Part shown: one piece after another, positions 1-64,000 of the stretch
Layout of the letters: each line of letters opens with the position of its first letter
Numbering within the stretch: the stretch's first letter is position 1
Assembly (NCBI GenBank): GCA_030917065.1
Contig: JAUPVL010000018.1
Location: 2,568-66,567, forward strand
Length of the DNA: 64,000 nucleotides
Direction: 5' to 3'
DNA from: Patescibacteria group bacterium
GTDB lineage: Bacteria > Patescibacteriota > Saccharimonadia > CAILAD01 > BJGX01
Position numbers and translations under genes: made by a program
Notes under the pieces: model-generated
What the model saw: the letters and a program-made list of their open reading frames with translations, nothing else
The model's database searches: none
Told to the model about the DNA's origin: nothing

Positions 1-66
1 TTTGAGCTGACTCTTGGTCTTGTCCTGCAAGTCACTGGTACTATTGGTTTCGCAAAGATCAAGTAG
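1..66 (+). CDS. 3' end of an upstream ORF (partial, product unknown)
   Basis: Open frame from the window edge ending at TAG 64-66 (…FELTLGLVLQVTGTIGFAKIK*). No recognisable motif. Confidence 0.2.
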   Translation, partial: FELTLGLVLQVTGTIGFAKIK

Positions 67-150
67 TATCTTTATATTCGATTCGAAACTTCTAGGCTTG
101 GTTGTCATTCCAGAACGAAGATATAAATGATCCGAAAGGGTCATTTTGTA

Positions 151-435
151 TTAGAGTAACTTTTGTTGCTGGGACAATCTAGGTAGATCTGCTACTAGAC
201 TATCGAACTGTTTTGCATCTATATTGATGTCTAATGTTTTGTATCTAGAGGTATGACCTTTGGTAATCACTACATTGCTCTTACTTACACCCGTCCAATC
301 GCTGAGTATTTCTACCAGTCTCTTATTGGCAGTACTATCAATCGGCGGTGCATCTACGCCTACAGTAATCCTATCGCCATCCCATCCTAGCAGACCTTCT
401 CGACGACCTATCTTGGTATATACTTGTATCTTCAT
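151..435 (-). CDS. DUF167/YggU family protein (UPF0235)
   Basis: 94-aa ORF. By memory its pattern (…RITVGVDAPPIDSTANKRLVEILSDW…) resembles the YggU/DUF167 family. Confidence 0.55.
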   Translation of the reverse strand: MKIQVYTKIGRREGLLGWDGDRITVGVDAPPIDSTANKRLVEILSDWTGVSKSNVVITKGHTSRYKTLDINIDAKQFDSLVADLPRLSQQQKLL

Positions 436-566
436 AATCAGATTATACCTACAATCCTATGAGTAATACCAAAAAATATCTATTGCAATGATTGGAAATT
501 CATGACACTATTACTTTCAGCATCTATACCGGCATTTATGATACCTGAATCCCGAAAGGGGCATCA

Positions 567-767
567 ATGATCGACAATGGTAGCACAAAGAAGGCAGGAC
601 CTTGGCTGCAAGAATATCGTCGTGGACGAGGTGACTATGAGAAGGGCATTAAGGGAGACGCCTTCAAGTATGACGGGCCCTATCGATTGGGTTGGTTCGA
701 AGCCTCGGAGGGTATCTCTCCGGACAGAGCAGAGGAGATTGGGCTGGGTAATAATTTCGCCCTTTAA
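567..767 (+). CDS. hypothetical small protein in a GC-rich island (could instead be non-coding)
   Basis: 66-aa ORF rich in G/Y/R/E. It overlaps a second ORF (577-786) in another frame, and local GC is clearly above surroundings. Confidence 0.2.
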   Translation: MIDNGSTKKAGPWLQEYRRGRGDYEKGIKGDAFKYDGPYRLGWFEASEGISPDRAEEIGLGNNFAL

Positions 768-798
768 TCTAAGGTATAAATTCTAATAGTAAGTAGCT

Positions 799-833
799 GC
801 CTATTGAAGATGATCTTCAATAGGCTATTTTTA
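799..833 (+). terminator. intrinsic terminator-like hairpin
   Basis: gcctattgaaga-tgat-cttcaataggc followed by tattttta. Confidence 0.45.
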
Positions 834-978
834 TACACTGCGCGTGTTTTTAAGCAGTTTGATATAATAGAGTTGTTATTAAGTCCAGGCTCAAGCTAAG
901 CCTAAGTCTCTAGGAACAACTTATCTACTGGCAAACGTACGTTGAGACTACAATATCAACTAAATAAGGAGTAGTGTT

Positions 979-1140
979 ATGGCAAAGATGACACCCGAGG
1001 AGCAAATAGACTGGTACGAACGGTCAAAGAAACATTGGCGTTCGTGGGGTTCGTGGTTCAGCTGGGGATCTCCAGTGGGCTTAGGCCTGTTCTTACTGGC
1101 TATAGCTGGCGCAGTTTGGATATTGTCTAAGACGTTCTAG
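979..1140 (+). CDS. hypothetical small Trp-rich membrane protein (53 aa)
   Basis: ATG at 979 preceded by aaggag 8 nt upstream. Product MAKMTPEEQIDWYERSKKHWRSWGSWFSWGSPVGLGLFLLAIAGAVWILSKTF has one C-terminal TM helix. It is below the ORF-track size cutoff. An extended -10 (tgatataat, 860-868) lies upstream. Confidence 0.3.
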   Translation: MAKMTPEEQIDWYERSKKHWRSWGSWFSWGSPVGLGLFLLAIAGAVWILSKTF

Positions 1141-1153
1141 ACTCAAGACACCA

Positions 1154-1193
1154 CCAAAAACGGAGTAACTGATATGAAGTGCTCCGTTTTTGG
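1154..1193 (+). terminator. hairpin (terminator-like) overlapping an extended -10 promoter
   Basis: Stem ccaaaaacggag…ctccgtttttgg runs straight into TGgTATAAT (1191-1199). Confidence 0.4.
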
Positions 1194-1206
1194 TATAATC
1201 CATTTA

Positions 1207-1655
1207 TGCAGATCAATTCTAAACTATCCGATATAGATAAGTGTCTATATCGAGTCTCGGTCAAAGCACTGATAATACACAAGAGCAAGATACTACTCGT
1301 CAAAGAGTGGGACGACGAATGGTGGAGTTTTCCTGGCGGAGGTATTGAGCATGGCGAGAGTATCCAAGATGCATTGCACCGAGAGATATATGAGGAGCTG
1401 GGTATCTCGCAGGCTGATATCAAATCTGATCTAGAGATAATACATACAGGAATAGGTGCAGTAGTAGAGAGATTGCCCATGCTAAATATTTTCCTAAAAG
1501 TAGATGTGCCGGTGGATAATATCAGATCAACATCAGATATTATAGAGTATAAGTGGTTTGATTATGACGAACTAGAGAGTCTATATATAGTGCCTACCAC
1601 GCAAGATAATCGGCAGCTGTTCGATACTATCTTGCAACATGTCGCTACAAACTAG
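1207..1655 (+). CDS. Nudix hydrolase
   Basis: Nudix box GGGIEHGESIQDALHREIYEELGI (GX5EX7REUXEEXGU). Start placed at ATG 1207, about 7 nt after the TGnTATAAT -10, so probably leaderless. The track start at 1179 would lie inside the hairpin. Confidence 0.8.
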
Positions 1656-1704
1656 TACTACAGATACTTTTACAGGCTATCTATAAGGTGCTAAAATATC
1701 TACT

Positions 1705-2688
1705 ATGAAAAACACTTCAGAAGTTGCTGTAGAGGTAAAAAATATAAAGAAATATTATGGAGAGGTCAAAGCCTTAGATGGCGTATCTTTGCGTGTAGAC
1801 AAGGGCAAGATATACGGGCTTCTAGGTCCGAACGGCGCCGGTAAGACTACAGTAGTGCGTACGCTCGCTACACTTATCGAGCCAGATAGCGGAGAAGTGA
1901 CTATCGGTGGCTTAGACGTAGTAGAACACTCTACTCAAGTTCGTCGTATGATAGGTCTAGCCGGCCAATTTGCGGCTGTAGACGACTATCTGACTGGTCG
2001 AGAGACGTTGATGATGGTAGCTAGACTTTATCATGTTCCCAAGAAAGAAGCCAAGAAAAGAGCCGATGAGTTGCTCAGAAGACTTAGCCTGCAAGACGCC
2101 GCTGATAGACCAGCCAAGACTTACTCTGGCGGCATGCGCAGACGACTAGACCTAGGCGCAAGTCTAGTGGGCAAGCCAGAGATACTATTTCTAGACGAGC
2201 CAACTACTGGTCTAGATCCACGTACTCGCCAAGAGTTATGGGGGCTTATACGTGAGCTTGTTGCTGAAGGTCGTACGCTACTGCTAACTACACAGTACTT
2301 GGAAGAAGCTGATGCTCTTTGTGACTACATCAGCATCATTGATAGGGGCAAGGTCGTCAAATCAGGCACAGCTTCACAGCTCAAGTCTAGCTTAGGACGA
2401 GATGTAGTAGAGCTACAAGTAAAAGACGAAGATCATGAAAACGCCCTCAAGGTTGTACGTACACTTACCAAATCCAAGCCAACCGTAGATGAGGTAACCA
2501 AGTCTATCTCTATACGAGCAAGTAAAGGCGCAGAAATGCTTATAAAACTAGTAAATGCACTAGATAAGGCAAAGATCAAGCCTACCGATCTAGCAGTACA
2601 CAGACCAAGCCTGGATGATGTATTCTTAGCAGTTACCGGTAAGAAGCCCAAAAGAGTAGCCACAAAGAAAAAGAAAGGTAAGAAGTAA
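1705..2688 (+). CDS. ABC transporter ATP-binding protein (DrrA-like, ABC-2 exporter ATPase)
   Basis: Walker A GPNGAGKTT, ABC signature YSGGMRRRLDLG, Walker B ILFLDEPTTGLD. Confidence 0.9.
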   Translation: MKNTSEVAVEVKNIKKYYGEVKALDGVSLRVDKGKIYGLLGPNGAGKTTVVRTLATLIEPDSGEVTIGGLDVVEHSTQVRRMIGLAGQFAAVDDYLTGRETLMMVARLYHVPKKEAKKRADELLRRLSLQDAADRPAKTYSGGMRRRLDLGASLVGKPEILFLDEPTTGLDPRTRQELWGLIRELVAEGRTLLLTTQYLEEADALCDYISIIDRGKVVKSGTASQLKSSLGRDVVELQVKDEDHENALKVVRTLTKSKPTVDEVTKSISIRASKGAEMLIKLVNALDKAKIKPTDLAVHRPSLDDVFLAVTGKKPKRVATKKKKGKK

Positions 2689-3485
2689 TGAATGTATCTA
2701 ATCCTAGCATGGTGCAGTCGGCGCGAATGACTATAAGTGATGTGTTGGCTATTACTAAGCGAAATCTTATACGATTCAAACGTACACCTGAAATATTGAT
2801 TTTTTCAAGTATTCAACCAGTGATGTTCTTGTTGCTTTTCAATTATGTATTTGGTGGAGCAATAGGTGTAGCTACACCAGGTACTAGCTATATCAATTTC
2901 TTGCTTCCTGGTATCATGGCTCAAACCGCTCTTTTCTCAACACTTCAAACACCTATCGCGCTGGTTGATGATCTAGACAAGGGTGCTATCGATAGGTTCC
3001 GTAGTCTACCGATGAGTCGAGGAGCAGTATTGGCGGGTCGTACGTTCGCAGATAGTCTGCGCTCACTATTTATCGTGGTATTAATGTTTGTGATAGGTAC
3101 ATTACTAGGGTTCAGATACCAAGCAGGCGGGGGAAAAATGATATTGGCGCTTTTGCTCCTAGTGAGTTTTAGCTATGCATTTTCTTGGCTTACAGCTACC
3201 TTGGGGCTTTTTATACGCAATGCCGAAGCAGTACAGACAGCAGGCTTTCTTTTTGTCTTTCCTTTGACATTTGCTAGTTCAGTATTTGTACCTGTTGTTA
3301 CTATGCCAGGATGGTTGCAGGTGTTTGCTCGCAATCAACCCGTCACACAGCTAGTGAATGCCATGCGGGCATTGATGATTGGAGGAGTAGCGATAGATGC
3401 AGTGTACATTACTATTGCATGGACTATAGGTATATTGGTAGTTTTTGTACCGCTCGCTATTTGGAAATTCAAAAGAACTGTTTGA
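2688..3485 (+). CDS. ABC-2 family transporter permease
   Basis: Polytopic membrane protein (about 6 TM). Start overlaps the ATPase stop (ATGA), so translational coupling. Confidence 0.8.
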   Translation: MNVSNPSMVQSARMTISDVLAITKRNLIRFKRTPEILIFSSIQPVMFLLLFNYVFGGAIGVATPGTSYINFLLPGIMAQTALFSTLQTPIALVDDLDKGAIDRFRSLPMSRGAVLAGRTFADSLRSLFIVVLMFVIGTLLGFRYQAGGGKMILALLLLVSFSYAFSWLTATLGLFIRNAEAVQTAGFLFVFPLTFASSVFVPVVTMPGWLQVFARNQPVTQLVNAMRALMIGGVAIDAVYITIAWTIGILVVFVPLAIWKFKRTV

Positions 3486-3624
3486 CATAGACAATCTAGT
3501 GTGTTATTATTATTAGACGTAATTCGTGAATACCGGGTACTTAGTATATATAAGTAAGTTTTAAATCTCGCTGTTCACTTGATAAGCAAGATTACAAATT
3601 TACTAAATATAACATAAGGAATTC

Positions 3625-4848
3625 ATGTATAATAACTCATTTGCTTCGCGAAGAAATTCGCGAAACCGTAAGCCATTTGGCTATAAGAAAAGACCTAATA
3701 ATAATCGTTCAGGCGGAAATCGTCGCGGCAAGTATATCGATCCGCAAAAGTTTGTAAACGAAGCAGTAGCTCCGAAAGATTTCGAAGCCTATATACCCAA
3801 ACACACTTTTGCTGACTTCGGATTCATAAAAGCGCTAGAACCAATACTAGCTAGTAGAAACTATACAGTACCTACTCAGATACAAGACGGAGCAATACCA
3901 GAAGTACTGAAGGGCAACGATGTGATAGGCCTAGCCAATACTGGTACTGGTAAAACAGCTGCTTTTGTATTGCCTATCATCCACATACTCAAATCTCAAA
4001 CAAACAGACCGCGTGGCGTAGCAGCGCTTATTATAGCTCCCACCAGAGAGCTTGCTGTACAAATAGATGAAGAATTTAAGGCTTTTGCCAAAGGTCTTCA
4101 GCTATATAGCACTATCTGTGTAGGAGGCGTAAGCTTGCATCGACAGATCAAAGAACTATCTAGAAATCCTCAAGTAGTCATCGGTACCCCTGGTAGACTC
4201 AAAGATCTTACCAATCAGCGCAAGCTCAATCTATCAGAAACTAGCATATTTGTACTAGACGAAGCTGATAGGATGTTGGATATGGGATTTATACCAGATA
4301 TCAAGTTCTTGATCAATTTACTACCAGCCAAAAGACAATCACTTTGTTTTAGTGCTACCATCACGCCAGAGATACAACGCCTCATGGATGCTATGCTCGA
4401 TAATCCAGTAACGATTGCAGCTCGCACAGTTGAGACTAGTGAACATATCGAACAAGATGTTATCAAATTTAGTGATCCAAATGAAAAAGTAGAATTGCTT
4501 GAAAAAATGCTTATCCAAGGTCATTACAACAAGGTATTGGTATTCGGTGAAACCAAATGGGGAGTACAAAAACTCGCCGACGCACTCAACAAAAAAGGCA
4601 TCCGCTCAGAAGCCATACACGGCAACAAATCTCAACCTCAAAGACAACGTGCTCTCAAGGCGTTTAGTACAGGAAAGGTTGAAGTATTGGTTGCTACGGA
4701 CGTTGCCGCAAGAGGTCTAGACATACCCAATGTATCTCACGTGATCAACTACGATCAACCAGCTACTTATGAAGATTATATCCATAGAATTGGTAGAACT
4801 GGTCGCGCTGGTAAAGCTGGACATGCTCATACTTTCGTAAAGGCCTAA
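3625..4848 (+). CDS. DEAD-box ATP-dependent RNA helicase
   Basis: Motifs ANTGTGKTAAF, PTRELA, DEAD (VLDEADRMLDMGF), SAT, HRIGRTGRAG. N-terminal Arg/Asn-rich extension. Confidence 0.9.
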   Translation: MYNNSFASRRNSRNRKPFGYKKRPNNNRSGGNRRGKYIDPQKFVNEAVAPKDFEAYIPKHTFADFGFIKALEPILASRNYTVPTQIQDGAIPEVLKGNDVIGLANTGTGKTAAFVLPIIHILKSQTNRPRGVAALIIAPTRELAVQIDEEFKAFAKGLQLYSTICVGGVSLHRQIKELSRNPQVVIGTPGRLKDLTNQRKLNLSETSIFVLDEADRMLDMGFIPDIKFLINLLPAKRQSLCFSATITPEIQRLMDAMLDNPVTIAARTVETSEHIEQDVIKFSDPNEKVELLEKMLIQGHYNKVLVFGETKWGVQKLADALNKKGIRSEAIHGNKSQPQRQRALKAFSTGKVEVLVATDVAARGLDIPNVSHVINYDQPATYEDYIHRIGRTGRAGKAGHAHTFVKA

Positions 4849-4880
4849 TCCAATACTGCTCAGTGTGTTAAAATATTGAT

Positions 4881-5600
4881 ATGCAAAAAAAGAGATTGGT
4901 TTTTGATTTAGAGTTCGTCAGTGAAGACTGGGATGATTTTGATGAAATTACCAAAAAAGATTTACTAAAACGTGCTCCAGATCAAAAAGAAGACCCCAAA
5001 GGTTATGCCAAGGAGCTTGCCGAAGTACAGGACAAGCTAGTATTTAGCCCACTTACAGGCTACATAGCTGCAATTGGTGTTTATGATATAGATAGCGAAA
5101 AGGGCGCTGTATATTTCCAAGACCCCAAAGGAAAACACTCAGACAGTGAAGAAGGCGGTATCAAGTACGTGCCAATGACCGAAGAAGAGATGCTGGTTAA
5201 ATTTTGGGCAATAAGCGAGACAGCAGATGAATTTATTAGTTTTTTTGGTAGACGATCAGACGTACCATATCTCAATATCAGATCTGCCATACATGGCATT
5301 CGGCCCTCGAAAGACCTCATCTCAAATAGGTATAATTCCAGCAAATATCCTGGAGCAGTGCACTATGACCTAGCTGAACTTTTAAGTTTTTACGGAGCTG
5401 CCATGTATCGTGGAAGCCTACATCGTTGGTGTAGAGCCTTTGGTATAGAATCGCCCAAATCAGAACTTAGTGGAGACAAGGTGGGCGAGTATTATCGATC
5501 TGGTAAAACTCTAGAAATCGCCAAATACAACGCACAGGATCTTATTTCAACCGCAAAGTTATTTCACAAGTGGGATCAGTACTTAAGAGAAAGAGCATAG
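4881..5600 (+). CDS. RNase H-like 3'-5' exonuclease (PolB-exo-related, COG3298/YprB-like)
   Basis: DEDDy-type motifs: ExoI FDLEF, ExoIII KYNAQDL (YxxxD). Confidence 0.45.
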   Translation: MQKKRLVFDLEFVSEDWDDFDEITKKDLLKRAPDQKEDPKGYAKELAEVQDKLVFSPLTGYIAAIGVYDIDSEKGAVYFQDPKGKHSDSEEGGIKYVPMTEEEMLVKFWAISETADEFISFFGRRSDVPYLNIRSAIHGIRPSKDLISNRYNSSKYPGAVHYDLAELLSFYGAAMYRGSLHRWCRAFGIESPKSELSGDKVGEYYRSGKTLEIAKYNAQDLISTAKLFHKWDQYLRERA

Positions 5601-5604
5601 CGTA

Positions 5605-5985
5605 GTGCAGGATAATACCAAAAAACAGAAAAGTAAGTCCATCAAGATGATAGTAATTGGCTTTGCGGGTCCTATAGTATTACTTATAGTTTTACTTGTT
5701 ATTACATCAGCATTGAACTTTGTGATGAGCAATCAGGACGATACCGGTTCTCTAGATATATCTCGTAACATACTCAATGTTATTTTATTGTTCGTTGGTA
5801 TCATTACAGTGAGTGGTTTTGTATGGGGGCCAATACTTGGTATATTTGGCATCGTGAAATTGTCAAAACTATCTAGAGTCACTCAAGAGCCGGCTAGTCC
5901 ACCTGAATCAGATCAAGGCAATATTCAATCGACCGTAGAGACACAAGACAACAATAATCAAATAGGAGGGAACAATGTCACTTAA
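5605..5985 (+). CDS. hypothetical membrane protein (2 TM)
   Basis: Two hydrophobic helices. 3' end overlaps bcp by 11 nt. Confidence 0.4.
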   Translation: MQDNTKKQKSKSIKMIVIGFAGPIVLLIVLLVITSALNFVMSNQDDTGSLDISRNILNVILLFVGIITVSGFVWGPILGIFGIVKLSKLSRVTQEPASPPESDQGNIQSTVETQDNNNQIGGNNVT

Positions 5986-6436
5986 TGTAGGAGACAATGC
6001 CCCGCAGTTCAATCTGCTAGATCAAAGCGAAAAAGAACATAGCCTGGATGAACTTAAAGGCAAGACTACACTAATATATTTTTACCCCAAGGATGAGACA
6101 CCGGGGTGCACAGCACAAGCCTGTAGTCTGCGTGACAATATTCATGATCTCAAAAATAATGGAATAGATGTGATAGGAGTAAGTAAGGATGATGTAGGTA
6201 GCCATAGTAAGTTTGCTACCAAGTATCAATTACCATTTACAATATTATCCGATCCTAGCACTAAGATGATTGATGCATACGGAGCCTGGGGAGAGCGTAA
6301 TATGTATGGCAGAAAATTCATGGGCACTATTCGTTCTGGAGTACTAGTTGGTCCAGATCTACGGATACTTGCCGTCTGGCCCAAACTACAGCCTCTCAAG
6401 ACAGTATCTGAAGTTGAGAAGTTTATAAATTCATAG
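5975..6436 (+). CDS. bcp: thiol peroxidase Bcp (peroxiredoxin)
   Basis: Motif FYPKDETPGCTAQAC is the Bcp/PrxQ active site. Confidence 0.85.
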   Translation: MSLNVGDNAPQFNLLDQSEKEHSLDELKGKTTLIYFYPKDETPGCTAQACSLRDNIHDLKNNGIDVIGVSKDDVGSHSKFATKYQLPFTILSDPSTKMIDAYGAWGERNMYGRKFMGTIRSGVLVGPDLRILAVWPKLQPLKTVSEVEKFINS

Positions 6437-6441
6437 ACAAT

Positions 6442-6924
6442 ATGGAGATTGTGATATGGTCGATCGGGTTCTTGATAGTAGTTTTTTGCTTTGCAGTTTT
6501 TTTTGGCGCGCCTTATGTACCCACAAGACAACTTGATATTGAAGAAATATTCAAAAACATCAAAAACTCAAAAAAATCCAAATTTGTGGATTTAGGATCT
6601 GGAGACGGCAAACTAGTGCTGTATGCAGCAAAGCTTGGATATCAATCTACTGGATATGAGATCAATCCGATATTGTGGATGATATCGAACTTCAGAGTGC
6701 GTAAATACCCTAACGCAAAAGTCATACTTTCCAACATGTGGTCTGCCGACATATCCAATGCAGACTTGGTTTTTTGTTTCTTGGCTTCAAAATACATGAA
6801 TAAGTTAGAAAAAAAGCTCAATCAAGAGATGAAACCAGGTTCGATATTTGTAAGTTATGTGTTTGAGCTACCAACTAAAAAACCTTATCTCAAGCATAAG
6901 AGCGCTTTGTATTTCAAGTTTTGA
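6442..6924 (+). CDS. membrane-anchored class I SAM-dependent methyltransferase
   Basis: N-terminal TM helix, then motif I VDLGSGDGKLV. Confidence 0.6.
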   Translation: MEIVIWSIGFLIVVFCFAVFFGAPYVPTRQLDIEEIFKNIKNSKKSKFVDLGSGDGKLVLYAAKLGYQSTGYEINPILWMISNFRVRKYPNAKVILSNMWSADISNADLVFCFLASKYMNKLEKKLNQEMKPGSIFVSYVFELPTKKPYLKHKSALYFKF

Positions 6925-7589
6925 CTAAACACCTATCAATCAATTACAATATAGTAGTAAATCAATCTATTATGGAACCAAAACCACTCAAGTACAAAAG
7001 CCTAGATGGCATCAGCGAAAGACAGTTAAGCGAACATCACGATGTTTTGTATGCTGGCTACGTATCTAAGTACAACGAGATAGAGCAATCACTTAGTGAT
7101 GTAGACCTCAAAGCATCCAACGCTACATACTCTGAGCTAAGAGAACTAACTATCGAAAAGGGCTTTGCGCTCAACGGTGTAAAGCTTCATGAATACTACT
7201 TCGATGGGCTAGGGGGACAGGGTGGTGAACCTAGTGGTCCAATCTCCGAGCTTATCGTAAGAGATTTTGGCAGTATTGAGGCGTGGAATGATCAATTCAA
7301 GGCACTAGGTATGAGTGCACGTGGCTGGGTGGTGCTAGGTTACAACTATGATTTGCAAAAGCTACAAAACTATATTTGTGATGTACACAACCAAGGTGGT
7401 ATATGGAACACTATGACAATACTAGTAATGGATGTCTATGAGCATTCTTATTTCATTGATTATGGAGTGAAGCGAGTGGATTATATAGACAAGTACATGG
7501 CAAATATCGACTGGGAAGAAGTAAACAGTCGAGTCCGCAATAATATTCCTGGATATCAAGACAATACTAATGAACAAAAAGGAGAATAA
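6921..7589 (+). CDS. Fe/Mn superoxide dismutase
   Basis: N-terminal HHDVLYAGYV (HHxxHHxxYV-like metal ligands), C-terminal DVYEHSYF and IDWEEVN motifs. ATGA overlap with the upstream gene. Confidence 0.85.
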   Translation: MTKHLSINYNIVVNQSIMEPKPLKYKSLDGISERQLSEHHDVLYAGYVSKYNEIEQSLSDVDLKASNATYSELRELTIEKGFALNGVKLHEYYFDGLGGQGGEPSGPISELIVRDFGSIEAWNDQFKALGMSARGWVVLGYNYDLQKLQNYICDVHNQGGIWNTMTILVMDVYEHSYFIDYGVKRVDYIDKYMANIDWEEVNSRVRNNIPGYQDNTNEQKGE

Positions 7590-7591
7590 AT

Positions 7592-8113
7592 ATGTTAAAG
7601 CTCAACCAACCAGCACCAGATTTTACAGTAGCTAGCTACCAAAAAAAGCTCAAAGACAACTACAAAGAAGTTAGCCTAAAAGACTACAAAGGCAAATGGG
7701 TGATACTGTTCTTTTATCCACGAGACTTCACCTTTGTATGTCCAACTGAAATCAAGGGATTTGCAAAACACCACGATGAATTCAAAAAGAATGATGCCGA
7801 AATACTTGCAGCTAGTACTGATAGCGTACATTCGCACAGAGCATGGTTTGAAAAAGACTTGAGTGAAGTAGAGTTTCCAGTGCTTGCGGATACCAATCAC
7901 GCACTGAGCCGAGCCTATGAGGTTCTCAACGAAGACAATGGAGAAGCCGAAAGAGGAACTTTTATCATAGACCCCAAGGGATTGCTAAGATATGTTGTAA
8001 TATCCGATAGCAATGTAGGCAGAAGTGTAGACGAGACTCTTAGAGTACTGAAGGCACTACAAACCGGAGGTCTGTGCCCAATCGACTGGGAGCCAGGACA
8101 ATCTAACCTTTAA
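7592..8113 (+). CDS. ahpC: 2-Cys peroxiredoxin (AhpC/Prx1 family)
   Basis: Peroxidatic motif FTFVCPTEI. Length and spacing are typical of AhpC. Confidence 0.85.
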   Translation: MLKLNQPAPDFTVASYQKKLKDNYKEVSLKDYKGKWVILFFYPRDFTFVCPTEIKGFAKHHDEFKKNDAEILAASTDSVHSHRAWFEKDLSEVEFPVLADTNHALSRAYEVLNEDNGEAERGTFIIDPKGLLRYVVISDSNVGRSVDETLRVLKALQTGGLCPIDWEPGQSNL

Positions 8114-8122
8114 AGAAACCAT

Positions 8123-8830
8123 ATGAACCCCCAAGATCCATTACTACCATCAGAGACCAGTAGCCCATCTCACCCCAAGTCACCCGCCAAACAACTTGAA
8201 TTGTACAAGAAACTACTGATCGGTCTTGGAGTAGTGGCCGGTATATTATTGCTTCTCACCATCTTTTTTGGAGCACGAGCGTTTATCAATAGTGAAGACT
8301 TAGCAGAAGCCAATCAGCAAGGTCAAATAGAGGGTGCTGCGGCTCAAAAATCAGCTGACGAAAAAGCCTTCGCAACAGAGAAAAACAGTGACTTCAGAAC
8401 CTATGTAGCTCCTGACTATGCTGGCTCTTTCAGAGTCAATGTACCAAAATCATGGAGTATAGTGGTCAATCCAAATGACAGTGGTAGTACTATCTCTGCA
8501 CTGTCAAATCCTGATTTTGTAGAGAGCAAACTAGACAAATATGCTCTGAGATTCGCGCTACTCAATAAAGAGATAGAAGAAGTCAAGCAACCACTTGATA
8601 ATTTGACCAAAGAAAAAGACCCTAAGAAACGTAAACTAAACGTAGAGGATATTACAGTCTCTGGAGTAAAAGGGTTCAGATACACGGGCCAGATATCTAG
8701 CAAGATACCCAACGGTAGTCTTGTGATTGTACCATTAAGAGATAAGACATTTTCAATCCAAACTGACGACAACGATCTATACTTAGCAGTTTTCAATTCT
8801 ATCGTTGCAAACCTCGGCCTCAATCCATAG
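8123..8830 (+). CDS. hypothetical membrane-anchored exported protein
   Basis: Pro/Ser-rich N-terminus, one TM helix (LLIGLGVVAGILLLLTIFF), then an extracytoplasmic domain. Confidence 0.45.
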   Translation: MNPQDPLLPSETSSPSHPKSPAKQLELYKKLLIGLGVVAGILLLLTIFFGARAFINSEDLAEANQQGQIEGAAAQKSADEKAFATEKNSDFRTYVAPDYAGSFRVNVPKSWSIVVNPNDSGSTISALSNPDFVESKLDKYALRFALLNKEIEEVKQPLDNLTKEKDPKKRKLNVEDITVSGVKGFRYTGQISSKIPNGSLVIVPLRDKTFSIQTDDNDLYLAVFNSIVANLGLNP

Positions 8831-8872
8831 TATAAATGCCAACTAATCAGTTGTTTATTAATATACTCATGC

Positions 8873-9628
8873 TTGCTAATAGCTCGTGCGAAGCATTATT
8901 CTAAAGAGATGAATGGTGTGGAGGATGATAAAAACAACAACAAACAATTAGATAAGGCTTTGCAAAATCAAGAGATCAGATCTATTTTATTTGCGGTGTT
9001 TAGTAGCTTGTCCTCCTTGCAAAAATCTAGCTTGGGATATCTCCAAGAACTTAATAACTCTACTCCTATTAATATTAATAGCAGTATCATTAAGAAGCTT
9101 AAAAATATTAATAGAGTAGAGGAAAGACAGATATATTTATTGGAGACACTAAGTAGATTGATGGATATCAAACAGGGTAGGATTGTTGCATTACATCCTG
9201 AGCAACTTTTTGACAACATAAGCAAAATGGACAGCAAATTCAAATTCAACATGCCAAAAACATATGAAAAATCCATCATTAGTATCGATGAAGCAGTATT
9301 TTGCAATTCCATAAGCGCACTTTTGACCTGTATAGCAAAGACTAGAAATTTTGAATTGAGTTTTAGAAGAAGAGATAGAAACTTTGTGATCAATATATAT
9401 TCTAGCAAAAGTGACTGGATCAAGAATAATTTAGTAGATGCCAGATCTAGTGTGGCAAGTGGGTTTGGTTCAAATCTTGAGCAGCTGGTGGTCATATATA
9501 GTATCAATATGCTACATTCAATATCTGTCAAATCATATTTTCGACATCACAGCGGTAGACAGAGCATTGGCTTGAGGCTACCTTCCGCAGGTCAGCTTAA
9601 TGTGTTTGATAGTGCTACGTCAGCTTAG
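8873..9628 (+). CDS. hypothetical protein (Asn/Ser/Ile-rich)
   Basis: 251-aa ORF immediately upstream of the receiver gene. No recognisable motif. A competing antisense ORF (8968-9531) exists. Confidence 0.35.
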   Translation: MLIARAKHYSKEMNGVEDDKNNNKQLDKALQNQEIRSILFAVFSSLSSLQKSSLGYLQELNNSTPININSSIIKKLKNINRVEERQIYLLETLSRLMDIKQGRIVALHPEQLFDNISKMDSKFKFNMPKTYEKSIISIDEAVFCNSISALLTCIAKTRNFELSFRRRDRNFVINIYSSKSDWIKNNLVDARSSVASGFGSNLEQLVVIYSINMLHSISVKSYFRHHSGRQSIGLRLPSAGQLNVFDSATSA

Positions 9629-9664
9629 TTCGTATAAATTTATAATCCATAGTAGAGTATTATT

Positions 9665-10042
9665 ATGAAAAAAACACTTCTTTTGATTGAAAATGACAAG
9701 ATTTTGCTCGATATGTATGCCATCAAATTCAAGAACGTAGGTTACAAAGTGGTAACAAAATCTGATGCCAAGACATCTCTTGAGTGGCTATCCAAGAACA
9801 CTGCGGACGTGATAATACTAGATATCATTTTGCCTAAGGTCAATGGCATCAAGCTGATCAAGAATATTCGTAGGGATCACAAGCACAAGCCCGTAAAAAT
9901 TGTTATTTTGACTCACCTCAATCATACAGATATCAATTTGAACACCACCATACGGGATAGTCTAGGAGTAGACGGTTATTTTGTAAAATCACAAATTGCT
10001 CCAGACAAACTCATAGAAACAGTTAAGACAATTACTGGATGA
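9665..10042 (+). CDS. single-domain response regulator (CheY-like receiver)
   Basis: Receiver fold: acidic pocket LLIEND…, phospho-acceptor Asp in VIILDIILP, conserved Thr/Lys region (VILTH…YFVKS). Confidence 0.8.
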   Translation: MKKTLLLIENDKILLDMYAIKFKNVGYKVVTKSDAKTSLEWLSKNTADVIILDIILPKVNGIKLIKNIRRDHKHKPVKIVILTHLNHTDINLNTTIRDSLGVDGYFVKSQIAPDKLIETVKTITG

Positions 10043-10749
10043 AGTATTACGAACTCAACTCATATATATTGGCTCGTAAGAACGTTTTTGAGGCAGATAA
10101 GATTATAACGTTGTTTTCATATGAGATGGGCAAATCTCAGGCGATTGCAAAAGGCGTAAGGTTATCTAAGGCAAAGTTGGCAGGCAATCTTGAGCCCTTC
10201 AACAAATGCAAACTAAGACTTGTAAAAGGTAGAAATCTAGATATCATAGTGGGGGTAGAGCCTGGCAAGATGCATGACTATTCCAGGCTCACTGCAGAAA
10301 GGTTGCAAGTATTGTATCTTATATCTGAGATACTCAGTCGCTTGAGTGCAGACCATCAGCCAAATACAGTAGCTTTTGATTTGTTCGAAGAATCTATCGA
10401 TGCTCTCATAGGTAGTATTGACCCAGTTCTTATTGCTCAATATTTTGGTCTGAATTTTTTACAATCAATTGGCTCCCAACCAGAATTAATAGATACCAAA
10501 CAGCACAGTAGGCACTATTTGGCATATGATTCTGGCAAGATAACTATGCTAAAACCCAACTCGCACTATGGAATCATATCAGAGCCAACGATCAAACTGT
10601 GGCGATTGATAGTTGCCCACAATATTACATATATCCAAAAGATCACTAACTTACAAAAGGCACTGGAGGAAGGGTACAAGTTGATGTTGCATTATTATGA
10701 GTATCATTTCGACTTCCAGCCCAAAAGCCTAAAAGTTTTTCAAGATTAA
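10039..10749 (+). CDS. recO: DNA repair protein RecO
   Basis: N-terminal OB-fold pattern (…EADKIITLFSYEMGKSQAIAKGVRLSKAKLAGNLEPF…) is typical of RecO. 4-nt overlap with the upstream receiver gene. recO-glyQS linkage as in Firmicutes. Confidence 0.75.
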   Translation: MKYYELNSYILARKNVFEADKIITLFSYEMGKSQAIAKGVRLSKAKLAGNLEPFNKCKLRLVKGRNLDIIVGVEPGKMHDYSRLTAERLQVLYLISEILSRLSADHQPNTVAFDLFEESIDALIGSIDPVLIAQYFGLNFLQSIGSQPELIDTKQHSRHYLAYDSGKITMLKPNSHYGIISEPTIKLWRLIVAHNITYIQKITNLQKALEEGYKLMLHYYEYHFDFQPKSLKVFQD

Positions 10750-10773
10750 GTCCAGTAGGGTATAATAAGTCAC

Positions 10774-12129
10774 ATGGGAAAAACAAATCTTTCTATGGAG
10801 CAACTAGTCAGCTACGCCAAGCGGCGTGGTTTTGTGTTTCAATCTTCTGAAATATACGGAGGAATAGCTGGGTTTTACGATTTTGGGCCTTATGGTGCTG
10901 AGCTAGCCGATAACATCAAGTCATCTTGGTGGCGGCATTTTGTATACAACAATTTCAATGTAGTGGGTCTTAATTCCTCAATCATACAAAACTCCAAGCT
11001 ATGGCAAGCAAGTGGGCACGTCGACACTTTTGTGGACCCTATGGTAGATTGCCGTAGTTGTAAGCATAGATTTCGTGCCGACCACGTAGCCGAGATAGAT
11101 ACCAATAACCTTACTAAACTCAACGAAGCCTTAGCAGATAAGTCTTGCCCAAATTGTGGCGAAAAAAACAGCCTTACTGAGGCGCGAAATTTCCAGATGA
11201 TGTTTAAGACTTTTGTAGGTCCAGTAGAAGACGACGCAGCCACCACATATCTACGTCCTGAGACAGCCGGTGGTATATTTGCACAATACGACAACGTCCG
11301 AGAAACAACCCGCAAAAAACTGCCATTTGGCATAGCTCAGATAGGCAAGGCTTTTCGCAACGAGATTACTCCTGGTGATTTTATCTTTCGAGTGCGAGAA
11401 TTTACTCAGATGGAACTAGAGATATTTACCAAGCCTGAAGAGGCTGACAAGTGGTTTGAGTTCTGGAAAGATTATTGTCTGGAATGGGTCAAGGGTCTCG
11501 GTATATCACAGGACAATCTAAGATGGCATGAGCACTCTGAAGAAGAACGAGCACACTATGCTGCCGCAAGTACAGATATACAATACAAATTTCCTTTTGG
11601 ATTCAAAGAGCTATACGGAGTAGCCAATCGTACAGACCACGACCTCAAGAGTCATATGAAGGTGTCTGGTAAGGATTTGAATTACTTCGATGAAGAGACG
11701 GGCAAGAACATCGTACCGTATGTGATAGAGCCTTCAGTGGGCGTAGAAAGACTATTCATGGCTGTGATGCTCGATGCTTATCACGAAGAAGAAGTTGATG
11801 GTGAGAAACGAATAGTTATGAAATTTCATCCAGATCTAGCACCCGTCAAAGTAGCCGTACTACCACTGAGCAAGAAGACGGAACTCAGCGATGTCGCTAA
11901 AGACGTGTTTAAGTCTATCGCAGGGGAATACAACGTTGAGTACGACGAAACCCAATCTATCGGTAAGCGTTACCGTAGACAGGATGAGATCGGCACACCT
12001 TACTGTGTGACAGTAGATTTCGAGAGCCTAGAAGATCAAGCAGTAACGGTACGAGATAGAGATAGCATGAAACAAGAGAGAGTAAAGATGGGTGAGCTTA
12101 AGAGCTATTTGGAAGGAAAGCTTAAATGA
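10774..12129 (+). CDS. glyQS: glycyl-tRNA synthetase (dimeric class II, GlyQS type)
   Basis: N-terminus MEQLVSYAKRRGFVFQSSEIYGG…FYDFGPYG is diagnostic of alpha2 GlyRS. Class II motifs present. Confidence 0.9.
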   Translation: MGKTNLSMEQLVSYAKRRGFVFQSSEIYGGIAGFYDFGPYGAELADNIKSSWWRHFVYNNFNVVGLNSSIIQNSKLWQASGHVDTFVDPMVDCRSCKHRFRADHVAEIDTNNLTKLNEALADKSCPNCGEKNSLTEARNFQMMFKTFVGPVEDDAATTYLRPETAGGIFAQYDNVRETTRKKLPFGIAQIGKAFRNEITPGDFIFRVREFTQMELEIFTKPEEADKWFEFWKDYCLEWVKGLGISQDNLRWHEHSEEERAHYAAASTDIQYKFPFGFKELYGVANRTDHDLKSHMKVSGKDLNYFDEETGKNIVPYVIEPSVGVERLFMAVMLDAYHEEEVDGEKRIVMKFHPDLAPVKVAVLPLSKKTELSDVAKDVFKSIAGEYNVEYDETQSIGKRYRRQDEIGTPYCVTVDFESLEDQAVTVRDRDSMKQERVKMGELKSYLEGKLK

Positions 12130-12854
12130 GAACAGTTCTTGTGACTGGTTCAACTTCTGGTATTGGCTTAGCAACAGCACGCTATTTCTATAAAAATGGT
12201 GATAAAGTAATTCTTAACTCATTTCAAAGAGATATAAACAATATTGTTCAGGATTTTGGCGACAAAGAAAGAGTAGATTTTATTTCAGCAGACATTTCAG
12301 TCAAGACAGCCATCGAGGATATGTGTATAGAAATTGAAAGTAAATATGGTGGACTTGATATATTAGTAGCAAACGCAGGTGTACTTCCATTGCCAGCAGG
12401 TATAGATGATATCACTGACGAAAACATTCATAAAACTGTAAATACAAACCTTATTGGTACATTTTATTGTCTACAAATGCTCGGTAAGCTTATTCAAAAG
12501 ACATCAAACCAAGGTTCGATTGTTAATCTTACGTCGGTCGACGGAATAATCGGGGAACCATACGGTGTTATTTATTCTGCGACCAAAGCTGGCATTATCT
12601 CTTTAACTAAATCATTCGCAAGAAAGTATAATGACCCACTAGTTAGAGTGAATGCTGTCGCACCGGGTCTCATAGATACACCACTTACAGACAGTACTGG
12701 GGAAAACCCAGAATGGACGACCGATGCTGCGGTAATAAAGCGAATCGGTAAGCCTGAAGAAATTGCTTCTTCAATATATTACCTGGCTTCAGACGATGCA
12801 TCGTATATTACTGGTCAAGTTTTAGCAGTAGATGGTGGCTTTACACTAAAATAA
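12126..12854 (+). CDS. SDR family oxidoreductase (FabG-like)
   Basis: Gly-rich TGSTSGIGLA and catalytic YSATKAG (YxxxK). Confidence 0.8.
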   Translation: MRTVLVTGSTSGIGLATARYFYKNGDKVILNSFQRDINNIVQDFGDKERVDFISADISVKTAIEDMCIEIESKYGGLDILVANAGVLPLPAGIDDITDENIHKTVNTNLIGTFYCLQMLGKLIQKTSNQGSIVNLTSVDGIIGEPYGVIYSATKAGIISLTKSFARKYNDPLVRVNAVAPGLIDTPLTDSTGENPEWTTDAAVIKRIGKPEEIASSIYYLASDDASYITGQVLAVDGGFTLK

Positions 12855-12868
12855 AATCTTATTTGTGT

Positions 12869-13366
12869 CTAGACCTTAAATATAAGTCCTACAGCTATAC
12901 CGATAGCTGCCGAAACACCGCCTATTACGAACACTTCTATAGCAGAGCGAAGAGGGCTCTTGTGAGTTATCTTGCCCTTGAGTACACCCAACAATATCAA
13001 CCCAATCAGAGCTGCTACTATGCTGACAGGTATGGCCTTGAGGTGATCCATAAACAAGTATGGAGCCAACGGCACAAGACCGGCCAACACATAAGATATA
13101 AATATTATCAAACTACTTAGGTAGGGACTAGCGGGCATCTTTTCGTTTTCCACGTCTTCTTCGGTTTGCTCTGAAACAAACTCACTAGCTGCCATCGAGA
13201 TAGATTCTACGGCTATCACCACAAACGCGGTAGTAAGAATAGCTTCTTTGCTACTTGCTGCTACGGCGATACCTGCCAATACACCGGTGGTAGATACTAG
13301 ACTGTCTTCAATACCAAAAAAAGAACTGTGTATGTAGTCGGCTGAGAACTTTCGTTTTGATTTCAT
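12869..13366 (-). CDS. VIT1/CCC1 family iron/manganese transporter
   Basis: GIEDSLVSTTGVLAGIA motif and about 5 TM helices. Confidence 0.65.
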   Translation of the reverse strand: MKSKRKFSADYIHSSFFGIEDSLVSTTGVLAGIAVAASSKEAILTTAFVVIAVESISMAASEFVSEQTEEDVENEKMPASPYLSSLIIFISYVLAGLVPLAPYLFMDHLKAIPVSIVAALIGLILLGVLKGKITHKSPLRSAIEVFVIGGVSAAIGIAVGLIFKV

Positions 13367-13500
13367 ACAAGTAGTATATCATCAAATATCATTCAAAATC
13401 AGCATAACTAGTTTCGATTCAGGTTCGTAAAACGTTATAAAAAGTCTATATAAAAGCAAAAAATATTTATGGAATATTGTGTGTTTGGAGTTTAAAACTA

Positions 13501-13556
13501 TTTACAGTGGGTATCTGTGGGTATTATAATAGTCTTAGTGGGTAAAAGTGGGTAAG
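13501..13556 (+). promoter_or_regulatory. mraZ promoter with four GTGGG(TA) direct repeats (MraZ operator)
   Basis: GTGGG at 13507-11, 13517-21, 13538-42 and 13548-52, spaced 10/21/10 bp. -35 ttacag (13502-07), 17 bp, TATAAT (13525-30). Confidence 0.55.
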
Positions 13557-13569
13557 AAAAAGAAATTAT

Positions 13570-13920
13570 ATGGATTACTTCGAAAGAAAACTAGATGATA
13601 AAAACCGACTTACAATACCCTCGCAACTAAGAGAAGAATTCGGGAATAGCGTGGTTATCACACCAGGGTTCAAAGGTTATCTACATCTTTATCCAGAGAG
13701 TGTCTGGAATGATGAGATGGAATCTGCCTTGCAGGGTGATATTCTCGATGAACATACAGCCGATCTCAATGTACGTTTTCGAGCTGGCAAAACAATTGCC
13801 ACTCTCGATGACAAGCAAGGTCGGATTACTCTTGAAGCTCATCACATGAAGCTTTTGGAAGGCAACAAAGACGTGATTGCAGTCAGAGCCGGTAAATACT
13901 TCCGACTCAGCGCTCAATGA
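13570..13920 (+). CDS. mraZ: transcriptional regulator MraZ
   Basis: MDYFERKLDDKNRLTIPSQLREEF…VVITPGFKGYLHLYP is the duplicated MraZ/SpoVT-AbrB-like motif. First gene of the dcw cluster. Confidence 0.85.
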   Translation: MDYFERKLDDKNRLTIPSQLREEFGNSVVITPGFKGYLHLYPESVWNDEMESALQGDILDEHTADLNVRFRAGKTIATLDDKQGRITLEAHHMKLLEGNKDVIAVRAGKYFRLSAQ

Positions 13921-14119
13921 CCAGACAGACGCGGCTTTATGTGATGGTCTTTTAAAGACAATTGCTCATTAATAACAAAATAAAAACAAAAAGATAAAAC
14001 AAAAATCAAAGTTAACTATTTGGCAGTCAGTACGCGTTTACTGGAGGGTGACGCGTAAAATAATACTCTTGTACATATATGCAACAAAAAACTCCACCTC
14101 ACAAACTATCTCTACAAAA

Positions 14120-14143
14120 CAAGGACTTATCAACAAGTCCTTG
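14120..14143 (+). promoter_or_regulatory. perfect 9-6-9 palindrome caaggactt-atcaac-aagtccttg
   Basis: Seen directly in sequence. Lies about 90 bp upstream of the rsmH ATG and has no U-tract after it. Confidence 0.4.
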
Positions 14144-14234
14144 CCACACAGTTTATTCAAAACATAGAATAAACACAAGATTCAAAAACAAAAATCAAAA
14201 ACAAATAACTGGCTGCTGAATAGGTAACCTTGAC

Positions 14235-15137
14235 ATGAACAGACACATACCAGTTTTATTGAGTGAGTTGTTAGAAATATTGAATCCTATAGAAGGTGAA
14301 GATTTTGCGGATTTAACGGCCGGATACGGCGGACATAGCGAAGCTTTGCTGGAAAAAGTAGGAGACAAAGGATCTGGATATTTATTTGACAAGGACTCTG
14401 AGGCTGTAAAATACCTCAGACACAAGTTTGAAACAAATAAAAATATCAATATCTATCAAACTGATTTTGCCGATATAGATTGGGATACAGACATACCTCA
14501 AGTCGACATTATAATAGCCGACATAGGTGTAAGCTCACCTCAGCTAGACGACACCGAAAGGGGGTTTAGCTTCAAGTCAGATGCACGATTGGACATGCGG
14601 ATGAATCAACAGCAAGAACTCGATGCTTATACAGTGATAAACACATATAGTGAGAAAGATCTGGCTGACATATTCTACAGATACGGCGAAGAACATAGCA
14701 GTAGACGGATAGCCAAGGCCATAGCTAATGCCCGTAAAAAAGCTCCTATTCAATCGACCGTCGAGCTCGCAGACTTGATAGCAGGCTCTACTCACAATAA
14801 AACCGGAAAAATTCATCCCGCTACGAAATGCTTTCAAGCCATCAGGATAGAGGTCAACCAAGAGCTAGATGCACTCGAGAAACTACTACAATCAGCTCCA
14901 AAGCATCTAAATGCAGGCGGCAGACTGGCTATCATTAGCTTCCATTCATTGGAAGATCGGATGGTCAAGCAGGCATTCAATAAACTATGCAAACCAGAAA
15001 AAGATGAGTTTGGTCAAAATGTGTCAAAACCAGAATACAAAAGTGTTACCAAAAAGCCCATAAAAGGCTCTGAATATGATAAATCAAATCCACGTGCGAG
15101 AAGTGCAAAACTTCGAGTCGTCGAGAAAATAAATTAA
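14235..15137 (+). CDS. rsmH: 16S rRNA (cytosine1402-N4)-methyltransferase RsmH
   Basis: HIPVLLSELLEIL…DLTAGYGGHSEALL is the RsmH/MraW signature. dcw context. Confidence 0.9.
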   Translation: MNRHIPVLLSELLEILNPIEGEDFADLTAGYGGHSEALLEKVGDKGSGYLFDKDSEAVKYLRHKFETNKNINIYQTDFADIDWDTDIPQVDIIIADIGVSSPQLDDTERGFSFKSDARLDMRMNQQQELDAYTVINTYSEKDLADIFYRYGEEHSSRRIAKAIANARKKAPIQSTVELADLIAGSTHNKTGKIHPATKCFQAIRIEVNQELDALEKLLQSAPKHLNAGGRLAIISFHSLEDRMVKQAFNKLCKPEKDEFGQNVSKPEYKSVTKKPIKGSEYDKSNPRARSAKLRVVEKIN

Positions 15138-15161
15138 ACAAAAACAAAAGGAGGGTTAGAA

Positions 15162-15233
15162 ATGACCTTAGCAATCAAAAACGAAAGTCCACGAGCTAGA
15201 AAGCTAAAAGTTCGCGTAATCAAAGTAAGATAA
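15162..15233 (+). CDS. tiny basic ORF (23 aa) with a strong SD
   Basis: aaaaggaggg lies 6 nt before the ATG. Product MTLAIKNESPRARKLKVRVIKVR. Sits between rsmH and ftsL. Confidence 0.2.
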   Translation: MTLAIKNESPRARKLKVRVIKVR

Positions 15234-15322
15234 TTTAGACAATCTAGTTTCTTAAAGCTTTAGTAAACTACTACAAAAACAAAAACAAAAACAAAAAAAT
15301 AACAAAAACAAAAGGAGAATCA

Positions 15323-15649
15323 ATGTCAACAGCTACCGCAACGCTACGAAGAAATCAAAATATTACCCGAAATAGACTAGAGTTTCAGACTGGTCCAATA
15401 ACTGCCGGAGTAATGCTTCTTGCGCTAGTGATATTGCTATCCTTGTTGTATCTCAATCAAGTAACTAAGACATCTTTGTACAATTACAAGATCTCAAATC
15501 TTCAAAACACCCAATCAAAGTTAGAAACTGAAAAACAGAACCTACAGATTGAAGCTGCTCGGGCACAGTCCATAGCAGAGAGCAAATCAAAGGCTGCTAG
15601 TGCAGGTTTAGTAAAAACCGATACGGTATCATTCGTACAGGGTCGATGA
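15323..15649 (+). CDS. ftsL: cell division protein FtsL-like
   Basis: Single TM helix then a coiled-coil (…LQNTQSKLETEKQNLQIEAARAQ…). Sits at the ftsL slot between rsmH and ftsI. Confidence 0.55.
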   Translation: MSTATATLRRNQNITRNRLEFQTGPITAGVMLLALVILLSLLYLNQVTKTSLYNYKISNLQNTQSKLETEKQNLQIEAARAQSIAESKSKAASAGLVKTDTVSFVQGR

Positions 15650-15731
15650 TTGTGACCCGTTTTCAATATTATCAATTTTATTGCCATAAAAGGTATCAAA
15701 TAAGTTAAAATAGTATTGGGAAAGGACCATA

Positions 15732-17462
15732 ATGCAAGCGCAAACTCAAGATAGCTGGCGACTATATACACTTGGAATATTGTTTATTTTATTCTGGCTA
15801 CTTGTAGTTGGAAGGCTTGTCTATATTCAGGTATTTCAGGCCAAGAATTATGCAGCCAAAGCATCGATACAACAATCTAGAAAATTTGAGATTCCTGCTC
15901 AAAGGGGAATAGTATATATAAAAGATTCTCAAGATTTATACCCCATAGCACTCAACAACAAGGTCTACACGTTAGCAGTAGACCCCAAGTTCGTAAAAGA
16001 CGCTGATAATACAGCCAAAAAACTTAATGAAATATTGAATACCAACCAGGACGATATAAAAAACCAATTAACCAAAGATAGTCGTTATATTGAGATCAAT
16101 AAATCTATCAATACTGACCAAGCAGACAAAATCAAGGCATTTTCGTTACCCGGGGTTATACTGGTAGAAAGAGCTAGTCGATTTTACCCCGAGGGATCAC
16201 TATTCTCTCATGTATTGGGTTACGTCAATGATGACGGTAAGGGGCAGTATGGCTTTGAACAATTTAGCGATGAGGCCATGGGGGGAACAAATGGTCAATA
16301 CAATACTGCCACGGATGCCTTAGGCATACCTATTAGGAGTGCAGACAACACCATCAGTGATCCAGTGGCTGGCAAGAGCTATGTGCTGACGCTAGATAGG
16401 GGATTGCAGGCAGTTGCGCAAGAAGCACTCAAGCAGGCCATAGAGTCCAATCGTGCAGAATCAGGCAGTATTTTGGTGATGGATGTAAAGACTGGTGCGA
16501 TAAAGGCAATGGTGAACTACCCAGACTACGATCCAAACAATTTCCGTCAGGTTAAAGATTACAAGGTATTCTCAAATACTGCAGTTTCAAGCTTGTTTGA
16601 GCCGGGTAGTGGATTCAAGGTCATAACTATGGCGGCCGGACTAGATACCGGTAAGATAGAGCCAAATACTACATTTAACGATACCGGAGAAGTGAAGGTC
16701 GGTGATAAGGTGATTAAAAACGCCGAAAACCACAAATTTGGTATTTCTACCATGACTGACGTGATACAGAAATCTTTAAACACTGGTGTTGTTTTTGTAC
16801 TCCAGTCTCTTGGTGGAACCTCAGGCAAGATAACACCCGAAGGCAAACAGCTGTTTTTCAGTTACATAGAGAAATTTGGTTTTGGTAAAATAACAGGTAT
16901 TGAACAAGCCGGTGAAGTGAGTAGCAAGGTAAAACAACCTAGTACCTATGACGTAGACTATGCCAACATGAGCTTTGGGCAGGGCATTTCGGTCAATTCA
17001 TTGCAACTTCTTACTGCCGTAGGGGCAATTGCAAACAAAGGCGATCTCATGAAGCCATATCTTGTAGAGGGGGAGTTGCAAAGCGATCAGACACTTAAAA
17101 AAACTCAACCTCAAGTAGTGAGAAATGTCATAAGTCCCGAATCAGCAGCCGAATTGACTCAGATTATGACCCAAGTAGTAGAGAAAGGGTCTGGGTATCT
17201 TACCAAGATGAAAGGTTACCAGATAGCCGGTAAGACAGGAACAGCCCAAGTGCCTAGAAGTGACGGCAAGGGGTATGAAGAAAACAAGAATATTGGTAGT
17301 TTTGTAGGATTCGCGCCTGCAGAAGATCCAAAATTTGTGATGTTGGTAAGAGTAGATTACCCTAAAACGGAAGGATTTGCCGAAAAAACAGCAGTTCCAG
17401 CATTTGCTGTAGTAGCGAAGGAGCTGATGCGTTATTATCAAGTTCCGCCAAGTGTAAATTAG
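15732..17462 (+). CDS. ftsI: penicillin-binding protein 2 / FtsI-type transpeptidase
   Basis: N-terminal TM helix and transpeptidase motifs SGFK (SxxK), SLN (SxN), KTGTA (KTG). Confidence 0.85.
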   Translation: MQAQTQDSWRLYTLGILFILFWLLVVGRLVYIQVFQAKNYAAKASIQQSRKFEIPAQRGIVYIKDSQDLYPIALNNKVYTLAVDPKFVKDADNTAKKLNEILNTNQDDIKNQLTKDSRYIEINKSINTDQADKIKAFSLPGVILVERASRFYPEGSLFSHVLGYVNDDGKGQYGFEQFSDEAMGGTNGQYNTATDALGIPIRSADNTISDPVAGKSYVLTLDRGLQAVAQEALKQAIESNRAESGSILVMDVKTGAIKAMVNYPDYDPNNFRQVKDYKVFSNTAVSSLFEPGSGFKVITMAAGLDTGKIEPNTTFNDTGEVKVGDKVIKNAENHKFGISTMTDVIQKSLNTGVVFVLQSLGGTSGKITPEGKQLFFSYIEKFGFGKITGIEQAGEVSSKVKQPSTYDVDYANMSFGQGISVNSLQLLTAVGAIANKGDLMKPYLVEGELQSDQTLKKTQPQVVRNVISPESAAELTQIMTQVVEKGSGYLTKMKGYQIAGKTGTAQVPRSDGKGYEENKNIGSFVGFAPAEDPKFVMLVRVDYPKTEGFAEKTAVPAFAVVAKELMRYYQVPPSVN

Positions 17463-17492
17463 TAATAAATCTGATAAAATAAGCAATATAAT

Positions 17493-18518
17493 ATGTTTGA
17501 ATCAACCTTAAATACCGAATTAACCCACATCCTTTTACAGGGCTTTGTATGCTTTGTACTAGCTATGCTACTCACTCCTTTGTACACATATTTCGCATTC
17601 AAGTTTAAGCTATGGAAACAAATAAGAGACACCTCTACAACAGGTGAAAAAGCACCGGTTTTTCACAAGCTACACGCTGCAAAGCACAAAAGAAACATTC
17701 CTACCATGGCTGGGGTGATAGCTGTGGTAGCTGTAACTATCACCATGTTATTGATGAATTGGACAAGGTCACAAACATACTTACCAGTATTTGGCTTGGT
17801 AGCGGCTGGTGCAGTCGGCTTATTAGACGATTTTATCAATATTCGTGGCAACGGCAAAGGTGTAGCAGGGTTGAGATCGTCCTTGAAGTTCTTCTTGATA
17901 CTGGGTGTTGCACTGATAGGTGCACTGTATTTTTTCTACAAACTTGGATACAGCCAAATACACGTACCTGCAGTAGGTGACTTTGATATTGGGCTACTGT
18001 ATATTCCGCTTTTTGTCTTAGTAGTTATTTCTACGGCCAACGCTGTCAACATAGCCGATGGATTAGATGGTTTATCTGGAGGGCTACTAGCAAGCGCATT
18101 TGGTGCATATAGCGTTATAGCATTTGCCCAGGGCAATTATGGTATAGCGGGATTCTGCTTGGCAGTTGTTGGTGCGGTATTGAGCTATACTTGGTTCAAT
18201 ATCTTTCCAGCAAGATTCTTTATGGGTGATATAGGTTCTTTTGCGCTTGGGACCGCGCTAGGTATTGTCGCCATGCTGACTAATACGGTTTTCGTATTAC
18301 CAATCATAGGAGCGGTTTTTGTAATCGAGGCAGGCTCTAGTGTCATCCAAATATTTTCAAAAAAAGTATTCAAACGCAAAATATTCTTGTCTGCGCCAAT
18401 TCATCATCACCTGGAAGCAATTGGTTGGCCAGAAACAAAAGTGACCATGCGTCTCTGGATAATTGGAGCCGTCTGTGCTGGTTTTGGCACGCTGCTTGGT
18501 CTAATTACCAGGGTTTAA
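17493..18518 (+). CDS. mraY: phospho-N-acetylmuramoyl-pentapeptide transferase MraY
   Basis: NAVNIADGLDGL motif, polytopic membrane protein, dcw context. Confidence 0.9.
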   Translation: MFESTLNTELTHILLQGFVCFVLAMLLTPLYTYFAFKFKLWKQIRDTSTTGEKAPVFHKLHAAKHKRNIPTMAGVIAVVAVTITMLLMNWTRSQTYLPVFGLVAAGAVGLLDDFINIRGNGKGVAGLRSSLKFFLILGVALIGALYFFYKLGYSQIHVPAVGDFDIGLLYIPLFVLVVISTANAVNIADGLDGLSGGLLASAFGAYSVIAFAQGNYGIAGFCLAVVGAVLSYTWFNIFPARFFMGDIGSFALGTALGIVAMLTNTVFVLPIIGAVFVIEAGSSVIQIFSKKVFKRKIFLSAPIHHHLEAIGWPETKVTMRLWIIGAVCAGFGTLLGLITRV

Positions 18519-18521
18519 AAT

Positions 18522-19748
18522 ATGGAAAACAAAAACAAAACCCCCAAGACTCGTTTCGCAATTGCTCACAAACCCGATTATATCTTATCTATATTAGTAC
18601 TATCGTTGATTGTTATTGGGCTGATCATGATTTATTCTACGGGCTGGATTACTGTACTCAAACAAACGGGAGGGAGTAGCGATAGGAATGGATTTTTCTG
18701 GACCCAACTATTAAGTTTTGGGCTGGGGTTGACTGGCTGGTTTATAGCTAGCAAATTTCATTACAGTAATTGGCAAAAATATGCTAGTTTTATATTTTAC
18801 GGATCGCTGGCCTTGATGTTTTTAGTTCTTGTTCCAGGGATAGCCGTGACAGTAAACGGTGCCTCTAGGTGGGTGCATATAGGACCTATTAATTTTCAGC
18901 CCGTAGAGTTCTTTAAGCTTGGCACTATTTTGTTTGTGGCTGCCTGGATAGATAAGAATCGAGCCAAGCTCAATAGGCCAGCCGAAGGTCTTATACCTAT
19001 TATCATTATCTTGATAATAACAATGTCACTAGTGGTGATTTTGCAAAAAGACATGGGGTCTGCATCTGTTTTGGCAGCAGCTATATTTAGTATGTATTTT
19101 ATTTCAGGAGTATCAATGCGCATATTTATGATGGCTCTAGGCTTCATGGTAGCTTCTGCAGTAGGCCTTATCGCCAGCTCTCAATATCGTCTAGCTAGGT
19201 ATATGACTTTTTTAAATCACACAGAAGATCCTACTGGTTCTGGTTATCATATCAACCAAGCACTGATTGCACTTGGATCGGGGGGTATCCTGGGTAGGGG
19301 GTTGGGCAAAAGCTTGCAGGCGTACGGTTATTTACCAGAAGCCACCAACGACTCTATATTTGCTATTATAGGAGAAGAATTTGGTCTAGTGGGGGCTAGT
19401 ATAGTGATAGCAATAATAGTGATGCTGATATGGAGAGGTTACAGAATAGTTAGAGATGCACCGGATAATTATGCAAAGCTAGTAGCATGTGGTCTAGTGG
19501 CATGGATAGGATTTCAAGCCTTTTTCAATATTTCGGCTATGCTTGGTATAATACCTTTAACCGGTATAACTCTTCCATTTATCAGCTATGGAGGCACCAG
19601 TCTAATGGCATCGTTATTCGGTATCGGTATTTTGCAAAACATTTCACGCTATACGAAAGGAGATATACCAGATGAAAATCGTGGTTTGCGGCGGCGGAAC
19701 AGCCGGTCATATAACACCCATACTAGCAATAGTCGACGAGCTACGTAA
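18522..19748 (+). CDS. ftsW: SEDS family peptidoglycan glycosyltransferase FtsW
   Basis: About 10-TM SEDS fold (…RWVHIGPINFQPVEFFK…), placed between mraY and murG. 3' end overlaps murG by 77 nt. Confidence 0.8.
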   Translation: MENKNKTPKTRFAIAHKPDYILSILVLSLIVIGLIMIYSTGWITVLKQTGGSSDRNGFFWTQLLSFGLGLTGWFIASKFHYSNWQKYASFIFYGSLALMFLVLVPGIAVTVNGASRWVHIGPINFQPVEFFKLGTILFVAAWIDKNRAKLNRPAEGLIPIIIILIITMSLVVILQKDMGSASVLAAAIFSMYFISGVSMRIFMMALGFMVASAVGLIASSQYRLARYMTFLNHTEDPTGSGYHINQALIALGSGGILGRGLGKSLQAYGYLPEATNDSIFAIIGEEFGLVGASIVIAIIVMLIWRGYRIVRDAPDNYAKLVACGLVAWIGFQAFFNISAMLGIIPLTGITLPFISYGGTSLMASLFGIGILQNISRYTKGDIPDENRGLRRRNSRSYNTHTSNSRRAT

Positions 19749-20826
19749 CCTAGATAGAAGTGTAGAGATACTATATATTGGTAGCGGTAGTAAGCTCGAA
19801 AAGGAGCTTACTCAAAAATACGATCTCAACTATCAATCTATTTCAAGCGGTAAATTCCGTAGATACAGGCGTGGATGGAAGAAAGAGATTGCAGATATGC
19901 AGACTAACAAAAAGAATATTGCCGATGCAGTTCGTTTTACCAAAGGTTATTTTCAGGCGATGCGAATACTTCGTAAATTTAAACCCGATGTAGTTTTTAC
20001 TAAAGGAGGATATGTATCAGTGCCTGTTGGCCTGGCTGCATCTAGGCTGAAGATGCCATTGCTTATCCATGACTCAGATGCAATATTTGGAATGTCAACA
20101 AAAGTATTGGCGCCCAAGGCTAAGTTGATTGCTACCGGTTTTCCAAAAAATGTCTTTGCTGACTCAACATACAGCGATAAAATCATTTTTACCGGTAACC
20201 CAGTTCGTAAAGAACTATTAAGTGGAAGCCTGGCTCGAGCCCAAAAAATATTTCAATTTAGATCCCAAAAGCCGGTAGTTCTTGTATTTGCTGGTTCACA
20301 AGGAGCAACTGCAATAAATGAAATTGTGTTTGGAGGCCTGGATATTATCCTAAAGGATTACAATCTTATACACCACACCGGTTCAAACGACATAGAGCAG
20401 GCGAGAGTACTCGCTCACAAACTACCTGACAATCTAAGAGAATCTTATAGGCCTTTCGATTTTCTAAAGACCGAGCTTGCCGATGCGTTGTTTTATGCCG
20501 ACATTGTGATCGGAAGAGCTGGAGCCAATTCAATAGCTGAGATTGCTGCACATTCTAAGTCTGCAATATTAATTCCAAGTCCTTACTCGGCCAACAATCA
20601 TCAGCAAAGAAACGCTGAAGTGCTTGAACGGATGGGAGCGGCCAGGATAATCCAACAGGTAGACTTGAGTCCTATCCGGTTGATATCTGAGATAGACAAG
20701 ATACTCGCTGATCCAAAAGCCAAGAAATACTTGCAAAACTCGATACACGAACTTTGGATCTCTGACTCTGCATCAAGAATAGCGCGTCTTATACTCCACA
20801 CCAACAAGGACGGTGTAAATGTCTGA
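19672..20826 (+). CDS. murG: UDP-GlcNAc:undecaprenyl-PP-MurNAc-pentapeptide GlcNAc transferase MurG
   Basis: N-terminal MKIVVCGGGTAGHITP G-loop and GT28 fold. Confidence 0.9.
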   Translation: MKIVVCGGGTAGHITPILAIVDELRNLDRSVEILYIGSGSKLEKELTQKYDLNYQSISSGKFRRYRRGWKKEIADMQTNKKNIADAVRFTKGYFQAMRILRKFKPDVVFTKGGYVSVPVGLAASRLKMPLLIHDSDAIFGMSTKVLAPKAKLIATGFPKNVFADSTYSDKIIFTGNPVRKELLSGSLARAQKIFQFRSQKPVVLVFAGSQGATAINEIVFGGLDIILKDYNLIHHTGSNDIEQARVLAHKLPDNLRESYRPFDFLKTELADALFYADIVIGRAGANSIAEIAAHSKSAILIPSPYSANNHQQRNAEVLERMGAARIIQQVDLSPIRLISEIDKILADPKAKKYLQNSIHELWISDSASRIARLILHTNKDGVNV

Positions 20827-21637
20827 ACAAAGAGTGGTTAAGCTACGTGAAAAGATCAACAGCAACTCGACTGGTACATCTGCTCCAAAAAGTAAAAAGC
20901 CACAATTTAATTTGAAAAAACTTATCCGTCCAATCATTATAGTCGTCTTGGTCTTGATTGTATTGTACGCAGTCTTGGCATCTAGTTTGTTCAAGATAAA
21001 TAAGATAGAAATTGTGGGCAATCAGACTATCGATAGTGAGGATGTCAAATCACAGGTGAGCGCAATCATAACTGGATCAAGTATTAGTCAAAACATTATT
21101 TTCGTACCGTCTTCAGATATCGAGAAACAGTTAAAAAAAGACAATTATCAGGTAGCTGATGTAAAGATATCTAAGATTCCCTTTAGCACAATCAAGGTAA
21201 CAATAACCGAACAAAAACCGAGCATACTATGGAAATCTGGTAACAATCTTTCGATAATAACCGAGAATGGGAGAGGGTTTATAGGAGAGCCTAACGACGA
21301 ACTAAAAAGTAATCTACCAACGGTAGAGGATTTGTCGAATCTACCTGTAAAAGAAGGGGATAAGGTTGTATCACAAGAGTTCGTCAAATTTGTCAATGAT
21401 ATGTACACAACGCTACCACAGAACGGAGTCGAGATAGTTGGTGCTCAGATAGAAGAGACGACAACCGAGATTACAGTAATCACAAAAGATGGCTATAGGA
21501 TTAGGTTCGACACAACTCGGCCTTTTAGTGAGCAATTGTCTGATCTAAATGCAGTACTAGACAGCCTGAAGCAGCAGGGTAAAAAGCCAACTCAATATAT
21601 TGATCTCAGGATCAATGCCAAAGTATTTTATAAGTAG
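20819..21637 (+). CDS. ftsQ: cell division protein FtsQ/DivIB-like (POTRA)
   Basis: N-terminal TM anchor then a POTRA-like region (KINKIEIVGNQTIDSEDV). Position after murG. Confidence 0.55.
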   Translation: MSEQRVVKLREKINSNSTGTSAPKSKKPQFNLKKLIRPIIIVVLVLIVLYAVLASSLFKINKIEIVGNQTIDSEDVKSQVSAIITGSSISQNIIFVPSSDIEKQLKKDNYQVADVKISKIPFSTIKVTITEQKPSILWKSGNNLSIITENGRGFIGEPNDELKSNLPTVEDLSNLPVKEGDKVVSQEFVKFVNDMYTTLPQNGVEIVGAQIEETTTEITVITKDGYRIRFDTTRPFSEQLSDLNAVLDSLKQQGKKPTQYIDLRINAKVFYK

Positions 21638-22110
21638 GGCATATCCATAGAAGGTATAGAGAGGTATTAATTACAACAAAGCACGTGTGTGCTGTGAAAC
21701 ATAGGTTGTGGATAACTATTAGACGAGAAGACATGTGTAAATGCACAGACACAGGCCAATATCGTCTGTTAACTATATAAGTTCGGTTTTTGTTTATACT
21801 ACTTACACTGATATATAGCAGTATTTGCTGAAATCTCATGCTGTTCATTTGCCCATCCATGCTCGAAGCGTGAAAAAAGAGAAGATACGCAACAAATAAA
21901 TATGATTCATATAATGGTGATTTAGATGCTATATATACTTATATACGTAAAATATACATTGTGCGACATACTATATTTATCACTCCAGCTATCTATTTAT
22001 ACCTCTAATATATAGTTATTACGTTTCCTTTCTATGACTTTAGCGTAAACGCGATGTTGTAATGTGAATATCTCTGTAACACATTAGTGCTTTGTTAGCC
22101 TAGTTCGCTA

Positions 22111-24813
22111 CTAAGCTTTGTTATTGCTATTACGATCATTACGATTGTTTTTATTACGATTGCGATTTCGACTGTTGGATCCGCTCGAGTTACTATTTGA
22201 ATTTGAATTCTTTTTTATATATTCACTATATTTCTTTGGCTCGGCTCCACTCACCTTTAGACTAGGGTGGGAGTTGTTGTTATTTACATTGTTTTTGGGT
22301 TGTTCGGTATTTGTGCTACTAGTAGATTGCGTACTCCCCTGCCCCTGTTTGTCATTGCCATCATTGCTCATACCACTCCATTTTTCTATTTGAGTCTCTA
22401 CCTCAGACTTACTAGATGCGTATTTTTCTCGACTTTGTTGAATAATTCTCGGTGTCTGGTCGTTGGGTGGCTGAGGCATTAGTAATGTCTTAGCAGAGAA
22501 TGGTAAGCTAGTTTGTCCATCGATGCTCATCGATACGTAGATGTTCTGCTTATCAAGATTGACCAAATCTAGTGGCTCAAATACAGGCTCAAAGTACTTG
22601 GATAGGTAATTTGCATCGTCTGCACCGACCCTAAAGCTAATCATGCTACCGACATTACCAAAAACAGCGTCGCGAACCTCTTCGGGCATCTGAGCTATGT
22701 ATTGATTGGCAACAGTTAGATATAGTCCATACTTACGTGCTTCAGATAAGATTACAGCAAAACTCTCTGTCGCAAAATTTTGGAACTCATCAACATATAA
22801 GTAGAATGGTATCCTATCTTCAATATTTGGAATATCAGCTCGACTCATAGCATCAAGCTGTATCTTGGTGATTATCAAGCTACCCAGTATAGATGCATTG
22901 TCTTCACCAATTTTTCCTCTTGAGAGGTCTACTATCAGTATCTTGCCTTCATCCATTATTTTACGAATGTTAAATGAGCTCTTTTCTTGTCCGAGTACAT
23001 TTCTAATAAGAGGATTGGCAGTGAATGCCCCTACTTTATTAAGTACCGGTGCCACAGCTTCTGATGCGAATTTTTCATTCCAGCTAGCAAATTCATTAAT
23101 CCAGAAGGCTTTAACAACAGGGTCTTTTACGTTGGCGATAATTTCATTTCGATACTTTTTGTCGGTAAGCATACGAACAATACCAAGCAGTGTAGTGTTG
23201 GGCGTTTCTAGTAAGGCAAGCAAGGTGTAACGTAGAATGTGCTCAAGTCGAGGCCCCCAGCTGTCTCCGAACATCTTCTTTAGCACGCCAACTATTTCAG
23301 ATGCTACGTTGTTTCTGCGATTGACGTCCATCACCTCCATAGGGTTGAATGCTACTGGAAAATCGCCATCTGCTGGGTTGAAGTACACTACGTCGTCGAT
23401 ACGGTGTTCGGGTATAAAACGCATAATATCTTGGGCATAGTCGCCGTGAGGATCAACTACCGCAAATCCCTTATTGTGAAAAACATCCGAAAGAGTCAAG
23501 AGATTTAGTAAGAACGACTTACCAACTCCAGATTTACCGATGATATAAAGATGTCGCATCCTATCTTCACGTTTGATTCCAAACTTGGCATTACCTTGTC
23601 TAAAAGTAGTTGTACCGAACAAGCTCAGGCTCTCCGGAGGAGTGTTGGATGCCATAGGGAGATTGCTAGGCGGCTGACCTACCTTAGTGCTTGTATATGC
23701 AACGCCTGGTGTCTCTACGCTAGTGTGAGGCAAATGATAAAGGCTAGCCATCTCTTCGATATTAAGTACATAGCCAGCGTCTTCAAATTTTCTCTCCCTA
23801 TACTCTTCCAGGGCTTTTTCACCAGTCGCTATACTTGTATTAGTAAAGCCATTGAGATTGATGGTATTGAACTGCTTAAATCCACCTACAAGAGCTTGAA
23901 TTCTTTGTTTTGCTATCATATCGTTGTCACCTACATAGATGGCTCGAATTTTCATAGCAAAACCTAGCTTTTGAGCCTTGGTTTCTATTGCAGTATTGAT
24001 AGTAGTTTGGCCGGGAGATAACTCCGGTTTGGACCCCGGCTTGGCATTTGCTGCCTCTACAGATGGAGGTACTGACAGTGCCCTGGCGGCAAATAGCGGA
24101 GCCTTCAGAGCCTTCTTGCCTAGATTGTCAAATACTCCCTCTTTCTTGCCGTTTACGACTTCGTCGATATATTTGAGGCTTTTGGTGTGCCAACTATCAT
24201 CGACTGGCTCCATCAAAAATTGTATCCACATCTGTTCACCTTCTGACATTGATGCAAGTACTGTAGTTAGTCCAGCAAGCGGATCTACCTCAAAAGTTAG
24301 AAATGTTCGAATCGGAAATATCTCATCTTTGGTAAGAGTTATCTCAGTTTCGTATATTTTTTTGTCAGTGAAGTCTTGTTTTGTATAGTCTTCTTCGACT
24401 GAGTTGATCTGAACTGTAGGATATTGTGCGTATATCTGGCTTTCTACAAAATCTTTGAGTTCGGTTGGAACCCAGACATAGAAGTGTATGATTTGATCGA
24501 TAGAGACAATCTCAAAGCTTATGTGATCTTGTAGCTTGGATTCCTGCTGAAGCTCTCCTGTGGGTCGCAATATACCGTGTAGACTAGCAAACATCTGCTC
24601 TGCTGACAATTCTTTCTTATCATTGTCCTTAGGTACTATTATATGTATCAAGCTATACTCAGAAGATTTGCTACCCGTTATCTCAGCTTTGCGATTGTTC
24701 TTCCATATCAAATACACCAATACTGTAGCTATCAGTGTCCAGCCCCAGAATTGAAATAATATAGTGCCAATAATTGAAAACGCTGTGCTGATTATGTTAA
24801 AGATTGTGTCCAT
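22111..24813 (-). CDS. membrane-anchored FtsK/HerA/VirB4-superfamily P-loop ATPase (900 aa) with an N/S/R-rich C-terminal tail
   Basis: Two N-terminal TM helices. About 400-aa N-domain with no recognisable motif. Walker A YIIGKSGVGKSFLLNLL at about residue 430, then VVDPHGDY, Walker B LYVDEFQNF, and a Q-motif-like ARKYGLYLTVANQY (compare FtsK ARAAGIHLVLATQRP). C-terminal about 100 aa is low complexity (NSNSNSNS…RNRNRNKNN). Confidence 0.55.
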   Translation of the reverse strand: MDTIFNIISTAFSIIGTILFQFWGWTLIATVLVYLIWKNNRKAEITGSKSSEYSLIHIIVPKDNDKKELSAEQMFASLHGILRPTGELQQESKLQDHISFEIVSIDQIIHFYVWVPTELKDFVESQIYAQYPTVQINSVEEDYTKQDFTDKKIYETEITLTKDEIFPIRTFLTFEVDPLAGLTTVLASMSEGEQMWIQFLMEPVDDSWHTKSLKYIDEVVNGKKEGVFDNLGKKALKAPLFAARALSVPPSVEAANAKPGSKPELSPGQTTINTAIETKAQKLGFAMKIRAIYVGDNDMIAKQRIQALVGGFKQFNTINLNGFTNTSIATGEKALEEYRERKFEDAGYVLNIEEMASLYHLPHTSVETPGVAYTSTKVGQPPSNLPMASNTPPESLSLFGTTTFRQGNAKFGIKREDRMRHLYIIGKSGVGKSFLLNLLTLSDVFHNKGFAVVDPHGDYAQDIMRFIPEHRIDDVVYFNPADGDFPVAFNPMEVMDVNRRNNVASEIVGVLKKMFGDSWGPRLEHILRYTLLALLETPNTTLLGIVRMLTDKKYRNEIIANVKDPVVKAFWINEFASWNEKFASEAVAPVLNKVGAFTANPLIRNVLGQEKSSFNIRKIMDEGKILIVDLSRGKIGEDNASILGSLIITKIQLDAMSRADIPNIEDRIPFYLYVDEFQNFATESFAVILSEARKYGLYLTVANQYIAQMPEEVRDAVFGNVGSMISFRVGADDANYLSKYFEPVFEPLDLVNLDKQNIYVSMSIDGQTSLPFSAKTLLMPQPPNDQTPRIIQQSREKYASSKSEVETQIEKWSGMSNDGNDKQGQGSTQSTSSTNTEQPKNNVNNNNSHPSLKVSGAEPKKYSEYIKKNSNSNSNSSGSNSRNRNRNKNNRNDRNSNNKA

Positions 24814-24856
24814 TAATTAGGTGCCTGTTTTCCCTCATTATTTTCGATAATATTGC

Positions 24857-25930
24857 CTAGCCCTTGTCTCTTCCACCGCGCCTTTTATTTTTTTTTGAAG
24901 TAAGGCCTTCTTTGATGCTATACATATCGTTTTTATCTTTTATAAACTGAGGCTTTTCCTGCAGGTTCAGTGCGATTGTGGTAGTCTTGACCTGTCTTCT
25001 AGCTAGCACCTTAGTGATAATATCCTCTTTACTCAAAGGAGATTTCTCTTTTAGAATCTCTTCTATGATATCAGCGACTGTACCTGGGTTGTATCCCCAT
25101 TCACCGAGAGCATAAATACCCCTACCTATTAGTACGAAACGACCATCTTTAATTAGTTCGTTGTGTACAGCTTGAGTTGTTACATTTTTAGGATTGGCTT
25201 TGAGTTCTGAGATCTTTGTTGAAATCTCACTAAAATGCATGGGTCTAGCGTTTTTCTTAAGTACTAAGTAAATCTTGTCTCGAATGCTTTTGGGATTTAC
25301 TTCTGGCCATACACTCAATCCCCATATATTGTCTAAATTAGATAGGTTTGTACTGGCAAGAGCCAGTTCTTGCAAAGCTTCTTGATTGTGTTTGGGATCT
25401 AATTTTTTTGAAAATTTATCAAAGCGCGATGGTTTGCCGGTCTCACTCACTACAGTTACTAGCTGTTCATGTAGTTTCTTCACTCCATTTTCATTATAAC
25501 TATCACTCAAGAAAAGTAGATCAGCGTGCCCGTCATTTTTGTCAACAAAGGTAAACTTTGGGTTGATCTTAATCAAAAAACTTAAGTGTGGTTGCATCTT
25601 ACCATTCAGATCTAGTTGACTCATTAGTGATGCAAATCCAATAATGCCACCCTTTTCATTGGTAATTGCTATAAGAATATCATTGAGCTCGTGATCGTGG
25701 TTGAACTGTTGTCTTATCTTTGTAATTGCTGCTTTTTCTATCTGTCTTACTCGCTCTCGAGTAATACCCATGTCTTTACCTATTTCTTCAAGGGTCTGCG
25801 AGTTTCCAGTAGCTATACCATAACGGCGTAGCAAGATATCTCTATCGCGGTCTTTCTTGAGTAGGTTCAAGCTATCGTTTATTAGGTTTTCTAGCAGTTT
25901 CTTATCTACTTTGTTTGATTTTACTTTCAT
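24857..25930 (-). CDS. chimeric DNA/RNAP-binding protein: N-terminal sigma-70 region-4 HTH plus C-terminal HARE-HTH (RNAP delta-like)
   Basis: Residues about 25-75 DRDILLRRYGIATGNSQTLEEIGKDMGITRERVRQIEKAAITKIR match sigma70 region 4. C-terminal …MHFSEISTKI…AVHNELIKDGRFVLIGRGIYALGEWGY resembles the RpoE(delta)/HARE-HTH motif DGRFLALSDQTWGLRSWY. Confidence 0.5.
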   Translation of the reverse strand: MKVKSNKVDKKLLENLINDSLNLLKKDRDRDILLRRYGIATGNSQTLEEIGKDMGITRERVRQIEKAAITKIRQQFNHDHELNDILIAITNEKGGIIGFASLMSQLDLNGKMQPHLSFLIKINPKFTFVDKNDGHADLLFLSDSYNENGVKKLHEQLVTVVSETGKPSRFDKFSKKLDPKHNQEALQELALASTNLSNLDNIWGLSVWPEVNPKSIRDKIYLVLKKNARPMHFSEISTKISELKANPKNVTTQAVHNELIKDGRFVLIGRGIYALGEWGYNPGTVADIIEEILKEKSPLSKEDIITKVLARRQVKTTTIALNLQEKPQFIKDKNDMYSIKEGLTSKKNKRRGGRDKG

Positions 25931-25999
25931 AAATAATAAGTACCTTTTTGTTACTGATATTTACTGCTCTACAGGTATAAGAACAGCAAAACTTGTAGT

Positions 26000-26028
26000 A
26001 ATTATATCACTTATAAGCTCGGAGGTCA
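26000..26028 (-). promoter_or_regulatory. consensus sigma-70 promoter (minus strand) for the HTH-protein/ATPase unit
   Basis: Minus-strand reading TTGACC, 17 bp, TATAAT (plus coordinates 26023-28 and 26000-05), about 65 nt upstream of the start at 25930. Confidence 0.45.
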
Positions 26029-26052
26029 ACAATTACAAAGGTATTATAATAG

Positions 26053-28323
26053 CTATTTCTTGGTTTTTTTGGTCTTTTCTTTTAGCATCTTGGTGGCAGC
26101 TTTAACATCAATCTTTTTTGGATCAATATCTTTTGGAATTTTAACATTTGTTTTGCCATCAGTAATGTATGGCCCAAATCGCCCGTTCAACACCTGTATA
26201 TTGACGTCTTCAAAATTTGCTATCACCTTCTCTTTATCTGCTTTTTTCTTCTCATCAATGAGTTCTAATGCCTTTTTAGGAGTAATACTAAAAGGATCCT
26301 CATCTTTGATAGATACAAACTTATCACCGTACTTCACATATGGTCCAAATCTACCGATGTTTGTTGTGACTTCTTCCCCGTCTGCTGTTTTGCCGAGGTC
26401 TCTGGGTAATTTAAACATTTCAAGAGCTTGCTCTAAAGTGACGTTATCAATGGTAGAACCCTCTGGTAAAGGTGCGAATTTTGGCTTTTGCTCGTCTTCA
26501 GCCTGTCCAATTTGTATCATTCCGCCATATCGACCGAGTCGCGCTATGACTGGTTTACCGCTCTTAGGGTCTTTGCCTATTTCTCTAGCTTGACTAGCAT
26601 CTTGTCGACTAATGTCTTCAGAAGCCAAAACGAGCTTGTGAAAAGGCTTATAGAACTCGGATATCATACTGTTCCATTTCATCTTGCCTTCTGCTATCTT
26701 GTCGAATTCTTCCTCGGCCCTTACGGTAAATTTATAATCGACAATATCGGGAAAATACTTTACTAAAAAATCAGTGACTATCTTACCAGTATCTGTTGGG
26801 AATAGTTTATTTTTTTCTACACCGAAGTTTTCTTGCTCTGTCTCTGACGATATTTTGTTGTTAACAAGATTGATAATATCAACATCTCTTGGAGCACCTT
26901 CTCTACTCGCCTTTTCCACATATTCTCTATACTGGATAGTAGATATGGTTGGCGCATATGTACTAGGTCTTCCTATACCTTCAGATTCCAACTTTTTCAC
27001 CAGGCTAGCTTCAGTGTATCTCGCAGGTGGCTTATCAAACACACTTCTGGCAGAGACTCTGGTGTTTTCAATCTTTTGCCCCACATTTAATGGTGGCAGT
27101 ATAGTGTCGTCCGTCATCTTGCCGTACACTTTCAAGAAACCGTCAAAAACAATTATTTCACCTTTGGCTACGAACTTAGCATCATTTTTGTTATTTTGGA
27201 TAATCACTGTAGTCCTCTCGGTCTTGGCTTCGCTCATCTGGGAAGCTAATGCCCGAGCTCTTATGAGTTGATATAGCTTCTGTTCTCTCGAATCACTACT
27301 ACCCTTTTCGCTGGAAAAATCAGTAGGCCTGATGGCTTCGTGAGCTTCTTGGGCGCCTGCAGATTTTGTTTTGAAATGCCTTGTTTTTAAGTACTGCTCG
27401 CCATAGTTCGATAGAATGGTTTTTTCGGCTTGAGCAATAGCCGTGCTTGAGAGGTTGAGAGAATCAGTGCGCATATAGGTGATCTTACCTGCTTCATAGA
27501 GTTTTTGGGCTACAACCATAGTTTGGCGGACTGAAAAACCAAGCTTATTACTAGCTACCTGTTGCAGGGTAGATGTTGTAAATGGTGGCGGTGGTGATTT
27601 CTTACCGTCTTTTTTCTCTAGTGAGCCAACACTATATTCTGCACTTATTAGACTTTCCAAAAATTCTTGAGCATCTTTTTTTGTTGCTAGTTTATCTTTG
27701 AGCTCAGCTATTAGTAGCCCATCTTTTTTAAGATCGAATTCTGCAACTACTTTGTAGCTAGATTTAGCAACAAATGCTTCAATCTCTCTTTCACGCTCCA
27801 CAATGATTCTCACAGCGACAGACTGTACCCTACCTGCACTTAAGCCTCGACGGATTTTCTTCATTAGCACTGGGCTGAGTTCATATCCAACTAGCCTATC
27901 TAATACCCTACGGGCTTGTTGGGCATTTACAAGATTGATATCAACTTTTCTAGGGTTGTTCACAGCATCAAGCAAAGCTTGTTTGGTTATCTCATGAAAT
28001 ACAATTCTTTTGGTTGTGCCGGGGTCTAGCTTGAGCGCCTGACATAGGTGCCAGCTGATAGCCTCTCCTTCACGGTCTTCATCAGTTGCAAGTAGCACAG
28101 TCTTGCCTTTGACGGCTTTTCTAAGTGCTGCAATCGTCTTTTTCGAGTCTACAGGTATCTCATAGGTTGGTTCAAAATTCTTTTCTACATCGATATTTAG
28201 ACCACTTTTGGGTAAATCTCTGATATGACCATAGCTCGAAAGCACTTGGTAATCTGATCCCAGATATTTCTCAATGGTCTTGGCTTTTGCCGGTGATTCT
28301 ACAATAAGTAAGTTTTTTGCCAT
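26053..28323 (-). CDS. topA: DNA topoisomerase I
   Basis: N-terminal Toprim MAKNLLIVESPAKAKTIEKYLG…YGHIRDL, topo IA core, C-terminal repeat region. Confidence 0.9.
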   Translation of the reverse strand: MAKNLLIVESPAKAKTIEKYLGSDYQVLSSYGHIRDLPKSGLNIDVEKNFEPTYEIPVDSKKTIAALRKAVKGKTVLLATDEDREGEAISWHLCQALKLDPGTTKRIVFHEITKQALLDAVNNPRKVDINLVNAQQARRVLDRLVGYELSPVLMKKIRRGLSAGRVQSVAVRIIVEREREIEAFVAKSSYKVVAEFDLKKDGLLIAELKDKLATKKDAQEFLESLISAEYSVGSLEKKDGKKSPPPPFTTSTLQQVASNKLGFSVRQTMVVAQKLYEAGKITYMRTDSLNLSSTAIAQAEKTILSNYGEQYLKTRHFKTKSAGAQEAHEAIRPTDFSSEKGSSDSREQKLYQLIRARALASQMSEAKTERTTVIIQNNKNDAKFVAKGEIIVFDGFLKVYGKMTDDTILPPLNVGQKIENTRVSARSVFDKPPARYTEASLVKKLESEGIGRPSTYAPTISTIQYREYVEKASREGAPRDVDIINLVNNKISSETEQENFGVEKNKLFPTDTGKIVTDFLVKYFPDIVDYKFTVRAEEEFDKIAEGKMKWNSMISEFYKPFHKLVLASEDISRQDASQAREIGKDPKSGKPVIARLGRYGGMIQIGQAEDEQKPKFAPLPEGSTIDNVTLEQALEMFKLPRDLGKTADGEEVTTNIGRFGPYVKYGDKFVSIKDEDPFSITPKKALELIDEKKKADKEKVIANFEDVNIQVLNGRFGPYITDGKTNVKIPKDIDPKKIDVKAATKMLKEKTKKTKK

Positions 28324-28447
28324 ATATTTTCTAAAATGCTAACGTTATTTTTATAATAATGCAAGTTTAGTGCATAAGTTGCAAATAATAACAGTGATGC
28401 TGACGCCTTGTCAAATATTTATTAATCTATTGGAACTGATAGTCTAT

Positions 28448-29299
28448 CTAGTTTACTATCCATTGTCCCGCGCCAAGATTACGAATCTTACCTGTTATCT
28501 CCATCAGGCTCAATATATGCGCAAGCTGGGGTGCATCAAAGTTGCTATTATCTATGATAGTTTGCATGGTGTTGTGTCCTTCTTCAATCAAACCTATTAT
28601 CTGCGCTTCTTCTTGGCTAGCGGGTAAGGTTTTGGCTGTCTTTAAAGCACTGCTTTTCAGATCTAGCTCTGCAAGTACATCTGTAGCGTTTGTGACAAGC
28701 TTGGCCCCTAGTTTGATGAGATTATTTGGTCCTGCTGAACGAGGATTAGTAATATTGCCTGGCACAGCCATGACCATACGGTCATTATTAATTGCAAAAT
28801 TAGCAGTTATAAGACTACCGCTCTTGGCATCAGCCTCGGTAATGATGGTTGCAATACTTAGCCCAGCTATTATGCGATTACGAGCTGGAAAATTGAATCT
28901 TTGTGTACTCTGTCCTACTTCGTACTCACTTATTATCGCTCCGCCAGCACTCAATATAGATTTTGCAAGATTGCGATTTGCAGCTGGGTATATAGTATTT
29001 AGGGGTGTTCCTAGGACTGCCACTACCTTTCCTTTGGCATCTATGGCTGCCTTGTGCGCAATAGCATCTATACCGTATGCCAAGCCACTTACCAAGCATA
29101 TGCCGGCGCTAGCTAGGTCGTACGCTAGCCTATAAGTAATCTGTTCGCCATAACTAGATGGTCTGCGGGTGCCAACAATAGCTATCATCGGTAGATCTGG
29201 TATTTCACCCAAACAGTATAATTTCTTGGGCGGTGATGATATGGATCGCAATAACTCCGGAAAACTATTGCTTTTATATGTAATATCTTGTATATTCAT
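28448..29299 (-). CDS. dprA: DNA processing protein DprA (Smf)
   Basis: Rossmann-like DprA core IAIVGTRRPSSYGEQ…VSGLAYGIDAIAHKAA. Conserved dprA-topA linkage. Confidence 0.85.
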   Translation of the reverse strand: MNIQDITYKSNSFPELLRSISSPPKKLYCLGEIPDLPMIAIVGTRRPSSYGEQITYRLAYDLASAGICLVSGLAYGIDAIAHKAAIDAKGKVVAVLGTPLNTIYPAANRNLAKSILSAGGAIISEYEVGQSTQRFNFPARNRIIAGLSIATIITEADAKSGSLITANFAINNDRMVMAVPGNITNPRSAGPNNLIKLGAKLVTNATDVLAELDLKSSALKTAKTLPASQEEAQIIGLIEEGHNTMQTIIDNSNFDAPQLAHILSLMEITGKIRNLGAGQWIVN

Positions 29300-29355
29300 A
29301 TTCTCAGTTACTTCTGTAGAGCATAAGTGTTATATTATTAATCAGTTAAAAACTA

Positions 29356-29384
29356 TTGACAAATAAGCGTAACAGTGATACAAT
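29356..29384 (+). promoter_or_regulatory. perfect-consensus sigma-70 promoter TTGACA-N17-TACAAT (plus strand)
   Basis: ttgaca (29356-61), 17 nt, tacaat (29379-84). The minus strand reads TTGTCA-N17-AATAAT at the same place, a possible dprA promoter. Confidence 0.4.
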
Positions 29385-29390
29385 ACACGC

Positions 29391-29608
29391 GTAATTAAAA
29401 ATTCGATAGTACCCTATTAAAGGGAGTAATCTGCTAGTCGAGGTATAGTCTAAAACTCACCCTCCTTTTAGATTCTCGCTAGCAGATTACTCCCTTTCAT
29501 CACCACGGTCTAAATATTTATTTTGAGACTGACAAATCCCATGCCTTGGGGGTATGAAAGGGTGTAATAAGCAGATCTGTTCGATTCGTACGGCAGGTCT
29601 GCTTTTAT
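29391..29608 (+). ncRNA. candidate ~220-nt structured small RNA (class unassigned)
   Basis: Bounded by the promoter above and an intrinsic terminator. No ORF longer than 8 aa. Contains a 19-bp near-perfect inverted repeat aaagggagtaatctgctag(t)cgag … ctcgctagcagattactcccttt (29419-29497). Confidence 0.35.
29571..29608 (+). terminator. intrinsic terminator
   Basis: gcagatctg-(14-nt loop)-caggtctgc with one G-U wobble, followed by ttttat. Confidence 0.5.
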
Positions 29609-29674
29609 ATTACTAAGCAAATTTATATATTGCTAGCTTGTAGCGTTATTAAATTCAAAAAAAGAAGTTGCGAG

Positions 29675-30235
29675 TTACAATAGCGCTTTTGAATCTGCAG
29701 TCATGCCATCTTGTAGAGCATTTTCTATAGTGACGATAGTGTGTGAAATAATATCATTGAGCTTGTCTTGCTCTGTTTTTGAGAAATCTTGCAGTACAAA
29801 TTTATCCGCAGATATTGTTTGTAGTTCGGGATTTTTTATACCACATCTGATACGCACAAAATCTTCGCCGATATTTTCAATAATGTCTTTTAATCCATTG
29901 TGTCCGCCACTACCTCCGCCTACGCGGGTACGAATAATACCAAAATTCAAGTCCAGGTCATCTGAGACCACCCATATGTCATCATTTTCAAGCTTGTAAA
30001 AAGATTTGATTTTTTGGACTGCTTTGCCACTATCGTTCATGTAGGTTTGTGGTTTGGCTAGTACAACAGTTTGTTTATCGCGCATCGTTACGAGTAATTC
30101 ACTTTTGAGTCTTTGGTGTGATTGAAAATGCACCCCCCATGTTTCTGCTAGCTGATCTATCACCATAGAACCTAGGTTGTGGCGATTTTTTATGTACTGC
30201 TCTGTTGGATTACCAAGACCTATAATGAGTTTCAT
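29675..30235 (-). CDS. pth: peptidyl-tRNA hydrolase
   Basis: MKLIIGLGNPTEQYIKNRHNLG signature. Confidence 0.9.
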   Translation of the reverse strand: MKLIIGLGNPTEQYIKNRHNLGSMVIDQLAETWGVHFQSHQRLKSELLVTMRDKQTVVLAKPQTYMNDSGKAVQKIKSFYKLENDDIWVVSDDLDLNFGIIRTRVGGGSGGHNGLKDIIENIGEDFVRIRCGIKNPELQTISADKFVLQDFSKTEQDKLNDIISHTIVTIENALQDGMTADSKALL

Positions 30236-31599
30236 TTCTTTTTGTACCTATCTCTGTTACCTTCTTTGTATTTGCTCTTGTATTCTATTGTAACGGGTAC
30301 TCCATTTAGATCAAACTTGTCACGTAGTTGGTTTTCTAAAAACCTTGTGTAGCTCCAGTGCATGTATTCTGGGTGAGTAGCAAAGATCGTAAACTTCGGA
30401 GGCATGTTGCCAGTTTGAGTAATGTAGTTCACCTTGGGGTGTTTTGTCTTTACAGCACTAGGTGGATTAATGGCGTTTGCGTCTTCCAAAAAACGGTTGA
30501 GCTCAGGTGTCTTAATAGTCAGATCTAGCTTGCTATATACTTCGGCTATGAGTTGATTGAGTTTAGTAATATTTTGTTTGTGTTTGGCGCTTGTAAGTAT
30601 TACTGGTGCCCACCATACAAATTGCATCTTTGATTTGAGTCTACGTAAAAACACATCACTTGATAATTCGTCTTTATCTATCAAATCCCATTTGGTCACA
30701 ACTATTATTAGTCCCTTGTTTGCATCTTTTATCATACCCAGTAAGTGGAGGTCTTGTGCAGTAGCAGGTTCTGTTGCATCGATGGTCATTAGGCATATGT
30801 CGGATTTCTCTATAGCTTTTTTAGTCCGAACCTTAGAGTAAAATTCTATATCTTCTCCTTTTGCAACTTTGCCCGGTCTACGTAGTCCGGCCGTATCAAT
30901 GAATGTAATCCTGGACCCATGGTATGCCAACGAATAGTCGTTGGTGTCTCGGGTGGTGCCTGGTATGTCTGATGCAATTGCCAAATCCTTGCCGGCAATG
31001 GAATTGATCAGACTAGATTTGCCTGTATTGGGACGCCCGATTATTGAGATAAATATTTCTTTATCATATTTTAGCTTGGCATTTTTTCCTTCGGGTATAT
31101 TTTTTACTATTGCGTCCAGAAGTTCTTGGCAACCTTCGCCGTGTATAGCTGAGAGCTGAAAGATAGCCTCAAAACCAAGCCGACGAAAATTTGATGTTTC
31201 CAATCCCATCGCTTGATTGTCTACCTTGTTGGCTGCCACTAACACAGGCTTGTTTGTGGCCATAATGAGTTTTGCAAGCTGATCGTCCGCCGGAGTAAGA
31301 TTAGTGGTGCCATCTACTACAAATACGACAAGGTCAGCATCTTGGATGATTTCTACTAGTTTTTGCATAGCTATTTTTGTAATAGCCGACTTAAGCTTTG
31401 TATACCCTGCGGTGTCTATTAGCTCAAATTTCTTTTCATTGTGCGTGACCGTAGCCTGATTGCTATCTCTCGTGGTATTTTCAATATCAGAAATTATCGC
31501 TCGTGCACTATGTGAAAAGCGATTGAAAAGAGTTGATTTACCAGAGTTAGGCAAGCCAATAAGAGCAACTCTCGGTATGTTTTTAGTTATTTCTTTCAT
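30232..31599 (-). CDS. der: ribosome-associated GTPase Der (EngA)
   Basis: Two G domains (GLPNSGKST and GRPNTGKSS P-loops) plus a KH-like C-terminus. 4-nt overlap with pth. Confidence 0.9.
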   Translation of the reverse strand: MKEITKNIPRVALIGLPNSGKSTLFNRFSHSARAIISDIENTTRDSNQATVTHNEKKFELIDTAGYTKLKSAITKIAMQKLVEIIQDADLVVFVVDGTTNLTPADDQLAKLIMATNKPVLVAANKVDNQAMGLETSNFRRLGFEAIFQLSAIHGEGCQELLDAIVKNIPEGKNAKLKYDKEIFISIIGRPNTGKSSLINSIAGKDLAIASDIPGTTRDTNDYSLAYHGSRITFIDTAGLRRPGKVAKGEDIEFYSKVRTKKAIEKSDICLMTIDATEPATAQDLHLLGMIKDANKGLIIVVTKWDLIDKDELSSDVFLRRLKSKMQFVWWAPVILTSAKHKQNITKLNQLIAEVYSKLDLTIKTPELNRFLEDANAINPPSAVKTKHPKVNYITQTGNMPPKFTIFATHPEYMHWSYTRFLENQLRDKFDLNGVPVTIEYKSKYKEGNRDRYKKK

Positions 31600-31606
31600 A
31601 TATGGG

Positions 31607-32521
31607 TTACTTCCAGGAGTAATTGTCGAATGTATATTTTATCATATTATTAGATTCTGTAAAGCGGTCTGGGCTATTTAGAACCAATGTGACTATCTGG
31701 TGCGAATCTTTTTCTGCCAACAACATCAGGCTCTGACCGGCCTCTTTGGTGAAGCCGGTTTTGATGCCATAAACATATGGCAGATTGAGTAATTTATTGG
31801 TAGTAGTAAGTTGATAACTTTTATCATTGGTATTTTTTATGACAGCTGACTGTGTATTTACTATTGCTTTAAAATCCGGATCTTGGATCAAGATAGTCGC
31901 AAGTACCAAAAGATCAGACGCCGAGCTCCTGTGGCTGACTTCATCAAGCCCACTTGGGTTTGAAAAATTGGAGTTGTCTAGTCCCCACTGCTCGGCATAT
32001 TTATTCATTTTAGTGCTGAAGTCAGCAATGGAGCCACTATCCCAGATAGCAAGTGCATTGGCTACGTCATTGGCGGAGTGCACCAAAAGTGCATTCATCA
32101 GACTTGATAATTTGAACTCTTCACCTGATTTAATACCAATTTTTTGATCTTCTGCATTTAGTTCAGGTAGGTTGTCTGGTATCTTTACGATCTCTTCCGG
32201 TGAATGGTTTTGCATCACAACGAGTGCAGTCATCAACTTGGTAAGAGAAGCTATAGCTACCGGATCATTCTCGGCTTTTGCATAAACTACTTTTTTGCCG
32301 GTAAGATCGTATATCAAAGCAACTTTTGCGTTTGTCTGCAATGGTATTATATTAGGTTTTTGCTCGGCAGCGGTTGTGTATTTATTGCTATCAATACTTA
32401 TTTTAGTTACTTCGTTGGGTGTATTAATCGAAGCTAAATCTTGTAATTTTGAAATGATAATATTGGTACCAAACGTTATTTCAATTATTGATAGAAGTAG
32501 TAATACAAAAGTAACAATCAT
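31607..32521 (-). CDS. D-alanyl-D-alanine carboxypeptidase (peptidase S11, PBP5/6-like)
   Basis: Signal/TM N-terminus, SLTK (SxxK), SAND (SxN), KTGFT (KTG). Confidence 0.8.
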   Translation of the reverse strand: MIVTFVLLLLSIIEITFGTNIIISKLQDLASINTPNEVTKISIDSNKYTTAAEQKPNIIPLQTNAKVALIYDLTGKKVVYAKAENDPVAIASLTKLMTALVVMQNHSPEEIVKIPDNLPELNAEDQKIGIKSGEEFKLSSLMNALLVHSANDVANALAIWDSGSIADFSTKMNKYAEQWGLDNSNFSNPSGLDEVSHRSSASDLLVLATILIQDPDFKAIVNTQSAVIKNTNDKSYQLTTTNKLLNLPYVYGIKTGFTKEAGQSLMLLAEKDSHQIVTLVLNSPDRFTESNNMIKYTFDNYSWK

Positions 32522-33210
32522 TTTGCCTCGGCTTTTGTATCAACAAATTTGTATTTCCCTGCCGGTATTGACTGTAGCTGGAAGTCCCCAAGTGATATTC
32601 TTTCCAGCTTTGTTACTTTATAGCCGAGTTGAGACAAAGTTCTTCGAATCTGCCTGTTGCGACCCTCAGTCAAAGAAAATCTTAGCTTTTGTCGAGTGAT
32701 GGTTTTTAGGTTGATAAATGTGCTTATACCATCTGGAAGAATCACGCCAGTAGATAGTCTTTTTTTGTCATTGGGCATCATTGGCTTATTTATGTCTACA
32801 ACATAGGTCTTTAACTTACCTGAGCTTGGATGAGACAATCTGTTTATCAGTTCTCCATCAGAACTCAGTATGACTAATCCTTGACTATCTTTATCTAGTC
32901 TGCCGGCAATCTTAAGAGTTTGGAACTTTTTCGGTAGTATTGAAAATATAGTAGGAACATCACCCTGTTGAGTATGTGAACATATGTACCCTTTTGGCTT
33001 ATTAAAAAGTAATGTAATATCGCTTCTATACTCGCCCCCTCTGCCGGAGATTTGAATCTGATCAGTTTTGCTCGTAAGGTCTCCAGCACTAGCTATCTTG
33101 CCATTTATAGTGACTAGCCCAGCTTCCACTATCTCATCAGCTTTTCTGCGTGACTGCGCCAGGCCGAGCTCTACTAACTCCTTGTTGATCCGTGTTTTTT
33201 TAGCTTCCAT
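32518..33210 (-). CDS. pseudouridine synthase (RsuA/RluB family) with S4 domain
   Basis: S4-like N-terminus and catalytic GRLDKDSQGLVIL. Confidence 0.8.
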   Translation of the reverse strand: MEAKKTRINKELVELGLAQSRRKADEIVEAGLVTINGKIASAGDLTSKTDQIQISGRGGEYRSDITLLFNKPKGYICSHTQQGDVPTIFSILPKKFQTLKIAGRLDKDSQGLVILSSDGELINRLSHPSSGKLKTYVVDINKPMMPNDKKRLSTGVILPDGISTFINLKTITRQKLRFSLTEGRNRQIRRTLSQLGYKVTKLERISLGDFQLQSIPAGKYKFVDTKAEAK

Positions 33211-33217
33211 AAAATAT

Positions 33218-33706
33218 CTAATCCTTTTTCGGTAATTCTTTTAATGATTGAATACCGAGTTGTTTCAAAAACAAAATTGTAGTTATGTATCTGATGTGTA
33301 TTATTCCGTCTTTTTTTTGTTTTATCTGTTCAATCAACTCTCTTTCTAGTAGCCCGCGGATACTTTGCTCACTTCCTATCCCCCTTATATATTCAATTTC
33401 ATCACGAGAAATAGGCTGTTTGTAAGCTATGATTGATAATACCTCCAAGGCTGAATTACTGAGCTGGTCGGTTTGAGATACTAGTTTTTCATTTTGTTCC
33501 GTTAAGTCTTGTGTCACTAATAGTATATATTTCTTATCTTGACCAATTAGCTCTAAGCCAAGTTCGTGGTATCTGGTTTTTAGTAATTCAAGGATTTTGA
33601 TTAAATCAGCTTCTTTAATCTTTGTGATATTTCCCATCTCTTTGAGTGTAATGCCATTAGGGTTCAAAAAAAGTACGGCCGAAACCAACCGGATTCTGTC
33701 ATTCAT
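33218..33706 (-). CDS. scpB: segregation and condensation protein B
   Basis: Winged-helix pair with the ISRDEIEYIRGI motif. Follows scpA. Confidence 0.8.
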   Translation of the reverse strand: MNDRIRLVSAVLFLNPNGITLKEMGNITKIKEADLIKILELLKTRYHELGLELIGQDKKYILLVTQDLTEQNEKLVSQTDQLSNSALEVLSIIAYKQPISRDEIEYIRGIGSEQSIRGLLERELIEQIKQKKDGIIHIRYITTILFLKQLGIQSLKELPKKD

Positions 33707-34389
33707 CTAACTACCTCAATCTCTAGTTTTTTTTCATTGACTACATGTAGCTTGTTCGATTTTATAAATTCTAAAATTATCATAAACATCAATACAGAAT
33801 CTTTATTATTACCAGCTATCTCGTTGATACTAGATACTGAGAATTTATTAAGCTCAATTAGTTTACCTACCAACTCCTCACGTCTTCTGGTATTCGATTT
33901 GCGTTTTAAAGATCCTATGCCCATTTGTTGTGGATTTACTTGAGCTTTTATCGCTTGGGTATATGAGTTTGAAATACTAGTAGGGCTAATATTTGAATAA
34001 CTCACAAGGTTGTTGTCATTTTTTAGTTTTGGTCTTGATACGAAACTGTTTTCTTGCATCAGATTGAACTGCTTAGCCAGCTGTTGATAGACTTGAAGCT
34101 CCTGTAGCTGCTCGGACAAGTCTTCCAGGATATTTTCGTCGTCTTGTAGAGATTGATCAGGCAATAGAGCCCTGGACTTTGTTAAAATAAGCTTCACAGC
34201 TATTTCTAAGAACTTATTGGCGTCGTGATGGCTTAGCTCGATATAATTGACATAACCAAGATAATCCTCAGTTATTTTTGCGATACTTACGTCGCAAATA
34301 TCTAGCTTGTTACGCTCTATCAATCTTAGCAGCAGGTCCAATGGCCCATTGAAGTTATCAAGGTTTACTATGTATACTTCTGGTTTCAT
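33703..34389 (-). CDS. scpA: segregation and condensation protein A
   Basis: N-terminal FNGPLDLLLRLIERNKLDICDVSIAKITEDYL. 4-nt overlap with scpB. Confidence 0.8.
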   Translation of the reverse strand: MKPEVYIVNLDNFNGPLDLLLRLIERNKLDICDVSIAKITEDYLGYVNYIELSHHDANKFLEIAVKLILTKSRALLPDQSLQDDENILEDLSEQLQELQVYQQLAKQFNLMQENSFVSRPKLKNDNNLVSYSNISPTSISNSYTQAIKAQVNPQQMGIGSLKRKSNTRRREELVGKLIELNKFSVSSINEIAGNNKDSVLMFMIILEFIKSNKLHVVNEKKLEIEVVR

Positions 34390-34411
34390 AAGGCAGTTCG
34401 TCTAATAACGG

Positions 34412-35731
34412 CTATGGCGCTAGTCTTTGCATGTCTCTTGGAAAAAGAGTCGCTTCTTTTACGTTGTTAAGTCCTATAATTTTTGCTGTCAATCTCTCTA
34501 GTCCTAATCCAAATCCACCGTGGTTAGGCATGCCGTACTTAAATGCATCCAGATAATATTTGAAACCCGGATGATCTGGGTCAACACCGACTAGACTTTT
34601 TAGTTGGTCTACCAAAACATCATATCTGTTTTCACGCTGTGTTATTGTTACTATTTCTACGCCTCGAAATATTAAATCGGCTCTATCGCATACCTCTGGA
34701 TTGCTGTCATTGATGTGGTGATAAAATTTCATTTCAGCTGTGGGAAATTCTGTGATATATATAGCTTCACTTCCATACTTTTTCAATGAATATTCACTTG
34801 CAAAACGTTCTTCAGCGGGTGTTGGGTCTTTTTCATTTCTTGTATCTACCTTGGTTTGTTTGTAGAATTCTTGATGTAGTTCTTTGAGGGTAATTTCAGG
34901 TATCTTCTTTGTGATTTTTGATTTTGTCGCTCGCAAGTTATTAAGTTCAGACTCATGGCTGACCCAGATATTTTCGTTTATATCCCAGATGAGTTCATTT
35001 AATAGATTTTTGACATCTGCAAACGATTCGATAAATCCCATTTCTACATCTACAGTTATATACTCACTCATATGTCTTGTCGTTGTGCTCGGTTCGGCTC
35101 GATATGTACTACCGATCTCAAAAACTCTCTCAAATACACCTACCATTATCTGTTTGTAGAATTGAGCTGACTGCGCGAGCGTAGCTTCTTTACCAAAATA
35201 ATCTAGTTTAAATACCTCTGCTCCTCCCTCTGTTGCCTCAGCTAAAAGTTTGGGACTGTGAATTGATACAAATTCCTTTGAGAGCAAGTGTGTCCTTATA
35301 ATATTTTCGATACCTGCTTGTACCTTAAATATTGCTTGTTCATGTATATTCCGTAAAGCAACTACTCTATTTTCAAACAATGTATCGAGGTGTTCGGGCT
35401 TGTGACTAATAGGCTTGTCTATCTCAATAGGCATTACGTCTGTAACAGGCAATTTTACAATTATCTTTGGATTGTGTATTTCAACTCCTGATGGAGCACG
35501 TTCATCACTAGTAACATCCCCTGTTATTTCAAGAACAGAGCCAAGTTGTAGGCCATGAAGTTTCTCTAATTCTTTCTTGTCTTCTACAAGTATTTGTACC
35601 AGACCAGACCTATCTCGGATAATTAAAAAATTCAGACTACCGAGTAGTCTTCTTTTGTATAGCCATCCACTAATGGTTTTGGTTTCTCCTGAAAATCCAG
35701 AGAGTTCTTCTACAAGAGTTCTTTTTTGCAT
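34412..35731 (-). CDS. class IIb aminoacyl-tRNA synthetase (archaeal-type AspRS or AsnRS)
   Basis: N-terminal OB anticodon-binding domain, motif 2 YRAEPSTTTRHMSEYITVDVEM, motif 3 GGFGLGLERL. Asp versus Asn specificity not resolvable by eye. Confidence 0.8.
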   Translation of the reverse strand: MQKRTLVEELSGFSGETKTISGWLYKRRLLGSLNFLIIRDRSGLVQILVEDKKELEKLHGLQLGSVLEITGDVTSDERAPSGVEIHNPKIIVKLPVTDVMPIEIDKPISHKPEHLDTLFENRVVALRNIHEQAIFKVQAGIENIIRTHLLSKEFVSIHSPKLLAEATEGGAEVFKLDYFGKEATLAQSAQFYKQIMVGVFERVFEIGSTYRAEPSTTTRHMSEYITVDVEMGFIESFADVKNLLNELIWDINENIWVSHESELNNLRATKSKITKKIPEITLKELHQEFYKQTKVDTRNEKDPTPAEERFASEYSLKKYGSEAIYITEFPTAEMKFYHHINDSNPEVCDRADLIFRGVEIVTITQRENRYDVLVDQLKSLVGVDPDHPGFKYYLDAFKYGMPNHGGFGLGLERLTAKIIGLNNVKEATLFPRDMQRLAP

Positions 35732-35789
35732 ACCCTATATTATACCAAAAAAGTTACAGATATGTTACGTAGACATGCATAAGTTTGGC

Positions 35790-36386
35790 TTACTTCTGGG
35801 TGTTTTGAGTTTGCTGAGGATTAGCAGGTGCTGTATTGCCAGATGCGTTATTGATATCTAGCGAATTGATTTTTTCGGCATTTTCTTGGTTGGTATGCTC
35901 GGTAGCATCATTTACCTGAGGCGGTGCTGCAGCTGTGGCTGGTGGTGCTTGGCTTGCGGCATTAGCTTCAACATTGACTTTTGTATTTGTAGGTTGAGTC
36001 TGAGGATTTGATATTGATGGCGTAGAGAGTACGTCGGCAACTGCGTTTACAACGTCTTCTAAGATTACTTGTGATTTGACTAAATATCGATCAACACCGA
36101 GTTTTTCTCCTCTTTCACGGTCTGTCTCCTCCGAAAGCGCTGTCAGCATAATAACCCTAGTGTTTGCAATTTCTGGCGTAGTTCTAATAATGTCTAGTAC
36201 ATCAAAGCCAGATATTTTTGGCATCATTATATCTAGTAATATCATGTCAGGACGTTCTGCTACAGCCGTAGCCAGCGCTTCTTCACCGTTTGATGCCAAA
36301 ACTACTTGATATCCTTCGGCTTGTAAGCGAGTAGCATAGACATCCCTAAGTGCTAGCTCGTCCTCAACTATTAAAATCTTTGGCAT
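35790..36386 (-). CDS. single-domain response regulator with a Q/N/A/P-rich C-terminal tail
   Basis: Receiver domain (ILIVEDE…, MILLDIMMP, LGVDRYLVKS). Paralogous to the 9665-10042 receiver. About 70-aa low-complexity tail. Confidence 0.8.
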   Translation of the reverse strand: MPKILIVEDELALRDVYATRLQAEGYQVVLASNGEEALATAVAERPDMILLDIMMPKISGFDVLDIIRTTPEIANTRVIMLTALSEETDRERGEKLGVDRYLVKSQVILEDVVNAVADVLSTPSISNPQTQPTNTKVNVEANAASQAPPATAAAPPQVNDATEHTNQENAEKINSLDINNASGNTAPANPQQTQNTQK

Positions 36387-36451
36387 TTGTTTTCCCTCTT
36401 TAACTTAAGCATAATTATAACACTAAACTACAAATCGCAACAATTTTTATG

Positions 36452-37186
36452 TCAAAACATATCTGTGTATCCAGGGAACCAGTCTTGATGTATTCGAGTA
36501 TCATCTATCTTTAGAGAAGTTAGCTTCTCTTTCATCGCATCTACCATGGGTTCGGGTCCAGATATATAGAAATGTCTTTTATCTATATCTACAAGATGTT
36601 TTTTGATAATGTTCTCATCGATATAGCCGGTCTCTCCCATCCAGTCCTTAGGTATTTCCTCGGACAACACTTCCACATATTTAAATGCGTCATTCTTACT
36701 CTTATACTCCTCGATAAGCTCTCTACATACATTATCCTCAAGCGTTCTGTTGCCATGAAACATCACGATGTCGTAGTCAAACAATTTTTTATCTACCATG
36801 TATTTGATCTGTGATCTAAATGGAGTTATACCTATTCCTCCAGCTATCCACGTGAGTTTGATATTACTCTTCGGCAAGGTGAAAGATCCATCAGGCCCTT
36901 TTATGGCAAGCGTATCGCCCTGTTTGAGCTTAAATAGTACGTCCTTGAAACTGGAGTGTTTGGGTAATCTACGGGTTGTGATATCAAGAGTCTCTTCTGT
37001 TGGTGAGCTAGATAGCGTGAACCATCTTTTTTGTCCTCTTTCATCGGGATGTTTTTGCATCAGATTTGCTTCTATAAACTGACCGGGTTTGTAAACAAAG
37101 CCCTTGGGTTTAATAAAATGTAGATCCCAGGCATCTTTTGAGACTTTTGTTTTTTTAATATATTTAATCTTATATTCCATAGTCAT
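36452..37186 (-). CDS. FAD/NAD(P)-binding oxidoreductase (ferredoxin-NADP reductase family fold)
   Basis: RRLP…GQFIEA FAD-binding beta-barrel region, NAD motif WIAGGIGITPFRS, C-terminal YISGPEPMV. Confidence 0.6.
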   Translation of the reverse strand: MTMEYKIKYIKKTKVSKDAWDLHFIKPKGFVYKPGQFIEANLMQKHPDERGQKRWFTLSSSPTEETLDITTRRLPKHSSFKDVLFKLKQGDTLAIKGPDGSFTLPKSNIKLTWIAGGIGITPFRSQIKYMVDKKLFDYDIVMFHGNRTLEDNVCRELIEEYKSKNDAFKYVEVLSEEIPKDWMGETGYIDENIIKKHLVDIDKRHFYISGPEPMVDAMKEKLTSLKIDDTRIHQDWFPGYTDMF

Positions 37187-37203
37187 GTATAATCATACCA
37201 AGT

Positions 37204-38217
37204 ATGGATACTAAAATACACAAATCTAAGATACCAATCACGGTTATTACTGGATTTCTTGGTTCGGGCAAAACTACTCTACTCAACCACATCTTAAATA
37301 CTAATAAGAAATTAAATATTGGGGTGGTGGTAAATGATTTTGGTGATATCAATATCGACTCCAAGCTAGTAAAGAGCAAGACCGATAAAAAGCTAGAACT
37401 TACCAACGGATGTATATGTTGTAATCTAAAAACACTTGATTTACAAGAAGCTATAGATCAATTTACTACTCCAGGATCTAATATTGACTACATTATCATT
37501 GAAGCAAGCGGCCTCGCCGAGCCGAGAGATCTAGCCCTTACCCTAAGAGATACTATTGGGGTCGATATAAAGCTAGATAGTATTATTACGATAATAGATG
37601 CAAAAAATATCATACAAAATGCTAAGTCCAACAATACAGCTGCTGATCAAATACTTTTTTCCGACTTTATTATCATCAACAAAATAGATCTCGTGCCCAA
37701 ATCCAAGCAAGAAGATATTGAAAAACTAGTAATATCGATCAACCCGAAGGCTAGAATATTTACTACCACCAACTGCGACATTGATATTAGATATATTCTT
37801 GAAAAAGATATTGGAGACATTAAGATATCAAAATCCAATAAACAAACCGACCATAGTGGACATATTCATGAACAATACTCACATTTTACCTGGGAAAGCG
37901 AACAGCCCCTGGACCCTATGAGATTTCAGGAATTTGTAAACACCAAGCTACCAAAGAATGTATATCGAGCAAAGGGCTTTGTAGATTTGGGGGTCAAAGG
38001 ACATTTACGTAAATATATATTTCAGCTAGTTGGCTCAAGGGCTGATATTACTTGGGACAACTGGATCAACCAAACCCCCAAAACCCAACTGGTCTTTATA
38101 GGTAAAAAGATAGACAAAAAACAACTAACTAAGGATCTCGTGGGTTGTATCGATCCAAATCCTAACAAAGAGCTAGAGTCTGGTATCGAGCTAAAACTTC
38201 CAAAGAAGTATCAATAA
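37204..38217 (+). CDS. COG0523 (CobW/ZigA-like) G3E-family GTPase metallochaperone
   Basis: P-loop GFLGSGKTTLLN and metal-binding GCICCNL motif. Divergent from the FNR-like gene with 17 bp between start codons. Confidence 0.8.
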   Translation: MDTKIHKSKIPITVITGFLGSGKTTLLNHILNTNKKLNIGVVVNDFGDINIDSKLVKSKTDKKLELTNGCICCNLKTLDLQEAIDQFTTPGSNIDYIIIEASGLAEPRDLALTLRDTIGVDIKLDSIITIIDAKNIIQNAKSNNTAADQILFSDFIIINKIDLVPKSKQEDIEKLVISINPKARIFTTTNCDIDIRYILEKDIGDIKISKSNKQTDHSGHIHEQYSHFTWESEQPLDPMRFQEFVNTKLPKNVYRAKGFVDLGVKGHLRKYIFQLVGSRADITWDNWINQTPKTQLVFIGKKIDKKQLTKDLVGCIDPNPNKELESGIELKLPKKYQ

Positions 38218-38225
38218 CCTCTCAT

Positions 38226-38909
38226 CTATCTATTTCTACTAAATATGAGTGTTGTGGAGAGAAATACTCCCGCGGCAATTATAAATCCCGCTAGAACAAT
38301 CCAGGAATTATTCAGGCCCTGCAAGAACAGCGTATTGTAGCTATCTGCCATAGATGCAAAAACGTACAAAATAGAAATAGACAACAATCTAACTCTAGAT
38401 CTTAACTCTGTTTGCTGAAAAGCGTTAATACCAATAATCACTCCAGCAACAAAAACAATCATAAGTGAAATCATGTGGATATATTTAGCAAAATCCGAAA
38501 ATTTGTATACTGCTAGGCCATCTATGATGCCCACTGGGTTAGTTTGAAAGTATAAGGCTTGATCAACAAACCCGACTATACCTATTAATGCTATCGGGAC
38601 TACAAGATAGCTTAATGGGAATCTTCTGAGGCCAGTTAAGTACCATATTAGATATATCTGCCAATAGCCTACTATGTCCAAGCACAACCTTCCCATAGTT
38701 ACGCTTATCCTCAAGACATCCGGATTGCTCGTCAAATAGAATGGTATGGAGTATAGCCCGAGTCCGGCAGCAGCCAGAAACCCTGAAAAAGCAAAGTGCC
38801 TACTCAATGGTGTTTTGAGCCTTCGATAATTTTGTAGAGATTTTATACCAATTACTAGCGTTGCTATAGAGCCAAGTAGGTATGGAATCGTGTTTGAGGG
38901 CAGATTCAT
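38226..38909 (-). CDS. polytopic membrane protein, paralog B (about 7 TM)
   Basis: Clear paralog of the next ORF (SNTIPYLLGSIATLVIG…NYRRLKTPLS versus TSTIPWLIGSFAFLLFG…NYRKLHSPLS). Confidence 0.5.
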   Translation of the reverse strand: MNLPSNTIPYLLGSIATLVIGIKSLQNYRRLKTPLSRHFAFSGFLAAAGLGLYSIPFYLTSNPDVLRISVTMGRLCLDIVGYWQIYLIWYLTGLRRFPLSYLVVPIALIGIVGFVDQALYFQTNPVGIIDGLAVYKFSDFAKYIHMISLMIVFVAGVIIGINAFQQTELRSRVRLLSISILYVFASMADSYNTLFLQGLNNSWIVLAGFIIAAGVFLSTTLIFSRNR

Positions 38910-38911
38910 AT

Positions 38912-39625
38912 TTATCTCTTTTTCTGAGGGCTTAAGACCCTTGCAGTAATCAGCACAAATATAAACAGTGTAAATCCTATTATATAGCTAACAATGATAG
39001 CAGGAGAATTGTTTGATTCACCTGATAATATAACATTCAGACTACCTCCCAGTCCGGACAGTATATATAGTATACCGATACCTAGTAGTCCCAGTCTCGC
39101 TCGATAGTCTGACTGTTGCTTGATGCGTAATAGCATAAATATACCCACCATAAATACCACCATGAGAAAGAGCGCTTGAATAATATTTGCAATCAATGGA
39201 AGTTGATACTCAAACGATCCGTTCACCACACTCACCCCATTGACTATATATCCATAACAGTGAGACAACCAGCCAATAGTAGCAATTAAAATAACTGGGA
39301 CCAATAAGACATTAAGCGGTATTTTATTTTTAAACACGAGATAATGCAGAATTACTACTTGGTATACAAACATAACGTACAAGAAAAAATCACCAATAAT
39401 ATTCACCACCAACAATACATCTTGGTTGGTAGTGAATATCAAAGGCACAGAGTAAAAAAAGAATGCCAATGACGCACTAAATCCGCTTATAGAGAAAAAT
39501 AGTGATAGCGGACTATGGAGTTTTCTATAGTTCGATGCGCCCCTTAGTCCGAACAGTAAAAACGCAAAAGAACCTATTAACCATGGTATTGTGCTAGTCG
39601 GTACGTTAATCATAGATAATTGCAA
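38912..39625 (-). CDS. polytopic membrane protein, paralog A (about 7 TM)
   Basis: Tandem duplicate of 38226-38909 with a 2-bp gap. Divergent to the histidine kinase. Confidence 0.5.
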   Translation of the reverse strand: MQLSMINVPTSTIPWLIGSFAFLLFGLRGASNYRKLHSPLSLFFSISGFSASLAFFFYSVPLIFTTNQDVLLVVNIIGDFFLYVMFVYQVVILHYLVFKNKIPLNVLLVPVILIATIGWLSHCYGYIVNGVSVVNGSFEYQLPLIANIIQALFLMVVFMVGIFMLLRIKQQSDYRARLGLLGIGILYILSGLGGSLNVILSGESNNSPAIIVSYIIGFTLFIFVLITARVLSPQKKR

Positions 39626-39724
39626 TTATAGCATAAGTTTGTCGGTAATATTTCTCGGATAAATCAAGCATAACAATAAAAATTGTTTTATAATAGTGCT
39701 AATGGTTAATCAGATACTATAGAC

Positions 39725-41395
39725 ATGCAAGAGTTTTCTACATTTAAATCACGTTGGCGCGAATACAGTCCAATGTTCATATCCCAAACTGCACTGATAG
39801 TGCTATTATTATTTGATTACACTTTTACGGACAATATAAGTCATCAATTAGGTAGCTTGTTTTACCTGTTGATATTCACAACTTTTCTTCTAATAACACT
39901 TCCGCTTTTTAAATTTTACATATATTTCACTCAAAGATATTTCTTACTAGCTCTACACTATGTGTCATTTGGTTTGTTTATTACATTCTTTGCGCCTATA
40001 GACGATGCATACTACTTCATATTTCTTTTTTATCTAACAGTTGGTATGTATTGGTATCGATGGAGGGGTTACTTCGCGTGTATGGCCGTTACTATTTTTA
40101 TTACTGTGTTGGCTACATATATACAATACCCTGGCCTAGACAGTACGATTTCGTATCATGTCATGGGTTACTTTGCTATTTTTGTTGTGAGTAGTTTGTT
40201 TATCGCCCTATTGATGCTCAGAAGGCCGATGGAGGCAGACGCAGTATTTTTGCACAACTCAGTAGCTTTTGAAAGAAATAGATTGGTGTCACTTATAAAT
40301 AGTATAGGAGATGCGGTAATAGCCACTGATGAAAACGGAGTGATCACCCTATACAACGGCGCTGCGCTAGAATTACTGGACACCAATGAGCTCATAGAAG
40401 AAAAGCCTATCAATAAAGTCCTAAAGCTCCTAGACGATTCAAACGCTCCAGTGGATGTTATCAGACAAGCTGATAAGTCCAATAAGTTGGTTAGTAGAAA
40501 TGATCTTCATTTTGTGACCAATGAAAAGCTCAATATAGATCTTTCTGTGAGCGTCTCGCCTATTCGATCTAGCGAAGGAGCTCTTGAGGAAGAGGGTTTT
40601 ATTGTTGTAGCTAGAGATATCACTAAAGAAAAAGGTCTTGATGAAGAGCGTAAGGAGTTTATTTCCGTAACATCACATGAACTTAGGACGCCTATAGCTG
40701 TTACAGAAGCAAACATTTCGTCTGCTCTTCGCGCTGAGGATACTAAAAACTTACAGCCGACTACATTGAACTTTTTGGAACAAGCACACCACAACATTAT
40801 CTTTTTAGGAGATTTGGTTAATGACCTGACTACTCTGGACAAGGCAGAGAGAGGTAGTTTGGATATCAATATCAAGCTATTAGACCCGTGTAAGCTAGTC
40901 GAGAGATTGTCTGAAGACAATCAAGAAACCGTTAAGAAGGCTGGACTAGCTCTGCAATACTCTACGCCAGATAAAATAAATTCCCTGCTTTCAAGTGAAC
41001 TATATATACGTGAGATATTACAAAATTTCATCTCCAATGCACTGAAATACACCAAACAAGGCTTGATAATGATTCGCGTCAAACAAGGGTCAAATGGTAG
41101 TGTCGTGTTTAGTGTTTCTGATACTGGTATCGGTATATCTAGCACAGACCAAAAGAAAGTATTTGATAAGTTCTTTAGAAGTGAAGATTATCGGACAAGA
41201 CAAACGAGAGGTACGGGACTTGGCCTCTACATTACTACAAAACTAGCAAAGAGAATCAGAGCAAAAATATGGTTCGAAAGTCAACTCAACAAGGGCTCAA
41301 CATTCTATCTAGAGGTGCCGCCTATAGGGGCACTAAGCTCAGATCAAAAACAAATTGCTCGGGAAGAAATAAAAGATTTTGCCAGCTCTGTTTAA
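39725..41395 (+). CDS. sensor histidine kinase (multi-TM N-domain, PAS, HisKA, HATPase_c)
   Basis: About 5 TM helices, then a PAS-like region (LVSLINSIGDAVIATDENGVITLYNGAALELL), H-box VTSHELRTPIA, and G-boxes DTGIGIS…GTGLGLYI. Confidence 0.85.
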   Translation: MQEFSTFKSRWREYSPMFISQTALIVLLLFDYTFTDNISHQLGSLFYLLIFTTFLLITLPLFKFYIYFTQRYFLLALHYVSFGLFITFFAPIDDAYYFIFLFYLTVGMYWYRWRGYFACMAVTIFITVLATYIQYPGLDSTISYHVMGYFAIFVVSSLFIALLMLRRPMEADAVFLHNSVAFERNRLVSLINSIGDAVIATDENGVITLYNGAALELLDTNELIEEKPINKVLKLLDDSNAPVDVIRQADKSNKLVSRNDLHFVTNEKLNIDLSVSVSPIRSSEGALEEEGFIVVARDITKEKGLDEERKEFISVTSHELRTPIAVTEANISSALRAEDTKNLQPTTLNFLEQAHHNIIFLGDLVNDLTTLDKAERGSLDINIKLLDPCKLVERLSEDNQETVKKAGLALQYSTPDKINSLLSSELYIREILQNFISNALKYTKQGLIMIRVKQGSNGSVVFSVSDTGIGISSTDQKKVFDKFFRSEDYRTRQTRGTGLGLYITTKLAKRIRAKIWFESQLNKGSTFYLEVPPIGALSSDQKQIAREEIKDFASSV

Positions 41396-41592
41396 TGTTG
41401 TCGAGTTTACTGTCCTATGACACAAAGAAATAAAATCGATATAGACAAGATAATATATTATAAGCTATGATTAGTCTTAAGCATTGGGGTTTTATTATTG
41501 TATCGAAAGGTCTATCTAGGATCGAGTATTGTTAGATACAAAACACAGAGGGGGTTTTTGTTTTGTATAATAAATTATTATATTTGTTGTAG

Positions 41593-41656
41593 TTGACGTA
41601 ATACATAATCACATATATAGTGTAATATAGCGTAACATAAGCACTATATATAGCGC
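41593..41656 (+). promoter_or_regulatory. nrdAB promoter with two NrdR-box-like 16-bp palindromes
   Basis: -35 ttgacg (41593-98), 17 bp, tatagt (41616-21). Palindromes tcacatatatagtgta (41609-24) and gcactatatatagcgc (41641-56) are centred 32 bp apart. The first overlaps the -10. Confidence 0.45.
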
Positions 41657-41689
41657 TTAAAAACAACAATAAAAGGAGGGTTAGTTTAA

Positions 41690-44425
41690 ATGGCATTTAC
41701 AAATATCAAGAAACGCAATGGTCAAATCGTAGAGTTTGAACCTAAAAGGATTGAGATAGCAATTCAGAAAGCTTCAGATTCGGCTGATAACGAAATACCT
41801 CATCAGACTGTTGTAGAGTTGGTAGAAAATGTCATATCTCACCTAGAATCTCTCAATGGAGACAATTTGCCTGACGTAGAATCTATCCAGGACCTGGTCG
41901 AGCAGGAGTTGATGCGCGCAGATTATTATAAGACCGCAAGAAGCTACATTCTATATCGTGAGCGTCATAAAGAACTACGAGAATTTGAATCAAACAGAGA
42001 TGCTGAAAAACTTGAGCATAATGAACTAAAGGTAACTCTACCCGATGGCAGCATTGATTACTTTAGCTATACTCGGCTTATTAAAGATCTCGTAACTGCA
42101 GCCGAAGGTATTGAATCATCTATCGATATCGACGAGCTCGCCCAGATTGCCAAAAGCAACTTGTACGACGGCATCACTCTAGAGGAATTACAGGAAGCCC
42201 TAGTGCTTGCTGCAAAAAGCTGCATAGAAAAAGATCACGCCTACTCTACTCTAGCAGCTCGTTTGCTACTCAAAAAGATTTACCGAGAAGTAATAGGTAC
42301 CGATAAGCAAGACAAATTGACTGAAGCCTACAAGGAAACATTTAGGTCATTTATCAAATCAGCCGTGAAGACCAAGCGCCTAGATAGCCGACTTCTGGAA
42401 TTTGATCTAGATAAACTTGCTGATCATATCGATCCCGCCAGAGACGGACTGTTTGATTATATGGGTCTTGACATGCTTCATGATAGGTACTTCATTCAAA
42501 ACGAAGGTCGCGGTGTAAGACTAGAAACCCCTCAAATACTATGGATGAGAATAGCCATGGGACTAGCAGTGCAGGAGAAAAAAACTGAACGTGAAAAATG
42601 GGCAAAAAAATTCTACGATACTCTTTCAACCCTCCGCTACGTTCCATCTACACCCACATTGTTTCACTCCGGTACAACATTCGCTCAGCTAAGCTCTTGT
42701 TTTCTAAATACAGTTGAAGACGACCTGAAGCACATATTTAAGGTATATCTAGACACTGCTCTAATGAGTAAGTTTTCGGGTGGTATAGCTACAGACTGGA
42801 CCAATATTCGCTCTACAGGCTCGATGATCAAGGCAGTCAATATACCTTCACAAGGGGTCATACCCTTTCTAAAGATAGCCAACGACTGCACTGTTGCAAT
42901 CAGCAGATCCGGCAAGCGCAAAGGTGCTACGTGTGTGTATCTTGAGACTTGGCACATGGATATTGAAGATTTCTTAGAACTGCGGAAAAACACGGGTGAT
43001 GAGAGACGTAGAACTCATGATATGAATACCGCAAACTGGATACCCGATCTTTTTATGAAGCGCGTGTTAAATGATGAACAGTGGACTCTTTTTTCGCCCA
43101 ATGAAGTTCCTGAGCTTCACCATACATACGGTCAAGAATTTGAGAAGAAATACGTGGAATATGAAAAAATGGCAGACGAAGGCAAGCTAGAGCAATTCAA
43201 AAGGATTCCGGCATTACAGCTCTGGAGAAAAATGCTCACTATGCTATTTGAGACTGGTCATCCATGGATCAACTTCAAAGACGCTTGCAATGTTCGTTCT
43301 CCCCAGGATCATGCCGGAGTTATACACAATTCAAACTTATGTACAGAGATCACACTCAACAACTCTGCCGAAGAAACCGCTGTTTGCAATCTAGGCTCAG
43401 TGAATCTAGCGCGTCATATCACTGGCAAGAAACTAGACCGCGATATGGTGGCCGATACCGTGACAATAGGCATGAGAATGCTAGACAACGTCATTGATAT
43501 CAATTACTACACCACAGATGAATGTAAGGTATCAAATATGCGACATAGGCCAGTTGGACTAGGTATCATGGGCTTTCAAGACGCATTGTACATGCTAGAT
43601 ATTGCCTTCAATTCTGAAAAAGCCGTGTCTTTTGGTGATGAAAGTATGGAACTAGTTAGTTACTATGCAATACTCGGTAGCAGTCAATTGGCCAAAGAAC
43701 GTGGCGCCTACAAGTCTTACAAGGGATCTAAGTGGGATCGTGGTATATTCCCAGTAGATACACTGGATCTACTTGAAAAAGAACGCGGCATTAAGATAGA
43801 TGTCAAACGTCGAGGTAAGCTAGATTGGAAACCTGTTCGTGCTCACGTCAAAAAACACGGTATGCGAAATAGCAATACTATGGCTATTGCTCCTACGGCA
43901 TCTATTTCGAATATATCAGGATGTTACCCATGTATCGAGCCTATCTACAAAAATCTTTATGTCAAGTCAAACATGAGTGGTGACTTCACTATTATTAATT
44001 CTTATATGATAGACGATCTAAAGAAAAACAACCTATGGAACGACGAAATAATGCAAAAAATAAAATTCCATGATGGCTCTGTTCAGAAGATTACTGAAAT
44101 ACCCGCAGAGTTAAGAGCAAAATATCAAGAAGTATTTGAGATAGATGCCGAATGGCTAGTCAAAATAGCAGCCCACCGCGGCAAGTGGATAGATCAAAGC
44201 CAGAGCCTAAATATATTTGTCCAAGGAGTATCAGGCAAAAAACTATCTGACATATATACCTACGCCTGGAAGATGGGCCTCAAGACCACCTACTATCTAA
44301 GATCACTTGCAGCCAGCCAAGTAGAAAAGTCTACCGTTGATACTGCCGAGTTTGGAAATACTCACAAGCGTGAATACGCCACAGTGTCTGAAATGGCGCC
44401 CAAGGCAGATGATGCCAAAGCTTAA
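41690..44425 (+). CDS. nrdA: ribonucleoside-diphosphate reductase alpha subunit with N-terminal ATP cone
   Basis: ATP-cone (KKRNGQIVEFEPKRIEIAI), catalytic core with the C-terminal Cys pair. Paired with nrdB. Confidence 0.9.
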   Translation: MAFTNIKKRNGQIVEFEPKRIEIAIQKASDSADNEIPHQTVVELVENVISHLESLNGDNLPDVESIQDLVEQELMRADYYKTARSYILYRERHKELREFESNRDAEKLEHNELKVTLPDGSIDYFSYTRLIKDLVTAAEGIESSIDIDELAQIAKSNLYDGITLEELQEALVLAAKSCIEKDHAYSTLAARLLLKKIYREVIGTDKQDKLTEAYKETFRSFIKSAVKTKRLDSRLLEFDLDKLADHIDPARDGLFDYMGLDMLHDRYFIQNEGRGVRLETPQILWMRIAMGLAVQEKKTEREKWAKKFYDTLSTLRYVPSTPTLFHSGTTFAQLSSCFLNTVEDDLKHIFKVYLDTALMSKFSGGIATDWTNIRSTGSMIKAVNIPSQGVIPFLKIANDCTVAISRSGKRKGATCVYLETWHMDIEDFLELRKNTGDERRRTHDMNTANWIPDLFMKRVLNDEQWTLFSPNEVPELHHTYGQEFEKKYVEYEKMADEGKLEQFKRIPALQLWRKMLTMLFETGHPWINFKDACNVRSPQDHAGVIHNSNLCTEITLNNSAEETAVCNLGSVNLARHITGKKLDRDMVADTVTIGMRMLDNVIDINYYTTDECKVSNMRHRPVGLGIMGFQDALYMLDIAFNSEKAVSFGDESMELVSYYAILGSSQLAKERGAYKSYKGSKWDRGIFPVDTLDLLEKERGIKIDVKRRGKLDWKPVRAHVKKHGMRNSNTMAIAPTASISNISGCYPCIEPIYKNLYVKSNMSGDFTIINSYMIDDLKKNNLWNDEIMQKIKFHDGSVQKITEIPAELRAKYQEVFEIDAEWLVKIAAHRGKWIDQSQSLNIFVQGVSGKKLSDIYTYAWKMGLKTTYYLRSLAASQVEKSTVDTAEFGNTHKREYATVSEMAPKADDAKA

Positions 44426-44450
44426 AATAAAATAAATTAGAGGAACAAGT

Positions 44451-45485
44451 ATGCCAATCAAGATGACAAAAATTAGACCAGACGTAAACAAACGAAGAAT
44501 AATCAATGGCGAAGATGTTGATGTGATACAGCTCCATCCCATGAAACATACCTTTGCTTGGGATGCCTATTTGGCAGGTAATGCCAATCACTGGCTACCT
44601 ACTGAAATCGCTATGCAAGACGACATAGAGCTCTGGAAGTCCCCTCGCCTGACTGACGATGAGAGGTTGGCATTTAAGACTGCTCTCGGATTCTTTACTA
44701 CTGCAGACTCTATTGCTGCCAACAATATCGTATTGGCATTTTACAAGCATATTACTAGCCCCGAATGTCGGATGTACCTATTACGCCAAGCTTTTGAAGA
44801 AGCTATACATACTCATTCTTACCAATACATCGTAGAGTCATTGGCTCTAGATGGTGGTGAGATATTTAATATGTACCGTGAAAATACCGCACACAATTCC
44901 AAGGCCAATTTTATATTAGGTTTCAACGAAGGTATATTTGATGACAATTTCAAGACAGGAACATTTGAAAACGATCAGAAATTTCTTGAGAATCTATGTG
45001 TTTTCTCTCTCATACTTGAAGGTATATTCTTCTATTCTAGCTTCGCCGTGATATTCGGTTTCCAAAGACAAAATAAATTGGTTGGTAGCGCTGAGCAGAT
45101 TCAATACATCATGCGTGACGAATCTCAACATCTGAACTTTGGCATCAATATGATAAATGCCATCAAGGAAGAACAGCCGGAGCTCTGGACGGAAAAGTTT
45201 CAAAAGCACATGGTAGATCTTGTAAAAGAAGCTGCAAAGCTAGAATACACTTACGCCAAAGAAGTATTTCCTAAGGGCATATTTGGCATGAACGCCGATA
45301 GTTTCAAGCAATATATCGAACATGTAGCCGATAGACGACTCTCTGCAGTTGGACTACCCAAGCAGTTCAATGTCAAGAATCCATTTCCATGGATGAGTGA
45401 AGCTGTGGATCTCACCAAAGAGAAAAACTTTTTTGAAACTCGCGTGACTGAATACCAGACCGGCGGGACTCTCGACTGGAACTAA
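44451..45485 (+). CDS. nrdB: ribonucleoside-diphosphate reductase beta subunit (class I R2)
   Basis: Ferritin-like di-iron motifs FEEAIHTHSYQY (E…H plus the radical Tyr position) and RDESQHLNF. Confidence 0.85.
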   Translation: MPIKMTKIRPDVNKRRIINGEDVDVIQLHPMKHTFAWDAYLAGNANHWLPTEIAMQDDIELWKSPRLTDDERLAFKTALGFFTTADSIAANNIVLAFYKHITSPECRMYLLRQAFEEAIHTHSYQYIVESLALDGGEIFNMYRENTAHNSKANFILGFNEGIFDDNFKTGTFENDQKFLENLCVFSLILEGIFFYSSFAVIFGFQRQNKLVGSAEQIQYIMRDESQHLNFGINMINAIKEEQPELWTEKFQKHMVDLVKEAAKLEYTYAKEVFPKGIFGMNADSFKQYIEHVADRRLSAVGLPKQFNVKNPFPWMSEAVDLTKEKNFFETRVTEYQTGGTLDWN

Positions 45486-46237
45486 CTCTGTTTAATTAGT
45501 TCGAATATCATAAAAAGAGGAATTTTATTATTTACCTTATAGGCCTTTGGATCGATTGATTCAAACTGTTTCGTGGGTTTTGGTTCTACAAAATCAGCTA
45601 TTACGAATTTAGACTTTATAATTTCTGGTATTATTTCTCCGAATGGCTTATGGTAATATTCAACTTCAAAATCACCAAACCATACGTCTGTCAGTTTAGT
45701 ATTGTTCAGATAGTCACCATAGATTATCGGCTCTTTATCCTTCAATTTGTCATATCCAAGTATTCTTTTGTTGTGCCCCTTTATCTTTGATTGATACGCT
45801 GACCACCTTACGGGGTGATGTGTTGAAAATAAAAATATTCCACCTGGACGCAGAATCCTATAGATTTCTTTAAACGTAGCTTCCCAGCTCTTCTTGTAGT
45901 GCATTACTAGGCTCGAGTATACAAAATCAACACTATTATTAATAAGCGGCTGATTCTCCATATCGCAAGCATAAAATTCATACTCTGGGAAAGATAGTTG
46001 GGCTGATTCTATAAGCTTAGAGCTAAGATCAGTACCCACAATGGACTTTGGATGAAATTCTCTTAAGAGCTCGATTTCTTCTCCGCTACCTACTCCCAAA
46101 CACAGCACATCTTTGCCACCTAAGTCGCTGATTTTATTTTTCATTGCTGGCTTTTCCAGGTAGATATGATTTATATTCTTTCCATTTCGCTTCATCTCTA
46201 TCCATCTTTCAGATTGCTCATCATACACACTCTTCAC
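45482..46237 (-). CDS. class I SAM-dependent methyltransferase
   Basis: Motif I VLCLGVGSGEE and post-I RPGGIFLFSTH. Confidence 0.7.
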   Translation of the reverse strand: MKSVYDEQSERWIEMKRNGKNINHIYLEKPAMKNKISDLGGKDVLCLGVGSGEEIELLREFHPKSIVGTDLSSKLIESAQLSFPEYEFYACDMENQPLINNSVDFVYSSLVMHYKKSWEATFKEIYRILRPGGIFLFSTHHPVRWSAYQSKIKGHNKRILGYDKLKDKEPIIYGDYLNNTKLTDVWFGDFEVEYYHKPFGEIIPEIIKSKFVIADFVEPKPTKQFESIDPKAYKVNNKIPLFMIFELIKQS

Positions 46238-47655
46238 TGTAATGCCTCCCTATTTAAGCGCCTAACTGTTTCTTCTTTGCCAAGCACAAGCATGATATCA
46301 AACAGTCCTGGTGCTTCGGTACGACCAGTCAGAGCAATGCGTAGTGCATAGAAAAGTTGTCCAGTCTTAATATCGAGTTCTGTTACGAGTTGGCGAAGTG
46401 TTTTTTCAAGTGTGTCGTGAGTAAACTCAGTTTCTTCTAACGAATCAATTGTTTTTTGTAGCCACACCTTTATATTCTCTATAGAATCCTTCTGCGTAAG
46501 TAGTTTGATATCTACATTTGGTGTTTCAAAAAATATTTCCATCAGATACCTTGCATCGGCCAAGGTTTTTAAGCGCTCACGGTCTAGCATAACCACTTTT
46601 TGTAGGTACTCTCTATCTGAGTACCATTCGGATGGTATAAACGGCTTAAGCATATCCAAAAGCTCACTGATTGAGAGTTTGCGTATGTATTCCCCGTTCA
46701 TCCAGTCAAGTCGTGCTATGTCAAAAACGGCAGGGCTTTTTTGCACCCTCTCTATGCTGAACTTATCAATCAGCTCTTCTAGGCTAAATATTTCTTGCTC
46801 ACTGCCATCATTCCAACCAAGCAAAGCCAAGAAGTTGACCATGGCTTGCTTGAGATATCCCTTTTTTTCGAATTCTAGTACATCTACGTCGCCGTCTCGT
46901 TTACTCATTTTCTTTTTACCATCAGGCCCTAAAATAACCGGCAAGTGAACCCAGCTCGGTCTTTCAAACTCAAGTAGGTCATACAACAGAGCATGCTTTG
47001 CTGTAGTTGATATGAATTCATCACCGCGAATAACATGGGTGATTTCCATTAGATGATCATCTATGACATTCGCGAAATTGTATGTTGGGAATCCATCTGC
47101 CTTGAGTATCACAAAGTCATCTAGTAGATTGTTTGGAGTCTTTGATATGCCGCGTACTTCGTCATGCCACTCGGTTTCGCCATAGGGTATTTTTAATCTT
47201 ATCGGTAGGCCCTCTGTACTATTGGGTTTCTCTTTTGGTTCCATAGAGTATTTGTACACAAAAGGTCTTTTGGCCTGTATGGCCTCTTCACGCAAGCCTG
47301 CGAATGATTCAGGTGTAATAGATGAGTAATACGCTAAGCCTTTTGATACCAATTCTTCTGCATATTTTTTGTAATGAGGTAATCTCTTGGATTGTATATA
47401 TGGGCCGTGGTTGCCTTGCTTTTCCTCGTACCACACGCCTTCATCCGGGTGTATTCCTAGCCAATCAAGACTTTTGATGATTTGCTCTACCCCACCTTCT
47501 ACGAATCTCTCCCTGTCAGTATCCTCAAGTCTCAATACAAAAGTGCCATCATGCGACTTTGCATATAGATATGCAAATAGAGCAGTTCGCACCCCTCCTA
47601 CATGGAGCATACCGGTAGGACTAGGCGCAAAACGAGTTCTTACAGATTTGTTCAT
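46234..47655 (-). CDS. gltX: glutamyl-tRNA synthetase
   Basis: RFAPSPTGMLHVGGVRTALF (HIGH region) and KMSKR (KMSKS). Confidence 0.9.
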   Translation of the reverse strand: MNKSVRTRFAPSPTGMLHVGGVRTALFAYLYAKSHDGTFVLRLEDTDRERFVEGGVEQIIKSLDWLGIHPDEGVWYEEKQGNHGPYIQSKRLPHYKKYAEELVSKGLAYYSSITPESFAGLREEAIQAKRPFVYKYSMEPKEKPNSTEGLPIRLKIPYGETEWHDEVRGISKTPNNLLDDFVILKADGFPTYNFANVIDDHLMEITHVIRGDEFISTTAKHALLYDLLEFERPSWVHLPVILGPDGKKKMSKRDGDVDVLEFEKKGYLKQAMVNFLALLGWNDGSEQEIFSLEELIDKFSIERVQKSPAVFDIARLDWMNGEYIRKLSISELLDMLKPFIPSEWYSDREYLQKVVMLDRERLKTLADARYLMEIFFETPNVDIKLLTQKDSIENIKVWLQKTIDSLEETEFTHDTLEKTLRQLVTELDIKTGQLFYALRIALTGRTEAPGLFDIMLVLGKEETVRRLNREALQ

Positions 47656-47691
47656 ATCTAAATTATACTTGAAAAGTACTTTTGTACCTAG

Positions 47692-48030
47692 TTATTGGCT
47701 GAGCATGGATTCGGGTGAGATCTCGTTGTAATGACCGTCGTTTAGCTGTTGATAAAACACTACTTTGGTCGTGGTCTCCTCGGGATCATAAACATATTCT
47801 ATTCTATTGGCAGATCCACGGTGATGGTAGTGGGTCTTTTTATCTATTATCGCCGGACTAGTGACTCTATCAATACGATACTTCGTATTGTCTTTTTCGA
47901 ACTCTATACGCTCGATGACCCTTTTTAAGCCCGGACTATCTTCTAAGTCTTCTTTCAATCTATCAGAAGAGTCTATCTGGTATTTTTCATCAATTAGATT
48001 TATTAGATCGTCCCATGCTTTATCGCTCAT
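47692..48030 (-). CDS. hypothetical protein
   Basis: 112-aa ORF, acidic, no recognisable motif. Confidence 0.35.
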   Translation of the reverse strand: MSDKAWDDLINLIDEKYQIDSSDRLKEDLEDSPGLKRVIERIEFEKDNTKYRIDRVTSPAIIDKKTHYHHRGSANRIEYVYDPEETTTKVVFYQQLNDGHYNEISPESMLSQ

Positions 48031-48039
48031 ACACCCCCT

Positions 48040-49482
48040 TTATAGGCTAGTTGCCATTTTTATAATCTGATCCTTACTGAGTCCATGGTCTTGTCCTTCA
48101 ATCCTGTACCATGTACCATGATTGACCCAGCTCGCTTGGTTGTTGTTGTATATATAGATAGTCAAGCCTTCTGCTTGCAATGCAGTATATTTATCTGCAT
48201 TTGGTGCCAGATAGTTCTCAGCCAAGGCTTGAGAATCCCAATCAGATCTCACTTGGTTGACCGAAACAGACTTATCGCCTTCAGCTGTAGCCAATTTATA
48301 ACTGATACTTCCAGGGTTTGCTTGAATATCTCCAGATATCTTCCATCCATTCGGAAGATAAGCAGGCAGTGATGCACTGATGCCAGCCTTGGAACCAGCG
48401 ACTTTTAGAGCAAGATTGGGATAGTTGATCTGCCACACATATACGCCCAGAAGTATAACTCCTGCAAGAGATAGTCCTACGCTAGCAACCTTACTACCGT
48501 GTTTCTTGAGTTTACTATTTTTTTTGGGCTTCTCAACTTGTGCTGATATGATACCTGCCTGCACATTGTCCTGAGAACTAGCTGTATGACTTGAGCTATT
48601 GGGAGGAAGTGTATTTGCTACGCTTTGTGGTGTTGGTTTCTGCATAGTCATTTTAGGAGCAGACTGAGGATTTGGGCCCTGTGTATTGGCTTCACCGGCT
48701 GTATTTTGTGGAATCTGAGCTTTTGGAGTGTTGTTGATACTAATATTGTCTATAGGTCGAGTTTTTTGGTTCGGGCTGTCATAGTTAGTTGTAATGTCAG
48801 CGAAAGGATTGGTGACGTTTGAAGCTGCAGGTTTTTCGTTGGCAAGCTGATCTAGTTCTGCATCAGAGAAGACCATATCGTCTTTTTTTGACAGCTGCCC
48901 AATCTCATTACCAATATTTTCGGTTGGACTGGGATTTTCTGTAGTAGTTTGTTGCGCTGGTGGCTTTTGTAGTGGGGGTACGTTAGGTTGGCTTGGGACA
49001 TTACTTTGGGTTGGTACTTGGGTATCGGCAAACATACTATTAGTAGTATTTACTGATTGTGGACTGTTTGTAATGGGCTGATTTGACTGAGTATAGCTAT
49101 TATTGAGCTGAGTATTGCTTGCCGCAACAGGCACATTTCCTATGGTAGATTGTTGACTATACCCTGGGCTTGGTATTGGAGCACTTGCCTGTTGATATGG
49201 TATGTTGGTTTGAGGTAGCGTTGTGGTAGTAGGGTTTTGTATGGGCGCTGGAGCCTGAGCGGACTGTGTACCAATACTTTGATTGTTGTTTTGTTGAACC
49301 ATTGGATTATTACCAGAGTTCTGTTGCACGGCTTGTATTTGAAAAGAAGGGTTTACTTGGCTTGTTTGTTGTTGGGAGTTGTTATTTTTATCAACAAAAG
49401 AGTCGACTGCACCACAATTGGCGCAAAAGGTTTTACCGGCTATCTCTATTTGGTCTTTGGAATCGCAAACATTACAATTCAT
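48040..49482 (-). CDS. zinc-ribbon / low-complexity linker / single TM / extracytoplasmic domain protein (anti-sigma-factor-like topology)
   Basis: N-terminal CxxC…CxxC (MNCNVCDSKDQIEIAGKTFCANCG). About 300 aa Q/N/P/S/T-rich. TM helix VASVGLSLAGVILLGVYVW. About 130-aa C-terminal domain. Confidence 0.5.
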   Translation of the reverse strand: MNCNVCDSKDQIEIAGKTFCANCGAVDSFVDKNNNSQQQTSQVNPSFQIQAVQQNSGNNPMVQQNNNQSIGTQSAQAPAPIQNPTTTTLPQTNIPYQQASAPIPSPGYSQQSTIGNVPVAASNTQLNNSYTQSNQPITNSPQSVNTTNSMFADTQVPTQSNVPSQPNVPPLQKPPAQQTTTENPSPTENIGNEIGQLSKKDDMVFSDAELDQLANEKPAASNVTNPFADITTNYDSPNQKTRPIDNISINNTPKAQIPQNTAGEANTQGPNPQSAPKMTMQKPTPQSVANTLPPNSSSHTASSQDNVQAGIISAQVEKPKKNSKLKKHGSKVASVGLSLAGVILLGVYVWQINYPNLALKVAGSKAGISASLPAYLPNGWKISGDIQANPGSISYKLATAEGDKSVSVNQVRSDWDSQALAENYLAPNADKYTALQAEGLTIYIYNNNQASWVNHGTWYRIEGQDHGLSKDQIIKMATSL

Positions 49483-49547
49483 TTAGGGTCAAATTCCTTT
49501 TAAGCATTGTCATTATTGTAGTATATTTTTAACCAAGCGTAAACAGT

Positions 49548-50402
49548 TTACACCCTGCTCTTAGAAGAAAATCTTTTTATTAAAATAATAAACTTGAGTA
49601 TACTAAACAGCCTAAGTATCCTTCTGGGCTGTATAATTACTCTCCACAACCACTCTAGTCCACATTTCTGTACTTTTTTAGAAGCTCTTTTGGTTCTTCC
49701 TCCGAGCTCATCATAGTCGAAAGTCCCCCCTTCTCCGATCAGAACTTTCGCCAAGCCCTTTTCTTTATTGGCATATATGAATTTTTCTTGTACTGGAAAA
49801 CCCATAGCCACAAACAGAATGTCCAAATCCTTAGATTTGATATCATCCAGTAGTTTTTGAATATCTTCGCTAGCAAAATATCCATGCCAGCAATAAATAT
49901 TATTTAGTCTTGGAAACAATTTTGTAAGATTTTGTTTTCTGGTGATAATCTCATCTGGTTTACCACCAAGAATACCGATATTCCATCCATTCTTTTCGGC
50001 CAATTTTAGTAACGGCACTGTTTGATTTGGCCCACCGTGACTTTGTGTGATAACCTGACTTCTCCAGTCTTTTTTATGTATCCAAAACAAAAGACTGCGG
50101 ATTGTTTTCAAGAACGCTTTGTGTGGCTCACCATACAGATAGCTAGAAGCCCACTGCAATGAGATACCGTCAGGTAAAACAAGATCAGCTTTGTTGATTA
50201 TGCTTCTTATACTAGTGTCTTTGTGCGCCTTGGTAATAAACTCCACATATGGCTTGACTACGTAGTAACTTGAGCTGTGAGCACTGAGATTAGAGCTGTC
50301 GATAAAGTCACCAATCATAGTATTGGCAGAGTTGATACTCAAGTTGTCAATATGGACACCGAGTACATCTACTTTATCTGTTAGCTCACTTGTTTTTTTC
50401 AT
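49548..50402 (-). CDS. WecB/TagA/CpsF family glycosyltransferase
   Basis: …DILFVAMGFPVQEKFIY… motif characteristic of the WecG/TagA family. Confidence 0.7.
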   Translation of the reverse strand: MKKTSELTDKVDVLGVHIDNLSINSANTMIGDFIDSSNLSAHSSSYYVVKPYVEFITKAHKDTSIRSIINKADLVLPDGISLQWASSYLYGEPHKAFLKTIRSLLFWIHKKDWRSQVITQSHGGPNQTVPLLKLAEKNGWNIGILGGKPDEIITRKQNLTKLFPRLNNIYCWHGYFASEDIQKLLDDIKSKDLDILFVAMGFPVQEKFIYANKEKGLAKVLIGEGGTFDYDELGGRTKRASKKVQKCGLEWLWRVIIQPRRILRLFSILKFIILIKRFSSKSRV

Positions 50403-51519
50403 ACCTACCTGTGTCTTTTAGACTATTTACTGTGTTTGAAAAGTTATTCTTAAAATTTTCGATGCTGTACTGCGTTACGGATGATCTAACTTTTTCAGGT
50501 CTAAAATTACTAGTTTCGAAATTACTAAGTACAGTATCAAGACTACTTACATCGTCATAGAAAACCCCATTGACTCCACTTTTGACAGTCTCGCTGAGGC
50601 CGCCACCCTTCAGAGCAATTACAGGCGTGCCTACACTCATCGCCTCTACAGGTGCAATACCAAAATCTTCAATACTGGTAAATATCAGAGCCATGGCATT
50701 TTTGTGATAGTGCCATTTCTTGTCGTCATCAACCCTTCCAACAAAAACTATATTTTTACTATCTTTTGCAATATCTGTGAGTCTAGATTTGTCCGGACCA
50801 TCACCGACAATTACCAATTTCTTATTATTTTTGATACAAGCTCGTATTGCAACATCGATGTTTTTATATTTGCTCAAACTAGACAGTACCAAAAAGTATT
50901 CTCTTTTGTTATTTGGTACAAGGGATCCTTTCCCCATGACGACCGGCGGGTATACTAAGGCACTTTTTCTCTTATAGAACTTTATAATTCTGTTTTGTAT
51001 GTGATTACTAATAGCAATAAAACTATCAACACTATCTGAGGAATAAAAATCCCATAGTCTTATCTTAGATACCATACGTGTTATTAAGAATTTTGAAATG
51101 GGACCAATTCTAAAAGGTCCTATTTTTTGGGTGTCTAGATATTTGGGCCAACTATCCCATATCATTCGGGCTGGACTATAGCAGTAACATATATGGATAG
51201 TAGGTCTTGCAACCTTAATGTTTTTTACCCAGGCACTAGATACCGATATCACTAAGTCATATTCTTCGAAATCAAACTTACTTACAGCCGACTTTATAAA
51301 AGGTAACATCAAGTATGGATTTTTTTTCATAAAGCCAGGTAGATGCCGTAACCTGCTGGAAGTTATGTTTCTTCCCTTAAAGAAGTGGTCAAACTTAGTT
51401 TTATTATATAAAAGACAATAGATATCTGCATCGGGATATATCTTGGATATTTCTGCAAATGTATTCTCGCCACCCCCTATCTTAATATTTAGCCAGTCAT
51501 ACACTAGTGCTACCTTCAC
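50386..51519 (-). CDS. glycosyltransferase family 4
   Basis: C-terminal GT4 motif EDFGIAPVEAMSVGTPVIA and VGDGPD. Confidence 0.8.
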   Translation of the reverse strand: MKVALVYDWLNIKIGGGENTFAEISKIYPDADIYCLLYNKTKFDHFFKGRNITSSRLRHLPGFMKKNPYLMLPFIKSAVSKFDFEEYDLVISVSSAWVKNIKVARPTIHICYCYSPARMIWDSWPKYLDTQKIGPFRIGPISKFLITRMVSKIRLWDFYSSDSVDSFIAISNHIQNRIIKFYKRKSALVYPPVVMGKGSLVPNNKREYFLVLSSLSKYKNIDVAIRACIKNNKKLVIVGDGPDKSRLTDIAKDSKNIVFVGRVDDDKKWHYHKNAMALIFTSIEDFGIAPVEAMSVGTPVIALKGGGLSETVKSGVNGVFYDDVSSLDTVLSNFETSNFRPEKVRSSVTQYSIENFKNNFSNTVNSLKDTGRYEKNK

Positions 51520-52802
51520 AGTGTCTTCTCCTCAAACCTATGATTTATCACTAGTCCAAGAAGACCAAACAGTAGAATACTCAAGGTACTATCTGCTAAT
51601 GTGTGCAAGAATAGTGACGCTACCAGAACACCACAAATCGAGGCAAAAAGCATACTAGGCAAAACCGAATAGTTCTTTTCTTTACTTCTTATGTATAGTT
51701 TTATCATGTTTAATACTATAAATACCAAGTATAGAGCTAGACCTATTAAGCCTATCTCGATTGCTATTTGTAAATACCAGTTCTCAACTATCAGTGGGCT
51801 CTTGGTATAGAAGCTTGCTGGGCCTGCTGTACCTATACCAGTCCCAAAAGGATTGGCTTGGATTGTGGCTATGCCGTTGTCAATGGAATCAACTCGCATC
51901 ATATCAGATCCGCCAAGCTCGCCTGAGCTACAATCGCCATGCACAAGTATTGAGACTGGCCCTGCAAGATAATCACATACACTTCCCGTGTAGAATATAT
52001 ACCCAAATGTAGACAACAATACCAACACACCTAGGCCTACTGCCAACTGTATCTTTGGCTTGAAATTCAATCCTACCACAACAATTGCGGCTACAATTCC
52101 GCCGATCCATGCACTTCTTGAGTAGCTCATATATATAGGAAGCATAAATACCAATGGTAATAAATACCAAATTATTTTTCGGGATTTTATAGCCCAGACT
52201 AGACTCATGGCAAACGGTATGATTAGATAGGCGCCTAGTTGATTTGGGCCTCCAAGCGTAGAAAATACTCTAATCGACTGATTGGAATACTCAACAAACT
52301 GCTCTGCATTGATAGATTCTGGTCCGTAACCAATCATATTTAGAATCTCAGGTCTAAACAGAACCGGTTGCAATATTGCTATGACCGCGACAATAACAGC
52401 AGGTATAAGAACTATTTTAAATATCTTCTCAAAACTATATTTCGATGCCAGCACCTGTGCCTCCAAGAACAGTACCAGCACAACAAGGTTAGTTTTGACC
52501 CCTGCCAGAAATGCATATAATTCATTAAATCGAATAAGTGATACTACTAGACTAAATATGATAATTACTACAGCTATTCGATTGGTGTTATCAAATTTAA
52601 GTAGTGACCTGTCTTTATACACTGCAAAAGCACACAACACACCAACTATAAAAATTAGTATTTCTTTCCAAGCCTGCAGCAGTGTTTTGAATGGCAAGTA
52701 ATTACCCAGTATGGTAACTATCGCTGCATGAAAAGGCATTGCAACCAACAGTACGGATAACAGCACCGCGGCTATATTTAGATAAGAATGTTTTTTGGTC
52801 AT
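51516..52802 (-). CDS. O-antigen ligase/polymerase (Wzy_C)-like polytopic membrane protein
   Basis: About 11 TM helices with the …YSRSAWIGGIVAAIVV… Wzy_C-like loop. Confidence 0.6.
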   Translation of the reverse strand: MTKKHSYLNIAAVLLSVLLVAMPFHAAIVTILGNYLPFKTLLQAWKEILIFIVGVLCAFAVYKDRSLLKFDNTNRIAVVIIIFSLVVSLIRFNELYAFLAGVKTNLVVLVLFLEAQVLASKYSFEKIFKIVLIPAVIVAVIAILQPVLFRPEILNMIGYGPESINAEQFVEYSNQSIRVFSTLGGPNQLGAYLIIPFAMSLVWAIKSRKIIWYLLPLVFMLPIYMSYSRSAWIGGIVAAIVVVGLNFKPKIQLAVGLGVLVLLSTFGYIFYTGSVCDYLAGPVSILVHGDCSSGELGGSDMMRVDSIDNGIATIQANPFGTGIGTAGPASFYTKSPLIVENWYLQIAIEIGLIGLALYLVFIVLNMIKLYIRSKEKNYSVLPSMLFASICGVLVASLFLHTLADSTLSILLFGLLGLVINHRFEEKTL

Positions 52803-52805
52803 AAT

Positions 52806-53813
52806 TTAACGATTAGAGATAACCGATCGCATATAATCATCAAGATTTTCTAAGGCAATACCGGTACCTTTGATGACACACAGAAGGGGCTCTTCCGCTA
52901 CATAGCTAGGTACACCAGTAACTTTCGTCATGAGCTTATCAATATTGCGCAACATACTCCCACCTCCAGTCATGATCATTCCTCTGTCTATGATGTCGCT
53001 TGAGAGCTCAGGCGGAGTTTGCTCCAAGACGGCTTTTACAGCCAGTATAATATCGTCCAGTCGCTCGCTTATTGCTTCAGTTACATCGGTAGAGCTGAGT
53101 TCGATTGTCTTGGGTAAGCCAGCAACAACATCTCGGCCTCTTATCTGCATCTTGAGTGGTTTCTCTAGCTGTAGAGCTGAACCTATTTCTTTTTTTATAT
53201 CCTCTGCTGTACGAGATCCTATTACAAGTCCATATTTTTTTCTAATATAGTCGGATATAGCACTATCTATTTTGCCGCCGGCAATTCTAACACTATGTTG
53301 TGCTACTATCCCGCCTAGACTAATTATTGCCACCTCTGTAGTCCCTTCGCCTATATCTACCACCAGATTACCTGCAGGTGCAGCTATAGGGACATTGGCG
53401 CCAATTGCAGCGGCCACGGGTGCTCTCACTATGTACACTCTTTTGGCGCCAGCGCTCATAGCTGCATCAATCACAGCTCGTCTCTCGGTAGAGGTGATGC
53501 CTGTGGGTACACTGATCATTAGTTCAGGTCTTCTAAATCTAAGTCTTCCGGCTATTTTATTGATCAAATATTTTAGCAAAGCTTGAGTAATTCTATAATC
53601 AGCTATTACCCCATCTTTGTATGGTCTTGATGCCGTGATGATATCGGGAGTTCTTCCAAGCATTTCTTTGGCCTCATTGCCGATGGCAACTATTCTGTTG
53701 TCATCGATACTTACGGCCACTACAGAAGGCTCATTGGCAACAATACCTTTTTTGGGCAAATAAACTCTAGTATTGGCAGTACCTAAATCAATTGCGATTC
53801 TTTTTGAAAACAT
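52806..53813 (-). CDS. mreB: rod shape-determining protein MreB
   Basis: IAIDLGTANTRVY… actin-fold phosphate-1 motif. Full-length MreB. Confidence 0.9.
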   Translation of the reverse strand: MFSKRIAIDLGTANTRVYLPKKGIVANEPSVVAVSIDDNRIVAIGNEAKEMLGRTPDIITASRPYKDGVIADYRITQALLKYLINKIAGRLRFRRPELMISVPTGITSTERRAVIDAAMSAGAKRVYIVRAPVAAAIGANVPIAAPAGNLVVDIGEGTTEVAIISLGGIVAQHSVRIAGGKIDSAISDYIRKKYGLVIGSRTAEDIKKEIGSALQLEKPLKMQIRGRDVVAGLPKTIELSSTDVTEAISERLDDIILAVKAVLEQTPPELSSDIIDRGMIMTGGGSMLRNIDKLMTKVTGVPSYVAEEPLLCVIKGTGIALENLDDYMRSVISNR

Positions 53814-53894
53814 AAAGATATTTTAACAAATTTATTGGCTTATAGCCAAAGTACTTCACTTATATATCAAAAAATAGTATAATATTGAAAAATC

Positions 53895-55298
53895 ATGGTT
53901 AAAAAAATCACCAGCCTTAAGCAGTGGCTTGTTTCAATCGCTGCAATTATTATTATCACTATCGGCACTGTTGTATTGGTTGCCTTTGCTCAAGGATATA
54001 ACTATGATGCTTTTCACAATCAAATATACAAAACTGGTCTGGTGCTGATAGACTCAAACCCGAATAACGCGGAGGTCTTGCTCAACAATAGAAAAATCGA
54101 CAAGAAAACGCCCTATAGATACTCTGGTGCTCCAGCAGGCAATCTTGAGGTTGGTCTGGAAAAGGAACAGTATCGAGATTGGTCAAAAAAAGCCACAGTA
54201 ATACCGGGTGAAGTTACTTTTGTTAATTATGCACTACTATTGCCTGATGTGTTGGATCAAGAACAGATTGCTTCAGATATTATTTTTAGTAACGTTATCC
54301 AATCCGAGAATAATCAAAAAACATTTGCACTAGCAAAGTCACCTTTGTCGATTTTTTCTATCTCCGATGATGGCGATGCCAAAGAAATTTATAGCGCTGT
54401 CCAATCTAGTGACCCCGCAAATCCAATCATTGATTTGTATAATATAAAAATCTCAAGCGATGGACAGAGACTGTTATTTGACCAAAAACTTGCGAACAAT
54501 ACCAATCAAACAATTTCAATAGACACATCAAACCTTAGGGCCAATAATCTAACTACTGAGTTTGGATTTGTATTTAGTGACATTAGGTTCAACCCCAAAA
54601 ACAGCTCTGAGTTATTCTGGTTGGACGCTGGTGTTCTTAAAAAGGTACAGATTAATGATAAGAATATTTCATCTAACCTAATAGATTCAATCTTTCAGCT
54701 TGATATCGAAGAAGATAGGCTTCTGGTGGTCAAGACTAACACCGTTACAGGACAACCTGTTGACTTATACAGTTATGATTTATCGGGCGGCAATGAAAAT
54801 CTACTCAGACAGCTTGAATTTGACCCTAAGGGTTATGACATCCTGTTTGTACGTTCTAGATACGCAGAGTATCTGAGTGTGATTTATAATTCATCATCAT
54901 TGGCAGAATTAGTAAAAAACCCTTACCAAAAATCTGATCAAAACACCCAGATTAAAGCTATTGGAGCAGATATATTCAAGCAAACAATAAGTCCTAGTAG
55001 CAGATTCTTGATATATAATCAAAACAATACACTCAGATCTGTAGACCTAGAGTTTAACCAAGATGATAATTACGGCGCTAGCCTAGCTGACTTACAGGCA
55101 TGGGCCTGGTATGACGATTATCACTTGGTCGTTCGGCAAAACAATACACTAAGAATCTTAGATTACGACGGACAAAACAACTATCTGTTAACGCCTATAA
55201 ATGACATTGCTGGATTTGGTATTCTATTAAATCAAAAAAGTATTCTTCCGTTGAACTCATCAGGCAATCTATACGAGCTATCTCTCACTAAAAAATAG
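53895..55298 (+). CDS. membrane-anchored PEGA domain protein with beta-rich C-terminal region
   Basis: N-terminal TM helix. PEGA-like segment …LIDSNPNNAEVLLNNRKIDKKTPYRYSGAPAGNLEVGLEKEQYRDW…. Confidence 0.55.
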   Translation: MVKKITSLKQWLVSIAAIIIITIGTVVLVAFAQGYNYDAFHNQIYKTGLVLIDSNPNNAEVLLNNRKIDKKTPYRYSGAPAGNLEVGLEKEQYRDWSKKATVIPGEVTFVNYALLLPDVLDQEQIASDIIFSNVIQSENNQKTFALAKSPLSIFSISDDGDAKEIYSAVQSSDPANPIIDLYNIKISSDGQRLLFDQKLANNTNQTISIDTSNLRANNLTTEFGFVFSDIRFNPKNSSELFWLDAGVLKKVQINDKNISSNLIDSIFQLDIEEDRLLVVKTNTVTGQPVDLYSYDLSGGNENLLRQLEFDPKGYDILFVRSRYAEYLSVIYNSSSLAELVKNPYQKSDQNTQIKAIGADIFKQTISPSSRFLIYNQNNTLRSVDLEFNQDDNYGASLADLQAWAWYDDYHLVVRQNNTLRILDYDGQNNYLLTPINDIAGFGILLNQKSILPLNSSGNLYELSLTKK

Positions 55299-56445
55299 TT
55301 GGCATTGAATTGGTCTTAGACACCTCAGGCAAGCGGTTTGCAGGCTGAGTGGGTTGAGTTGTTGGCTGTGTGCCATCTTGAGGACTATTACCAAGTATAG
55401 TGTTTAGTAGATTACTAAAGAACAGCTGAATTTGTTCTAGCAAAGTAGGTGGAGCACTTGGCAATGTCGTGGCCTGTTGACCAGGTTGCACTTGGGTAGC
55501 CACAACCGGACCCGGAGAAGCTTTTGGTACTGGCTCTGTCTGTTTGGCCTTCACTATAAAACGTCGCCAATTTGTGCCTGGTGGCGTACATGTTATAAGT
55601 GTAGAATAAGGCGTTGAAGTCTGATCGAGTACTGAAAGCTCCGTTGGTTCAACTACTTTTGTTTCCTCTACCGTATAAACATACTTTCGGGATTGATAAT
55701 GAATTTCGTATTGATCTCCTACTGCCAATTTCTCCAATAATACAAATACAAATTTGTAATTGCCTGGCTCCCATATATCGTTACTTGAATGTCCAAAAAA
55801 TACAGAATTTCCGTTCTCACCAGGGTTGGCGGTCCCAGAGTAGTGTACCACTCCATCCTGCAATGCTCTCAGTACAGCTCTTTCTTCAATAGTCTCAGGA
55901 AATATCAATGGTGCGCTTACTCCTATTTTCGGAATTATTATTAGGTTTTCCGGACCGACTACCTCAGCAGATTGTGTTGGAACGTTGGTAGGAGTAACTG
56001 GTGTGATTGTGGTCTGTGTTTTTGGAGCAAAAGGAGTCTTGGAGTATAAATACAGCGCCTGACTATATATCAACTGAGAATTAAACACTATCAGAAAAAC
56101 AATAAAACTAACGACAGCGAATCTAACTGTCGAAAAATGCTTGTGGGCTCTCATTTTTTTAAGTTTCTTTTGAGCTTTTTGCTTCTTTTCTGTATTTGGA
56201 TCAACAGGTCTATGCTGTTGAGGCATAGTGTTGGACCCTCTAGCTACATTTTGTTGCTGCGGACTATCACTCTTCAGTTGTGTTACTTTATCTTTTAGAG
56301 TAACGCTGGATCTAGGAGTAAGCGCGTTGGGATTCTGAAACCTTGGAATGTTATTAATATTAAACCCAGTATTTGACTTAGGTGTTTTGTCGTTTGGATT
56401 AATATCAGGTAATTCAAGTGATTCTTTGGGGGTTTTTGAATTCAT
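55288..56445 (-). CDS. sortase family transpeptidase with Pro/Gln/Thr-rich flanks
   Basis: Catalytic triad context FFGHSS (His), TLITCTP (Cys), WRRFIV (Arg). TM anchor. Confidence 0.75.
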   Translation of the reverse strand: MNSKTPKESLELPDINPNDKTPKSNTGFNINNIPRFQNPNALTPRSSVTLKDKVTQLKSDSPQQQNVARGSNTMPQQHRPVDPNTEKKQKAQKKLKKMRAHKHFSTVRFAVVSFIVFLIVFNSQLIYSQALYLYSKTPFAPKTQTTITPVTPTNVPTQSAEVVGPENLIIIPKIGVSAPLIFPETIEERAVLRALQDGVVHYSGTANPGENGNSVFFGHSSNDIWEPGNYKFVFVLLEKLAVGDQYEIHYQSRKYVYTVEETKVVEPTELSVLDQTSTPYSTLITCTPPGTNWRRFIVKAKQTEPVPKASPGPVVATQVQPGQQATTLPSAPPTLLEQIQLFFSNLLNTILGNSPQDGTQPTTQPTQPANRLPEVSKTNSMPTIF

Positions 56446-56525
56446 AAATATAATTGGAATTTTACGCTATTACCATTATAATACAAATGCTCTAATATGA
56501 GCTTAAAATATACCAATATGCTTTT

Positions 56526-56610
56526 GCCGCTGTGGTGGAACTGGTAGACACGCACGACTCAAAATCGTGTGTCTTACGACATGTCGGTTCGAGTCCGACC
56601 AGCGGCACCA
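56526..56610 (+). tRNA. tRNA-Leu (anticodon CAA), CCA encoded
   Basis: Cloverleaf by eye: acceptor gccgctg/cagcggc, anticodon stem cacga/tcgtg with loop cTCAAaa, long variable arm, T-arm ggttcgagtcc, 3' ACCA. Confidence 0.85.
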
Positions 56611-56635
56611 TGCCATCATCCACGAATTGTCTAAA

Positions 56636-57478
56636 TTATTTAAGAGCATCTTTGAAATTATCGTAGCTATGAAGATATTTTTTTAGCAAGTATCCTGCAG
56701 TCAGAGCTCTGTGCAAAAAATCATCGGTTGTTTGAGCTGAGTCAGACAATAGACTCACAAACATTGCGACGTACTCATCTCTCGGATTTTTTGCGAATTG
56801 ATTATCGAAATTAATAACCCCTACTGATTCGACATCACGATGGCTGACGACTATTATCTGATTGTTTTGTGTGTAGACAATATGGCTTTGCTGCAGTCTT
56901 GCAATCGTTGTTAATACATTGCAAGTATTTAAAACGGAGGTGTCCGAGATAGTATTAATCTCTATACCCAGATGCTTTACTAGCTTCTTCATGCCAATTG
57001 AGTCAAATATTAGAATGTCGTCAATTCTATCTTTCAGTATGTCTGGCGATGTTCTGAATAGGGCAAGGCATTCTTGATATATCAGTAGTTTAGACAGTGC
57101 CGATCCAATCATTTTCTCTATCATTAGCTGCATCTTGGAGTTTCCATCAAATCCTAGTCCTATAATTGAATAATTACAATTATTGACCACTTCTATTGCA
57201 TCATCGGTGTTGCTGTAAGCTATACTCTTCTTGTTTTGAGTTGTTAGTAATAACTCAGCCGGAACTCCAAATTTTTTTAGTTCAGGCTCTGCTACTATAC
57301 ATATATCATATTTGAAATCACCTACGATCTGGTGTATCTTGTTGAGCTCACGAAGATTGGTATTTCTACCTGCCACCACTCCTATTTGTCTAGCGTGTAG
57401 TCTACTGATAGGTCTCTCAAAGAGTATCTTTTGGTAGTCAATAGAGTCGTTCTGATGGATTAGCTTCGGGTAGTGCAC
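56636..57478 (-). CDS. hypothetical protein (weak YjeF-C/ribokinase-fold-like features)
   Basis: 280-aa ORF. Vague resemblance to the Nnr/YjeF C-terminal layout but lacks the GTGD motif. Confidence 0.3.
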   Translation of the reverse strand: MHYPKLIHQNDSIDYQKILFERPISRLHARQIGVVAGRNTNLRELNKIHQIVGDFKYDICIVAEPELKKFGVPAELLLTTQNKKSIAYSNTDDAIEVVNNCNYSIIGLGFDGNSKMQLMIEKMIGSALSKLLIYQECLALFRTSPDILKDRIDDILIFDSIGMKKLVKHLGIEINTISDTSVLNTCNVLTTIARLQQSHIVYTQNNQIIVVSHRDVESVGVINFDNQFAKNPRDEYVAMFVSLLSDSAQTTDDFLHRALTAGYLLKKYLHSYDNFKDALK

Positions 57479-57488
57479 AAAAAATCTC

Positions 57489-57887
57489 CTATTGGGTAAT
57501 TTTTGTTGTTATTTCTGCCGGTAATGCGCTTTGCAGTTTTTTGGTGTTTTTCGGCCCTACAACAATTGCCACGGCCTTCAAGTACGCAGATAAGAGGTTT
57601 TCTACTTCTGTATCGTCGGTAAGGTTTTGTTGCAGCCTCAATCTATCCATTAGTATGCTATGTTGATATGTTCTATTTTTACTTTTTAGGCTGGTAAGAA
57701 ACATCTTGCCGCGCACGCTTAGATAGTCTGGTGCAATATAAAAAAACCATCTTCTCGATTTATCATCTAAACACCTGTGAAGAGAATCTGAAATATTGGT
57801 CACTGCTCTCAAAGACTGTTGATTATTTGCTAGATTGGCATACTGCTTGACTAAGGCAACAAAATATTCTGGGACTTGATTATTCAT
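57489..57887 (-). CDS. hypothetical protein
   Basis: 132-aa ORF, 10 nt upstream of the previous ORF. Confidence 0.3.
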   Translation of the reverse strand: MNNQVPEYFVALVKQYANLANNQQSLRAVTNISDSLHRCLDDKSRRWFFYIAPDYLSVRGKMFLTSLKSKNRTYQHSILMDRLRLQQNLTDDTEVENLLSAYLKAVAIVVGPKNTKKLQSALPAEITTKITQ

Positions 57888-57935
57888 AATTGAACAAAGG
57901 ATACCACATTTATATCAAATTGTAAATAAATATGA

Positions 57936-58160
57936 TCAAAGATCGGCTTTGATTGACTTAATAGTATTCTCTGTTTCTTGGAGATATTTTTTGAGTTTAG
58001 TTGCCAGCTCGCTGCCTCTTTTAAACTTTTCTACAGCTTTATCCAGCTCAACATCCGAGCTTTCTAGATAATCGGTTATATCCTCTAGTTCTTTAATAGC
58101 ACTCGCGAAGTCAAAATCCTTCAAATCTTTTCTAGTATTACTTGTTTTTGTCATGTGCAC
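57936..58160 (-). CDS. xseB: exodeoxyribonuclease VII small subunit
   Basis: 74-aa helical protein (FDFASAIKELEDITDYLESSDVELDKAVEKFKRG) immediately after xseA with overlap. Confidence 0.75.
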   Translation of the reverse strand: MHMTKTSNTRKDLKDFDFASAIKELEDITDYLESSDVELDKAVEKFKRGSELATKLKKYLQETENTIKSIKADL

Positions 58161-59343
58161 TCCTTTTTATCATTGTATCAATTATTTTAGCTCTTGCGCT
58201 ACCATCAGCAAATTCAATGTCTAGCTTATCATTTGATTTCAAAGAACTTACCGAATTGATTATATTATTGTTAATCCTCACTATAGAATAGCCTCTTTTT
58301 AGTGCCAGATTGGGATCTAGCAGTTTCAATGATTGCTGGCATCTGTCTAACGAATTTGTATTGTTGGTCATAATGTTGTCAATATTGTTTATGAGTCGTA
58401 TATTCAAAGATTTAAGTCTATCTTTTGCCCTGTTTGAGATAATCTCAAATACCAAACCAAACCTATTGATTGTTGCGTATTTCTCTGACGTCTTAGTGTT
58501 AATAATATGAAAAATATTTTTTATAGCATTATCTATTCTGACAATTTCATCTGATTTGTCTGGAGTAACTACCTGAGCTGCATTAGTAGGTGTAGTTGCT
58601 CGCACGTCTGATGCCAGCTCAGCCAAGCAAACATCGTCTTCGTGCCCTATTGCAACGACAGTAGGTATTTTTGAAGCGCTGATAGACCTTACTAGAGGCT
58701 CAGTATTGAAGGCCTGCAAATCCTCTTGACTTCCACCGCCTCTTATCACGACTACAACGTCGTATTGTTCACTTTTATTGTTGAATTTTTCAATAGCTGA
58801 GACTATCTGCTCAACAGCCATCTCGCCTTGTACTTGTACCTGTATGTGGTCAATGGACAATCCAGACCATCTTTGATTGATAATCGTCACAAAGTCGTTG
58901 TAAGCTGCCGCTTGCTTCGATGTAATAAGTCCAATTCTTTTTGGATATTTTGAGATAGAACGCTTTTTTGATTCTAAGAATAGTCCTTCTTTTTCGAGCT
59001 TGGAATACAATAGTTCAAACGACTTTTTCAATGATCCTTCGCCTACTGGCTCAAATGATTTGATGGTAAGTGAAAATTTACCCCATTTGGTCATTTTGGG
59101 TGTACACCGAACCTTGATGAGCATGCCGTCTTCTAGTGGAGTTTTTAGTTGGTAGATAGACATAAAGCACCCCAGACTACTATCCATGTCTTTTAAGTCA
59201 AAAAATACCCATTTATTTTGATTGATCTTGAAGCTAGACACTTCTCCAGTAATTATTATCTCTGGATACGAGTACTCAAGATTTTGATTTAGTATTTCTA
59301 TAAATTCTGCGACTGTGTAGGTTTGTTCTTGAGGGTCTTGCAT
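58138..59343 (-). CDS. xseA: exodeoxyribonuclease VII large subunit
   Basis: N-terminal OB fold (TVAEFIEILNQNLEYSYPEIIITGEVSSFKI) and catalytic core. Confidence 0.85.
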   Translation of the reverse strand: MQDPQEQTYTVAEFIEILNQNLEYSYPEIIITGEVSSFKINQNKWVFFDLKDMDSSLGCFMSIYQLKTPLEDGMLIKVRCTPKMTKWGKFSLTIKSFEPVGEGSLKKSFELLYSKLEKEGLFLESKKRSISKYPKRIGLITSKQAAAYNDFVTIINQRWSGLSIDHIQVQVQGEMAVEQIVSAIEKFNNKSEQYDVVVVIRGGGSQEDLQAFNTEPLVRSISASKIPTVVAIGHEDDVCLAELASDVRATTPTNAAQVVTPDKSDEIVRIDNAIKNIFHIINTKTSEKYATINRFGLVFEIISNRAKDRLKSLNIRLINNIDNIMTNNTNSLDRCQQSLKLLDPNLALKRGYSIVRINNNIINSVSSLKSNDKLDIEFADGSARAKIIDTMIKRSAHDKNK

Positions 59344-60344
59344 CAGTCTTTTTTATCTAGTAGCGTTCTCTTGTAGAACAACAGTCCTATCGGTATAAAT
59401 AGCCAAAGTGATACTATTCTATAAACTATCGTAACTGCAAAAGCTATATCAAACGGTATATTGAGACCTACAAATGTTGCTACCATACCAGCTTCATATA
59501 CACCGATGCCTGCGGTAACAACCGATACAAGTGACGTGATGAGAGCAATCACATAGCCGGCGATCACTATTCCGGGGTTGATGATTTGACCAAACGCTAG
59601 AAACACAATATATATAGTCATCAAATCAAAAAGTATCATCAGGCTAGTGTATAGAAGCGGCTTGCCTAGCTTATCTCTGTTATCTCGCAAGAATAGCATT
59701 GATTCGTGTAATTTTTCTATGAAATTTTTTATCCTACTTCTACCTAGAATCCTCTTTCGAACTAGGCTCAGTATCTTATTGAGTGGCTTAACGGCGAAAT
59801 AAGCCACATTCTCTACAAATTTTTTGTTAAATACAAACAATATCAACGCTATGCTGATGGTAATAATAATAAACAGCACTAATATGATAAGTCGAGAACT
59901 GACTTTGATCACTTGATTTGATAATAGTAGCAATACAAAACCGAGTAACAAAAACCCAATATAAGCAACAAAGCTCAATATGTACCAGCTCAGTTGAGCC
60001 AATGTGACATTAGCGCTGTCAATATCGTCCTTAAGTACTTTTCTGATGTATGAAAGTCCAGAGATTCCTCCAGATGGAAATACTATATTTACAAAATTCA
60101 TAGTAATACTAGATTCAAATATCAAAGAGAACTTTGTTTTTTGCTTGAATATAGCAAAGAACGACTCAAAATACTTAGCATTGAATCGATAATACAAATA
60201 GCGCACAGGTATCACCAGGAGTAGTACCCACCAGTTAAGTGTTTTAAATAAGTCCTTAAATGACTGAACTTGATTGAACTGATTGTAGGCAAGTACAACA
60301 ATGATTATTAAGGCTATGAAAAATAAAAAATGACGTAGCTTCAT
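59343..60344 (-). CDS. UPF0104 / lysylphosphatidylglycerol-synthase-TM-like (flippase-like) membrane protein
   Basis: About 8 TM helices. Overall topology resembles PF03706. Confidence 0.45.
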   Translation of the reverse strand: MKLRHFLFFIALIIIVVLAYNQFNQVQSFKDLFKTLNWWVLLLVIPVRYLYYRFNAKYFESFFAIFKQKTKFSLIFESSITMNFVNIVFPSGGISGLSYIRKVLKDDIDSANVTLAQLSWYILSFVAYIGFLLLGFVLLLLSNQVIKVSSRLIILVLFIIITISIALILFVFNKKFVENVAYFAVKPLNKILSLVRKRILGRSRIKNFIEKLHESMLFLRDNRDKLGKPLLYTSLMILFDLMTIYIVFLAFGQIINPGIVIAGYVIALITSLVSVVTAGIGVYEAGMVATFVGLNIPFDIAFAVTIVYRIVSLWLFIPIGLLFYKRTLLDKKD

Positions 60345-60415
60345 ACAAATTATCTTTAATTATTATTGTACCTTATTTTGAGGTAAGATTAGGCAAATTC
60401 ATCTATAATATTAGT

Positions 60416-61576
60416 ATGATATGTGCGATAATCGGACGCGAAAAAAACCTAGCCTATGCCGAGCTAGAATCAGTGGTAGGTAGTTTTGATAAGATTAACT
60501 CAGAAAGTGTGGTATTTGAGTATACAAAAGATACTAGCCTAGATATTGATAGGTTTGGAACGGTGATAAAATTAGCCAATCTTCACGGTTATGTAAATAG
60601 CTTTGACGAACTATATGTAGAGTTGGCCCAAGCAATACTTAACACAGCAAGATCAAAAGATTCTAGCAACATAGATTTTGGGATAAGTCTGTATGGCAAA
60701 AACATTTCCTATAAGACTTATAAAAGATTACTTATTAACACAAAAAAAACGCTTGCGAAAAACGGTGTCCGGTCTCGCTTCGTCGAATCTAAGAATAGTA
60801 TCTTAAATTCAGCTCAAATCAAACACAACAAGCTTATTTCGACGGGCATAGAAGTGGTGATTTTGTTCTCTACAGACAAGATTGCTATAGCTATTACGCA
60901 TGGGGTGCAAGACGTAGATTCATACTCCAAGCGTGATTATGGTAGACCATGTAGGGACATGAAGGTTGGCATGTTTCCTCCTAAGCTAGCACAGAGTATG
61001 CTCAATATATCTCAAGCGCAGCAAGATTCGATTATTTATGATCCGTTTTGTGGCAGCGGTATCGTACTACAAGAATCAATGTTGCACGGTCATCAAGTGT
61101 GGGGCTCCGACATATCAGATAGGATGGTACAATGCTCAAACTCAAACATAAAATGGCTACAAGACAACTACCAAACCGCTGACGAGGCCAAGATATTCAT
61201 GGCCGACGCCACCAAAATACGTGATGTACCAGATAGAAGCTACCATATTGTCACCGAGGGGTTTTTAGGTTCTGCTCAGAATAATATACCTAGCCCCAAT
61301 CAAATAGAAGAGCTACGGGCCGAACTCTCGATGCTATATCTAAACTTTCTGAAAAATCTTAAGACAGTAGCTAGAACACCAGAGAGCATCGTACTAACTC
61401 TTCCTTGCTGGAAACAAAAAGAAGGTCTAGAACGCCTAAATATTGTTGACCAAATACAAAAACTGGGTTATACTATTAAACAGTTTCAATCTGTAGAATT
61501 TGATGAGGTTATCTATAAAAGGCCTAATCAAATCGTAGGTAGACAGATTTTGTCAATTAAACCCAAAGGATCATAA
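60416..61576 (+). CDS. RNA methyltransferase, UPF0020/Trm11/RlmL-like (putative m2G methyltransferase)
   Basis: Motif I DPFCGSGIVLQES and a downstream NPP-like catalytic region. Confidence 0.6.
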   Translation: MICAIIGREKNLAYAELESVVGSFDKINSESVVFEYTKDTSLDIDRFGTVIKLANLHGYVNSFDELYVELAQAILNTARSKDSSNIDFGISLYGKNISYKTYKRLLINTKKTLAKNGVRSRFVESKNSILNSAQIKHNKLISTGIEVVILFSTDKIAIAITHGVQDVDSYSKRDYGRPCRDMKVGMFPPKLAQSMLNISQAQQDSIIYDPFCGSGIVLQESMLHGHQVWGSDISDRMVQCSNSNIKWLQDNYQTADEAKIFMADATKIRDVPDRSYHIVTEGFLGSAQNNIPSPNQIEELRAELSMLYLNFLKNLKTVARTPESIVLTLPCWKQKEGLERLNIVDQIQKLGYTIKQFQSVEFDEVIYKRPNQIVGRQILSIKPKGS

Positions 61577-61579
61577 AGC

Positions 61580-61858
61580 ATGTCAAAAACTAAAGCCGGC
61601 GGTTCGTCCAAGAACGGTCGCGATTCACAATCAAAACGCCTAGGAGTAAAGTTGTTTGGTGGTCAGGAAGTAAAACCTGGCGATATTATCGTACGCCAAA
61701 GAGGTACCAAGTTTTATCCAGGTACAGGTGTTTCGACAGGTAAGGACTATACAATCTTTTCTATCACATCAGGTACTGTTAAGTTTTCCACTCTCAAGCG
61801 CACTACGTTTACTGGCTCTAAACACCGCAAGACACTTGTCAGCGTAGTATCTAGCTAA
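61580..61858 (+). CDS. rpmA: 50S ribosomal protein L27
   Basis: [27 protein letters not shown]…[13 protein letters not shown] matches the bL27 signature. Confidence 0.9.
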
Positions 61859-61867
61859 TAACAGCTC

Positions 61868-63538
61868 TTAGACTCTATTTTTGATTTTTGAAGTTAGTCC
61901 AACTTTACTAAGTGATTCTTTTTGGCGCATACTAGCACCAACAAAATCGATAAATAACGGATGTGCTCGGTCTGGTCTAGATTTGAACTCAGGGTGGAAT
62001 TGACTAGCAACAAAAAATGGATGATTTTTCAGCTCTACTATCTCAGTCAACTTAGATTCTGGATTTATGCCACTAAAAACCATTCCTTTGCTACTCAGAG
62101 CATCAAGATATTTATTATTGAATTCATACCGGTGTCTGTGTCGTTCGGATATCTTGGTAGCTCGGTAGGCTAAGTGTGCTCTGCTATTTTTGGTTATTTG
62201 ACATCTGTAATCACCCAGTCGCATAGAGCCACCTAGTTGGACACCGAGCTGTCCGGGCATGATATGAATAACTGGGTTCTTTGTATCTCTATCAAACTCT
62301 GTCGAATTAACGTCATCAGTATTGAGAACATATCGTGCAAACTCAATCACGGCAACCTGCATACCCAAACATAAGCCAAGATATGGGACATTATTCTCAC
62401 GAGCGTATCTAGCTGCCATTATCTTACCCTCGACTCCTCTGTCACCGAAGCCTCCCGGTACGACTATGCCATCTACATCTGATATATCTTGGTCTATGTA
62501 GCTCAAGTTCTCAGCATTGATCCATTTTATTTCAACACCAATGTTGTTGTGCCAGCCAGCTGCCCTGATAGCTTCAAATACACTCATGTAAGTATCCTCG
62601 TGCGACATATATTTTGCAATGACACCTATTGTGATTTTTTTGTCGGCCCTAGAGATGGATTCGACCAAATCCTTCCAGGCATTTAGGTCAGGCTTTTTAT
62701 TGGATAGCTGTAACTTTTTAAGTATATATTCACCAATTCCAGTATCTTCCATCGTAAGAGGTACTTCATAGACCGATTTTGCGGTCTGCAATGCGACGAT
62801 TGCATCTTTGTCTACGTCACAGTACAGACTCATCTTGTTGAGCGCCTCAGCACTTATAGGGTGGTCTGTACGTACAAATAGTACATCTGGTAAAACCCCT
62901 GCCTCTCTTAGGTCTCTTACACTGTTCTGAGCAGGCTTGGTCTTGATCTCCTTACTGGCTTCTAAATATGGCAAAAACACCAAGTGTGCATATAATACGT
63001 TCTCTTGACCTACCTTGTGCTTCATCTGACGAATTGCTTCAATAAATGCCATAGCTTCATAATCACCTACCGTACCTCCAATCTCTACAATATGTATATC
63101 AAATCCCTTACCGGCATCGATTATTCGGCGTTGTATCTCATCGGTGACATGAGGGATTATCTGTACTGTTTTACCCAAGTATTTGCCTTTGCGCTCATTT
63201 TCAATAACACTCGAAAATATCTGACCGGAAATAACAGAGCTAGATCTGTCTAGATCTCTATCGATAAATCTTTCGTAGTGACCGAGATCCAAATCAGTTT
63301 CTGCCCCGTCATGAGTGACAAATACCTCCCCATGCTCAGATGGGTTGAGAGTACCGGCATCAGTATTGAGATAAGGATCGCATTTTTGCATGTTTACTAA
63401 AAAACCTCGAGAGCTTAAAATCTTCCCGAGGCTTGCTGCTGTGATGCCTTTACCGAGTCCTGAAACGACTCCACCAGTCACAAAAATATACTTTGTTTGT
63501 TTGTTTGTTTTACTTTTCATATTTAAAATTCCCCTCAC
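61868..63538 (-). CDS. pyrG: CTP synthase
   Basis: N-terminal KYIFVTGGVVSGLGKGITAASLG and C-terminal GATase domain (GLCLGMQ). Confidence 0.95.
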   Translation of the reverse strand: MRGILNMKSKTNKQTKYIFVTGGVVSGLGKGITAASLGKILSSRGFLVNMQKCDPYLNTDAGTLNPSEHGEVFVTHDGAETDLDLGHYERFIDRDLDRSSSVISGQIFSSVIENERKGKYLGKTVQIIPHVTDEIQRRIIDAGKGFDIHIVEIGGTVGDYEAMAFIEAIRQMKHKVGQENVLYAHLVFLPYLEASKEIKTKPAQNSVRDLREAGVLPDVLFVRTDHPISAEALNKMSLYCDVDKDAIVALQTAKSVYEVPLTMEDTGIGEYILKKLQLSNKKPDLNAWKDLVESISRADKKITIGVIAKYMSHEDTYMSVFEAIRAAGWHNNIGVEIKWINAENLSYIDQDISDVDGIVVPGGFGDRGVEGKIMAARYARENNVPYLGLCLGMQVAVIEFARYVLNTDDVNSTEFDRDTKNPVIHIMPGQLGVQLGGSMRLGDYRCQITKNSRAHLAYRATKISERHRHRYEFNNKYLDALSSKGMVFSGINPESKLTEIVELKNHPFFVASQFHPEFKSRPDRAHPLFIDFVGASMRQKESLSKVGLTSKIKNRV

Positions 63539-63608
63539 TCACTTAATATATATATCATACTGCTTAAGTATATTAATGTGCAATATATTTTATAGATTTA
63601 TATACGTA

Positions 63609-64000
63609 TTATTGAGCTTTTTGAGCTGCTACTTCGAGTGCCTTGGCAAGCTGAGGGTCTAGGTTGGCATTGTAGTCTTCATTGGTAAGTTTGATTTCTA
63701 CATCTGGCTTTATACCATCTTTAGAAATATTGACGTCTTTTGGTGTAAACCAGTGGGCTATAGTTACCTTCAGTGCATCTGAGTTGCATTCTGCTCCAAT
63801 ACTAAAGCCTGAGTCTTTCAAGCATACGATCTCCTGTACACTACCCTTACCAAATGTTTTTTCACCCACCAAGGTTGCTCGGCCATTATCATGCAAAGCA
63901 CCTGCTAGTATCTCACTGGCACTGGCAGACCCTCCGTTTACTAGCATCACTATCGGCACATCGGTAAGAGTGCCTGCACCACTAGCAGAGAAGGTTTTGT
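63609..64000 (-). CDS. carboxyl-terminal processing protease (S41), C-terminal part; gene continues past the window end
   Basis: Core VNGGSASASEILAGAL…GEKTFGKGSVQ of peptidase S41. Reading frame remains open to position 64000. Confidence 0.75.
   Translation of the reverse strand, partial: KTFSASGAGTLTDVPIVMLVNGGSASASEILAGALHDNGRATLVGEKTFGKGSVQEIVCLKDSGFSIGAECNSDALKVTIAHWFTPKDVNISKDGIKPDVEIKLTNEDYNANLDPQLAKALEVAAQKAQ

Follow-up and report, generated by a model that had tools for sequence, protein, structure and literature searches.

Introduction

Patescibacteria make up a large fraction of bacterial diversity and are dependent, by way of surface machines, on host cells. [quoted passage not shown] In Ca. 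Southlakia epibionticum ML1, the secretion cluster SEML1_0006–0019 is essential and has been described as being without a recognisable coupling protein (Wang et al., PMC10633639). The same species encodes SEML1_0293, which is counted among the Patescibacterial 'T4CP homologues' (PMC12102498) and is non-essential by Tn-seq, its sigma-like neighbour being essential (Wang et al. 2023, PMC10633639), as well as a second coupling-protein-like ATPase, SEML1_0142, which is essential (PMC10633639). The published annotation of SEML1_0293 gives no domain for residues 1–360, and neither its partner gene nor split forms of the family are discussed.

Here, we describe a related gene in a 64-kb stretch of DNA (the window, meaning the whole stretch that was analysed) that belongs to a Saccharibacteria-like Patescibacterial genome. 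Its product resembles TrwB, VirD4 and TraD in its N-terminal membrane anchor, in a RecA-type domain whose Walker A, Walker B and post-Walker-B motifs correspond to theirs, in its all-alpha insertion and in its variable C-terminal tail, and it shares with TrwK, the VirB4 protein of R388, a two-part layout of an N-domain followed by an ATPase. VirB4 N-domains pair protomers and contact the membrane (PMC12857230). The family is already catalogued in Patescibacteria; its architecture, its split and fused forms and its partnership with a sigma-like protein appear undescribed in the literature that we found.

Domain organisation of the protein

The gene (22111..24813, minus strand, as are all features within it) is an uninterrupted, ATG-started open reading frame encoding 900 residues, the length given in the sequence-only reading. 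The translated product, a membrane-anchored DUF8128 protein with a coupling-protein-like ATPase, is 100% identical to 'MAG Patescibacteria group bacterium QG675_217' (P0001) and has more than 6500 homologues, 61 of which (56–94% identical) were aligned to assess conservation.

At the N-terminus, a membrane anchor (residues 2–47, 24673..24810) with a hydrophobic core at residues 4–37 is followed by KNNRK. AlphaFold placed residues 2–47 in a single helix in both models, and Kyte-Doolittle windows above 1.6 are confined to residues 4–37; the two transmembrane helices proposed earlier are thus replaced by one continuous hydrophobic stretch, within which a tight hairpin may form. By the positive-inside rule, the protein beyond the anchor would be cytoplasmic. 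Since coupling proteins usually have two such helices and this protein has one, the anchor agrees with theirs in kind and not in number.

A region of 400 residues had been expected between the anchor and the ATPase; such a region exists, at a length of ~340 residues, and it does have a family, namely Pfam DUF8128 (PF26449; residues ~50–390, 23644..24666, delimited from precomputed Pfam annotation and the model). The precomputed annotation covers the identical protein P0001 and every listed homologue, and a DUF8128 sequence search of 1.84 billion representatives returned 2243 relatives at E ≤ 1e-3. In the model (N-domain pLDDT 81.5), the domain consists of two alpha/beta subdomains, and residues 225–259 form a disordered loop.

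A predicted coupling-protein-type ATPase domain

The ATPase domain (residues 396–780, 22474..23628) was assigned through Pfam, hhalign and Foldseek, and its motifs lie where they had been placed: Walker A (GKSGVGKS, residues 426–433, 23515..23538), which aligns with GATGTGKS of TrwB, DPHGDY at residues 454–459, VDEF at residues 674–677 and ARKYGLYLTVANQY at residues 692–705. Walker B (FYLYVDEF, residues 670–677) and the segment after it (SEARKYGL.LTVANQY, residues 690–705; both within 22699..22794) align with LWLFIDEL and GRKAGLRVVAGLQS of TrwB; the latter is the conserved post-Walker-B motif of coupling proteins, and the earlier label 'Q-motif-like' was wrong. Across the 61 homologues, motif residues are invariant or nearly so, with G426, G429, G431 and K432 invariant in Walker A, and D675, E676, R693, K694 and Q704 invariant in Walker B and the following motif. 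From what is known of TrwB, the post-Walker-B residues would include an arginine finger and a sensor.

An all-alpha insertion (residues ~497–607, 22993..23325), predicted from the model and the TrwB alignment to be the equivalent of the TrwB all-alpha domain, is also covered by the Pfam TrwB_AAD_bind match, and its helices are modelled at residues 497–518, 521–536, 543–561, 565–575 and 580–607. The ATPase domain is followed by a C-terminal helix pair (residues 787–813, 22375..22455; modelled helices 787–798 and 802–813) with the conserved pattern D..T..II..SR..Y....VE..I..W.G.

Placement in the FtsK-HerA-VirB4/VirD4 superclass was correct, and, judged by sequence and predicted fold, the ATPase half is a coupling protein (T4CP) of the VirD4/TrwB type and not a VirB4. 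Three Pfam families match above their cut-offs, TrwB_AAD_bind (PF10412) at 27.4 bits (cut-off 20.5), TraG-D_C at 23.4 bits and DUF87 at 32.6 bits, and the best NCBIfam matches are TraD-type coupling proteins. Alignment to R388 TrwB by hhalign (probability 96.6%, E 5.8e-10, 268 columns, TrwB residues 117–393) runs from Walker A to the post-Walker-B motif, including the all-alpha region, and Foldseek superposes the model on TrwB over ~416 columns with a TM-score of 0.67 and an rmsd of ~4.2; Cag-beta and DotL are also among the Foldseek matches. The FtsK_SpoIIIE motor domain (PF01580) gave no Pfam match at E ≤ 1, and the FtsK alpha and gamma domains are absent. Mean identity of the ATPase domain is 78% among the 61 homologues.

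Differences from the described coupling proteins are nevertheless considerable. TrwB has nothing in the place of the ~340-residue DUF8128 domain between anchor and ATPase; relative to TrwB, VirD4 and TraD, the tail is basic instead of acidic, there is one hydrophobic helix and not two, the ATPase is only ~25% identical, and the gene is a core gene of the chromosome without linkage to a relaxase or to secretion genes.

A variable, basic C-terminal tail

A tail of ~100 residues made of N/S/R repeats had been proposed; the last ~85 residues are indeed rich in N, S, K and R and predicted to be disordered (pLDDT below 50 for residues 817–900, ~30–36 at the low-complexity end), and they form no tandem array. 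Within this tail, the motif VSGAEPKKYSE (residues 854–864, 22222..22254), picked out by comparison of homologues, takes the form (V/L/I)(S/A)G(A/V)(E/Q)PK.YS(E/D) in closer homologues and is replaced by EQKPN...LKNP in more distant Saccharibacteria. The basic, low-complexity end follows (residues 865–900, NSNSNS...RNRNRNKNNRNDRN, 22114..22221), and the last 60 residues hold 12 K+R against 3 D+E.

The supposed (attacgat)n microsatellite at 22125–22175 did not hold up: ATTACGAT occurs there in exactly three copies, at 22129, 22138 and 22153 (spacings 9 and 15), and Tandem Repeats Finder reported nothing in this interval at a score of ≥30. Three of the only four copies in the window fall in the tail-coding region, scattered there because Arg-Asn codons (CGT-AAT) are repeated and not because of a head-to-tail array. 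The length variability suggested earlier is nonetheless real as a variable disordered region, 96 to 202 residues long after P780 and basic in all homologues, and not as a slippage-prone repeat.

The sigma-like partner gene and the surrounding locus

Directly upstream, a gene for a 357-residue DNA-binding protein (24857..25930, minus strand) ends 43 nt before the ATPase start. Pfam identifies Sigma70_r4 at residues 27–74 and HARE-HTH at residues 218–278, and residues 11–76 match region 4 of SigA (E 7.5e-13). The 43-nt gap contains no promoter-like or terminator-like site, and the best promoter-like site of the region, by consensus match, lies between topA and the sigma-like gene (TTGACC-17-TATAAT with an upstream TG, 26001..26029, minus strand, 11/12 consensus matches). 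A sigma-like homologue is found directly upstream in 59/75 Saccharibacteria loci, and also in L002, L083, L085, L087, L094 and L086.

Further upstream on the same (minus) strand, Pfam identifies topA (26053–28323) and then dprA (28448–29299). The order dprA-topA-sigma-like-ATPase recurs in Saccharibacteria and is absent from the other Patescibacteria classes examined. On the other side, a division and cell-wall cluster identified by Pfam (mraW, PBP, mraY, ftsW, murG and ftsQ; 14235..21637, plus strand) converges with the ATPase gene, an arrangement kept in L001 and many Saccharibacteria loci. The context is therefore a conserved housekeeping one in Saccharibacteria and not an unusual one. Type IV secretion genes had been noted as absent from the vicinity, and a Pfam scan of ~50 larger ORFs in the 64-kb window bore this out, with no VirB3-, VirB6- or VirB8-type gene among them; no relaxase or secretion gene was found in the window or beside the gene in the Saccharibacteria loci examined. 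The conserved neighbours, a DNA-binding protein and cell-wall or division genes and not secretion genes, speak against a role in secretion.

Split and fused forms of the family

The two halves are fused in Saccharibacteria and encoded by two adjacent genes in Moranbacteria and Minisyncoccia. The split point falls at the conserved end of DUF8128 (EEMASLYHLPH...PP..LP) and the linker that follows (residues 353–398, 23620..23757): stand-alone DUF8128 proteins terminate at ...PPSNLPVQ, and the separate ATPase gene of L002 aligns from residue 399 of the window protein onward at 53% identity.

Linkage to relaxase or mating-pair-formation genes, absent here, is present for three relatives. In the first, the Patescibacterial locus L084, genes for a giant VirB6/TrbL-like protein and for a type IV secretion pilin adjoin the fused gene. 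In the second, plasmid pBM69 of Bacillus methanolicus, an 833-residue 'DUF87' protein aligns over 639 columns spanning N-domain and ATPase (probability 100%, E 8.7e-43), and its neighbours encode a Replic_Relax protein, TcpC, TcpE and a VirB4-like ATPase. This protein has a DUF8128-like N-domain fused to the same ATPase and occupies the coupling-protein position of a conjugation cluster; unlike the gene described here, it is plasmid-borne within a conjugation-type cluster, has an ATPase ~28% identical and lacks a sigma-like partner. Seventeen further Bacillaceae plasmids related to pBM69 carry a 'DUF87 domain-containing protein'. These results also suggest that a set of plasmids from Bacillaceae, which are typed as non-mobilizable, may have a complete conjugation module. 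In the third, the haloarchaeal plasmid pNATPE02 of Natrinema pellirubrum, a 395-residue DUF8128 protein (probability 98.9%, E 2e-17) is encoded directly upstream of a TraM-recognition-domain ATPase, with another conjugative-transfer protein beside the pair. The split organisation is that of Moranbacteria and Minisyncoccia, whereas the pair is archaeal and plasmid-borne, its ATPase is ~27% identical and there is no sigma-like gene.

The Southlakia counterpart

By architecture and synteny, the orthologue is almost certainly SEML1_0293 (921 residues, PF10412 at residues 402–719), which has a Sigma70_r4/HARE-HTH gene upstream and topA nearby. It is flagged as 'core family' and 'Patescibacteria enriched'. 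Because it is non-essential and the secretion cluster is essential, the essential secretion function is independent of this ATPase. Nor can ATPase and sigma-like protein be obligate partners, since only the latter is essential. Between T0 and T2, normalised reads of SEML1_0293 fell from 5817 to 1372 while its neighbours remained flat. Southlakia also encodes a separate canonical FtsK, which is essential. The essential SEML1_0142 could be the real coupling partner of the secretion system.

Coupling protein or exapted motor

The evidence tips moderately towards the product being a type IV coupling protein (VirD4/TrwB/TraD family) of a distinct subclass, encoded on the chromosome and inherited vertically. 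Vertical inheritance is indicated by the 55–60% identity of the ATPase domain between Patescibacteria classes and by the 'core family' and 'Patescibacteria enriched' status of the Southlakia counterpart. [quoted passage not shown] The ATPase would form a membrane-tethered hexamer. The DUF8128 domain, which is modelled with a fold like that of the VirB4 N-domain, might act in the manner of VirB4 N-domains by pairing this ring or docking it at an inner-membrane platform. A substrate (nucleic acid or protein) or an adaptor would be held by the all-alpha domain together with the basic tail (in split forms, a zinc finger), and ATP hydrolysis would hand the substrate to the conjugation-derived secretion system encoded elsewhere in the genome. 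The likeliest DNA-binding accessory would be the putatively co-transcribed sigma-region-4/HARE-HTH protein, as TrwA and TraM are for TrwB and TraD, and this protein would also have an essential function of its own.

A possible, though less probable, account is that the ATPase and the sigma-region-4/HARE-HTH protein form a Patescibacteria-specific module that no longer involves a secretion channel and works at the membrane on DNA, either the cell's own or incoming; it might take part in DNA uptake downstream of ComEC, in clearing DNA from the septum or in coupling DNA handling to envelope growth. The sigma-like/DUF8128/ATPase unit is indeed constant in Saccharibacteria, Moranbacteria, Minisyncoccia and further lineages, in which its surroundings vary. 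This account fits dprA and topA upstream in Saccharibacteria, as well as the non-essentiality of SEML1_0293, shared with comEC and dprA, its falling read count and the lack of any 'ComFA' entry in the Southlakia annotation tables; against it stand the confinement of the dprA/topA link to Saccharibacteria and the canonical, essential FtsK of Southlakia. Peptidoglycan or division genes lie at most five genes away in every arrangement seen, a pattern noticed post hoc. Exaptation is not ruled out by the authors of the coupling-protein survey themselves (PMC12102498), but the differing essentiality of the two proteins counts against a joint module, as do full-length relatives in plasmid conjugation clusters and the one Patescibacterial copy that adjoins VirB6 and pilin genes.

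VirB4, defence and assembly-error alternatives

The 'VirB4-like layout' of the sequence-only reading finds some support in the modelled fold of the N-domain and fails in the ATPase, which is of the coupling-protein type. With the N-domain alone as Foldseek query against the PDB, the top 13 places were all TrwK/VirB4 (E 6e-5 to 4e-3, probability 0.91–1.00), the only solved structures that the model resembles, at TM-scores of 0.31–0.37; on this Foldseek comparison, the predicted fold of DUF8128 resembles the VirB4 N-terminal domain. Together with the membrane helix, the ~350-residue N-domain and the ATPase in that order, and with an alignment of the full-length model to TrwK over ~890 columns (E 4e-14), this could suggest a VirB4-class ATPase in a VirB3-VirB4-like fusion, the energising subunit of a secretion machine and not its coupling protein. 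We consider this very unlikely and, for the most part, already refuted. The full-length model superposes poorly (rmsd 16–18 Å, TM 0.26–0.29, against TM 0.67 for TrwB), and hhalign against the TrwK sequence found only the P-loop (18 columns, probability 8%), the ATPase being ~18% identical, without detectable N-domain similarity. DUF8128 compared with the TrwK sequence and with a 16-sequence VirB4 N-domain profile likewise gave no N-domain profile-profile signal, the VirB4 N-domain family PF03135 (CagE_TrbE_VirB) has no Pfam match on the 900-residue protein, and AAA_10 scores 25.3 bits, under its cut-off of 27.5. Moreover, Southlakia has a separate true VirB4, SEML1_0008, and pBM69 carries a separate VirB4-like ATPase next to its DUF8128-type protein.

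A role in anti-phage defence, as an ATPase of the HerA or MADS (mad8-like) type, is likewise very unlikely. The protein shares the ASCE hexameric-translocase ATPase fold of HerA, FtsK and TcpA-type translocases and MADS mad8; residues 418–763 match the PADLOC mad8 profile (E 6.7e-17) and, weakly, HerA profiles, the Foldseek matches include HerA and a defence complex of HerA type, and in the sigma-like neighbour the N-terminal helix-turn-helix is matched by MzaA. The ATPase matches are limited to the shared fold, however. The DUF87 match is to the HerA central domain, but the N-region is DUF8128 and not a HAS-barrel. Among the neighbouring genes there was neither a NurA-like or other defence partner nor a methyltransferase, a nuclease or any further mad or Mza gene. 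The gene itself is core, syntenic and vertically inherited, it lies in a housekeeping neighbourhood and not in a variable island, and G+C content is uniform.

That two genes were joined by an assembly or annotation error, as their separation in other Patescibacteria might suggest, can be dismissed, since the frame runs through without a break, the sequence at the junction is conserved, the identical protein is present on 7 contigs, and the fused form is found in at least 599 species-representative genomes and on a Bacillus plasmid.

Significance

More tentatively, and with considerable doubt, DUF8128-type coupling proteins may be a third, hitherto undescribed branch beside VirB4 and VirD4, intermediate towards a VirB4 ancestor and at the same time domesticated in Patescibacteria as a module independent of secretion. 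Such proteins would keep a VirB4-like N-domain, fused or as a separate upstream gene, and are common to the plasmids of monoderm Bacillaceae, haloarchaeal plasmids and the Patescibacteria core genome. If true, the branch would mark an intermediate stage in the origin of coupling proteins from an ancestor resembling VirB4, and the module with its essential sigma-like protein would act at the membrane to move or remodel nucleic acid, without involvement of the essential secretion machine.

Type IV secretion in these bacteria is essential yet described without a recognisable coupling protein, and a core, Patescibacteria-enriched family is an obvious candidate for the substrate-handling motor. With its N-domain of predicted VirB4-like fold, its split and fused forms and its essential DNA-binding partner, an orphan T4CP homologue becomes experimentally approachable in Southlakia, the one genetically tractable species for such experiments.

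The ATPase half is of coupling-protein rather than VirB4 type

The gene is a single unbroken, ATG-initiated open reading frame (22111–24813, minus strand), whose 900-aa product contains every ATPase motif quoted in the sequence-only reading: Walker A (GKSGVGKS, aa 426–433), DPHGDY (aa 454–459), Walker B (VDEF, aa 674–677) and ARKYGLYLTVANQY (aa 692–705). An alignment of 61 homologues (56–94% identity) showed all four to be invariant or almost so. Where that reading had placed two transmembrane helices, there is one 34-residue hydrophobic stretch (aa 4–37), modelled by AlphaFold as one helix (aa 2–47). The protein is 100% identical to one from a metagenome-assembled genome named "Patescibacteria group bacterium", its close relatives are from Saccharibacteria, and the G+C content of the window is uniform at ~0.40.

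In the window protein, TrwB_AAD_bind, TraG-D_C and DUF87 all exceed their Pfam cut-offs, whereas the VirB4-type AAA_10 model scores under its own, and the top partial NCBIfam matches are TraD-type coupling proteins. We compared the family profile with both ATPases of plasmid R388, the VirD4-type coupling protein TrwB and the VirB4 protein TrwK. The alignment with TrwB spanned 268 columns (residues 413–711 versus TrwB 117–393; probability 96.6%, E 5.8e-10), while that with TrwK was limited to the P-loop. The AlphaFold model (mean pLDDT 79) superposed on TrwB with a TM-score of 0.67 (rmsd ~4.2 Å, ~416 columns), and Foldseek also matched it to the coupling proteins Cag-beta and DotL, plus HerA. 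The all-alpha domain of TrwB has its counterpart in a helical insertion (aa 497–607). The ATPase half thus belongs with the coupling proteins rather than with VirB4, and the whole is a membrane-anchored member of the coupling-protein ATPase family with an intact catalytic site. From a neighbour-joining tree of ATPase domains, whose support values were unusable after re-rooting, we used no more than the identities between pairs and the approximate order of branching.

The N-domain resembles VirB4 in predicted fold

Residues ~50–390 are annotated as PF26449 (DUF8128) in the precomputed Pfam record of an identical protein, and a profile search of PDB sequences gave no match to this domain. Modelled alone (pLDDT 81.5), it comprises two alpha/beta subdomains with a disordered loop between them. 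The top 13 Foldseek matches in the PDB were all TrwK/VirB4 chains (E 6e-5 to 4e-3), those ranking below (E >0.03) being unrelated; the TM-scores were modest (0.31–0.37), for a query in which membrane helix and disordered loop make up ~110 residues. Alignment of the DUF8128 profile with hhalign, both to TrwK and to a purpose-built 16-sequence TrwK N-domain profile, produced no N-domain alignment, only a spurious P-loop match due to overhanging sequence. With the profile-profile comparison empty, we rejected a sequence-level relation, and the predicted structures point to a link with VirB4 at the level of fold only. The "VirB4-like layout" first proposed for this protein is partly borne out, for the predicted fold of the N-domain but not for its sequence or for the ATPase.

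The module occurs in fused and split forms

An N-domain-only search of 1.84 billion representative proteins returned 2243 relatives at E ≤1e-3, in two architectures: fused proteins of 800–1100 aa, and stand-alone membrane-anchored proteins, mostly of ~415–480 aa, that stop exactly at the start of the window protein's linker. After the stand-alone gene comes a distinct ATPase gene, whose product shares 53% identity with residues 399–643 of the window protein. Judged by source names (protein names plus four loci), the split form occurs in Moranbacteria, Pacebacteria, Uhrbacteria and Minisyncoccia. A genome scan with a Saccharibacteria alignment as query found the fused form in at least 599 species-representative genomes, the best 80 loci all being from Saccharibacteria. 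Such breadth excludes a fusion artefact of assembly. Across these Patescibacteria classes the ATPase domains are 55–60% identical, a level that fits vertical inheritance. At the C-terminus of split-form ATPases is a treble-clef zinc finger (Pfam zf_Tbcl_2; loci L083 2310–3863, L085 10412–12175 and L087 10327–11961), in the place taken by a basic disordered tail in the fused Saccharibacteria proteins.

Beyond P780, all homologues share one order of elements: a conserved helix pair (aa 787–813), a variable linker, a short motif (VSGAEPKKYSE in the window protein, EQKPN...LKNP in more distant Saccharibacteria) and a basic disordered end. This stretch ranges from 96 to 202 aa, its mean identity is 23%, compared with 78% for the ATPase domain, and length differences between close relatives fall within it. 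The tail is thus length-variable, as had been suggested, but it bears no sign of slippage-driven switching, and an identical protein is present on 7 contigs. Nor is there an "(attacgat)n" microsatellite: the three copies of the octamer lie 9 and 15 nt apart, the pattern that recurring CGT-AAT (Arg-Asn) codons should give, and Tandem Repeats Finder reports no tandem array there, so we rejected phase variation. On the simplest reading, the tail would conserve a property (basic, nucleic-acid- or partner-binding) while its sequence is free to vary.

A sigma-like gene is the near-constant partner

Lying 43 nt upstream of the ATPase gene, a second gene (24857–25930, minus strand) encodes a 357-aa protein with sigma-70 region-4 and HARE-HTH domains, here called sigma-like. 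Of the 75 Saccharibacteria loci with sufficient flank, 59 have a homologue immediately upstream, as does each split-form locus examined (L002, L083, L085 (Moranbacteria) and L087 (Minisyncoccia)) and another fused lineage (L094). Since this partner stays in place while the flanking genes differ entirely among the loci that keep it, the constant unit is sigma-like gene, DUF8128, ATPase. A strong promoter-like site (a consensus match only) precedes the sigma-like gene, and none was found in the gap between the two genes.

Exceptions to this arrangement are L092; L079, with the order tilS-ftsH-ATPase-murJ; L093 (5909–12216), with two DUF8128-ATPase paralogues of 835 and 1071 aa in tandem; and L086 (7398–11214), where the order is sigma-like gene, a gene for 151 aa, a weak DUF8128 gene and yceG. 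No ATPase gene adjoins the DUF8128 gene of L086, and in that lineage the ATPase may have moved or been lost. At L084, a further exception, the fused gene has a VirB6/TrbL-like giant protein beside it, along with a type IV secretion pilin.

Each of the independent arrangements encountered has peptidoglycan or division genes (for example the dcw cluster, PBP1a, murJ, ftsW/rodA, yceG, PBP2 and a LytR_C-like gene) at most five genes from the module, a pattern noted post hoc (window 14235–21637; L001, L079, L084, L085, L086, L087 and L092). Between the ATPase stop and the convergent ftsQ is a 473-bp gap (region 21612–22110, minus strand), with only a doubtful 82-aa reading frame (21612–21860, minus strand) that includes a terminator-like hairpin (21693–21680); Rfam gave zero matches at E ≤0.1 around the ATPase gene, this gap included. 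One Saccharibacteria locus (L067, 334–1407) has a weak match to the Kiwa defence protein KwaB upstream of dprA/topA.

Full-length relatives on plasmids

Searching plasmids with the ATPase domain by tblastn gave matches in 768 records, including those of Bacillus, Streptomyces, haloarchaea and Sulfolobus. On Bacillus methanolicus pBM69 (NZ_CP007740, L090), a "DUF87 protein" of 833 aa aligned with the family profile across 639 columns that take in the N-domain (probability 100%, E 8.7e-43). It directly precedes a Replic_Relax protein, TcpC, TcpE and a VirB4-like ATPase, and so is at the coupling-protein position of a monoderm conjugation cluster. DUF8128-type proteins occur on 18 Bacillaceae plasmids (pBM69 and 17 related), the cluster having been seen in pBM69 and the protein alone established for the other 17; MOB-suite labels these plasmids "non-mobilizable", and the papers naming pBM69 concern genome editing of its host. 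On Natrinema pNATPE02, a 395-aa hypothetical protein is a DUF8128 protein (probability 98.9%, E 2e-17), its gene directly upstream of a TraM-recognition-domain ATPase. The fused relative on pBM69 and the split pair on pNATPE02 indicate that DUF8128 plus coupling ATPase is an old unit of conjugation-type systems of monoderm bacteria and archaea. The MPF-FATA secretion class has this same taxonomic range, and the Patescibacterial secretion system is thought to derive from that class (PMC12102498).

A plasmid of the alphaproteobacterium Sulfitobacter mediterraneus (NZ_CP081110; L089, 6980–8167) carries a 395-aa ATPase-only relative, 42–43% identical to the window ATPase domain and far closer to it than every other plasmid match. 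Flanked by a DUF3768 gene and transposases, it looks like a truncated, horizontally acquired copy of Patescibacteria type.

Possible roles of the module

The Southlakia epibionticum counterpart, SEML1_0293, was identified by architecture and synteny. Wang et al. 2023 (PMC10633639) tabulate it at 921 aa with the same Pfam layout, leave residues 1–360 without a structural domain and flag its family as core and Patescibacteria-enriched; they call it non-essential at 3/3 time points, its normalised reads dropping from 5817 through 2940 to 1372 as those of its neighbours hold steady. The upstream SEML1_0294 (Sigma70_r4 plus HARE-HTH), of a family likewise flagged core and Patescibacteria-enriched, is essential by Tn-seq. 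According to the same study, Southlakia also has a canonical FtsK, its VirB4 is a separate protein, and another coupling-protein-like ATPase, SEML1_0142, is essential; the essential secretion cluster is described as having no recognisable coupling protein. SEML1_0142 is similar in length and layout, and where the literature counts about two "T4CP homologues" per genome, each of them may be of DUF8128 type.

We lean towards a coupling-protein role, with the ATPase linked to Patescibacterial type IV secretion. The ATPase would form a hexameric ring tethered at the membrane, and DUF8128 would pair protomers or dock at the inner-membrane platform, as VirB4 N-domains do (PMC12857230); the all-alpha domain and tail may hold substrate or adaptor, and the sigma-like protein could be a DNA-binding accessory, as TrwA is for TrwB and TraM for TraD. 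Because the Southlakia copy is dispensable and the secretion cluster is not, such a role must serve a class of substrates that is not essential. Less likely in our estimation, though credible, is the main rival, a DNA-handling module exapted to work independently of secretion. Quinonero-Coronel et al. (PMC12102498) report the Southlakia VirD4-like copy as non-essential and possibly exapted. They place only 148 of 5,713 VirD4-like homologues in 2,918 Patescibacteria genomes near virB4. The window protein has no FtsK domains and Southlakia has a separate essential FtsK, both of which weaken the case for an FtsK-like role; a defence role was rejected on genomic context.

The window gene is real and well conserved. 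Publications already name and count its family, which rules out a new kind of system. We found no paper naming DUF8128 and none combining HARE-HTH with Patescibacteria, and the sigma-region-4/HARE-HTH protein appears unstudied. What appears undescribed is the DUF8128 N-domain with its VirB4-like fold, the fission and fusion of the gene, the near-constant sigma-like partner and the full-length relatives on Bacillaceae and haloarchaeal plasmids, all of which are open to experiment.

Follow-up and report, generated by a model that had tools for sequence, protein, structure and literature searches.

A Patescibacteria protein family that joins a sigma-70 domain 4 to predicted winged helices and is associated with a consensus promoter and a TrwB/VirD4-like ATPase gene

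The window analyzed here, a 64,000-nucleotide stretch of DNA from a Patescibacteria group bacterium, carries a gene whose 357-aa product raises a simple question: what does the promoter-reading module of a sigma factor do in a protein without the other sigma regions? The original prediction, made from the letters of the window, described the product as a fusion of sigma-70 region 4 with a HARE-HTH domain resembling that of the delta subunit of RNA polymerase (RNAP), and proposed an anti-sigma-like decoy, an RNAP accessory factor or a promoter-binding regulator as its role. The gene and the parts of its product are located as follows.

24857..25930, minus strand: sigma-4/HARE-HTH gene, an intact 357-aa open reading frame with an ATG start
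25697..25918, minus strand: sigma domain 4 (sigma-70 region 4), about aa 5-78, from PF04545, PDB profile matches and Foldseek
25733..25762, minus strand: recognition helix TRERVRQIEK, aa 57-66, by alignment the equivalent of the sigma-70 helix that reads the -35 element
25499..25696, minus strand: winged helix 1, aa 79-144, from AlphaFold2 secondary structure; acidic (pI 5.0) and variable
25310..25498, minus strand: winged helix 2, aa 145-207, from the AlphaFold2 model; variable
25085..25309, minus strand: winged helix 3, the HARE-HTH domain (PF05066), aa 208-282; highly conserved and basic
24908..25084, minus strand: winged helix 4, aa 283-341, from the AlphaFold2 model; conserved
24860..24907, minus strand: basic C-terminal tail, aa 342-357, net charge +6, present only in part of the family

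Profile searches detected both named domains with significant scores above their curated cut-offs. Pfam Sigma70_r4 (PF04545) matched aa 27-74 (52.6 bits, E=3.2e-14; gathering cut-off 24.1), and HARE-HTH (PF05066) matched aa 218-278 with 31.2 bits against 25.9 (E=3e-7), confirming that the protein has an N-terminal sigma-70 region 4 and a HARE-HTH domain, as had been proposed. The proposed absence of sigma regions 1-3 also held, with no Pfam match to region 2 or region 3 in the 357-aa protein at E<=1. The NCBIfam models for RpoD and RpoS reached about 50-54 bits against cut-offs of 354-555, matching over the last ~70 model positions only, and TIGR02937 scored 37.0 against a cut-off of 42.9. Searching the family profile against the PDB retrieved region 4 of RpoS, SigA and RpoD chains (E down to 9e-15), so that the module is a true sigma domain 4 belonging to group 1. 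A tblastn search with the protein's four segments found neither a second sigma-4 gene nor rpoD elsewhere in the window.

The matches in the other half of the protein were weaker. The model for the N-domain of low-GC RNAP delta (TIGR04567) scored 36.7 bits against a cut-off of 42, and the sole meaningful match of a profile of winged helices 3-4 in the PDB was the Staphylococcus aureus RNAP delta subunit (8x6g_E), at a marginal E=0.06. The delta-like motif noted at the outset was upheld in its likeness to delta, whereas its literal G.W.G.W form was not: the motif reads DGRFVLIGRGIYALGEWGY (aa 262-280). Winged helices 1 and 2 had no Pfam match, and winged helix 4 gave a weak partial match to HARE-HTH (14.3 bits, E=0.054) and is possibly a second, divergent HARE-like domain.

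In an AlphaFold2 model built from a 62-sequence alignment (mean pLDDT 86, pTM 0.66), sigma domain 4 consists of four helices (aa ~10-75) and is followed by a tandem array of four winged helices and then by a basic tail, which is short and disordered; the HARE-HTH winged-helix topology spans aa 216-275. The two-domain fusion originally described is therefore replaced by a richer architecture of sigma domain 4 plus four winged helices, and the HARE-HTH domain, which had been placed at the C-terminus, is the third of these helices, with the basic tail lying beyond the array. Foldseek comparison of the model with the PDB returned sigma-A domain 4 structures at an rmsd of 1.7-2.3 A and 34-45% identity, the best being S. 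aureus sigma-A (up to 45% identity, 1.7 A rmsd); phage proteins that consist of Sigma70_r4 only were also among the fold matches. The region of aa 79-341 matched tandem winged-helix arrays with E-values from 2e-5 to 2e-3. The arrays of the SelB C-terminus, RPC62, Dcc1 and UFL1-DDRGK1 resemble it in fold, but at just 10-13% identity and TM-scores of 0.16-0.25, so that these matches indicate a common architecture and provide no evidence for a common function. The whole protein has a net charge of +15 and a pI of 9.6, with +7 on sigma domain 4, +5 on the HARE domain and +6 on the tail.

Conservation was assessed in an alignment of 48 sequences from across the family, with 30-74% identity to the window protein. 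Within sigma domain 4, the residues R36, L47, G51, R58, E59, R60, R62 and Q63 are invariant, the last five being the residues of the recognition helix that presumably correspond to R584, E585, R586, R588 and Q589 of E. coli sigma-70, which contact the -35 element. The helix is identical to the TRERVRQI of RpoS in the PDB alignment and is near the sigma-70 consensus, and region 4.1 retains the canonical sigma pattern LxxLxxRxRxIxxxRFGL. Most of the remaining invariant positions fall within the HARE domain and winged helix 4, whereas winged helices 1 and 2 are variable. A role confined to docking on another protein would not need invariant recognition-helix residues. As far as was found, this family-wide invariance of the -35-reading residues is new.

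The combination of domains had been presented as unusual, and this view gave way to a large, catalogued family across the Patescibacteria. At least 7,999 database proteins match at E<=1e-3; among the matches listed, almost all carry both PF04545 and PF05066, and those listed with organism names are from Candidatus Saccharibacteria. With so many matching proteins, and nearly all of those listed having both domains, the pairing is no chance event. With aa 81-357 alone as the query, 773 of 1.84 billion cluster representatives matched at E<=1e-10, 437 of them at E<=1e-30. In a scan that took a single genome for each GTDB species, 595 of the 599 matched stretches listed held relatives, so that the family occurs in at least 595 species; the best 80 of these at least 595 relatives are nearly all labelled Saccharibacteria or Saccharimonadia. 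A high-GC clade (P0201) likewise belongs to the Saccharibacteria. Further out, a divergent member (P0266) shares 36% identity with the window protein over aa 81-357, and its named neighbors come from Candidatus Andersenbacteria, the Parcubacteria group and the Patescibacteria group, which extends the family across the candidate phyla radiation (CPR). Homologs measure ~335-390 aa, with an N-terminal Sigma70_r4 and a HARE-HTH in the C-terminal half, and the window protein fits this description; it is a member of a catalogued, functionally uncharacterised Patescibacteria family.

Automatic annotation has labelled members of the family as 'RpoS' or as 'RNA polymerase delta subunit'; the family also goes by 'sigma factor-like HTH DNA-binding protein'. 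The literature search returned no paper that combines HARE-HTH with Sigma70_r4, none on DUF8128 (a domain encoded by neighboring genes, see below), none joining Patescibacteria with sigma region 4, nothing relevant on RpoS in Saccharibacteria and no paper discussing the function of the sigma-4/HARE-HTH family. The abstract of a 2012 paper by Aravind and Iyer reportedly refers to HARE-HTH proteins of bacteria in which features of sigma factors and of the RNAP alpha subunit are combined.

The first two of these labels point to a rival explanation, in which the protein would be a truncated or frameshifted sigma factor, one half of a split sigma of the SigO-RsoA type, or an ortholog of RNAP delta; this explanation is highly improbable. 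The protein resembles the primary sigma factors (sigma-70, SigA and RpoS) in the fold of domain 4 and in clear sequence homology, with TRERVRQIE fitting the group-1 consensus, but unlike them it has no regions 1.2, 2 or 3 and carries its domain 4 at the N-terminus, followed by four beta-containing winged helices that do not have the fold of sigma domain 2 or 3. Since there is no sigma domain 2, the protein can neither bind core RNAP through that domain nor melt the -10 element, and it is not a sigma factor of the sigma-70 family, which requires region 2. A truncated or frameshifted sigma factor was rejected because neither the protein nor the upstream DNA holds remnants of regions 2 or 3 and because the homologs are uniform in length and architecture. 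In keeping with this, the ortholog search yielded no full-length sigma factor with a frameshift in the window copy, only homologs of ~335-390 aa with the same architecture, and the DNA upstream of the gene contains the topA stop codon and a predicted promoter of its own, with no sigma remnants.

Similar reasoning applies to delta. The delta subunit of Firmicutes (RpoE) has a HARE-HTH domain with a wing motif of the form D-x-RF ... G ... W/Y ... L ... W, as is found here. However, delta is ~170 aa long with the HARE domain at its N-terminus, whereas in the window protein HARE is the fourth module of a polypeptide with a net charge of +15. The activity of delta depends on a polyanionic C-terminal region with a net charge of -47 that displaces nucleic acids (PMC7749165). 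An orthologous relationship was rejected on the score below cut-off, the different position of HARE and the missing acidic tail; with score, position and charge all failing, the protein is not RNAP delta. Both the 'RpoS' and the 'RNA polymerase delta subunit' labels on family members are therefore wrong.

Region-4-like modules outside a complete sigma factor are also known from B. subtilis SigO (with RsoA), phage T4 gp33 and the phage Sigma70_r4-only proteins, all of which lack the winged-helix array that the window protein has. SigO depends on RsoA for region 2, and the partner of gp33 is gp55. A split sigma of the SigO-RsoA type was rejected in one species, Southlakia epibionticum, whose published annotation holds no region-2-only partner.

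The genomic neighborhood of the gene includes the following features.

26001..26029, minus strand: predicted sigma-70-type promoter of the sigma-4/HARE-HTH gene, with TTGACC, a 17-nt spacer and a TG-extended TATAAT (11/12 consensus positions)
22111..24813, minus strand: downstream gene for a TrwB/VirD4-like ATPase of 900 aa (Pfam TrwB_AAD_bind, DUF87, TraG-D_C)
26053-28323, minus strand: topA, upstream (Pfam)
28448-29299, minus strand: dprA, upstream of topA (Pfam); the context block spans 26053..29299

The predicted promoter lies within the 122-bp gap that follows the topA stop codon, and promoters of this quality recur throughout the family. A promoter matching at least 11 of the 12 consensus positions was found within 200 bp upstream of the sigma-4/HARE-HTH gene in 72 of 93 loci, and a perfect TTGACA/TATAAT in 36 of 93, 31 of those 36 with a 17-nt spacer. 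Among other genes of the same loci, by comparison, only 21/505 (4%) had a promoter of at least 11/12 and none of the 505 had a perfect one. In the window and in its relatives, promoters are of the canonical TTGACA/TATAAT kind. The enrichment for the consensus at this gene suggests that it is expressed at a very high level, that a perfect -35 element is functionally required, or both. When 76 distinct upstream regions were aligned on the -35 hexamer, the alignment showed an A-rich upstream tract, the -35 element, a motif in the -16 region and the -10 element alone, and thus no separate operator. A second TGCTATAAT-type element was present in 29 of 87 loci, mostly ~28 nt upstream of the -35 element, an arrangement that suggests tandem promoters. 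The 5' leader showed no significant structure (hairpin z = -1.2), and an Rfam search over the whole window returned one tRNA only. Conservation of a consensus promoter in front of this gene is, to the extent of our searches, a new finding.

Downstream, 43 bp without a terminator-like site separate the gene from that of the 900-aa ATPase, and the two are probably co-transcribed. The ATPase has an N-terminal hydrophobic segment (a membrane anchor), and its relatives carry a DUF8128 domain. The order dprA, topA, sigma-4/HARE-HTH gene and coupling-protein-like gene is recurrent in Saccharibacteria: in a set of 80 loci, topA lies upstream in 69 and dprA in 50, and a coupling-protein-like ATPase gene follows directly in ~60. 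All ten divergent loci have a gene with DUF8128 and TrwB_AAD_bind directly downstream on the same strand, 7-155 bp away, which occurs either as one fused gene (919-1206 aa) or as separate genes for DUF8128 and the ATPase; the upstream order dprA-topA was also seen in two divergent Patescibacteria loci. The adjoining ATPase gene is absent in ~15 of the 80 Saccharibacteria loci and in the high-GC clade (L081). No ATPase gene among 62 copies had a promoter of its own that reached 11/12. The conserved operon with a DUF8128/TrwB-like ATPase appears to be new, as far as was found.

A published transposon sequencing (Tn-seq) study of Southlakia epibionticum ML1 offers information on the importance of the gene (Wang et al., Cell 2023; PMC10633639). 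That genome encodes SEML1_0294, annotated as 'RNA polymerase sigma factor RpoS', a 349-aa protein in which PF04545 covers 27-72 and PF05066 covers 225-283, and for which the domain parse gives one tri-helical and three winged domains (PMC10633639). Its gene lies between that of the coupling-protein-like SEML1_0293 and topA (SEML1_0296), with one hydrolase gene inserted (PMC10633639, Table S1). From Pfam architecture, length and gene order, we infer that SEML1_0294 is orthologous to the window gene. It was called essential at each of three time points, where 1, 1 and 2 insertions were recovered against 24 in the input DNA (PMC10633639), and it was flagged as a core family and as Patescibacteria-enriched (PMC10633639, Tables S1 and S2). 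SEML1_0293, which also belongs to a Patescibacteria-enriched core family, was non-essential, although its reads dropped from 5817 to 2940 and then 1372 (PMC10633639); the essentiality of SEML1_0294 is therefore no polar effect. The main text does not discuss SEML1_0294 and describes the type IV secretion system (T4SS) as lacking a recognisable coupling protein (PMC10633639). In the annotation table of the same study, PF04542 and the label 'Sigma2 domain' each occur once, both times for the RpoD SEML1_0063 (PMC10633639). With RpoD as the sole protein containing sigma-2, S. epibionticum has one sigma factor.

Combined, these results are used to put forward, tentatively and as a possible rather than an established function, an abundant basic DNA-binding transcription factor that reads -35-like sites, acts on initiation and probably autoregulates. 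The protein would be present in quantity as a basic DNA binder, its sigma-domain-4 module reading -35-like TTGAC hexamers much as the primary sigma factor does with its own region 4. The winged-helix array, HARE-HTH and winged helix 4 above all, would add contacts to DNA or to a partner. Competition or cooperation with the single sigma-A holoenzyme at -35 elements would then affect transcription initiation, and negative feedback would probably act on the gene's own consensus promoter, which would also drive the downstream coupling-protein-like ATPase. Judged by sequence, binding to promoter DNA is favored among the options by the invariance of the -35-contact residues and by a charge that is basic rather than acidic as in delta. 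The domains, fold, conservation, distribution, operon and promoter are results of this analysis and the essentiality comes from the literature, whereas the specificity for DNA, the autoregulation and the global role are what we infer. Several points run against this explanation: the affinity of an isolated sigma domain 4 for -35 DNA is low; the promoter alignment showed ordinary promoter elements with no operator besides; occupancy of -35 sites across the genome would compete with sigma-A, leaving the reason for essentiality unclear; and the strict operon link to the ATPase is not accounted for by a purely transcriptional role.

Alternatively, the protein might be an accessory subunit bound to RNAP, with sigma domain 4 on the beta-flap tip and HARE-HTH on beta-prime, acting as a sigma region 4 decoy or as a general initiation or recycling factor that docks like T4 gp33 and the delta N-domain. 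Region 4.1 is the flap-binding surface in holoenzyme structures, and the canonical pattern of this region is kept throughout the family; the nearest solved relative of the HARE domain is RNAP delta, and an essential gene with a very strong promoter is in line with a stoichiometric partner of RNAP. The HARE-type N-domain of delta, which anchors the polyanionic region, sits on RNAP between the shelf and the jaw of beta-prime (PMC7749165). This jaw and the flap tip appear to lie at opposite ends of RNAP, however, making dual docking look unlikely, and docking on the flap leaves the invariance of the DNA-contact residues in the recognition helix unexplained. Additionally, the protein lacks the acidic C-terminal region that bears the activity of delta and is basic instead, and its similarity to delta is marginal, being below the NCBIfam cut-off and at E=0.06 against the PDB. 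Overall, a subunit of this kind is considered unlikely.

The operon suggests another explanation, namely a DNA-binding protein dedicated to the adjacent ATPase as its adaptor or regulator, either as a functional analog of TraM or TrwA or as a repressor of the operon, where the apparent essentiality would reflect toxic, unregulated expression or activity of the ATPase upon loss of the protein. TraM and TrwA are likewise encoded beside an ATPase of the TrwB/VirD4 type with which they are probably co-transcribed, and proteins of their type regulate their own promoters. The adjacency on the same strand in 10/10 divergent and ~60/80 Saccharibacteria loci, with the 7-155 bp spacing of the divergent set, agrees with such a role, as does the lack of an ATPase promoter of at least 11/12; loss of repression could be harmful given that the operon promoter matches the consensus, and the S. 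epibionticum counterparts of the two genes are both in core families enriched in Patescibacteria (PMC10633639). On the other hand, the ATPase is not alongside in ~15/80 Saccharibacteria loci and the high-GC clade, and an extra assumption of toxicity is needed to explain how the ATPase is dispensable while the sigma-4/HARE-HTH gene is essential. The gene also differs from those of TraM and TrwA in being chromosomal and lineage-wide and in being essential though its ATPase is not, and its product has a sigma domain 4 and winged helices in place of a ribbon-helix-helix fold. No relaxase family appears among the listed neighbors, including the Pfam lists of the ten divergent loci; no conserved oriT-like repeat was seen in the anchored upstream regions; and a recognition helix of the -35 type is unlike what known relaxosome accessory proteins use. 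This explanation is also rather doubtful, to much the same degree as the RNAP-bound subunit. The invariance of the DNA contacts favors the explanation by reading of -35 sites, whereas the operon link favors an adaptor of the ATPase.

Elements of these explanations may be joined in a wider proposal, somewhat less probable than the -35-reading transcription factor itself, in which sigma region 4 acts in trans: the protein would be an unrecognised essential general transcription factor of the CPR, working at the -35 element and/or the beta-flap and setting the activity of the single sigma-A holoenzyme, and possibly, through its obligate operon partner, linking promoter DNA or transcription to an ATPase that is membrane-anchored and resembles a DNA translocase. 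CarD and RbpA of the Actinobacteria offer a functional analogy only, as conserved, essential and lineage-restricted proteins with modules that contact DNA or RNAP; contact with RNAP is putative for the sigma-4/HARE-HTH protein, and neither CarD nor RbpA is homologous to it.

Patescibacteria make up a large part of bacterial diversity. Their genomes measure ~1 Mb, and the cultivated species examined has just one sigma factor. The family described here is lineage-wide, is essential in the one species tested, carries the promoter-reading module of a sigma factor, has the best promoter in its neighborhood and is tied to a lineage-specific membrane ATPase. The sigma-4/HARE-HTH family therefore provides a genetically tractable way into the control of transcription in Patescibacteria.

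Matches to the sigma-70 consensus at 11 or more of 12 positions are found at only five sites in the whole 64-kb window, and one of these is the putative promoter of the sigma-4/HARE-HTH gene. The remaining sites are as follows:

28385-28414 (-), just upstream of topA
29356-29384 (+), on the strand opposite dprA and directed away from it
3482-3510 (+)
13501-13530 (+)

The 5' leader of the sigma-4/HARE-HTH gene (25925-25995, minus strand) can form an 11-bp hairpin of unremarkable energy (z = -1.2), and the leader has no match in Rfam. In 29 of 87 loci (including L021, L024, L025, L028, L031, L033 and L037), the upstream region of the family gene contains another extended -10-like element, with the sequence TGCTATAAT or TGCTACAAT. 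In most cases it precedes the -35 hexamer by about 28 nt, and a TTTACC-like hexamer often stands in front of it. This arrangement looks like a tandem promoter. The second element is absent upstream of the window gene.

The downstream partner of the gene codes for an ATPase that is anchored in the membrane and similar to type IV coupling proteins, and the partner gene is also present in related loci:

22111-24813 (-) of the window, the coupling-protein-like ATPase
L083:7250-10225, ATPase partner gene
L085:7135-10269, ATPase partner gene
L086:7142-10456, ATPase partner gene
L092:6109-9511, ATPase partner gene

The window ATPase has a hydrophobic segment at its N-terminus and ends in a basic, low-complexity tail rich in Asn and Ser. 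In its relatives, a TrwB/VirD4-like P-loop domain comes after DUF8128; three of the divergent loci encode the DUF8128 and ATPase parts in two separate genes. The text of Wang et al. (PMC10633639) describes the type IV secretion system of S. epibionticum as being without a recognisable coupling protein, which contrasts with the annotation of SEML1_0293, the downstream ATPase gene in that organism, as a coupling protein in the table of the same paper.

Database names for the sigma-4/HARE-HTH family members are inconsistent and often wrong, comprising 'RNA polymerase sigma factor RpoS', 'DNA-directed RNA polymerase delta subunit', 'HTH domain-containing protein', 'Holliday junction resolvasome RuvABC DNA-binding subunit' and 'CsgD family transcriptional regulator'. 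Two members carry other taxonomic labels, namely Propionibacteriaceae (protein P0275) and Candidatus Dormibacteraeota (P0395; locus L089). The L089 neighbourhood (topA, the sigma-4/HARE-HTH gene, a DUF8128/TrwB-like gene, ftsQ, murG and ftsW) is similar to the remaining Patescibacteria loci. Both labels may stem from errors in binning, such as the grouping of a contig from an epibiont with its actinobacterial host.

An additional protein was identified by domain matches approximately 1.9 kb upstream of a sigma-4/HARE-HTH family member on the same Patescibacteria contig:

L090:1704-3137 (+), a 477-aa protein with Sigma70_r4 and the RNAP alpha C-terminal domain

Its N-terminal ~320 aa carry no domain assignment and are followed by Sigma70_r4 (37 bits) and then a strong match to the RNAP alpha C-terminal domain (76 bits). 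Sigma domain 4 is the only part that it has in common with the 357-aa window protein. The L090 protein is a second, distinct family assembled from RNAP promoter-contact modules.

Follow-up and report, generated by a model that had tools for sequence, protein, structure and literature searches.

Among the base-pairing small RNAs (sRNAs) of Gram-positive bacteria, RsaE/RoxS of the Firmicutes and 6C RNA of the Actinobacteria act through C-rich loops, which pair with G-rich Shine-Dalgarno regions and block translation. Ribonucleotide reductase genes have RNA regulators that act in cis, namely the 2'-deoxyguanosine riboswitch and the B12 riboswitch upstream of nrd genes, and in Listeria there are trans-acting sRNAs that are derived from, or controlled by, riboswitches (SreA/SreB and EutX/Rli55). 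Saccharibacteria and the other bacteria of the candidate phyla radiation have tiny genomes and live on other bacteria, and to our knowledge almost no regulatory RNAs have been described from this radiation. Saccharibacteria have no de novo nucleotide synthesis and scavenge nucleotides and DNA, and their genetics has become possible only recently.

Here we analyzed a locus in a 64-kb stretch of Saccharibacteria (TM7) DNA (the whole stretch is referred to below as the window) that is very probably the gene of a genuine structured RNA, and which we rate as a new family of trans-acting base-pairing sRNA, having found neither an Rfam family nor a publication that covers it. With RsaE/RoxS and 6C RNA it shares a promoter and intrinsic terminator of its own, a hairpin loop with a conserved C-rich motif that stays unpaired and, as proposed below, the mechanism. 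This likeness is a functional analogy and not homology (there was no Rfam match): the new RNA is about twice as long, presents one seed loop on a helix of ~30 bp in place of two or three short C-rich hairpins, and is alone among them in having a covarying three-way junction and a predicted bistable helix pair. Its predicted target is nrdAB, as opposed to central metabolism for RsaE/RoxS and DNA replication and cell division for 6C RNA, and its host belongs to the candidate phyla radiation and not to the Firmicutes or Actinobacteria. The pathway proposed as its target is also that of the nrd riboswitches and of NrdR, but those riboswitches act in cis, whereas the sRNA lies 12-45 kb from nrdAB, would act in trans and matches no Rfam riboswitch. 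SreA/SreB and EutX/Rli55 resemble it in combining a structured, possibly sensing domain with trans pairing in one terminated transcript, and in having mutually exclusive helices; however, the competing helices of the new RNA spare the terminator and no ligand or aptamer class is associated with them, and this resemblance is speculative. Finally, 6S RNA (SsrS) is similar in size (~180-220 nt), in its strong promoter, in being a stand-alone gene and in being highly structured, but the 5' and 3' halves of the new RNA do not pair together.

The locus lies in the 375-bp gap between dprA (28448-29299) and pth (29675-30235), both of which are on the minus strand, as the preliminary description of this DNA had stated. 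The sRNA gene, delimited by a predicted start site and 3' end, is ~217 nt long (approximately 29391-29607, plus strand) and runs antisense to both neighbors. Its features are as follows:

29356-29384, plus strand: promoter of the sigma-70 type, TTGACA / 17-nt spacer / TG-n-TACAAT
29362-29334, minus strand: divergent promoter-like site for dprA, TTGTCA-N17-AATAAT, overlapping the -35 hexamer of the sRNA
29391-29418, plus strand: 5' leader from the predicted start, beginning with a conserved CGUA
29419-29497, plus strand: long hairpin P2 of ~30 bp (19-bp lower stem, CGAG/CUCG, apical stem)
29456-29465, plus strand: apical loop CUCACCCUCC, 10 nt, the proposed seed, unpaired in the minimum-energy and consensus folds
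29493-29504, plus strand: 5' strand of P5, CCUUUCAU-C-ACC, pairing with 29551-29561
29506-29531, plus strand: hairpin P3, CGGUCU/AGACUG (arms 29506-11 and 29526-31), with an AU-rich loop
29532-29537, plus strand: A-rich junction strand J3/4, ACAAAU, conserved as (A)CAAAAU
29538-29550, plus strand: short hairpin P4, CCCA/UGGG (arms 29538-41 and 29547-50)
29551-29564, plus strand: 3' strand of P5, GGU-AUGAAAGG(GUG), resembling the nrdA ribosome-binding site
29570-29609, plus strand: intrinsic terminator, a 12-bp stem with three G·U pairs, then UUUUAUAUU

The promoter had been described as an exact TTGACA-N17-TACAAT, and so it proved: with its -35 hexamer at 29356-29361, its -10 hexamer at 29379-29384 and the TG of an extended -10 at 29376-77, it ranks first (11/12, with the TG) among the 27 promoter-like sites in 27000-32000. 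The -35 hexamers of the two strands (TTGACA on the plus and TTGTCA on the minus strand) overlap at 29356-29362, and because the sRNA -35 hexamer overlaps this promoter-like site for dprA, local competition between the two promoters is possible. By eye the sRNA promoter bears only a loose resemblance to an NrdR box (a shared ATAAG), and the presence of such a box was rejected. Downstream, the pyrimidine stretch ACCCU of the leader (29411-15), which is kept in some lineages but not in all, can pair with AGGGU (29559-63) or with AGGG (29421-24); a closing helix between 29411-15 and 29559-63, which appears in the minimum-energy fold of the window RNA, was discarded since several lineages lack the 5' stretch or have another sequence there. 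The terminator that had been reported was likewise found, its stem pairing AGCAGAUCUGUU (29570-81) with GGCAGGUCUGCU (29592-603) and being followed by UUUU, with all three G·U pairs possible on the plus strand alone. It was overlooked by a simple terminator scanner because its loop is longer than 8 nt. Because the 5' flank of the terminator is A-rich, weak two-way termination is possible, and the element may also serve pth.

The gap had also been called free of ORFs. Its length of 375 bp was correct, but mechanical translation yields ORFs of 36 aa (minus strand) and 65 aa (overlapping dprA). Neither a small protein in the frames that begin ATG-GAA-AGG and ATGAAAGGGTGT (these are not conserved, and the ATG is ATT in several lineages) nor the 36-aa ORF (its frame is broken by 1-2-nt indels among homologs) was retained as a gene, and coding is ruled out because loop lengths differ by 1-2 nt between homologs. 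Three further classes were rejected: a cis-antisense RNA or type I antitoxin, given that the RNA lies wholly inside the gap and is accompanied by no conserved small ORF; a leader or riboswitch placed in cis ahead of the gene that it controls, given that in the window and nearly all homologs the terminator is followed by the convergent pth (a same-strand ORF follows the sRNA at only one of the homologous loci, L015); and a repeat element or MITE, given that the arm sequence is single-copy in the 64 kb with up to 3 mismatches allowed and that the covariance model described below finds one copy in the window.

Folding of the RNA of the window gives -81.8 kcal/mol (z = -9.0) for the plus strand and a less stable -65.9 kcal/mol (z = -4.95) for the minus strand. 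The 19-bp hairpin that had been noted at 29419-29497 is present, its arms (29419-29437 and 29479-29497) forming a perfect inverted repeat that is unique in the window and has a chance expectation of 0.01. Above it, P2 continues through CGAG/CUCG (29439-42 and 29475-78) and UCUAAAA/UUUUAGA (29449-55 and 29466-72) to the loop. P5 closes a three-way junction with P3, the A-rich strand and P4, and is separated from the terminator by an 8-nt linker; the G-rich segment of the preliminary description exists, and is here reinterpreted as the 3' strands of helices P4 and P5.

Covariation was assessed in a model-based alignment (A4) of 25 sequences, 23 of them distinct, which took the place of a plain MAFFT alignment (A1) in which P3, the terminator and the apical stem were out of register across lineages. 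With the proviso that A4 was fitted to the model and leans to its structure, 95.4% of its cells are paired, compared with 38-52% in controls in which one partner was slid by 1-3 columns. Compensatory changes in the orthologous region, which had been named as the comparative check on the locus, were found as double changes at 24 of the 46 base pairs, and the covariation score was matched by none of 500 shuffles. These double changes include 12 of the 18 pairs of the P2 lower stem and 4 of the 6 pairs of P3 (98.5% of cells paired); the CUGCU/AGCAG box of P2 is invariant among homologs, and support for P4 is weaker (79.5% paired, with CUC/GAG replacing CCC/GGG in one lineage). Independently of A4, RNAalifold on the plain MAFFT alignment already gave P2 and P5 with 14 compensatory pairs. 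At the level of the aligned sequences, covariation thus shows a fold consisting of P2 and a three-way junction.

All related Saccharibacteria loci whose flank was long enough (~30) contain the RNA, always between dprA and pth. The loop motif, used to scan metagenomes, brought up 20 true homologs along with 4 chance matches, and as such a scan fixes the loop by construction, extra loci were fetched through DprA homologs (58-64% identity), 7 of the ~30 loci being retrieved through DprA only. At two loci anchored on Pth (L001, Pth 65% identical; L002, 37% identical) the element again lies between pth and dprA, with compensatory changes visible by eye. A covariance model of the 150-nt core (R1), built from 7 close relatives, detects the RNA wherever the flank suffices, with scores of 75-183 bits and without exception on the other strand from dprA and pth. 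The loop CUCACCCUCC is identical in 25 of 25 aligned homologs, including 6 protein-anchored loci that were not chosen by their loop, and three DprA-derived copies have one A to U change in the stem beside it. The promoter (TTGACA-N17-TGnTAnnAT) is perfect in 23 of 24 copies, all homologs end in a hairpin and T-run whose stem sequence varies between lineages, and the sense strand is the steadier one for the whole RNA in 21 of 24 homologs and for the terminator in 22 of 24. The order of genes is constant (topA<-dprA<-[RNA->]<-pth<-der<-PBP), with now and then an extra gene between the RNA and pth. This conservation of promoter, terminator and position in ~30 loci bears out the proposal of an independent, structured plus-strand RNA of ~220 nt that is neither a leader nor a 3'UTR. 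A phage origin was rejected, there being no match in viral contigs.

Comparison with known families was made at several levels. The covariance-model scan, 6S included, that had been put forward as a check was run with Rfam 15, and no family matched the region at gathering score; at E ≤ 10, the interval 29250-29720 gave merely chance matches of microRNA precursors on the hairpin, and no Rfam family was found in 12 homologous loci. ARAGORN found no tmRNA in the window, its sole match being a tRNA-Leu at 56526. The observation that the locus has no tmRNA, SRP RNA, RNase P RNA or riboswitch signature therefore agrees with Rfam and ARAGORN, neither of which matched any of these in the region. The 6S-like class, which had been offered as an option, was dropped: 6S-type Rfam models match neither the window nor the 12 homologous loci, and the consensus fold, a local hairpin of ~30 bp plus a three-way junction, differs from a rod with a central bubble in that its 5' and 3' halves form no pairs between them. 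The literature that we covered on sRNAs of Saccharibacteria and Patescibacteria, which is a part of the whole, contained nothing relevant.

Two helices compete for one strand of the RNA. Paired with (U)AAAGG (29418-23), CCCUUU(C/A) at 29492-98 can lengthen P2, which yields the perfect 19-bp stem noted above; paired instead with GAAAGG (29556-61), it can form the outer part of P5. As 29493-97 are shared by the 5' strand of P5 and the lower stem of P2 (at its 3' end), the pairings are mutually exclusive. For the P5 option 99.3% of cells are paired, and C-G has changed to A-U in 11 of 23 sequences; for the P2 extension the figure is 87%, and U-A has changed to G-C at that shared column too. Forcing either conformer in 25 homologs gave energies that differ by 0.07 ± 2.4 kcal/mol. 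Because both helices are maintained and the forced conformers are nearly equal in energy, the RNA is predicted to be bistable in every lineage, and its state could tune its activity or stability. A seed hairpin by itself would need no conserved bistable three-way junction of ~70 nt, a point against seed pairing as the whole function of the RNA.

The complement of the loop, GGAGGGUGAG, is a Shine-Dalgarno sequence with an unusual extension, and the candidate target to which it leads is the following:

41670-41692, plus strand: ribosome-binding site and start codon of nrdA (ORF 41690-44425)

The gene at 41690 encodes the 911-aa large subunit of a class I ribonucleotide reductase (ATP-cone, PF00317 and PF02867); the small-subunit gene lies downstream and NrdR boxes upstream. 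The window site, UAAAAGGAGGGUUAGUUUAA, is complementary at 18 of 20 positions to the apex of the sRNA hairpin, with one U·C mismatch to the loop (GGAGGGUUAG). When the loop was compared with 1582 start regions in the window, nrdA was the best at -20.9 kcal/mol (mean -5.8, sd 3.0), a call that rests on a purine-rich Shine-Dalgarno site, any of which can pair with C/U-rich loops. In five of five other Saccharibacteria genomes (NrdA 66-74% identical), the loop is perfectly complementary to the nrdA Shine-Dalgarno site, GGAGGGUGA(G). Over the Shine-Dalgarno position these five leaders, one of which is from the same assembly as an sRNA locus (L027), read GGAGGGUGA, GGAGGGUGAG or GGAGGGUGU, with GGAGGGUG(A) in all five, and elsewhere they are conserved at the NrdR box alone; together with that of the window they make six leaders that are related phylogenetically and do not count as six independent observations. 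In 244 kb of Saccharibacteria DNA, nine copies of the 8-mer GGAGGGTG lie outside the sRNA gene, and six of the nine are in nrdA leaders, at the ribosome-binding site or just upstream. Duplexes predicted for an sRNA and an nrdA leader from the same or closely matching assemblies have energies of -20.5 to -26.5 kcal/mol.

The 16S rRNA offers a comparison for the extension of the site. The published 3' tail of one Saccharibacteria 16S rRNA is GGAUUACCUCCUUU (PMC6107228, supplementary file 7). Given this sequence, the nrdA site, in its extra G and its UGAG extension, fits the sRNA and not the ribosome, in a comparison that rests on this one tail and in which CACCCUCC in the tails of others (...CUCACCCUCCUUU) would make the site an ordinary strong Shine-Dalgarno sequence. 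That the loop is an exact mimic of the 16S 3' tail was rejected, as the two have just CCUCCUUU in common. GGAGGG as a general form of the Shine-Dalgarno sequence was rejected too: there are too few sites, and upstream of other genes in the DNA analyzed GGAGG is followed by A, C or U without preference.

Like trans-encoded sRNAs, the RNA has its own promoter and a Rho-independent terminator, overlaps no gene, and combines a conserved single-stranded seed with conserved complementarity to a target. We give about an even chance to the reading that it is a stand-alone, two-state, trans-acting sRNA of ~217 nt, specific to Saccharibacteria, that blocks translation of nrdAB by seed pairing; regulation of nrdAB through pairing at the ribosome-binding site, taken by itself and judged from sequence, is about as likely to be right as wrong. 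From the conserved signals we infer that a strong, constitutive-looking promoter drives the sRNA and that the intrinsic terminator ends the transcript. P2, with its ~30 bp, would display the loop CUCACCCUCC single-stranded, with the P5/P3/P4 domain next to it. The loop, which is anti-Shine-Dalgarno-like with one extra C, would then pair with GGAGGGUGA(G) at the nrdAB ribosome-binding site, in a duplex predicted at 10-18 bp and -20 to -26 kcal/mol, and the direction of regulation would be negative, the sRNA-nrdA duplex outcompeting the 16S rRNA tail and blocking initiation of translation. Action in trans is proposed because nrdA is 12 kb from the sRNA in the window and ~45 kb from it on contig CAZRJR010000001.1. 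The sRNA would thereby add a post-transcriptional layer to the control of nrdAB by NrdR boxes.

Other explanations were weighed against this reading. We consider it unlikely that the RNA mimics the anti-Shine-Dalgarno sequence in general, or serves as a protein-binding housekeeping RNA, and that its match to nrdA is incidental. Its loop and junction would then be the binding site of an RNA-binding protein or of one associated with the ribosome, or would titrate mRNAs with Shine-Dalgarno sequences generally, nrdA being among the few strong ones in a genome rich in leaderless genes. The 8 nt that the loop has in common with the 16S 3' tail (CCUCCUUU) point this way, as do the many window genes that look leaderless, leaving few strong sites to compete, the large covarying junction with the invariant CUGCU/AGCAG box, whose appearance is that of a protein-binding scaffold more than of a usual sRNA body, and the neighbors pth and der, genes of translation and ribosome assembly. 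However, the conserved nrdA site reaches past GGAGG into GUGA(G), where it agrees with the loop but departs from the 16S tail, GGAGG sites before other genes show no such preference for the following base, and no gene for a candidate partner protein adjoins the RNA. Less probable again is a purely local role, in which polymerase binding at the back-to-back promoters is mutually exclusive, or read-through runs antisense to pth-der, so that dprA or pth is interfered with and the transcript is mainly a by-product, or the effector. The overlap of the two -35 hexamers at 29356-29362 would suit such interference, as would the fact that the RNA is always divergent from dprA and convergent with pth, even at deep divergence (L002, Pth 37% identical), but this fixed order may reflect the general synteny of small genomes. 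Moreover, promoter interference needs neither a 150-nt core with 24 covarying pairs nor an invariant loop, the strong conserved terminator disfavors read-through into pth, and several loci have other genes between the RNA and pth.

The suggestion that could have undone the locus altogether was that there is no plus-strand RNA and that the repeats are features of the DNA or the minus strand, such as the terminator of pth, promoter or operator sites of dprA, or a repeat element. As a main explanation the preliminary alternative of a pth terminator plus dprA promoter was set aside, and we regard the whole class as very improbable. The A-rich 5' flank could let the terminator work weakly on the minus strand, and at one stem position in one lineage a C·A on the plus strand is a G·U on the minus strand, but the G·U pairs otherwise favor the sense strand, in 21 of 24 whole RNAs and 22 of 24 terminators, and those of the window terminator form on the plus strand only. 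The T-run is on the plus strand, the perfect plus-strand promoter is conserved, the arm sequence occurs just once in the window, and P3 and P5, which are far apart and asymmetric, nevertheless covary. A different extension of the trans-acting reading, which we hold to be improbable, is that the RNA is also a sensor, a trans regulator of ribonucleotide reductase whose seed is gated by the bistable junction domain. Binding of a protein, or of a ligand such as a nucleotide or deoxynucleotide, would stabilize P5 and so sequester its purine-rich 3' strand, which reads AUGAAAGGGUG in the window and AUUAGAGGGUG in other lineages and resembles the nrdA site; when free, this strand could mask the seed loop. 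We speculate that the released strand could pair with the seed, and note that its likeness to the nrdA site is partly forced because it must pair with CCCUUU. The three-way junction is conserved with two covarying, isoenergetic helices, but no ligand, known aptamer class or link to the terminator was found for it. If true, the sensor would be the first riboswitch-like RNA to steer the supply of dNTPs in trans; it would also be the first functional regulatory RNA to be defined from the candidate phyla radiation.

Returning to the trans-acting sRNA that we favor, a deeply conserved and strongly promoted RNA in a tiny genome is likely to be important. If ribonucleotide reductase is controlled by it, the sRNA would govern the only dNTP route of organisms that live by scavenging, from a gene that adjoins the DNA-uptake gene dprA. 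As a new RNA family it is an aid to annotating Saccharibacteria genomes, its bistable junction is a good object for structure probing, and the pairing with nrdA is a concrete and testable hypothesis. The window also contains a second candidate target:

15146-15164, plus strand: AAAAGGAGGGUUAG, 2 nt before the ATG at 15162

This site is complementary at 13 of 14 positions to the loop and its 3' stem, and the gene that it precedes is a 23-codon ORF located between rsmH and an ftsL-like gene.

Many genes in the window have a TATAAT-like hexamer a mere ~6-10 nt 5' of the ATG and lack a Shine-Dalgarno sequence. This arrangement, which is seen for example at the plus-strand ATGs at 10774, 37204 and 60416 and also at several minus-strand genes, suggests that leaderless mRNAs are widespread in the window, and as such the few strong Shine-Dalgarno sites would be conspicuous. 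These are found at nrdA, the proposed target of the small RNA (sRNA), at a small ORF at 15162 and at the gene at 5975. The small ORF is placed as follows:

15146-15233 (upstream site included), plus strand: 23-codon ORF MTLAIKNESPRARKLKVRVIKVR, between rsmH (14235-15137) and an ftsL-like ORF

The ORF is preceded by AAAAGGAGGGTTAG, a 14-mer that is identical to one at the nrdA ribosome-binding site and is complementary to the loop region of the sRNA at 13 of 14 positions. The ORF after rsmH may be a second target of the sRNA or may encode an unannotated small protein. A hairpin that holds a further copy of the loop-complementary motif is away from any start codon, and could be a terminator or a decoy site:

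14030-14056, plus strand: hairpin ACGCGT-TTACTGGAGGGTG-ACGCGT, with GGAGGGTG inside the loop

Upstream of nrdA itself, the leader contains the following elements:

41600-41660, plus strand (~500-580 in the related nrdA leaders L035-L039): two NrdR-box-like palindromes, CACATATATAGTG and GCACTATATATAGCG

The only strongly conserved islands in this leader are the second palindrome, GCACTATATATAGCG, and the extension of the Shine-Dalgarno sequence. In one related leader (L039, 525-600) there are two GGAGGGTG sites, and an ATG comes after the more 5' of the two, possibly marking an upstream ORF or an alternative start.

Two elements were apparent in the promoter region shared by the sRNA and dprA:

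29313-29320 and 29363-29370: ATAAG-containing repeats on either side of the sRNA -35 element, also present in the promoter regions of the related loci L003, L008 and L022
29334-29362, minus strand: promoter-like site for dprA, TTGTCA-N17-AATAAT, its -35 overlapping that of the sRNA back to back

Around the sRNA -35 element, the ATAAG repeats form a direct repeat in the window and, in one lineage, an 11/12 inverted repeat (ACATAAGTGGTA ... TACCGCTTATGT). The related heptamer CATAAGC adjoins the NrdR box of nrdA, and the repeats may represent an operator common to the dprA, sRNA and nrd promoters. The dprA and sRNA promoters may compete for RNA polymerase.

On the other side of the sRNA, one motif lies between its terminator and the pth stop codon:

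29630-29649, plus strand: TTGCTAGC(W)TGTAGCG(K)TAT

This motif, which includes the palindrome GCTAGC, is kept at the same position in L001, L004, L005, L013, L019 and L021, loci of the window's own lineage; it may belong to the 3' end of pth or be bound by a protein. Among the homologous loci, L015 alone has a same-strand ORF (172 aa; 638-1156 in RNA orientation) directly 3' of the sRNA terminator, and insertions also separate the sRNA from pth in L004, L014, L020, L021 and L034.

At the scale of the window, the cumulative GC skew peaks and the AT skew changes sign at ~20000-22000. Gene orientation shifts from mainly plus to mainly minus at the same place, so that the region is a candidate replication terminus or origin. 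The sole Rfam or ARAGORN match in the 64-kb window was:

56526-56610, plus strand: tRNA-Leu (CAA)
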